Notes under the pieces: model-generated
Seen by the model: the letters and a program-made list of their open reading frames with translations, nothing else
What the model was told of the DNA's origin: nothing
The model's database searches: none
Made by a program: the position numbers and the translations under genes
Assembly (NCBI RefSeq): GCF_002113885.1
Contig: NW_018407390.1
Span: forward strand, 1,960,190 to 2,024,189
Direction of reading: 5' to 3'
Source of the DNA: Mizuhopecten yessoensis
Taxonomy: Eukaryota
Length of the DNA: 64,000 bases
Shown here: positions 1 through 64,000 of the stretch, in pieces
Position numbering within the stretch: position 1 is the first letter of the stretch
Layout of the letters: every line of letters starts with the position of its first letter

Positions 1-3000
1 GGGTATCAAGGGCGTTTTTTAGCCTTAACTCCAACAATAAATTGGAATTAGAATTTGAGAAAGTCTGACAGCTATGGAACTATCCTCCACAGCAAAGTCT
101 TTCATGAAATACCAGGAATCGAACTGACAGGCTTTTCTTGTGGATGCCGTTAAACATTTGGAGTGTCCCCCTACTTTGCCCACATGAAGAAGCAGACAAC
201 GAAATGTGCAGAGGTGTTCTTACAGGAGCTGGGATGCATCAGAAGACCAGACTTGTACTGGACATCGACTGCTTTTACAACATGGCGTCTGAGTATCTGC
301 GGTGCTCCAAATGTGGCAGAAAGGAATATACTTTTGCATTACTATTCCAGAACTCATGTTCTTACATTTATTATAAGCTATGTTTGAATAGAAATCAAAA
401 TATAGGCAACGTAGTTACAAATGATATAATCAAAGTTTTTTGTTTTGCATGGTTCATAATGCTGTAATAAAGCTTATCATAGCTGGTCCAAAATTATAAC
501 TCATCTGACAACAATTCATGTTTCATTTCCATAGAGTCAAAGAAATATTGCCCTAAAATGATGACTTCAAGTCATTTTGAACAAAAAACAAATGGTCATT
601 ACCTTCCCAAATAAAATAATTATTCTATAATAGATAATGAGTAATATCAGTTACGTATGTCAATCCCAGAATAATGGTATTTTCTTATAGATGGTTGCCT
701 GGGCCAATTACATTTTCTCCCAACTGGATAGACAGGCAGCTGCTGTTTCCTGCAATCCTGACTACAAGGTACTCTTGCGACAAGAAAGTAGTTGGTTTGT
801 TGCGTCAGAGATGGCTAGGAAACAGCAGCAGTATGGTCAGGAGACAGCTGGAGGAAGCACATGGTTACACCTACCTCAGGAATGTCCATCACTACCTGTC
901 AGCATTTAGGACCTTCAAAACTGCTGGCTCTGTAGGGCTGGTGTCTGCCAGTAGCATTGAAGAGCCTCCATCGCTTACTCTGGTACCACGACACAGGTGG
1001 CTGATTAAGGTTTACCAGCTAGATGTGCTCCAGCGTCTTGACTTTGTTAAGGGCTCCATCACATCACTATTAGGGAAGCTCCATCACATCACTATTAGGG
1101 AATGTAATAAAACTGGACTCCACCAAAAAGATCACGAAAAAGCTAGCAGGTAACGAAGAACTGAAAACATTGTTTGTAATTTATACAGTTCTTTAAAATT
1201 CAATTAAAAACTTTCACCGAAATATATTTTGCTTACATTCGAAATACAACACCTATAGACCACTATTATAGTTCAAGTTGTTAGACTTCCAAGAAAAAGT
1301 ATCCATGGAAAGCAGATGTCATTTGTCATATATGAAAATCGCCCACTAGTATCTTGAATACTACTTTCCTCGTTTTATTATCACATTTATTGTTAGAAAA
1401 ATTAATTGATCTATAACCTTTTGCTTGCACGAAAGACCGACTTATTACACATACTTTTAGTATTTTTCTCTGCTTTAGTAAGCAATCACACTATTCCTTC
1501 TTTTTGGTTTGCAGGAAGAAGTGCAAAGACTGCCATGTGGGCGACAAATGTGGTAACGAACATGGTCAAGTGATCATGTCGGTCCTCACCGCTAATGAAG
1601 GTCAGGGTCTTGCAAACATGATCACTGGACTATGCCAGCGTTACCAGGAAGCGAAGGTATCGCCACCACGATTGAAGAATGTCGACAGAGACTGTTGTGA
1701 CAGCAGATGTGTGTTGAAGTACTTCAAGAACTGGTCATTTCTTCTTGTGAGGTAAAGCAATCAATTCATTGATTATAAGACTTCTGCTAAATTGCAGGTT
1801 ATAATGCGAGAATACTACTACATGCTTGAATCGTTAGGATATGAAAAGCTTTTGTATAAATCTTCACTTGGAGAAAATATCAAAATATGTATTTGTTAGA
1901 TTCTCAAATATCACTTGAATTTGGTTTGACTGAAAACCAAAGTGTGACAAATGAGAAGTTGATTTATTCTAAAATATGTAAATCATAACTGAATCATTAT
2001 GCCTAGTTGTCAGTGTCTCAGAAAGAAAGATCTGGGGATACTTGCAGATTTTTTATGTTATGATTTTTATTATAGGTTGGACATCTGGCATTTTATGAGA
2101 AGACTGTCTGTTGGCTGCACAACTGATGCCCATCCATTGTATGGCACATTCATGGGTCGTCTCAGCCAATGCATCTTCGAATGGGAGGAGAAAGACGTTT
2201 CGTTGCTAAAGAGGGCAAAGAGGGCTGAGATGATTCAGCATCATATTCCTGATCCGTCAGATGCTGATGTTGTGCGCCACATAAAGTCTCAAGAGTTGGC
2301 TTCACGCTGCCGAAGGAGAACCAGAGGCACAAAGGAAACGACGACTCTGATTAGTGAGCTAATCCACTCCATGGAGGGAGACAAGGGACTGGACATCCGT
2401 GGAGTGTCACTATTGAATACTATAAAGATGCAGGAGATTTGGGTTAAACAGAGTCAACATGTTCCTTGCCTTCAGGATCCTGATGGTGTCCAACTTTACA
2501 CTAAAGTTGGCACTGTTAGGAAAGGTGGTGTGGAACTACCAAAGTATCGCTGTTGTTCATGTCAGCTGATAGCAAATAGAGAAGAAAGATTTAGTCTGTG
2601 GTATTAACTCGAGGACAATTAGCAAGTAAAGCAGAGGATTCAAACATTTATGTATAGGCCCTACATATTTTCATTTTTATACATAAATGATATTGTATTG
2701 TTGAGACAGTCAGTTAAACCAATGCATAATTTAATCATTGAAAATAATTTAACTTTCTGCTTACAGGATAACTGAACCTATTCCAAATTTATATTACATG
2801 TACCCTAGCCAGTGATGTCAACTTCCAGCTGTACCTTTTGGATGGTATCCATCGTTGGAACCAGGATAGAGAGAGAGAGAGAGGCAACAACAGACTGGGA
2901 ATGCCGAGGACCTCTCTCATACAACGGAGTTTTACGACATTCTGTGAACCAGTTGTCACAAGATGTGCTACAAAAAAAGATTTCTCCAGATTTTAAAGTC

Positions 3001-3806
3001 CCTGGGAAACACACAGGTACATACAGCAGTTAATATGTTTCACATTATATTTACAATGTCTGTAAAATTCTTGGTGTCTTAAAATATAAACTACATGTAC
3101 AATATTTTTATTACGCAAATGTCAATAAGATGGTAGTTAACACATGAGCATGATTGAACTATCAATATCTTAAGTGGAAAATACATACTTGTGTTATTTC
3201 AGGTGAGCTCATTGGCTTGGAGTATTTATATTCCAAGTCAACAGGTGCCACCATTAAATACAAGGAAACAGCCTTGTCTATTGAAGAGGACACGCAGCAA
3301 GAAGAGGATAGCATCGGGGAGGAGGATGGGCATTTTGAGGACCCCACTGTCCATGCATTGCAGACGGCAATTCCTAAACCGATGACACCTAGCAGACCTA
3401 TCTTGTGTATCCCCACAGATGCAGACTATAGACAACTAGCTAGAGGTTTGTGTTTAACTTGAATGTCAACAATGTCATGTGAATAGTGTCTAAACTTAGT
3501 ATCAACCAGTTGATATAAATACAAACATGCTCAAATGTGCTTCCATTTGACAAAACCTGACAAATTCAGGCTTGAAAACACAGTGGAATTAAAGCACAAA
3601 CCAAGCATTTCTACAGGGTTACAAGAAAATATGGTCTGTTTTAGTTTGTCACTGTAATTTTGGAGGTTGGGTAAATTTTAACTATCGATTACAATAATAT
3701 AAATGAATTTAGATATATATGCCATTGAACCTTTCATTTGTAATTTTTTTTTTCAAATATTCTTCCTTTATATCATTTGAATGTTTGTTTTCTATGTTTT
3801 TCGCAG

Positions 3807-5592
3807 TCCGAGCCTCTTATAGAGCCGTCTCCTTCCGCTACCAGTGGACAGTCCGAGCCTCTTATAGAGCCGTCTCCTGCCACCACCAGTGGACAGTCCG
3901 AGCCTCTTATAGAGCCGTCTCCTACCACTACCAGTGGACAGTCCGAGCCTCTTATAGAGCCGTCTCCTACCACCACCAGTGGACAGTCCGAACCTCTTAT
4001 AGAGCCGTCTCCTACCACTACCAGTGGACAGTCCGAGCCTCTTATAGAGCCGTCTCCTGCCACCACCAGTGGACAGTCCGAGCCTCTTATAGAGCCGTCT
4101 CCTACCACTACCAGTGGACAGTCCGAGCCTCTTATAGAGCCGTCTCCTACCACCACCAGTGGACAGTCCGAGCCTCTTATAGAGCCGTCTCCTACCACTA
4201 CCAGTGGACAGTCCGAGCCTCTTATAGAGCCGTCTCCTACCACCACCAGTGGACAGTCCGAGCCTCTTATAGAGCCGTCTCCTACCACTACCAGTGGACA
4301 GTCCGAACCTCTTATAGAGCCGTCTCCTACCACTACCAGTGGACAGTCCGAGCCTCTTATAGAGCCGTCTCCTGCCACCACCAGTGGACAGTCCGAGCCT
4401 CTTATAGAGCCGTCTCCTACCACCACCAGTGGACAGTCCGAGCCTCTTATAGAGCCGTCTCCTACCACCACCAGTGGACAGTCCGAGCCTCTTATAGAGC
4501 CGTCTCCTACCACTACCAGTGGACATTCCTAGCCTCTTATAGAGCCGTCTCCTGCCACCACCAGTGGACAGTCCGAGCCTCTTATAGAGCCGTCTCCTAC
4601 CACCACCAGTGGACAGTCCGAGCCTCTTATAGAGCCGTCTCCTACCACCACCAGTGGACAGTCCGAGCCTCTTATAGAGCCGTCTCCTACCACCACCAGT
4701 GGACAGTCCGAGCCTCTTATAGAGCCGTCTCCTACCACCACCAGTGGACAGTCCGAGCCTCTTATAGAGCCGTCTCCTACCACCACCAGTGGACAGTCCG
4801 AGCCTCTTATAGAGCCGTCTCCTACCACCACCAGTGGACAGTCCGAGCCTCTTATAGAGCCGTCTCCTACCACCACCAGTGGACAGTCCGAGCCTCTTAT
4901 AGAGCCGTCTCCTACCACCACCAGTGGACAGTCCGAGCCTCTTATAGAGCCGTCTCCTACCACCACCAGTGGACAGTCCGAGCCTCTTATAGAGCCGTCT
5001 CCTACCACCACCAGTGGACAGTCCGAGCCTCTTATAGAGCCGTCTCCTACCACTACCAGTGGACAGTCCGAGCCTCTTATAGAGCCGTCTCCTGCCACCA
5101 CCAGTGGACAGTCCGAGCCTCTTATAGAGCCGTCTCCTACCACTACCAGTGGACAGTCCTAGCCTCTTATAGAGCCGTCTCCTGCCACCACCAGTGGACA
5201 GTCCGAGCCTCTTATAGAGCCGTCTCCTACCACCACCAGTGGACATTCCTAGCCTCTTATAGAGCCGTCTCCTGCCACCACCAGTGGACAGTCCGAGCCT
5301 CTTATAGAGCCGTCTCCTACCACCACCAGTGGACAGTCCGAGCCTCATACAGAGCCGTCTCCTTCCGCTACCAGTGGACAGTCCGAGCCTCTTATATAGC
5401 CGTTTCCTGCCACCAGCAGTGGACAGTCCGAGCCTCTTATAGGGCCGTCTTCTACCACCACCAGTGGACAGTCTGAGCCTCATACAGAGCCGTCTCCTTC
5501 CGCTACCAGTGGACAGTCCGAGCCTCTTATAGAGCCGTCTCCTGCCACCACCAGTGGACAGTCCGAGCCTCTTATATAGCCGTTTCCTGCCA
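3807..5592 (+). repeat. 45-bp coding minisatellite, ~39.7 copies (SGQSEPLIEPSPTTT) inside a transposase exon
   Basis: Unit TCCGAGCCTCTTATAGAGCCGTCTCCTACCACCACCAGTGGACAG. The array starts right after an acceptor (ttcgcag|3807), and the exon ends ATAYVAQNEPVPDD|gtaagt at 5630. Confidence 0.98.
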
Positions 5593-6114
5593 CAGCATAT
5601 GTTGCACAGAATGAACCTGTTCCTGATGATGTAAGTATTAAATATGCTAAAGTGAATATCAAATCATATTTAAACACATATTAGATGAAATTACAAAAGT
5701 AACCCAAAACTATGGAATTACAGAGCAGTCCACATTTTCAGTATTTTCGTGTCTTTCACTTTTCAGTGCATTTAACATTGATCAGTATTTAGGTTCTGTT
5801 TTGCTGCACTAAATATATTTCAATTAATCACATTTAAAGGACTTCGGAGACTATAGGTGGCCCGTGTAACGAGCGTCTGGTTTGCCGAAATATCAATCTA
5901 TTGTCTCAAATCTGTCACGGATTCAAAAGACAACATTGTTCGAATACCTACAACAATATTTCTCCTTCAAGTTTTCCATATATATCATAATAAATTAAGG
6001 GATGTCGACAAAAATGATGCAACATCAGCTTCCTACCACAAGAAAAAGCTATGCAGTAAGCAACATTTGCCATTATAAAGGTAGCAAATCTGCTTGATTG
6101 TTTTTACCAAAGGA

Positions 6115-6637
6115 AGGGTGTCTATAAGGCCCTCTTTTGGGCCCCGGTATATTCGGATTTTCACCTCCTTATTTTGTTCAAAGATGTCCTATTGTATGAC
6201 ATGCGAAAAAACTAAGGTAAAACTTTGACCGAAAGTGGGTTTCGGGGGGTACCAAAAGGGGTATGGTAAATCACAAATATAGTTTGCTGTTTACAAAATG
6301 AGCTTAAAAACCGAAATAATACCATTTCTGTTTTTGAAAACATGTATAAATTAGACAATCATATGTAACAGAATAAAAAAAAGACAAATTTTCAATCGTC
6401 ACTTAAAGAGTGTTTATTTAAAACGAATGATTACGTCAGGGTGTGTGTGTGTCTTTTTTGGTCATTTTCAATTGAAAAGTAATTTGTTTTCTCAATAATT
6501 TCTTTTCTAATTAATATTTTGACTTTAAATTTATAATTTCACTCATTTAAGTAGACTTACATTAATTGCATATTGATTACATACTTTCCTTTTGTTTTAT
6601 ACTGAGTTATGGCTTCTGGACCCATCTCAAACTTGGC
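6115..6637 (+). repeat. Left arm of a diverged ~500-bp inverted repeat (TIR-like)
   Basis: GGGTGTCTATAAGGCC..TTTGACCGAAAGTGGG..GGGTACCAAAAGGGGTA..CTCAAACTTGGC is the imperfect reverse complement of 9698-10153. Confidence 0.85.
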
Positions 6638-8575
6638 TGAGAGAGTAACCAACGAGTCTTACAACTGAGCAAGCGCTTACACTTATTCAGCTTCGTGAAT
6701 TTCTGTCGGACTATGACAAATCCAGAACACGGTTTCCACAGCGATTCTCATCAGCTGGGTCAGGCAGTTTCAGGAGACCCACAAAAATGTGGCACTTGGT
6801 GTTACGAGCATAGAAAGTTATTCATCTTTCTCTTTAAGTTCTCTTTCTAGTCAAGTTTTAGAAAAAGAATAGTAAACAGATTTTTAGGATTTAAAAGTGA
6901 TAAGATACCGTACGACAAAATAATTTCATTTAATGCAGTACTTTGGCTGCATATGAAAGAAAAGTTAACAAAATATAAATTGAATATTTGCCAAGAACTG
7001 ACATTTCATTATAGATATTTTTCATTTCATCACATTTTATTGACAAGATGTCGTAATCAATTGGATTGAATAACAGGCAAAGCCTATATAAATTCTCTGT
7101 CAAATGGCCATTATAGATATTAACAATATCATGTGGGGTTTTTTACTTGCAGAGCAAGGTCCGAACTCAACCAGATCGAATTGGCCAGACTGCAACAGAT
7201 ATGTTGAGGCCACAGTAGTCATATCCAAGTGACAGACGCTCAAAAACGACTAAGACCTTTCATTCAAGATGGACATTAGTGAAAGAGGCCTATTCAAGGA
7301 TACAGTCACTGATTTTGTCCAACAACAGGATCCTTAGTCGTACAGACATCCAATTGCCAAGTTTAAATATAAAGACCATCCAGCAATGGTAAGTTTCAGT
7401 AATCACAACTTTGATGACCGACTGGTTGAGGTAGTCTCAGACTACACAGATATTAAGATTGCATAATACTAAATGATCTGTTCATGAGTCTATATTGACA
7501 TTTCCATTGCAAGTTCCTCTAAAAGCATCACCAGATGAAGTACGCCCATACCGGTATAAACATTTAAAACCTTATTAAATTTTTGTATGTTTTGTATTAT
7601 TTCGCTAAAACTTGTTGATAAAAATCTTTATATCTTAAAAAGCTTTGCTCTGGATAAAATATAAAGTATAAATAATTTGCAAGTTTTGTAAATGTTTCAG
7701 GTACATGTATAACAAAAAGGGGAAGGCAAGAGATCTCAGCTGCAACAGGCTTCAATGACTGGAAAAGGAGCTCCATTGCCCAAGTTAAAGCCAGAATCCT
7801 TGCAGTCAGGCGAGGCATCTCCTTTTTCCTTTTTCTTACCTCCAGATACTGCTGGTATGGCAAAACTCGAGATGCGGACGTCAAAGGCACCACCAGTTGT
7901 TTGTCGCCCTATTCTTCCCATGCCACTACCGCCTGTCACTGGGCCATTACGTTTCTCTGTAATACTGTCTCCACCAATGGCTACTCCGCCATTGACAGAT
8001 CTAGACAGAGTGGTTACAGTATCAAGTGTACAACACCAGGGACGACAAAAGAGAAAGGCAGTGACAGATGATAGTGGGATTGTGAAACGTAATTACACTA
8101 AAAGGGCCCACAGTGTGGTGACGACAGAAATCCTCTCACCTCACACATCAGCAGTACATGGTATATAGATACTGCAGCAAGACAGAGTCTGTGTCGTACG
8201 AAAACTAGAGGACACAGTTGAAAGACAAGGGGGTTACAAGAAAAAGAAAGATATGATGGAAATTGAAGGATTGAGATTATTTCAACAATGGATTAAAGGA
8301 CGTGAAAGAACAGTTATAACAATTTTAATGCTGCCTACTATATGATAACTTTGTGATATTATCACAGTTAATGAAATTGCTATATAGTAGAAGGTTCCAA
8401 GCCCTTGTAAAAGCAGAGGACACATTTTTATGACGCTATGGGAGATTGACATTTTCGTTAATGTAATTTTTATAACTCACTCAACCACTGATCTTCAAAG
8501 CTTGGTTGATAAACATTAAAAAAGATTACTTGTAATGATGACAGTTTGAAATATGCTTGTTCTGTGGAAAGATAC

Positions 8576-8650
8576 GTTTCTTTAGTTCAACTGGCTTAGA
8601 ACACTTTCCTTGTTCGGAATGAGATCCGTGTTCAAATCTCGGGGGAAGCA
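8576..8650 (+). pseudogene. Degenerate tRNA-like sequence (anticodon unreadable)
   Basis: Acceptor GTTTCTT/GGGAAGC, D arm GTTC..GAAC, T loop GTTCAAAT; the anticodon arm is irregular. Confidence 0.55.
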
Positions 8651-8814
8651 TTAATTATTGCAGTCTAGCATATTTGAAATTGTCTTTTTCATAATTTATG
8701 TGATTTTAAACATTTTCCGCCTTTTTTCCCATTTCCTTCTCTTTCTACCTTTTTTTCCCTCTCCTCCTTTCTCTTTTGTGGTTAGTGCAGCTGGAGACTT
8801 ATGATCTATGACCT

Positions 8815-8880
8815 TAGCTCAGTCGGTAGAGCATCAGACCTTTAATCTGAGTATCTATGGTTCGAGTCCCTACGTGGGCG
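8815..8880 (+). pseudogene. 5'-truncated tRNA-Lys(TTT)-like sequence
   Basis: TAGCTCAGTCGGTAGAGCATCAGACCTTTAATCTGAG..GGTTCGAGTCCC..GGGCG closely follows metazoan tRNA-Lys(UUU). Anticodon TTT at 8841-8843 with position 33 C instead of T; T-run at 8885. The 7 nt before TAGCTC (ATGACCT) do not pair with the 3' acceptor strand CGTGGGC. Confidence 0.8.
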
Positions 8881-9697
8881 ATAGTTTTGTTTTCAAATTA
8901 GTGTAAAACTGTGTACATGTACATGTTACTTGATGCTTGTTTTTTGTTTTATTAGGCGTTATACATAAATGGTACATTTATGTTTTAATCGTGTAGGGGA
9001 TAATTAGTTTCAAAATTTCGGCATCCTTTATACCACATTACCAAGAACGTATGATACTATTCTTTGTCTGTGTGAGACATCACAATGACAACAATTCCTA
9101 TAGTTTTAATTCTGACGACACAAACGGGCGTTATTATATGAGTATTGAATAAACAAATTAATATAACCTTCGAATATGCAATGTAAATAATGGTAGTCAT
9201 CTCCTAACGTGTATATTTTGTAGTTTTCTTCAATTAAAGATTGCTTCTATAGTACAGTGACAAGCACGATGTTCAACCTACTTAATCATTAGAGATAATT
9301 CTAATACTCTCTCTATCAATTGAATTTACTTTGTTAAATGCACCAATAAAATCACCTGTCGTTTTTAGAAAACATTTGTGCTCTCCAGCCATTTTTGTTC
9401 GCAAGAAGAACTAAAGGTAAATACCTGACAAAGGTTTCAAACATCAATATGACTGGTTATCTTTCACAAACATTTTTTGTCATAAATGCAATTTTAATAT
9501 TTGGTGCAAGGAGATGCATTTAGTCCTTGTATTCCAAAACACAAGAAAAAATGTTTAAGTAAAAAGGCATTGTGAGATGAGTATGAAACTTCACAAATTA
9601 AAAATCATCATATAACTAATATCCTTGCCAAGCTGCATGTTTATCCAAATACCTTTTTGTGTCTTCCACCTTTCAATTCACCAGAGGTTTTTTAAAT

Positions 9698-10153
9698 TGC
9701 CAAGTTTGAGGTGTGTCCGGAATAATCAGTACAAGACAAAAGGAAAGTGTGCAGTGAGTATGAATTTGAGTAAAGTTGTAAATTTTAACTCAAAATATAA
9801 ATAAGAAAGGAAATTATTGAGAAAACAAAACCCTTTTCATTGGAAAATTACCTAAAACCCTGACTTGATCCTCCATTTTATATAAACAATATTTTCAGTG
9901 ACGATTGAATTTCTGTCATTTTTTCATTCTTTATATTTGGCTGTTTAATTTAGACATTTCATTTTCAAAAACAGAAATGGCATTCTTTTGGTTGTTTAAG
10001 CTTATTTTGAAAACAACAAAGTATGTTTGTGACTTACCCTACCCCTTTTGGTACCCAAAACCCCACTTTCGGTCAAACTTTTGCGCATGAAATACAGAAG
10101 GGCATTTTTAAAGATATTAAGGAGGTGAAAATCCAGATTAATCTGGGTCCCAA
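9698..10153 (-). repeat. Right arm of the diverged inverted repeat, ending ...GGCCTTATAGACACTC
   Basis: Imperfect reverse complement of 6115-6637; no TSD found. Confidence 0.85.
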
Positions 10154-11481
10154 AAATGGCCTTATAGACACTCATCTTTGTAAGTACATTGTAGGGATGA
10201 TTAAACTCGTAAGAAACAATTGCTAATTGGATGATTTAATTGTAAACTAATAAAGGCGCAGATATGGGCGAGGACAAAGCTCTTACATGAACCAGGGTCG
10301 GTACATTAGGTACACAAGGTATGCCGGATTAGATAACAGAGTGACAACAGAGTGCCCAAGGAATAAGAGCCATTCATCCCCTACGTAACTTATAAAGTGA
10401 GAATATTAGACACGTGTAAGGATACATGGGATTATCTTAACCAGATAGGTGAATATTGAGCACAGTATCTGGGTATAGAATTGAGTTTTGTTCCCGACCA
10501 TTAAATCTATAAAAAAGGGTGCGATAAAAGGAAGTTTAACAAGTAGTCCTGGGCCTATTTATATCAAATATGATTAATATTAATAGGACATTAAACAAAA
10601 TAAAATCAAATCAAACCAATAATTGGAGAATATGAAAAATGAAAAAATATCAATTAACTCAATATATTCACTTTTGCCGGAGATTTCAAGCTGGTCAGGC
10701 TGACGATCGGAAATCTGAACAGAGCATGCAATTTTTCTCTAACTTTTTTCGCCCTCGGCGCTGATTGGTCCTTTAATGGTGAGGTCAACATTTGGCCCCC
10801 ACTTTGATTTCTGTTATTTTTTTCCACTATGTAGATACGTAAAAATGATCAATACCTGCATAAATGACATATATGCTTAGATATTTACTGGGGGTGGGTC
10901 GGGGTTGAGGGGTGGGGGTATGGGGGTGAACTATGGATTGCTTTGCAATGCTTTACCTTAGATAGCCTTTAGCTTATAGTTCTGTGTTATATAGGAGTCG
11001 GTGTATTAGTTAGTCTTTGGCCTACAGATTTAGTTATTCTTTTATTTGGCATATTGCCTATTTATTAAACAAAATATGGAGAAAAATTACATTATCTTAT
11101 ATCGTTAACTTTAAACAAATAAAGCAAATCTGACTCCCCATATTAAAAGTTATTTCAGCACATTTTATTTTGTGACATTGAACGAAGGTCAAGGTCATCA
11201 ACGTTTACAACACTTAAACTCATTTACATGAAGAACCTACTGGCTACCAGTAGTTTTTCTTTCTTTTTGAATCAAAAGTGTTATATGAAAAATGTACCGG
11301 TTGTCAATTCTTTTGAAATTCCTGGTGTTGAAAGATATAATTGGTAGCCTACTTTCAAGCAAGTATGAAGTATAGACTGGTTTTAGAACTATATAAATTA
11401 ACGTGTCGAAAATGTAAATTGAAAGTGATTGCAAACCTTTGTTGTTTGTTTTGACAATAATAACCATTACTATTTTCCATA

Positions 11482-11556
11482 TGTTGTAAAGCGCCTTAGA
11501 GTAATTTTACAAATTATATTGGGCGCTATATAAATGTTGCATATTATTATTATTAT
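11482..11556 (+). mobile_element. L2-type 3' terminal stem-loop plus (TAT)n tail
   Basis: GTAAAGCGCC..GGGCGCTATATAAAT..TATTATTATTATTAT is the typical L2 3' end, but it lies on the strand opposite the adjacent L2 ORF. Confidence 0.75.
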
Positions 11557-11961
11557 AAAATTATATGAAATTTCATTACTAATGAGAAAATTTACATTAT
11601 TAGATTCTAAAATGCAGACGTGAAGAGGTGAGTTTTTATGTCCCTCTTGAACTTGGCCAGGGTATTTGACTTCCTAATAGCAGATGGTAAGCTTCTCCAC
11701 AACGTAGCGGAAACCCTCCCAAAGTTTCTGTTTCCGTAGGTCACAGTACGAGATTTTGGGACACACAACAAAGATTCTGACTCCGACCGCAGTGAGCTTG
11801 ACGGCTGATACAGGGTAACAAGCTCCTGTAGGTACTGAAGAGCTTTTTCATTCAGTGCCTTGTGTGTGTGTACCAGAATTTTGTACTGCGACCTGTATCG
11901 TACAGGTAACCAGTGCAACGAATAAAGCGCAGGTGTGATGTGCTCTCTCTTTCGAGTACTA

Positions 11962-12312
11962 TTGTTTGTTTGTTTGATTTTGTTTAACGTCCTATTATTA
12001 GCTAAGGTCATTTAAGGTCGGCCTCCCCTGTGTGCAAGATGCATGCATGTAGTGTATGTGTGTGTATTTCGGGAGGCTGCGATATGTTCGTTTTTGTCTC
12101 CTTGTGATAGCGAGGAACTGATGCCGACTTTATAGTGCTCACTGAAACCTACTGCCAAAGACACCCAGCAGGACGCCCAATCCGGTCACGTTATACTGAC
12201 AACAGGCGAACCAGTCATCCCACTCCTAATTTGCTGAGCGTTAAGCAGGAGTATAAACTACCATTTTTAAAGACCTTGGTATGTTTCGGCCAGGGGACAG
12301 AACCAAAAGCCT
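11962..12312 (-). mobile_element. 5'-truncated composite SINE inserted in the L2 ORF
   Basis: Reverse complement of the family at 34852-35386; splits the L2 peptide ATRLVTR|TRKREHITP; possible TSD TTCGAGTA. Confidence 0.9.
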
Positions 12313-23907: not shown

Positions 23908-24790
23908 TCACCCCTGCTGTTAGGGGAGCGGGAAAAGAATACACCTGCTGTTACCCACTGCATGCATCGTAGGAGGAGACTAGCGTGGGAGACCCCTACA
24001 GACTTACGGATTTGCTTTGGTGTCCTCTATTTCGGGACAAAAAAACGATCAAAATACATCTGCTGCACCCATTGCAATATTTGGAATCGTTATCTTTCTA
24101 TCTACTTCTAACTACCTTTTGTTTCTTAGTGCCTTGCTTGGCAACTAAAATATACCTAACTTATCATCGGTATACTGTACATGTATGTGTTTAAAAAACT
24201 GGTCAAAGTATTTCATATTTTTGGATCTTATGATATAAACTAGTCCAGGGGCCTAGTACACAGACAGATAGCCATACCCCCACAACCTGCAATGTGTATT
24301 GTAATACACATATATACTGATTGCGGGGTAAGAACGCAAACCTCTTGCATGTTCGATAAATAACGTTTTACATACGGTATCACGGAATGTGAATGTAATT
24401 TTATAGATGACAAAAGTATTCATGCTATAGATGTCAAAATGACACAGAATATCAGCTTCAAAAGTCGTATAGTATGATGTTAGATCATTTATATAGCACT
24501 TTATAATTGCATACTTTTCATTAAAAACTCCAGTCACTTGATATCCTAGCGCCTTGCTTAGCAACACCTCACTTTTGGCTTGAATGTTGAGCGTTTGCCC
24601 AGGTGAGGAAGGCAATGGGTTCTGTTCCCAGGCCGAGACATACAAAAGTATGTCAGTATAATGTGACCGGGCGGAATGTTGTGCTGGGTGCCTTCGGCAT
24701 TGTGTTTCAGTGAAATAGCACTATAAAGTCGGCATCAGATTCGTACTATCACAAGAAGGCAAGCACACCAATATACCCTGTCTCCCTGAT
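23908..24790 (+). mobile_element. Composite SINE (second subfamily): leader 23908-24145, head and central domain 24548-24790
   Basis: CCCCTGC..CACCTGC..CCCAC..CGTAGGAGGAGACTAG..GTGGG; CCTCACTTTTGGC..GGGTTCTGTTCCC; CAGTGAAATAGCACTATAAAGTCGGCATC. Confidence 0.7.
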
Positions 24791-27700
24791 ACTTTGGTAT
24801 TAAATCTAGCTATTTATAGTGTCGTCCCTTCTTAGCACGGCTGCTTTTTTATTAAATAATTCATTAAAGAAAATCAAAGTACAACTTAAAAATTGTAGCT
24901 ATAGTGATATAGTGTAACAATGATGAGAAAATAAGAAATTGGAAAGCATTGTATCTTTATGTATTGTATGAGAATATCAAAAGAAAAACTGAAACGTAAA
25001 AAGAAATATGAGAACACAAAACAGATGGATTTCTGGCAGTCGAGGCTGGTATTGGAAAAAAAGATAAGAGATCAAGAAATGGCGTAAAAACCTGTGTTTA
25101 AATAAAGACATAAACCAACCATTTCGAGAAGATCATATTGATCTAGCATTACAGCATTCTTTTGAGCTTTGATTATCCGTCTAGAGAACCCTCATTATAC
25201 ATAGAACGGACAGTATTACAGCTATGAAATACATCAAATAAGAAAAACACATTACAATATAAGTAAGCATCTATTGGTAAATAATTGCGGATACACTTGA
25301 GTGATCAACAACTCGATCTTGTTTTCAACTTACTTAACCGATATATATTCAGTTGTGTGACCGCACAACGCACCAAAAAAGGCGTGCGCACACCGTGCAT
25401 ACATCGTTCACACATCGTCCGCACATCGTCCACACATGGTGCGATTTAACAATCGTTCGCCTCGTTGTGCGCTTCTCTCCGCACAACTGTGCGATTGGAT
25501 ACAACATGTACATGTAGATCAATACAGAGTAAATGCCCTTTGTTGCACTTTGCCAAAATGTCGTGTGCGGAGCTTAGCTTTGCCAGCATTTAATCTAGGA
25601 TCATGAAACTTGCTGAGTATATCAGTCATACATGTACTAAGGCGATGTGCACTGTACCAAATTTAGGGCGACCAACCTCTTATTTACAGAGTTATTGCCT
25701 TTATAATTTTGTCCACATTTAAGATAGGATCATGAAATGAAATTTAAAAAAGGCCCGTGTTTGAATTCTCCCACAAAATTAACTACCATTCATTACATAT
25801 TCATAGACACACATAACTATCAGTGCTTAGAGCTGGCATATAGCAGAATACATTAATGATCAGTAAAATATGCCTTTATATTTCATAATTGAAGCATATG
25901 CTATGTGTCAGATACTTGTACAGATATATGTAACATGTGGAAACATTATTTTCTTCTTCCAAACTCCCCATTTTGACATATTTTTACCAATATGTGTCAT
26001 AAATCTAACCAAATGCAACATTCACAAATAGGAAAAGGCTCCGATAAAGTTGTTTGCAGGGGGCATTCATCAGTTCTACTTATACTCTTGTGTTTTATAA
26101 AGATTTAAAATAAAATCAAGATATAGTTTGGATGGAAAAATACCATCCTAACCAATTATTATATACAAATAAAACCAAACAAAGTCCCTCGACTAGCTTT
26201 TTGCAACCACTTCATGGGTATTGTCAAAATCAACGTGAATCAGTTTAAGTAAGGAAGACAATTTTTGTTTGGTAAGTTCACGAATAAATTACCTTACCCC
26301 GGAATCTTACTGCATTTGTATCTTTCTCCAAATTAGATCAAATTTTAGGGTTGTATTTCGTTTATTGAAATCATGCATTACTGATAAGATGAACTTTGAA
26401 TATCCCTCTGACTAAAAGTAGTAATTTAATGATAAAATATTTGAAAGGGAATAAGTATTTTGAGAAGTAAGTTAGTATCCTTTTTCAAACGCGCGCACAA
26501 CAGAAGAGAATTGCACTAGTTTTTTTCCTGATCGTCCTTCACTTGTTTTTAGACATAACTGTAGCAGAACAGGGACATGTGAATATCATTGACCCGGAAG
26601 CTCAGTAGGGTAGAGCGATCGTTTTATTCACGGGTCCAGGCGTCGAGAGACTAGCCCGATTTTATTTTCATTCTTAGCTACATAGTACTGAACCTTTTTT
26701 TTTGGTTGGGCTTGATTTTCATTTAATTTGCAAATATTGTGTTTTCATAAAAGAGAGCAGTGCGCAGAAGTGTTGACAGTTTTAGTTTCTGTGCGCCACT
26801 TATCAAAAGAAAAAGATTATTTCATGAAGATGCACCCAGTTTGATTTTCTTTTTCAAGAAACAAAAACAATTTCATAACCCTGAAAAGGTCCATGGAAAC
26901 ATCCACAAGGCATTGGTATAGTCGCGCCAGAATAAAACGTGTATAATGCATAGTTCCGGGTTTTATGGTAGTGAAAAGGGATCCTTAGTTTCAGAACGTT
27001 CTTAGAGGTTAGATTTGAGATAGCAGGGCCGGAGTTTGTTTGAATAATTCCAATTATTTCCTATAAATGTTGGTGATCTGCTGCTTTTGCATCCGTTATC
27101 AGCGTTGCAACATTTGTCAAGTAATCAAGTTTCAGTTATCAAACACGATATTTGAATGTCTATCACCATAAAATTATATGAACTTTTTCTTGGACCTTTT
27201 GTGACTTTGTTATTTTCAAATCATTTGACAGAAGACAGCATATGATGCATGGAAATTAAACTCCCCTGGAGGGTCTGGTATTTCTTTGAAGTTTATGGGA
27301 TTTTAAGTCTTTCTGTTTGTTTTGATGTCGTACTGGTTCCTGAAGTTGTTTTCTGGTGACTTCAAGACATTCTTTTCCGTTTCGCTCCTTGCCACATTCA
27401 GTGAAAACTGAACGATTAAATTTAAATGTTGCTGCTGATAAAATATGAAAATTGTCAATCGAACGTATGCTTGACATCTTGTTCATTTTTTTGTTCCTAA
27501 AAAATCAAAAAAAAAATAATCGGATATTATAAACCTGCATTCTGTCATTTACGCCACATAATTACTGGAGAAAACTCTATCAGACAAGACTCGAATACAA
27601 AGGTGTAAAAGCAAACGATGTACCCTTCGATTGACCAACACCCTCTTGGATTAGTAGTTAATATAAGGTTTTCAAGTTTAGTTGAAAACGTTCATGTTAT

Positions 27701-30259
27701 TCCGTGTAGTAAAATACCACAATGTTCTTGGTTATTTGATGATGATATACAAATGTAACATTATGTGCGTTTACTTTAGAATGCTGAACGTTGAATATCA
27801 CATCTTAAATCTATTAATAAATCCATGTAATTTGCAGGCTACTTACCCGTTTGACATTACATTTGAGCTGTTTTCCATCAGTATTGCCGCCACTGGAATG
27901 CATTGTCCTCTTTGAAAATACGACTCTGTAACTGTAAGCACAAAAACTAATTCAAGTGTATAATTTATGGCTAATAGAAATCAGGAATATGTCGTATGTT
28001 AATAAAAGTAACAGCTTTACAATTTGTTATTTAAGTCAATTTAAAGATACCATTGTTATTACATGTATGGATATGTATGCATTAAATGATATCGTGAATG
28101 TACAGTACAATTTAGGAATCATAACCCCTTTCAGTCTCTTTCAATTTGCGATAGTGACCTATTTGCAAATGAGGATCAGGTCATTTGTTGAATATTGGTT
28201 TCTGTCGTTGACTTTAAATAGTGTTTAAATTGAAATAAATAAAGCATTTTATTACTTTTCCATTATTGTAGATGTCACCGAATTTCGCGAACACAAAAGC
28301 GACAACATATTCCAAAAACAAGTGTCATTAAATGCAATAAAACATTTCCACTTAACATGGGCCAAACTTACGGAATAATTATCGCGTAAACCGATGTATA
28401 TAGATATCAATTAACAATTAAATGAAAGGTGACATATGTTGGTATACGAACATGTTTAGACTATTTACACCGTGGCACAGGTAATGTTGGGAATCATTCA
28501 TTATCTATCCAATAACATCTTGAGGTTCTCCTGCTTACAGCCAGCCTATCGTGACGACTGGCTTTTAAATAGTACACATGCATGGTATCAAACGCGATTC
28601 CGTTAATCCATTTGCTATTAAGTCATAATGAAATCACGACAACAAGGAACTGGTGATGATCGACATGAAGATACAGATAGTCAGCGACAATACGTCGGTG
28701 TCTTTCTCGAAACAACTAAATCGGTGAAATAGATTAAGAAACACAACAGTGAAGATATATGAATTGAAAAAACGCGCTAATTTCTTCATTATTTTTATTT
28801 CAGTTTTGATCATAGATTACCTTTTGTTATTTACTGAAACCATTGTAGTTTTACGTTGTTTGGACCAGTCAGGTTCTAGCTTTCTAGTGTTGCATGTATC
28901 AAACGGAGTCCATTTGACTTTATCTTCCTGCTGATAACTCCATACAGATGGGATACTCTTGTCTAGTTCAGGTATCGATTGAACTTCCGGTATACTGTTT
29001 GGAAGTACTGCTGGTTCTGGTATTGATCGAACTTCAGGCACACTGTCCTGAATTTCTGTTTACATTGCACAAAATGTATTTAACCAAATAAGTTTTCTTT
29101 GTAAAATGATGTAACATACTGGTAATATTGTTGAAAGCATGAAAAAATCTAGAGAAACATTTAGCTTTGCGCATGCGTAAGTAGGAGATACACAATGTGT
29201 CATTTGTATTTAGCACTTTCCGTTTCGAATTAATATATCTATCGTATTCCTTAAAAATAACTGTCGGATGGAATCAGCAATTACAATACTTCATTAAAAA
29301 TGTTTATTGTTCGAAATAAAATAACATAATGGGACAGGCAAGACAATAAAAGTCATCTCCAATCTCGTCCGACAATGGAAGATCCACTTATAAGGTTGAA
29401 ATATTAATTTATTAAAAAAAATCTAAATTTCTGAACCCGTTTAAATATGCAAAAACGTTTACCTTGTCGAAGAGGATAGTCGAATGCGTTTAGCTTCAGA
29501 AACTGGGTATTTGAGTCTCTGATGTAGGTAGAATAAGGCCTGAAATTAACTTTCTTGTATGGTTTAGAATGAGTGTCTGATGATAATGTCAGTGTGTTCC
29601 CCGGTTCAAATTTGTTGCCTTCATACCCTGATGCCTGTGCTTGTCTAAAAGAAATGGTAAATTGATATCAATGCAAAACAAATGAATTTTTACAAAATGA
29701 GTATTTTAATTTCCCTAATCATGTTCAATTTGTAAAAATGAAGTTGAAGTGTCTTATTGTAATTGTTCAATAATATGTTAAATACATTTTCCATTGAATT
29801 GAACAATACTTACTCCCCCGAAGTGTCCTGCAATGTGACTTCATCCCCGTATCTGTATTTCCAAATCTTTCTACTTGGCCAACGAACCTATAATACAGCG
29901 TATGAAATGAATTTCTTTAACATTTCTTGACTATACTGATTGACATTAAAACACCACACTAAGTTTAAAATGTCCTATTATATCAATGACTATTCAAATA
30001 CATATAATGAAAACCTTTTCGTAATATGTATTTACTTAAGTTAGCAGCTAACGAAACTGCCAAATGCTACAGTAAAGTGTCAGTTTGATGCAAATGTTGA
30101 TCACGAATTTTCGCAGTGTCCTAACAACATCAGCGGAATGAAGATAAACAGAAGTATTATCAGAATATATCCGTAATTGAATAGTCATTGATATAAATTC
30201 AGCCTCGTTAATGCCCGTATCCATTTTCGATCTCTTTGACTTCAAAGATAACATTTATG

Positions 30260-30910
30260 ATTTTAAGCTCACCTGGCCCAAAAGGCCAATTGAGTTTATA
30301 CCGTGGTGCGTCGTCCGTTGTCAATATTTTACATTAAACAACTTCTTAATAACCAAAAGGCCTAGGGTAATGGTATTTGGCCAGAAGCAAACTGGGATTA
30401 AGGGCTACACCGCCTGTTCAAATACATAACCTCCACCCATATTCAAGGTTACAGGGGTCAAATATGTTAAAAACTTTCAACATCTTCTGAATAACCAAAA
30501 TGCCCAGGATGATGATATTTGGCCAGTAGCATGCAGGGTTGACTGGCTAACAAGTTTGTTCAAATGAATGACCTTCACCTATATTCAAGGTCACAGGGGT
30601 CAAATGTGTCAAAAGCTTTAAAAACACTTCCGAATAACCAAAATGCCCAGGGTGATGATATTTGACCAGTAGGTTGCTGGGATGAAAGGCTACCATGTTT
30701 GTTCAAATGAATGACTTCGACTTATATTTAAGGTCAATGTGGGCAAATATGTTTAAATCTTTAAATGACTTATAAATAACCATGAGGCCCAGAATGCTGA
30801 TATTTGACCATTGTCATGCTTGGATGAAGGGCTACCATGTTTGTTGAAATGCACGACCTTGAACATTCAAGGTCACATGGGTCAAATATGTTAAAATTTA
30901 TAAATGACGT
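30260..30910 (+). mobile_element. Helentron/HINE-like element with internal ~150-bp tandem repeats (truncated by a SINE)
   Basis: TTTTAAGCTCACCTGG start, CGTCGTCCGT microsatellite, repeated TTCAAGGTCACAGGGGTCAAATATG units. Confidence 0.7.
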
Positions 30911-31385
30911 CCCTCCAGGTCGTGCGTAAGAATTATACATGTTGCCCCCATCGCATAATCATTAGAGGCGACTAAATTTTTGATCCTATCTTTTCTCTTC
31001 TTTCTAATCAACTGTCTTCTTCCTAATGTCTCCCTTGACAATGTCTCACTTTTGGCGTTGGGCGTTCACCCCTATAAGGAAGGCTTTGGGTTCAGTCCCC
31101 TGGCTGAGACATACCAGAGTCTGTAAAAATGACAGTTTCTACTCCTACTTAAGACTCAGCAATTTAGAAGTGGGACGACTGGTTCGCCCGTTGTCAGTTT
31201 AATGTGAACTGGTGGGGTGTCCTGCTGGGCGTCGTTGGCAGTATGTTTCAGTGAGGTAGCACTATAAAGTCGGTATCAGTTCCGCACTATCTCAAGGAGA
31301 CAAACACAAACATATCGCAGCCTTCCAAAAACACACAGGGGAGGTCGTCCTTAAATAACCATAGCTGTTGATGGTACGTTAAACA
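30911..31385 (+). mobile_element. Composite SINE, near full length
   Basis: Leader, head, central domain and tail are colinear with 34852-35386. Confidence 0.88.
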
Positions 31386-31509
31386 ATACTGAATATTACC
31401 GTAACCATGCCTTTCCTTGTACACAAACACACAACGCCACATAATCCCTGACCTCCGTCATCATCACCATGAGTCCAGCCAGGGCCTGCAATTTAATTAT
31501 CAAAAAATA

Positions 31510-32430
31510 CAGCATCTGGCATCAAAGTAAAGAAAAACAAGAACATTTTTTACAGCTGAAGCTACTGCCGTTGGTCTGGCTTTGGATGAAATTGAAAAAA
31601 ATATAATTAACAAAGAAATACTTTGTTCTGACTCTTTGTCACTATTACAATGTATTAGAAATCAGAATTTGAACAATATTCTCATACAAAACATCGCTCT
31701 TGGTACTAGCAGAATTTTATTGTTTTGCCATCTGATCTTGATTTGAATACCAGGTCATGTCGGAATAAACGGAAATGAGGCGGTAGATAAAGCTGCTAAA
31801 GCAGCCCTTAACCTACCGCCGAAAGATATTAAACTGCCTTTTTCTGATTTAAACCTTCTATAACACATTTTATTAAAACGAATTGGCAAAGTAAATGGTC
31901 TGAAGAATTAAACAGCAAGTTATTTGCAATTCAACCTGATGTGGGTTTATGTGTAACAAGTAAAGCAGACCGCAGAGAGGAAAGTGTCCTATCGCGACTG
32001 CGCATAGTCCATACCTACATCACACATGGTTACATTTTGCGTAAGGAAGAACAGCCTTATTGTCATGCATGCGATCAACCGTTAACAGTCAGACACTTAA
32101 TGATTAAATGCTCTGAAATGGGCTGATTTCAAACAAATACGTGACAGATTGTATGATGTACCGTCTATGAAAAGATTATTCGATACAGTTTCTGGTTTCT
32201 GTGCAATTACTATATGACTATTTACACTTTATTGACCTTTACAATAAAATATGATATATTGTACAGCCAATTTGTTCTATATTGATGTATTTTTTGTAAT
32301 CCTTAACAAATTTCTTAAGCTATTAAGTTTTGGTTTGATGTGTATATTTTCGTGAATGTCTCTTTTTACAGTATTGTTGGCCCTAATTAACTTATATTGT
32401 CGATGGGCCGTTAAACAATACACACAAAAA
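31510..32430 (+). mobile_element. Old 5'-truncated I/Nimb LINE (RNase H to 3' tail)
   Basis: CSDSLS, IPGHVGINGNEAVD, RREESVLSRLR, CHACDQPLTVRH; tail GGCCCTAATT..GATGGGCCGTTAAAC; contains stops. Confidence 0.88.
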
Positions 32431-32660
32431 TATCAACGAACTTAAAATAAAATCCACATCTAAATACAACCATATGAACGTCAAAAGGCAACACACCATA
32501 AACGTCTAGAAAAATCAACTCAATATGCTCCAGAAGGTTACGCATTATGATCTTATTAATTCAGATAACGGATACTAAATATGTAATATACAGTCGTATT
32601 CTTGATTGACCATGATATGCTGCATACCATTATCAAAATATTTTTTGCGAAGACGTTTCA

Positions 32661-33715
32661 TTTTTAGCTCACCATGGTGAACTTATGTCATATCGCAGCG
32701 TCCGTCCGTCAACTTTTCCTTTAAAACGCTACTAGTCTAAAACGGCCAGGTAGATTTTGACTAAATTTGGTCTCAAGCATCCTTAGGCTAAGTGGACTCA
32801 ATTTTGTATAAATGTGGCACCCCTGGGGGCAGAGGGCGGAGCCAAATAATTGAAATATGGGAAACACCTTTAAAATTCTTCTAACGTAGGGATTATGGGA
32901 TTTTATCCTAATTAAGTCTGGAGCATCATCGGGCCAAGGGTATTCAATTTTGAATAAATGGTGGGTGTGGCCACCTTGGGGGCAGAGAGGCGGGGCCGAA
33001 TAGTGGAAACAGAGATAAAACCTTTAAAATTCTTCTACCGTAGGGATTACAGTATGTTATCCTAAATAAGTCTGGAAAAACCTTTGGCAAAGGGGACACA
33101 AATTTGTATAAATGGTGGGTGTCCTCAGGGCCCAATAATTGAAATAGATGTAAAACCTTTAAACTCCTTCTCCTGCCATAGGGATAAAGGGACTTTATCC
33201 AAATTCGGTCTAGAGCATCCTTGCGCAAAAGGGAATTTGAATTTGAACAGTAACATCCAACTGTATGTGGGAAGGGAAATCAATTTTGTATAAATGGTGA
33301 GTCTGACCCCCCTTTGGCCTTAAGGGTGGGGCCATTAAATTCTTTAAAAAAAATCTCCTTCTGTAGGAATGACAGGATTTTGTTCATATTTGGACTAAAT
33401 CATCCTTTAGTGAAGGGAACTAAATTTTGTATCAACATTGGGTCTGACCCCCTGTGGCAGAGGGCGGGCCCAATAGGGGAAACATAGCAAATTCTTCAAA
33501 ATACAGAAGAAGAAATTTGGGACGAAGCACCCTTGGGTGAAAGGGAACCAATTTTGTATAAACTGTGGGTTTTAACCCCCTAGGGCAGAGAGGCGGAGCC
33601 ATATAGGGAAAATGGAAAAATAACTTTAAATTCCTTCTTCTTTTGTAGGAGTGACAGGATTATGTCCATATAAGGGAAACTAATTTTGTATCAACGATGG
33701 GTCTGACCCCCCTGG
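32661..33715 (+). mobile_element. Helentron/HINE-like element with ~140-bp tandem repeats
   Basis: TTTTAGCTCACC start, GTCC microsatellite, repeated AATTTTGTATAAA..GGGGCGGGGCC units; same family as 52077-54752. Confidence 0.78.
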
Positions 33716-34380
33716 CTATTTCATCTTCAAATTTGCGATCATTTCCAGAGTACCTCTTATAATCTTGCAGCCGACTTGTGCCGATCCATCATCCCTAACT
33801 ACACGTTCGTCATTGTCTGTGGAGAGTACTTGGCAAGGATCGTAACAGTGGTATAGTAAGGGGACTATACCACAGTCCCACAGCACAGATACAGTACCTA
33901 TAATGATAGTGCGTATGAGTGCAGGGCTATACACGTTTAAACGCCTAATGATCTCGTTTATAAAGTAAAATATTATATCAATAGATTAAGAATCAATCAG
34001 CATTTCTACAGGATTTGTTTAGTAGACATTTAAAGTGTTAAGATTGCAGTCTGAATATATATAAATTACATTACATACAAAGTATATAAATACTTACCAA
34101 CTTAACGCTACTACATGTTAATTATGCCGATTCCTATTGCACATTATTACGTTTCATCTATATAGGAGGTATATTTGTAGTCTGTTATGAATAAATTCCC
34201 CTAAATATATATAATATCTAGTATTGTTGTACATAATTCATTAATTCATTATTGTATATCTAGATTATAAACAACATGAATATTTAGTAATTGTACATCA
34301 ATTTTGTCCGATATATAAATAATTATTGTTCATTTTGTCTGATTCATAGACAAGATACATGCTTAGTGTTTTTTACATGT

Positions 34381-35408
34381 CCCTGCAGGTAGCTTAAGAA
34401 CATGCTGCCCCAATTGCGTGATCTTTAGAGGCGACCTAATTTTGGGATCTTATCTTTTCTCCTCTTTCTAAACAACTTTCTTCTTCCTAATGTCTCTATT
34501 GACAATGCCTCACGTTTGGTCTTTAAATGAGCGTTCGCCCATGTGAGGAATGCTTTGAGTTTTGTCCCCTGGTCGAGACATACCAGAGTCTGTAATAATG
34601 GTAGTTTATACTCTTACGCTCAGCAATTTAGGAGCGGGACGACTGGTTCGCCCGTTGTCAGTATAATGTGACCAAAACCCAAGCCATCCTCACAGGGGCT
34701 AACGCTCAACTAAATACCAAAAGTGAGGCATTGTCAAGGAATACATTAGGAAGAAGAAAATTAAATTGTTCAGAAAAAAGAGAAAAGATAAGATCCCAAA
34801 TTTTGTCGCCTCTTACGATCATGCAATTGGGGCTGCAGATTCAATCCTTGGCCCTGCAGGTAGGGCGTAAGAACTGTACCTGCTGCCCCCAATTGCATGA
34901 ACGTAAGAGGCGACTAAATTTGGGACCTTATCTCTTCTCTCCTTTCTAAATACCTTTTTTTCCGTAATGTCTCCCTTGGCAATGCCTCACTTTTGGCCAT
35001 TTGTTGAGCGTTCGCCCCTGTGAGGAAGGCTTTTGGTTCTGTCCCCTGGCCGAGAAATACCCAAGTCTTTAAAAATGGTAGTTTCTACTCCTGCTTAATG
35101 CTCAGCAAATTAGGAGTGGGACGACTGGTTCGCCCGTTGTCAGTATAATGTGACCGGATGGGGCGTCCTGCTGGGTGTCTTCGGCAGTATGTTTCAGTGA
35201 GGTAGCACTATAAAGTCGGCATCATTTCCGCGCTATCACAAGGAGACAAAAACGAACATATCGCAGCCTCCCAAAATACACACACATACACTACACGCAT
35301 GCATCTTGCACTCAGGGGATGCCGTCCTTAAATGACCTTGGCTGTTAATAGGACGTTAAACAAAATCAAACAAACAAACAAACAAATCTTACGACCTACC
35401 TGCAAGGA
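34381..35408. mobile_element. Three nested or adjacent composite SINE copies (full-length copy 34852-35386 on +)
   Basis: Plus copy 34381-34672; minus copy 34673-35408 interrupted by the plus full-length copy, which ends in (CAAA)n. Confidence 0.9.
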
Positions 35409-36557
35409 CCGGTTTAGCTAGGAGCAAAACAGGTGGAAGTTTAAATTTTTTGATGAAGCCGAAGGGCAGATGCGTAAAATCTCTTTATTATTTCGATATA
35501 AAACATTAGAAAAATACAATTTGGCTTAACTAGATACATAGGAAGATTTCCGTAAATTATACGCCAGGAGAATACGGGGGATAATTATGTATGACTGTCC
35601 GTCTCTCACACTTTAGTTTCTGTGCAATTACTGCTCCGAAATTTTCAGATTTCAATCAAATTTGATGCGTACATGTAGACGTATATTCGTATTACTGGCT
35701 TGGGTTGATCCCCAATACGACTTTATCAAATACGCATTATCAATGGGAATACTCGGTTCTGTTCGGGGTTTTTTCGTGAAATAACTGCCCTGATTAAATT
35801 TCAATCAAATAAGGCATGTAAATACATAAAGGCATGCTTCAAGCAAAGTTTGACTTCTTATGTTATTTTGAATGTAGATCTATATTCTGATATGCACAAC
35901 CTACTAATCTTAAAATATATCAAAGCTACACAATAAATTGAAAGCAGGCGAACTTGCTTGTTTCGTGTGATAAATAGACATAGATATATGTAGTGCAATT
36001 TTGTATTAAATGGTCTGTTTCATTTATGAGCTAGATACCTAGGCAGTGATATTCTTTAGAAATCTTCTGTTCGTGATAAATTTAAAATACGGTTTGAGTT
36101 TTCAAATTGAATAATGATTTTGCTCATACGAACAGATGGCAGTAAAATTGTACAAACAAAATATCGAATGATAAAGGAATCTCAACAAAATCCACCGTTT
36201 TTGTTGTGGCACACTACTGTGCCAGGACCATCAGAGTCTTGGTTATCGTTTTGATTCCAATCCGGACCACGTCGTACTCGCGTTCCAACAGGGAGCAGCG
36301 GTAAATTGAGTTCCTGGACCAAATACTCGTTTGGTTCCATGACTTTTGTTATTGACAGCTTAGAAATATTTATGGCAAGTGCGATAACGGATTCCTGAAA
36401 CAGATATAAAAGGGGATATAGCATGTTAAGGTTATAGCCATTCAAGCGTAATGACGATATCCAGTTGGTAAAATGAGTCACGGTAAAGATTTCTCAAAGT
36501 AAGTAACCTTTATTCGTTTTGGTCCGAGTCTGTGTAACTGAACTATATTAATGTAAA

Positions 36558-37070
36558 GGCCTGTCACACACTACCGATGTACCTCGCCGGGATTAAACCG
36601 GAACAAACAATTAACAACGGCGAGAAAGCACATAACAAACCAAAATTGACAGTAGCAATACCAATATAATACCGGCGTTCCCGTTGTGATACCGTTGTTC
36701 TACCGATGTAAGAGCCGATGTGCTACTAAATACCACCTTTCTGTCACCTCAGTGTAACCAAGGCTCCGCCGTTGTTCTAACGTATGCCACCGTTGACTGG
36801 AGCACGGTATTACATCGTTGGTACATCGGCGGCGCATCATAACTGCTTTGGTGTTATTCGGAAGTACTACGGTATCACATCGGTACCAGTACGGTACACA
36901 TTGAGGCCACCGGAGAGCCGCCGATCCATTACGGGGCGCTACCGGTGTTCTATCGACATCAACGAAGCCATACCGGAGTACTTCCGATGTACTGCCGCTG
37001 TAGTCCCGTCGCACGCTCAGGCAGCGCAACGGCGGAATTTTTTAAGAATGTTCAACATTTTCTACCGACT
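36558..37070. mobile_element. Probable non-autonomous DNA transposon fragment
   Basis: GC-rich block with repeated ACCG/CGGT motifs, starting GGCCTGTCACAC, inside an AT-rich intron; termini not matched. Confidence 0.35.
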
Positions 37071-37459
37071 TATCAGTTACAACATATATACTGTACATTA
37101 TCATATGTTTACTAATAATAACACCCTTTTTGTATGTGTTATAAGTCTACAAATTTCCACAAGTTGATATCAGCCCGGTTGATATCAACCCCCCCCCCCC
37201 CTTTGAGTGATATCACACCCCTCCTCAATTTCCGGATTTTGCCGTTTCCGCTTATTGCTGTCAGCTTTTAATGTAAATAAACGAAGTGTTTGCATGGAAT
37301 CAATGCCGTTTCATGGAAAAAAAATAAAGATTGATTTACAAAGCCCCACCTAAATTTCCGGATGGCGACGCTTCCGGATTTGGCTTTGCTTATTAGTATT
37401 ACACCTGTCGTCTGCGTAAACAAAAAACAACGATTGCGACTAGTACTGGCGAGGAGATT

Positions 37460-39640
37460 TTGGAGGGATTGGCAGCAAGGATTGTTGAACTAGATGAATT
37501 AATCCTGGAAAAGGAGACGAAACGTGTAATGGATGCAGGGGGGCGATTTAATAATGCTACTAATGATACCGAAGCTTTCGTAGAAAGCATGAGGAACAAG
37601 AATACTGCGAGAAAAACGCAATCCGACATCAAAATATTCACGAAATATCTAATGTCCCAAAATAGTTTGAGATCTCAAGAGTCTATTGACTCGGTTCAGT
37701 TGGCGGATTACATGGCCAGGTTCTTCATGAACGTCAGAAAAAACGATAAATCTGAGTACGAACCATTAAGTCTGAGGTGTTTACGATCCAGCATTAACCG
37801 TTACCTACAGGAGAAACACTACGACGTCAATATTTTGACCGATATCAAATTCAAACATTCTCGTGATGTGCTTAGTGCCAAAATGAGGAAATTGAAGACT
37901 GAAGGCAAAGGAAACCGCCCAAATGCTGCTGATTCACTATATACNGTCATACTTTCTTGTGTAAACAACTATGACCTCACAATACCTGTTTTCAAAATAA
38001 ACAGTCTCCTGATGAACGGGGAATCAACCCGAGAAAGGCCTAGAGACGCTATCTCTGTCTTTTGTTCTATTTTTCATATATATATATATATATTTCTAAA
38101 CTACATTTTGAATACGATTTTTTTAGAAGAACATTTTTTTTTTTCAAAAAGTGATTTCCCCAGATTTGGGACTTGTGAAAACCATGGTTACCACATCAAA
38201 AACCACCAAAACATGCAAAAACTCATGATTTTTAACCCAGAATTTGACCCCCGCAAGTAGAATTGTTTTTCTTAAAACCTGTCTGAAATTAAATATCGCC
38301 TACTCGGTAACAAAAATACTCACGTTTTAGCATAGGTCATTCCGGTGAATTTTCACGATATTAACACATGTGCTGAGTACAAAAATAGACTACATGAAAA
38401 GCTAGCTTTTGTTGTGTAGACACAGATTTGTAAATGCCCAAAATTGCAGTCTCAAACCAAATTGGGTTTTTTTTTTTGAAAAATTATGAAGCCCACATAG
38501 TCCACTTCATCATGTATATACCAATTTTAGTGCTGATTTTCTTTTAGAATTTTGATACATGTTATATTTCAGGGGTGATTCATTGTATAAAAATATCACC
38601 CATGGCCACCGTACGCTACTGTACTCTGCTACCTATAAGCTTGGTAGCTATTGGTTCTAGTTAGTACTACTGTAATCATTGAGCGAGGAATGCCCAATGG
38701 ATATTGAAAATTGTATTGTGTTTTACTGTTTTATACAATATATTGACTTTAAATAAAATCTTTTGAGAGGGTTTGTTGAACAAAATAACACTTACAGGGA
38801 ATCCGACGTCACTTAACAACACCATATGGTGAAACAACACAACCCATTTCGGTCTTAGAAGTCGCCAGGAACAAATCGATATGAAATGGGGGGATGTCTT
38901 CCTAAAAACGTCGTCAGATGACCAAGAATACCTCGAGTACAGTGAACGGTCGACGAAAACCAGGACAGGATATGGAGTAGGGCGTCCATTCAACCGAAAG
39001 ATATTTTCTGTAACTGGTTAGTTGCAAGCAATATTATTTCTTTTTTTCATATGAAGCAGGAGATGTTCACCTTTCTGGAACACCTGACCTCAACTTTGTT
39101 TTCTTGTGAAGGTTCATAATGTGCTCTAAGTTGATATCTTGTAATTTTGTTTCATTATTTTGTCATCTTGTCTGTACTCGATTTGTTTAACGTCTTATAA
39201 ATGGTTATTGATTGTGTGGTATTATTGTTTATGTCGTTGATATTTTTATAATTACAGATGATCCTTGATGTCGAGTAGAAGCGTACAAGGCAAACAGAAG
39301 TCAGAGACCAGAAGCAATGAAAGCACCTGAGTCACCTTTCTACCTGGCGGTCAACACAAACTGGTCTAAAAATGAAAATGCGCTTTGGTTTGTGAAACAG
39401 AACATTGGTAAAAACAAACTAGGTTCCATCATGAATGTGATGTGTGAACAATGCGGAATTATAGGTAGGAAGGTCAATCATTCTGCTCGAAAAACAACGA
39501 TTACCACACTTGTTCATAATGGTGTCCCTCCAACTGAGGTCATGCAAATAACTGGTCACAGGAACTTTAACTCTATAAATCATTATAGTTCAGCCTCTTT
39601 AGAGCAATAGAAAAGAATGTCAAACATCATGTCAGGGAAA
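37460..39640 (+). mobile_element. Decayed Crypton (DUF3504-type) tyrosine recombinase
   Basis: RNKNT..KT, FFMNVRK..EYEP..INRYL, KLKTEGKGNRPNAA (37460-37940); HFGLRSRQE..ERSTKT (38750-39016); NHSARKT..ITGHRN..INHY (39258-39610), giving the R..HxxR..H..Y catalytic set. Stops present, plus a ~0.75-kb insertion at ~37942-38675. Confidence 0.88.
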
Positions 39641-39719
39641 TCGATCGGGCCTAACGGTGATAATCGTCCATATGACTTCGTCTCAGGTGACCTATTCTAA
39701 TCGCCGATTTTAATAACAT

Positions 39720-40490
39720 TTTGCAGGAACCTTCCTGAGTCAAATATGCACCAAAATTGTGAATTATATTGTTCCTACCCACAGGGGCTCTGAGGGGCAG
39801 GGCTAAAAGGGGTCAAATTGGCTTAAATTTTTAAAATCTTTTTCCAGATCCAGATAGGCTGGAAACCAATACTCATCGTAAGGTCTTGATGTACTTTCAT
39901 CATAATTGTGAATTTCGTTACCCTTGAGCTTCACGATTCCCCCTTTTGGGTATATTTTGTTCATTTCCTACTAAAAATCATGACATTTTTAACTCTGTCT
40001 CATCCCCAGGGTCTTAGCCCGAATGGGGTCATATAGCCAGACATTTCAACAGTCATCTTCTCCAGTCTGAGATAGGCTGGAAACCAATACTCGTCATAGA
40101 TGAAAGGGTCTTGAGGTGCTTTATCAAAATTGTTAATTTCATGACACCCAGACTCCATGTGTACCCCTGGGGAGGGGGCGAATTTTACTACACATTATAT
40201 AGGAAAATGATACTAGTGGGTATGTTTTGTTCATTTTCAATTGGAATTATTCAAATTTGACAATCATTATAACTATGAAACGACGGTTTGATACATTGCT
40301 AGTTTGGGCCCGGGCCCGCCTCCAATGGCTAAGGGGCGGGACTTAAAGGGGTAAATTGGCTTAAATTAAAAAATCTTATCCAGAACAAGATATGCTGGAA
40401 ACAAATAATCTACATAGATAGAAGGGTCTTAAAGCACTTTTCCAATAGGACATCATTGAAACTTGATAGACATTATACCTTCGAAATGAC
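39720..40490. repeat. Degraded HINE/satellite-like tandem repeat block
   Basis: Recurring AGATAGGCTGGAAACCAATACTC and GGGGCGGG..AAAGGGGT units. Confidence 0.55.
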
Positions 40491-40959
40491 AGTACTATCC
40501 CTGAACAAGCAATGTCTGACACATTCACAGAAGCAAACTTATTATTTCAAGAAGAATAAACTGGAAAAGAGCAAAGATAATGGCGTACACATCTATAGCG
40601 TTATATTTGTTTGTCGTTTATCATGTTAATTTTAACATTATTAACAAATTATGCGACTTTTTTTATCACAAAAATCTCAAAACAAATATCTTTCTCATCA
40701 ACTGGTGTTAAATTTAGATGATGTAGTCAACTCACAATTTTGTTGTTTTCTACCATTTAGTTGTACGTAATTTAGGTTCAGTATCAAAAGATGCAAAGCT
40801 TCCAAATGGCAAATCTCAATACACAAAAACTCTTCATTGTTGAATCAATATATAAGATATATGATAGGACCGCCAATTTCTCTTTAGCCAGTAGTCTTAC
40901 TCAAATAAACCCCTGAAAAAATCCAAAAGCTCGTTCTACTGTTACAGGAAGGAAAGAAG

Positions 40960-41033
40960 TGGTGCCCCAGCTGGGATCGAAACCACGACCCAACGTTCCG
41001 GAGGCCAACGCTCTACCACTGAGCTAAAGGGAT
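40960..41033 (-). pseudogene. tRNA-derived sequence ending in CCA
   Basis: Minus strand reads TAGCTCAGTGGTAGAGCG..GGTTTCGATCCC..GGGGCACCA; the anticodon stem does not pair. Confidence 0.55.
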
Positions 41034-43062
41034 ATGTCCTGTCAGCTGACTGACATAACCTATATTTGTACATATAGTACATATACTGCCCAGATCTTTC
41101 ACACTACTTTTGCATTCCATGTAATGTAGTTCAAGTTACCTATGTTACAAAATGATTTCTTCTTGATTTGGCAACATCGCTAACATCAGTTTTTACATAC
41201 TTTTGGTGACTGTTAAGGCCTATGGGCCATTTGTTTAAAAGCAATTCAACTGCAAAAGTTTGCACTAGGTACACACTTACGACACATTGGTACAGACTAC
41301 AATTACCACAAATGTAATAAGGCATATTTACTCTTTCCGATTCGGAGAAGTCTCTCCCAAAGGCCCTCCTACTTGTACTTTCTAAATCCATGAGGGCGTG
41401 AAGTGTAGCATCCTCATTTTCTCGTGCGTCTTTATCTCCATCCACAAGGTCTGGAAACTGGCGAAGTAACTTAGTTGCTGCAATCTGAAACGATTTGAAG
41501 ATACAGCTTGCGGAAAATTTATCTGACGGCAAAAATATAGAACTCCATTGGGAATCACAGATCACACTGACCAAGTGCTGCAATGATTAGCAATTTACTT
41601 TATATGAAGGAGATTTTCACTGGTACAGTTATGAGGGAACCTTTTTTTAACATGAATTACTGTTTGAATATATATTCGCGGGTATTTTTGTGTTTCAAAA
41701 GAAACATTTTTTACATGAATAGTAATTTACCAGTCAGAATTAAGAAAAAACACGCTGTAATCCTTGGTTCGATTTTAATTTTCTAGAAACATGATGTTTT
41801 AATGTGATGTATAATTTGTTAATGTTGTAATGGTTTTGCTTTACCTTCAATAATATAGTTTCCTTACCAAATGCTTTGACATCCCGGCGAGTTCATCAAC
41901 ATGTTTTTCAGGAAATATTTTGCCGTTTGTAGCCTTTGTCAGTGTTTGCAACATTTCCTGAAATTGTCCGAATAAAATCATACTATACCAAGATTTGTTT
42001 GGTTTAATGACAAAAAAGCAATAGCATTAAGACCTGTTGCAAAATGACACGGTGGCAGTATATTTTTAACGTGTTTTAGTATATTGAGTTTTCGAAAAAA
42101 CATTTTTCTATTGATTGTTTTATATTACTGTAGATTGTAGAACTGTAATATAATCATTTAGAAATTTCGTACTAAAGGCATACATTTACACAGCGTAAAG
42201 AAACAGATTTTTTTCTGATATAATCTGCAATTTCTGTATGATTAAAATATTTTAAATGCGTTTAATATTAATGAAAAGTATATGCTGTCAAAGAAGACAT
42301 TCATCAACAACTGGTTAACATTGCAGGTCTAGTTTGCTCACGGAGCTAAGTTTTATCACGGATTGGTCTCGCACAACGAAATAACATTCGATTTTTTTTA
42401 TATAAGCAGTTGTCAAGCACACATGATCTGACTTTTTATCACAAATCTCATCGTCATAATTCTTCCTCAACGTAACAAGGATATTTGGTGATATTAAGGG
42501 ACAATTTTGTTATTTGGATTACACTACTGACTAAATCGCCAACTGTCGGCCAAATGAGAAAAATAAATAATGGAGCAGGGATTGTGCACAATCGAATTAT
42601 TGAATTGGTGGTATATTACTAATATTTGCACTTTTCTGAGATAAATGATATATTTGATGTCATCTATTTTAATATCCTTCAACTGTACTTATGTAAAATG
42701 TTGGTTCAAAACCATCAAAGGATTCTATTCATTATAGCGCCACCCTGTGCGCAACTGGAACAAATTATAATCTCTTTGGCGGGAAATGCGTTTTTTTATG
42801 CGCAGGAAGACCCATACTTGTTACAAAGTAAGTACATTCTAAAATGTTGGCGCTTTCATAGATATTTTTTTTTTTATCTTGTTTGAAAGCTTTTTAGCTT
42901 GCACTGTCGGCTCTAATGATTCAATAGTTCAATTCTGCCTGATTTTATTTTTACGGGTCTGTCGGTACTTCATTATTTTTTGGTTTTTAGGGAAGCCTTC
43001 ACATCTATGACGCAACTGTCTTGTAATGTAGTAAATACACCAATGTCATTGGTTTTGTTGTT

Positions 43063-43310
43063 TCACCCGTTGTCAGTATAATGTGACCGGGCGGAATGCT
43101 GTGCTGGGTACCTTCGGCATGGAATTTCAGTGAGATAGCACTATAAAGCCGGCATCAGATTCGCGCTATCACAAGGAGGCAATCACACCAACATACCCTG
43201 ACTCCTGCATACACACACGCGCAAGCAAGCACACATACACTACACATATGGAGGCACGTCCTAAAATGACATTAGCTGTTAATAGGACGTTAAACAAAAT
43301 AAAACCAAAA
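43063..43310 (+). mobile_element. 5'-truncated composite SINE (central domain plus tail)
   Basis: CCCGTTGTCAGTATAATGTGACCGGG..GCACTATAAAG..AGCTGTTAATAGGACGTTAAAC. Confidence 0.85.
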
Positions 43311-44183
43311 TATAACGGATCCTTTACCAGTCTATTGGGTTTTCCAGCTGAACAAATTTTATTTAAAAGCTCACTTAACTGTTTCTGGACATACCGAATC
43401 TGCTGGTTCGCCTATGTGTACACAGTAACAAACAATTCCATTCAATTTCAACAAGTTTGCTGCAAATGGGACCTGTGAAAATACGGAAAAAAACATGTTA
43501 CCCTGAATGACTGTATTCATTCATTCCTTGTTCTCGTGAGGAATAATTGATACATAAATATGCACTTATTATCTTGAGTTGATAGAAATAGTTACCAGAA
43601 TGGCATTTCTCTGATCCAACTCATAGTTTTCGTCCTTTGCATCCTCAGCGGAAAACTTCCCATCGGTCAACACTATGACCCGAGCCATCAAGCGGACATC
43701 ATTGACCACAACGTTTGCATCTTAGACAAATATGCATATATATAATACATAAAATGTTGGAGTATTTTTCTTACATTTATAATACAAATTTTGCTTTCAT
43801 TAATGTCTTAAGCCATTATATACATGCAAGGTGTATATATTATAAATACAAACGTAATAGGAATTCATTTCAATACTGATGTCATAATTTTTATGATATC
43901 CCAAACACAGTAAGTATTTAGGTAAATAATTTGTTATGATGATACACACTTCTTGCCGAATTTGAGAATTTCTATTTTTTTTCAAATTTAAATTAGAATA
44001 GGAAGTTATTAAAAAATGTATACGTACAATTAGCAATGCAAGCCGCAATAGCCATCGATAGACCACGATAGAGCGTACTCGGACCTTCAGCAACAAGCGA
44101 ATCTAGGGGGAAATAAGACAATCTTATATTTTAAATTCATGTAACAATGTCACTGATTAACATGAAATACCCTGATTTTCTTA

Positions 44184-45065
44184 CAGTTGTGTGACCCCAC
44201 AACGCACCAACGATAGCGTGCGCACAATGTTCATGCATCGTGCGCATATCTTCTGCATATGGTGCTCACAGCTGTGCGACTAAACAATCATTCGCCCTGT
44301 TGTGCGCTTCTCTCCGCACAAATGTCCAATTTGGTAAAATTGATTGATCAATAATTATCGAATGTAAAAAATGCGGAGGGCTCGTATCGAAAAAAGTAAA
44401 CTGTACGCATTAATTTTTCATCACAATAATTAGGATTATGTTGTATTTTACTATGCATGTTTCACAGTATTACAGTGATCGTTAGAGTGTCAAAAATGGG
44501 ATTGGCTCCCAGGTAACAGAATAGGAAAATAACATTTTGATGAGTAACCAGAGTTTTACCTGGCCTGTGCCTGACAGAGAGCTGATATGTGATACCGTAT
44601 GGCCGTTATGAGAATAAAACATGACGTTAAGTATTTGTTAATTGCATCCGTTTTGGTCTATAGCTAACCTTCAACTGGATTTTTACACCTAGAAGAATTA
44701 CGTATGCTCCGGGTTAGGAAAGCTATGATCCAGGCACAAATCTCTGTGTCTATCTGTATATGGGACCGTGTCGATATGTGTTTTAATTTTACATGTGTCG
44801 ATTAGGGTTGTTTAAAAAACCCACCGAAAACACATTTTCTTAATTTAAGAAAATAAAGTGAATAAAATGTAGCTAGAACATCGAAACATTTAAACACTAA
44901 ATCGTATATATTTTTAAGCCATTCCTCAAATTTACACCAACTACGATTGTTATCGCACAACGTCGTCCACTTTCGCACACATGTCATCCAGATTTTTCTT
45001 TCGCACATTGTGCACACACCGTGCATACCCCGCACATCGTGTAGGGTTGTGCGATCTCACAACTG
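44184..45065. mobile_element. MITE-like element with imperfect TIRs and TA flanks
   Basis: TA|CAGTTGTG...CACAACTG|TA; subterminal GCACA/TGTGC-rich inverted repeats; a related partial copy at ~25350-25500. Confidence 0.6.
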
Positions 45066-47789
45066 TAACAATACATTTGGTTGAAATAATTTGTTTCTTT
45101 GCAGTATGCTAGTAAGATGTCCGTATCTATATAGTACGTAAAATCGACCCAAACTTATTAGACAGTATTCAGTTGATGTAAACATGTTTACCAATTACAT
45201 TCCTAGCTTGTGTGTAGTCATTCGTTAGGTGGAGGGCGACCTTAGGTTGACTTCCAAATGTCGTCACTGCTATATTTCCATGCATCACTTCGAAATTGGC
45301 AAGCTCTTCAATACCTGCATATTCAAAAATTGTAGAAGTTTTCATCGAAACAGCCTGGTTTTCGGTCCCCAGATTAGCATCCATAAATGAAATATTTGTC
45401 TTTTAAGAAGTTTCCGTCTTTGCTTGAGTATTTGACACCGTCAAATGAGACATATCAGACAGTTTGTGTCTTATATTCTTATGTTGATAATGTCATATTA
45501 CTTTTGTGTGTATTTGAGAATAAAATGACAAGATTGTTTTGGACAATTTATAAATAATTAGCGTCATATAATGTTAGCATTGTAATGACCAGTACATATG
45601 ACAACGACCAAGATTCGATCATCTGGTTACAGTGGAATAGGTATATTTACCATCGATGATTTGATTTGCAACACTAGTCATCTTGTGGAATTTTTCTCCG
45701 CACATGCTTGTAGACGTGTCAAGGCACAGAATGGTATCAGGCCCATTCCCCCGACAGGCTCACATTGTGATTGCTTAACTAAAACAAACCACAAAAATAC
45801 GACAAAGACAATTGATATTTTCTGCCTGACGAATGGTATTACGTGTGCCATTTTTTTCAGTTTTGATCAGGATAAAAAAAGCCTAACATATGTTTGATTT
45901 TAAACATTTTTATAATCGGTGAAGTTAGTTAGCATGATGATATCACTTTCAGTAAATGAGATGAGGTAGATTGCACAGCCATATACGCAAAAGTTATTTA
46001 CCACTGAAGTAGTTGAAGCGAAGCCTACAGCTAATAGAATAGTATGCATTAGTCAAATATATTTGTGCTGTTTCTAAATGATCACCACCACTGCACAGAG
46101 AAACTGATGCCGCCAAATTAAGCATTATTTGTCAATTTTTGTGATAGAAATGTGATCTTTCATTCGCAATCAAAACAGCAAATTCACACTAGCATGTATT
46201 ATATATTTAAATTTTGTATCGATATTTTCTCTATCAGTTGACACTAACCCATTTCAATCTCGTGATCAATTTCATCTGTTAATGTACTAAAATCGCAAAG
46301 TTCAAAGTCTGGGTAGCCAGATGTTGCAAAATATGATTATAAAGTATATTATTAACAAATATACGATTTTAATACGCATATACGATATTAAAACCTTATA
46401 TTATAAAATGTCATCATATTTGAATGATTATTTACGAAGACCATATGAACTATAAAAGTTATTCTGTACATGAATTAATGTTTTTGGACTACATGTATCG
46501 TATACCTGATTTTTACGTTTATGTCTTTAAACAAAATAAATGAAATACATACAAAAATCCACAAGTTGCAATCCACGTTTCATACATGCCACAAATTCGT
46601 CACAAAGCACTTGCGTCAACCTGTTAAAAAGATATTATAATAATATGAATATTGGGTGAGGTGTATTTTCTAGTAATTTAAACGGTTTATGAAATTTGAT
46701 CCTTTGGTGCTGAATATATTAAAGGACTGGTATAATTCTTACTGAGGCCTTTATTTTTTTTAATTTATTAACCAGGTAAATTGTATATACTCTCCAAAAT
46801 TTGAAATGAAGACACATGGACTTTTAACCTTAAAGTAAACATTTCCGTAATAAACTCGATTTGTGACGGACAAATTTAAAACACGGGTTAATAAAGATTA
46901 CGGACAAAAGTGCGGTCGGCAACATTATCTCATTGTGAAGTATGCTTTTTCATTCGTGAAAACAGAACACATTATCTTCTTCTCCTTTGAGTCGCCATGT
47001 AAATCTCTCCATTGTTTATATTTTGCATATACATCTATGTGCTTTGAGCGAAATATAGAAAACATACCATTTGTAAAAATCGGCCTCATCTGCACCTTCA
47101 GTATAATGTTGTTGAGCCATCCATTCCATTAAGTATGAATCGTCTTCTGCATTGGGCTCCGATGCCTGAAAATCGACAACATCCTGTGTTTGTACCGTTA
47201 GTTGTCTTTCTAAGTCTAAACCAGGTGGATTCAAAATTGTTGACCCCATTCTAGATGACAAAGAGGAACTAAATGATGCCGAATCCAAATCTTTACCATT
47301 GAAAGGTGTGTGCTGTACGTCATCGGTTTTTATGTCTTCCCTCACAATGACTTTGTCGTAATTTACCGGCAGGCGGGGCGGCAACGATGAAAGCTGAATA
47401 GGTGTCTTTGGTGAAGCATGCTTCGGTGAACTCAAGGTGAATAATGGGGGTTGTGCAGACATTTTTGCTTGTGGTTTAGTTGGCAACTTCACCGAAAAAG
47501 GCGCTACTGCGCTCAACGACTTGTTATGGGTGGACTGCGGTTCATCTCTGATCGAAAAGTTTTTAGCCGTTCCATCTGGTTCCCGTGTTTCCAGCATACT
47601 AGAATAACACTGTAAGTTTGTCTTCATTATCTCTTGTACTCTTATAACTTTTCGGCCTATGGTTATGAAAACAGTCAAAGTTTCTGAAAACAAATATAGA
47701 GGCATTGTATTTTTATCATTAGGAACTATCTGTGCCTAAGTAAAATATTTACATTTCATATCTCTCTACTTCTAACTTCATTTTATTTC

Positions 47790-47970
47790 CTAGCGTCGTG
47801 CTTGGCAATACCTCACTTTTGGCTTTAGAACTTTGAACGTTCGCCCAGGTGAGGAAGGCAGAGGGTCCTGTCCCCAGGTCGGGACATACCAAAGTTCTTA
47901 AAAATGGTAGTTGTTATTTACTGCTTACCGTTCAGCTTTAAGGGAAATGGCAACAGTTGGTTCACTCGGT
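47790..47970 (+). mobile_element. Composite SINE fragment (head and start of central domain)
   Basis: CCTCACTTTTGGC..GTGAGGAAGGC..CATACCAAAGTTCTTAAAAATGGTAG. Confidence 0.75.
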
Positions 47971-48394
47971 CTCATTAAAAATGGTTTGTGACACCTTTCC
48001 GTTTTCAAACATACTCCATGATGCATCTTGGAAAATATGTTCAAATGGACCTATGTTTTTTAACATTAAAGAAAGAAAAAATACATTCATTTTATTCCTG
48101 ACTTTACTGAAATCAAATATTTTGTTAGTAGTATGGTCAGACCACAACTGCCTTTCTTGCTAAACTCGATTTATCATATTGATTAGGTGAGTCAGCAATG
48201 AGAAAAGAGGCATAGTAAATATATCAATCACCCAAGTAACAAGTTTAACCGTTATGTCTAGGTGTGTTTATTTGATAAACCTGAATAATAAAAGATAAGC
48301 ATACATGCAAATCAATGTAATCGTCCTCAATACAGGTAATTTTAGCCTAGTATTTGCTATACAAATTGGAAAAATTAATTGGCAACTAATTATG

Positions 48395-49060
48395 TCTCCT
48401 CGAATGAAGGGAAACATATCGCATTAGTACAAGTTGTTCTAGTTCTTGTTCTGGTTCTTATATGATCTTGAACGGGCTGTTATTTTTAAACCGTTAAAGA
48501 TATTTCGATGAAACTTGACGTCTACAAGCATTACCCATAGACAATGTGCAGTGCACTGTTATTAGGTCATCGTGACCTTCATACCAAGGTCAAATATGTG
48601 CTATTTTTCAGGAACATCTTGACGGAGCTGTAATTTTTAAACAGTTAAATTCATCTTGATGGTACTTGAAGTTTACCTGCATCACCCATAGACGATGTAT
48701 GTGCATTGCACTGTAAATCGGTCAAGGTCAAAGGTCACAAAAATATTATTGTTTTAAACACTTATGTGATTGTGACCTTGACCCAAAGGTCAAATATGTG
48801 CAAATTTTTCATAAACATTTTGCCCGGGCTGTAACTTTTAAATCATTAACGATATCTTGATGAAAGTTGCAGTATAACTGTATCGCATACAGATGATGTG
48901 CAATTCAGTGTATTGTAAACTTTATCCAAGCATTAATTTCGACAATCGGGTCACTGTGACCTTAACTTCGTCGGGAACTGTTTCAGGAATATCTTGTCTG
49001 GGCCGTAACGTTTTACCCGTTAAAGGAGAGACACGTTTATGTTCACAAAAACAAATGTCT
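48395..49060. repeat. Degraded HINE-like element with tandem repeats
   Basis: Repeated GGCTGTAA..TTAAAGATAT..ATGAAACTTG and CAAGGTCAAATATGTG units. Confidence 0.5.
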
Positions 49061-50559
49061 AGTTTTTATTATTTAAAACAACCACTCATAACCTCAAAAA
49101 AGAGGAATAAAAGCTGTCTTTACCGGATACAAATACATTTTATTCATATATATGCATTAATTGACTTTAAAAAAAATGTTCGTAGAAAATTAATCAAATA
49201 TGTACGGGTTGGTCAAATCCGTGGTACGATTTAAACAAATCAACTATCGACCAGAAATCTCCAGCATTATTCGAGTGGCATTACAGTTATAATAAAACAC
49301 CAGTGCTATAATTTCATAGCATTCACCATGACGTGCTCTATTTCTATGGACGACAAGACATGCGTTAACGTTAGGGTATACATACCGTTCATAAGAAGTA
49401 TGACTTGCTCACTTGTGTCAATCGGTGGTCTATTGCAAAAAAAATCAACATACAATAAGTATTTGGTTGTATATATACCTAAGGCTTATGTCGAAAATCC
49501 GGATGTTACACATGAATTATCCAGTACGCTTTCATAATACATTATAATAAAGTCAAGTATAAATCACAATCACTTTAACTAATACAAATGTATATTTAAA
49601 TAGTGAAAACGATGGTTATGAGGGGTTCACGGCTTCGAATAACAAGGATTATGTGACGGAGGATTTCCTTACAGATGCCGTGAATCATGCAACCTTCCCT
49701 ACCAGCTTCAGCAGGGACCTCATCTTAGTTGCTTACGATGATTTCAAGGCGTGTAGTACGCAGATTTCCCCCTGTCCTTCGGTACAGGTGAACGTACAAA
49801 CTTCAAGATCTGATCACAATTATCTTTCTTAATGATCCCCAGGGGGATCTATATAATCTAAGCGAAAGAACTTCATTATATAAGCAATCTTATTTGCCGT
49901 TATGAGTTTATATTTGTACCATCCTTGATTTAAAATTTATTCTGAACCACATGGAGAAGCACTTGGACCAATAATACACAGCGGATGATCATATGTTGGC
50001 TCCACATTTAATAAGATGAAAATGATCAGTTCATAATTTTATCACACCATTCCGTGTAAGTTTTTTTCAAGAATTGTGAAATGACGTCTGGCGTATTCAG
50101 AGAAGTATGAATCGTGTTCATGTTGAGAGAAACTGATACTATTACAAGCTAAAGTTTTGGAAGGGAATCGACAAATATCATACTTCGTAATTTTGTGCAA
50201 GGTGTTTTTGATACAACGATAACATACCTGTGTAATTTAGTCACGATATTCATACTCATGTGTCCTATCTCTTTCGTTAAGTCAGCAACCTCTTTAAGAG
50301 CATACTGCATGCTTTGTGAAAGCTAAAACCAATACAAACGTTTGATTACGATTTTAAATGCGACTCGTAGTTAATTGGATAAACTTCTACTATATTATAT
50401 ACTGGCCCAAAAGCAGAAGCGGAACATTATTTAAAGTACGGCATGTTCAGAACATCTGACCGTATCGTGTACCTCGATGGACCTGACGTCATATCTGAAG
50501 CCGCTCAGCATGAGCACGACAACATTAGCAATGGTCTCTACAGTGGCAACATTTTCTAT

Positions 50560-50960
50560 TCACTCTATCGCTCAGATGGCAGAACGTAAATGTATCGTAG
50601 GTGAACATTATCAGGACGCCTGCACGTTACGTTATGATCGTTCTGGCGGTGGATGCGTCATATGCTGTGGGCTGGGGTATCGTGCAATGGACGCACAGAC
50701 CATGTGATCGTCGACGGTATCCGGAATACTTAATATTAGATGGAACACATTTTGGTGTACTACATCTATGGTGACAAATGGCGGCACGTTTCAGCAAGAA
50801 AACGCACGCCTCAAAATGGACTTTCTTTGTCACCAGATCATCATGGTGCTTGATAGGCCATTGTTTTCCCAATATTCTAATCCATTTGCGGACCTATTGA
50901 GTGAGTTAGAAAGAAAAGTGAAAAATCGACGCCAGAGTGGCGGAGGATACCGAAGAGGTA
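50560..50960 (+). mobile_element. Tc1/mariner transposase remnant
   Basis: DRSGGGCVI (cf. GGGSVMVW), FQQENAR (cf. FQQDNA), VLDRPLFSQYSNPFADLLSELER (cf. WPxxSPDLNPIEHLW); stops and frameshifts. Confidence 0.7.

Positions 50961-64000: not shown

Follow-up and report, generated by a model that had tools for sequence, protein, structure and literature searches.

The first nine kilobases of the window, as we call the whole stretch of DNA analysed here (64,000 nt from the Yesso scallop, Mizuhopecten yessoensis), pair a decayed transposase gene with a tRNA-Lys gene that starts abruptly at its A box, and the question is whether a transposon inserted itself into that gene. The initial annotation had proposed so, placing the right end of a Dada element at 8814/8815 and suggesting a comparison of whether similarity among copies ends at 8814 with tRNA-Lys downstream. 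With a probability of roughly 0.87, we read the locus as a dead, non-autonomous cut-and-paste DNA transposon of the Dada superfamily that has inserted at nucleotides 8–13 of the tRNA, inside a tRNA-Lys(UUU) gene.

Positions 1–8814 (plus strand, as are all the features below unless stated) correspond to the 3′-most nine kilobases of an intron-bearing element that has decayed, with copies on contigs C76220, C4985 and C76089 that are 88–97 % identical along its length. The element runs on upstream into masked sequence, where unmasked islands up to 2.1 kb from the window match the C76220 copy at 97 %. The exons were searched one by one. The exon at 108–326 encodes the first half of domain DUF6729 (Pfam PF20499, E 2e-19) and the CxxC of an N-terminal zinc finger (303–323), and that at 692–1151 the second half of the domain (E 5e-25) and the first catalytic D, in a motif of the published Dada alignment (LDSTKK, 1113–1130); its frame is broken by a 25-bp tandem duplication at 1053–1102, detected with TRF. 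Motif matches define two more exons, 1514–1752, with WATNV/GNEHGQV, the second catalytic D (VDRDCC, 1681–1698) and a one-base frameshift near 1552, and 2077–2553, with the DxxH motif (LDIWH, 2077–2091) and the CRRRTRG block. The latter exon is longer in other copies, and in the window it is cut at YRC by a deletion of ca. 250–290 bp that removed the ARGSTSLES block. The copy on C76089 retains this block, reading YRCARGSTSLESFHLH, and by our assignment from the sequence it should hold the catalytic E.

Further downstream, two coding exons (ca. 2772–3018 and 3202–3447) have tblastn matches in other Dada families and in Argopecten, and precede an in-frame tandem array of 39.8 units of 45 bp (3804–5593; unit SEPLIEPSPTTTSGQ; TRF, 95 % matches) with a few stop codons in the list of open reading frames. 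A nested insertion of an unrelated repeat (5829–6636, strand unassigned), recognised by its inverted repeats and missing from the C76220 copy, has an inverted partner at 9726–10179, beyond the Dada element. The C-terminal exons (ca. 6649–6810, 7141–7389 and 7713–8165) were located by tblastn, and the last of them carries a CCHC zinc finger (KCSKCG...H...C) that C76220, C4985 and Argopecten retain intact; in the window, a small deletion and a frameshift have reduced it to a remnant (HTSAVHGI*, 8142–8165). By comparison with the copies, the element ends with a CT-rich subterminal stretch and the 3′ terminus ...CTATGACCT (8737–8814), the other two copies being ca. 470 bp longer at this end, where the CT-rich unit occurs a second time.

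The assignment to Dada rests on the coding blocks. The exons of the window reproduce those of the published alignment (Dataset S1 of PMC3706591) one by one, namely MDSTKK, AAWATNVGNEHGQVLMSVLT, VDRDCC, RLDIWH, HCRRRTRG, CIQDP.GV.LYT and YRCARGSTSLES, in a comparison made by eye. The first and the second catalytic D, as well as the DxxH motif following the latter, are all present in the window copy, and both Dada zinc fingers are accounted for, the N-terminal one of CCCC type (C...C and CSKC, in the DUF6729 exon) and the C-terminal one of CCHC type. Additionally, the intact 577-aa open reading frame of a sister family retrieved 682 relatives at E ≤ 1e-10, all of them with DUF6729, and proteins that can be labelled by their flanks fall among these relatives in a phylogenetic tree: goldfish Dada-tY (its contig is the very one pictured in Fig. 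S2 of PMC8869645), an element of a sea anemone situated between U6 pieces, and an element from Culter. Judged from its sequence, the window protein is a Dada-type transposase, as the initial annotation had claimed from these same motifs and the finger remnant, and proteins annotated in databases only as “DUF6729 domain-containing” are to be read as Dada transposases.

Immediately after the 3′ terminus lies the hexamer TAGCTC (8815–8820), which corresponds to tRNA nucleotides 8–13, where acceptor and D arm meet, forms part of the A box and is the canonical duplication of Dada-tK and Dada-tY; it would be the copy on the right-hand side of the duplication expected here. It opens a tRNA-Lys(UUU) gene that extends from nucleotide 8 to the 3′ end, where the acceptor strand CGTGGGCG ends at 8880, and to a T-run terminator (8815–8894). 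Rfam identifies 8815–8872 as model positions 8 to 63 of a tRNA (37.2 bits for a cut-off of 29; E 3e-4 across the window), and ARAGORN misses this piece, calling instead a complete tRNA-like unit at 8576–8650. Four intact tRNA-Lys genes of the scallop, from a tRNA-Lys/Gln/Gly cluster that adjoins the window, lie 27–39 kb upstream and were aligned with the piece: they read GCCCGCG and then TAGCTC where the window reads ...ATGACCT and then TAGCTC, so that the seven bases of the 5′ acceptor strand are missing. The truncation first noticed at 8815 is thus confirmed, and the acceptor sequence then expected, ca. GCCCACG, was close to the actual GCCCGCG. The host piece also has a U33-to-C change in the anticodon loop, and is therefore decaying.

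The same junction, before TAGCTC at nucleotide 8 of tRNA-Lys, was found in the three copies on which the evidence for the right end is based, those of the window, C76220 and C4985, with tRNA-Lys downstream in three of three. The window copy occupies a Lys-UUU gene with a unique flank; that of C76220, a Lys-UUU gene with a 739-bp flank that an intact unit of the cluster matches at 97 % identity; and that of C4985, a Lys-CUU-type gene. The downstream flanks diverge directly after the tRNA terminator, and similarity ceases 11–14 bases past the tRNA (8891–8894). The shared junction with differing flanks supports site-specific insertion, and the right end proposed at 8814/8815 stands. It also rules out the alternative, raised with the first reading, in which a larger element that ends near 10153 carries the tRNA-like pieces as cargo. 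That reading, which we consider very improbable, could appeal to the inverted repeats at 6110–6605 and 9726–10179 and to the complete tRNA-like unit inside the element (8576–8650), but the first arm belongs to the nested insert, absent from the C76220 copy, the signal at 10153 being an inverted second copy of that unrelated repeat, and the tRNA-Lys pieces belong to two types of gene, both matched by intact genes nearby. Less probable still is that a transposon fragment came by chance to lie beside a 5′-truncated tRNA pseudogene or the head of a tRNA-derived SINE: the genome has many tRNA-derived repeats, but three copies break at one and the same base, which is also where the literature puts the Dada target site, and the tRNA piece is gene-like in retaining its 3′ acceptor strand and terminator.

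The strongest of the alternatives, although we deem it unlikely, is a single ancient insertion into a tRNA-Lys unit that was then spread by duplication and gene conversion of array units, in which case the shared junction would be uninformative about target specificity. Only three junctions are available, all in tRNA clusters, the near-identity of the C76220 flank with one of the cluster's own units fits such a history, and positions 1078–1734 are 100 % identical to C76220 where neighbouring parts are 88–95 % identical, a hint of conversion or of a collapsed assembly. Nevertheless, duplication of one unit does not sit easily with three flanks that differ directly after the terminator, nor with a host gene of another isoacceptor type whose own 5′ and 3′ acceptor strands match; moreover, fish relatives choose the same site, two different tRNA arrays harbouring copies that are 99.99 % identical.

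Dada elements are marked by a target site duplication of 6–7 bp, the lack of terminal inverted repeats and short subterminal repeats that echo the target. The sole left junction found, that of C4985, passes from native upstream flank to GCCCGGC, then TACCTT and then non-tRNA sequence. This 5′ piece (tRNA nucleotides 1–13) lies 12.8 kb upstream of the right piece and overlaps it by six bases, and its acceptor strand matches the 3′ one, as for one split gene of Lys-CUU type. The sequences of this copy imply a degenerate 6-bp duplication, TACCTT/TAGCTC, with 4/6 bases matching. The motif GAGCTxATGGCCT recurs near both of its ends, and its 3′ end has no inverted match to that left junction. The sequence just inside the junction is internal in two other copies, and the C4985 copy has therefore lost its true 5′ end. 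The left end of the window copy falls in masked sequence, the 10 kb upstream being 91 % N, and a genome-wide pattern search for the Lys-UUU 5′ piece (GCCCGCGTAGCTC) followed by non-tRNA bases gave only one SINE-like match. The 5′ terminus of the family was not found among the copies at hand: that of C76220 stops at the contig end, that of C2776 is masked beyond a certain point, the upstream one of C4063 is masked, and those of C4985 and C76089 are 5′-deleted and rich in nested repeats. An orthologue in Argopecten irradians (83 % identical in the DDE exon) has no tRNA nearby and is cut off, after a twister ribozyme, by another partial copy, and is therefore uninformative about the junction.

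Between the last exon and the 3′ terminus, the window contains a predicted ribozyme of twister-P1 type (8326–8428), with a 54-nt insertion in stem P3 and a mismatch in P1; its stems could be parsed, and Rfam recognises its 3′ half. Scores with model RF03160 were 28.4 bits for this 3′ half, 52.9 for C76220, from the same family (full model, E 2e-8 genome-wide), 62.1 for C74400 and 67.3, vs. a cut-off of 67.2, for a copy of the C3638 family. The core is invariant between families and P3 varies with compensating changes. In three Dada families of this scallop, in another scallop and in a sea anemone, the same twister lies downstream of the transposase; the 13 remaining twister matches are not adjoined by U6 genes. 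The twister is followed in the window by the tRNA-Thr(UGU)-like unit at 8576–8650 (Rfam 33.3 bits, model 1–71; ARAGORN), which is kept in other copies and has a relative in the U6-type family. It is conceivable, at somewhat below even odds, that invertebrate Dada elements have twister-P1 and then a tRNA-like unit as a constant 3′ module for RNA processing and that, separately, the scallop family, from among the Dada elements that use tRNA position 8, moved onto tRNA-Lys independently. The predicted ribozyme would free the transposase transcript from a small-RNA gene array, or otherwise set its 3′ end.

The biology of animal twister ribozymes is called speculative in reviews; we found no paper linking them to Dada, and we know of no earlier DNA-transposon context for a small self-cleaving ribozyme. 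Ribozymes are a fixed part of several retroelements, as the predicted one would be here: HDV-like ribozymes in R2 and L1Tc, hammerheads in retrozymes and Penelope-like elements, and twister variants in Perere-3. Whereas those retrotransposons carry them 5′-terminally or within the LTR, the scallop DNA transposon has its own after the transposase gene. If the twister is built into Dada from cnidarians to molluscs, this would be the first such context and would provide some of the twister ribozymes of animals with a concrete genetic home and a testable role, a side finding that could matter more than that of the target.

A plausible history starts with a transposase that would recognise conserved tRNA sequence around position 8 and make a staggered 6-bp cut there. 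The split tRNA gene would be dispensable because it is multicopy. Frameshifts, deletion of the block with the putative catalytic E, the broken zinc finger and the nested repeat would then represent loss of function after insertion, with the host tRNA piece also mutating.

The initial annotation had taken tRNA-Lys for an unreported Dada target, but fish Dada-tK, with the canonical TAGCTC duplication, was published in 2022, and both Dada-tK and Dada-tY of ray-finned fish insert at TAGCTC, tRNA nucleotides 8–13 (Kojima, 2022; PMC8869645). Novelty may instead lie in the host phylum and in the lineage. The fish elements share with the scallop family the Dada transposase, the hexamer at nucleotides 8–13 of tRNA-Lys (tK) or tRNA-Tyr/Phe (tY), the 5′ piece of the tRNA on the 5′ side of the element and the 3′ piece on its 3′ side, and a duplicated hexamer that is sometimes altered; the scallop family differs in its bivalve host, and no twister was found at the fish Dada loci scanned. 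A quick tree (IQ-TREE, 113 rows, midpoint root, short search), with no verified fish tK protein in the set, groups the scallop family with the position-8 element of Culter (SH-aLRT 100) and places goldfish Dada-tY in a separate clade (SH-aLRT 100) together with a protein of Fundulus heteroclitus, so that the scallop family does not descend from the tK/tY/tN/tL clade in this set. Fundulus is listed with only Dada-tK, and its protein has no recognisable tRNA within 10 kb and was not labelled tK.

Fish Dada-tR/tN elements (TGGCGC, nucleotides 8–13) also use the cloverleaf position of the scallop family. The family of Culter alburnus occupies position 8 both in a tRNA-Arg gene and in a tRNA-Lys(CUU) gene, and leaves TGGCGC at its right side even within tRNA-Lys, whereas the scallop copies keep TAGCTC. 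Dada-tIA, tIB and tY of Perkinsus marinus resemble the scallop family in their putative TAGCTC duplication in the A box, and differ in their protist host, in their lack of introns and in the tRNA species targeted. With this locus, insertion at tRNA positions 8–13, known from fish and from a protist, is extended to a mollusc. This suggests a conserved position combined with a tRNA species that changes from lineage to lineage, and may help in understanding or reusing target recognition by Dada. Dada-U6, from the same superfamily and described from fish, Daphnia, Capitella and oyster (Kojima and Jurka, 2013; PMC3706591), also occurs in this scallop (C76711 and C74400, adjoining U6 pieces) and in the sea anemone. 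The U6-type and tRNA-Lys families of the scallop have the twister-plus-tRNA-like 3′ module in common, but the former targets the U6 snRNA gene, with its transposase in the opposite orientation, and its DDE exon is only 54–57 % identical.

An exon-like chain of open reading frames (ORFs) runs along the plus strand of the window (C4063:1960190-2024189 of the Yesso scallop, Mizuhopecten yessoensis; 108–8165 in the ORF listing), and its first two members contain DUF6729 (Pfam, E values of 2e-19 and 5e-25). The three transposase motifs reported in the initial annotation were all found on this strand by motif matching: LDSTKK (1113–1130), VDRDCC (1681–1698) and LDIWH (2077–2091). By visual comparison with Dataset S1 of Kojima and Jurka 2013 (PMC3706591), the conserved blocks of the scallop family are the published Dada blocks in identical order, namely MDSTKK, AAWATNVGNEHGQVLMSVLT, VDRDCC, RLDIWH, HCRRRTRG, CIQDP.GV.LYT and YRCARGSTSLES. 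An intact ORF of 577 aa (L050:7384-9117), from another scallop Dada locus that adjoins a U6 fragment, shows 54–57 % identity to the DDE exon of the window. All of its 682 relatives at E<=1e-10 contain DUF6729, the majority being named merely "uncharacterized", and three of them could be labeled from their own flanks. P0053 is on goldfish contig QPKE01005872.1, the one drawn for Dada-tY_CaAu (PMC8869645, Fig. S2); P0022, from a sea anemone, has U6 pieces on both sides, on the opposite strand; and P0029 belongs to an 11.1-kb element of Culter alburnus with two copies 99.99 % identical (L068:8431-19553 and L069:8431-19552), which occupy position 8 in two different genes, a tRNA-Arg and a tRNA-Lys(CUU). 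The block match and these labeled relatives indicate that the window protein is a Dada transposase, as initially proposed. The Culter copies lie in different arrays, one of tRNA-Lys(CUU)/Asn and the other of tRNA-Arg/Glu/Tyr, and TGGCGC occurs at the right side of both, inside tRNA-Lys too, which suggests that this element was active recently and is not strict about the tRNA species it enters.

Several lesions mark the window copy as dead. The frame shifts upstream of the first D through a 25-bp tandem duplication (1053–1102) and again by one base near 1552, and a deletion of ca. 250–290 bp at 2553 removed the ARGSTSLES block, taken to hold the catalytic E, which is intact in the copy on contig C76089. 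The element harbors an unrelated repeat, nested at 5829–6636, and the zinc-finger remnant noticed initially at the C-terminal end corresponds to a CCHC finger that is broken here and intact in the copies on C76220 and C4985 and in Argopecten. Inside a Dada exon there is also an in-frame, plus-strand tandem array (3804–5593; 45 bp x 39.8, or ca. 40 units of SEPLIEPSPTTTSGQ) with some stop codons, a G+C content of 52 % and a strong C skew, whose length probably differs between Dada copies. The stretch 1078–1734 is 100 % identical to C76220:7026-7682 and C65353:1-565, with copies elsewhere being 88–95 % alike, and this is due to either gene conversion between copies or assembly collapse.

Immediately after the element, positions 8815–8872 match the Rfam tRNA model from position 8 to 63 (37.2 bits). 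Four intact tRNA-Lys(UUU) genes, situated on the same contig 27–39 kb upstream, were aligned with this piece and confirmed that it begins abruptly at TAGCTC and lacks exactly seven 5′ acceptor bases: the intact genes read GCCCGCG and then TAGCTC, and the window ATGACCT and then TAGCTC. A whole-genome search with window 8300–8900 identified three copies of the 3′ end (window, C76220 and C4985), each with tRNA-Lys downstream, and all three junctions read ...CTATGRCCT followed by TAGCTCAGTCGG. Similarity between copies stops 11–14 bases past the tRNA. The flank of the Lys-UUU piece in the window is unique in the genome, the tRNA of C76220 and its 739-bp flank match an intact Lys-UUU unit from the tRNA cluster at 97 % identity, and the host in C4985 is a Lys-CUU-type gene. 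That the same breakpoint occurs in three different host genes supports a right junction at 8814/8815 and shows that the tRNA-Lys pieces are target genes, and not cargo of a larger element ending at 10153. This alternative, also contemplated in the initial annotation, was rejected because the signal at 10153 is an inverted second copy (9726–10179) of the nested repeat. This repeat, of ca. 500 bp and unrelated to Dada, thus has one copy inside the element and another, inverted, downstream of the tRNA.

Two further tRNA-like loci were observed in the scallop genome. A tRNA-Lys(UUU) gene (L022, on C5514 at ~218000, minus strand) has an internal deletion that starts within the target hexamer of Dada, immediately behind TAGCT, and reaches the anticodon loop; it may be the scar of an excision. 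A tRNA-like head starting GGCCCGCGTAGCTC and then diverging (L033:1500-1560, on C3643) probably represents a SINE of tRNA origin rather than a junction of Dada.

Upstream of the window, 91 % of the adjoining 10 kb is N (masked). Two unmasked islands there, up to 2.1 kb upstream, correspond to the 5′ part of the C76220 copy (97 % match), which means that the element reaches at least 2.1 kb beyond the window. The true 5′ terminus was seen in none of the other copies: the copy on C76220 runs to the contig end, those on C2776 and upstream on C4063 are masked, and in those on C4985 and C76089 the N-terminal exons are missing. The sole left junction, in the Lys-CUU-type gene of C4985 and 12.8 kb upstream of the right one, consists of native upstream flank, GCCCGGC, TACCTT and non-tRNA sequence. 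Its acceptor strand base-pairs with the 3′ strand of GTTGGGC type found at the right junction. The two tRNA pieces thus derive from a single gene, with an overlap at nucleotides 8–13, where TACCTT and TAGCTC appear to be a degenerate 6-bp duplication. The 131 bp just within this junction are internal in the copies on C4808 and C2776, which have 20 more upstream bases in common, and hence the C4985 copy has been truncated on its 5′ side exactly at this boundary, a pattern that could have been left by an aborted excision resecting into the element. The C4985 and C76089 copies also contain, nested toward their 5′ side, a very abundant repeat with ca. 145-bp tandem subunits, which occurs on C76089 (reverse strand, 1462–1806) and many other contigs.

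In the window element, two RNA-like units are located after the stop codon at 8165 and before the 3′ end at 8814. One of them is a predicted twister-P1-type ribozyme (ca. 8326–8428, plus strand; 28.4 bits), of which Rfam aligned only the 3′ half because of a 54-nt insertion in stem P3; the same unit in C76220 aligns with the full model and reaches 52.9 bits (E of 2e-8 for the whole genome). A core of 29 bases (AAGGTYCCAAGCCC...AAAGCAGAGG) is nearly invariant across all Dada places compared and is present in the three copies of the tRNA-Lys family. Twister units were also found in the U6-type family (C74400, 62.1 bits; a deleted remnant in L050), in a further scallop family (C3638, 67.3 bits, at the Rfam cut-off) and in Argopecten irradians (48.6 bits). 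The Dada-U6 of the sea anemone Actinostola sp. carries four tandem units ca. 160 bp apart (L066:15071-15592), between the transposase gene and the U6 junction, and a sea urchin locus has half a unit. The twister is often followed by a tRNA-like unit, and the coordinates recorded for it also include L023:688-881, L051:7280-7341 and L060:17309-17394. At every Dada place having it, the twister comes after the transposase, in the same orientation, and lies inside the element wherever the element's end is known, an arrangement seen in three scallop families, A. irradians and the anemone. Stem P3 shows compensating changes between families (UAGC/GCUA vs. UACUAUAU/AUAUAGUA).

The scallop genome contains at least 19 twister matches and eight DUF6729 loci. 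A twister is present in five Dada copies with a visible 3′ part (window, C76220, C4985, C3638 and a short derivative at C76711:543k); in the last of these (C76711:542813-543559), probably an internally deleted Dada, short DUF6729 fragments are followed 160 bp further on by a twister of 60.7 bits. Among the matches listed, none is on C1955, which has a DUF6729 locus, and the thirteen of no known context are not adjacent to U6 genes. The core pattern had no match at the goldfish, Fundulus, Culter, Oryzias, Triplophysa and Priapulus loci; of these loci, four (including Mercenaria) were also put to Rfam, at the gathering threshold only.

The second unit, a complete tRNA-Thr(UGU)-like sequence (8576–8650, plus strand, 33.3 bits), is conserved in other copies of the tRNA-Lys family, with a related one located after the twister on the U6-type contig C74400. 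In the literature searched, to which the original twister paper does not belong, we found no link of twister with Dada or any DNA transposon. Its roles were "largely speculative" in a 2016 review, the biology of self-cleaving ribozymes was little known according to another from 2019, and a 2021 paper mentions no confirmed function. We hypothesize that the twister sets or frees the 3′ end of the transposase transcript, and the ribozyme module is the part of these findings most worth following up.

The target was initially considered possibly new. Nevertheless, Kojima 2022 (PMC8869645) had defined Dada-tK (tRNA-Lys) and Dada-tY with the canonical duplication TAGCTC, nucleotides 8–13, within five lineages (tY, tK, tN, tR and tS) at the same tRNA position, the duplicated hexamer being replaced at times. 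Perkinsus Dada-tI and Dada-tY use TAGCTC as well, and the scallop target is therefore not new. Beyond fish and Perkinsus, the cited Dada papers describe Dada-U6 alone in other animal phyla, and our literature search found no tRNA-targeting Dada in a mollusc; the scallop element may represent a new host phylum for these transposons. In a quick maximum-likelihood tree (113 rows, 526 columns; arbitrary root, no verified fish tK protein), the rows of the scallop family (Argopecten P0023 and the C76089 DDE exon) form a clade with Mercenaria, Oryzias and the Culter position-8 element (SH-aLRT 100), goldfish Dada-tY and a Fundulus protein form a separate one (SH-aLRT 100), and the invertebrate U6-type proteins are a third group. 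The scallop family is probably a separate lineage, and we read this topology as suggesting that the insertion position is conserved while the tRNA species switches.
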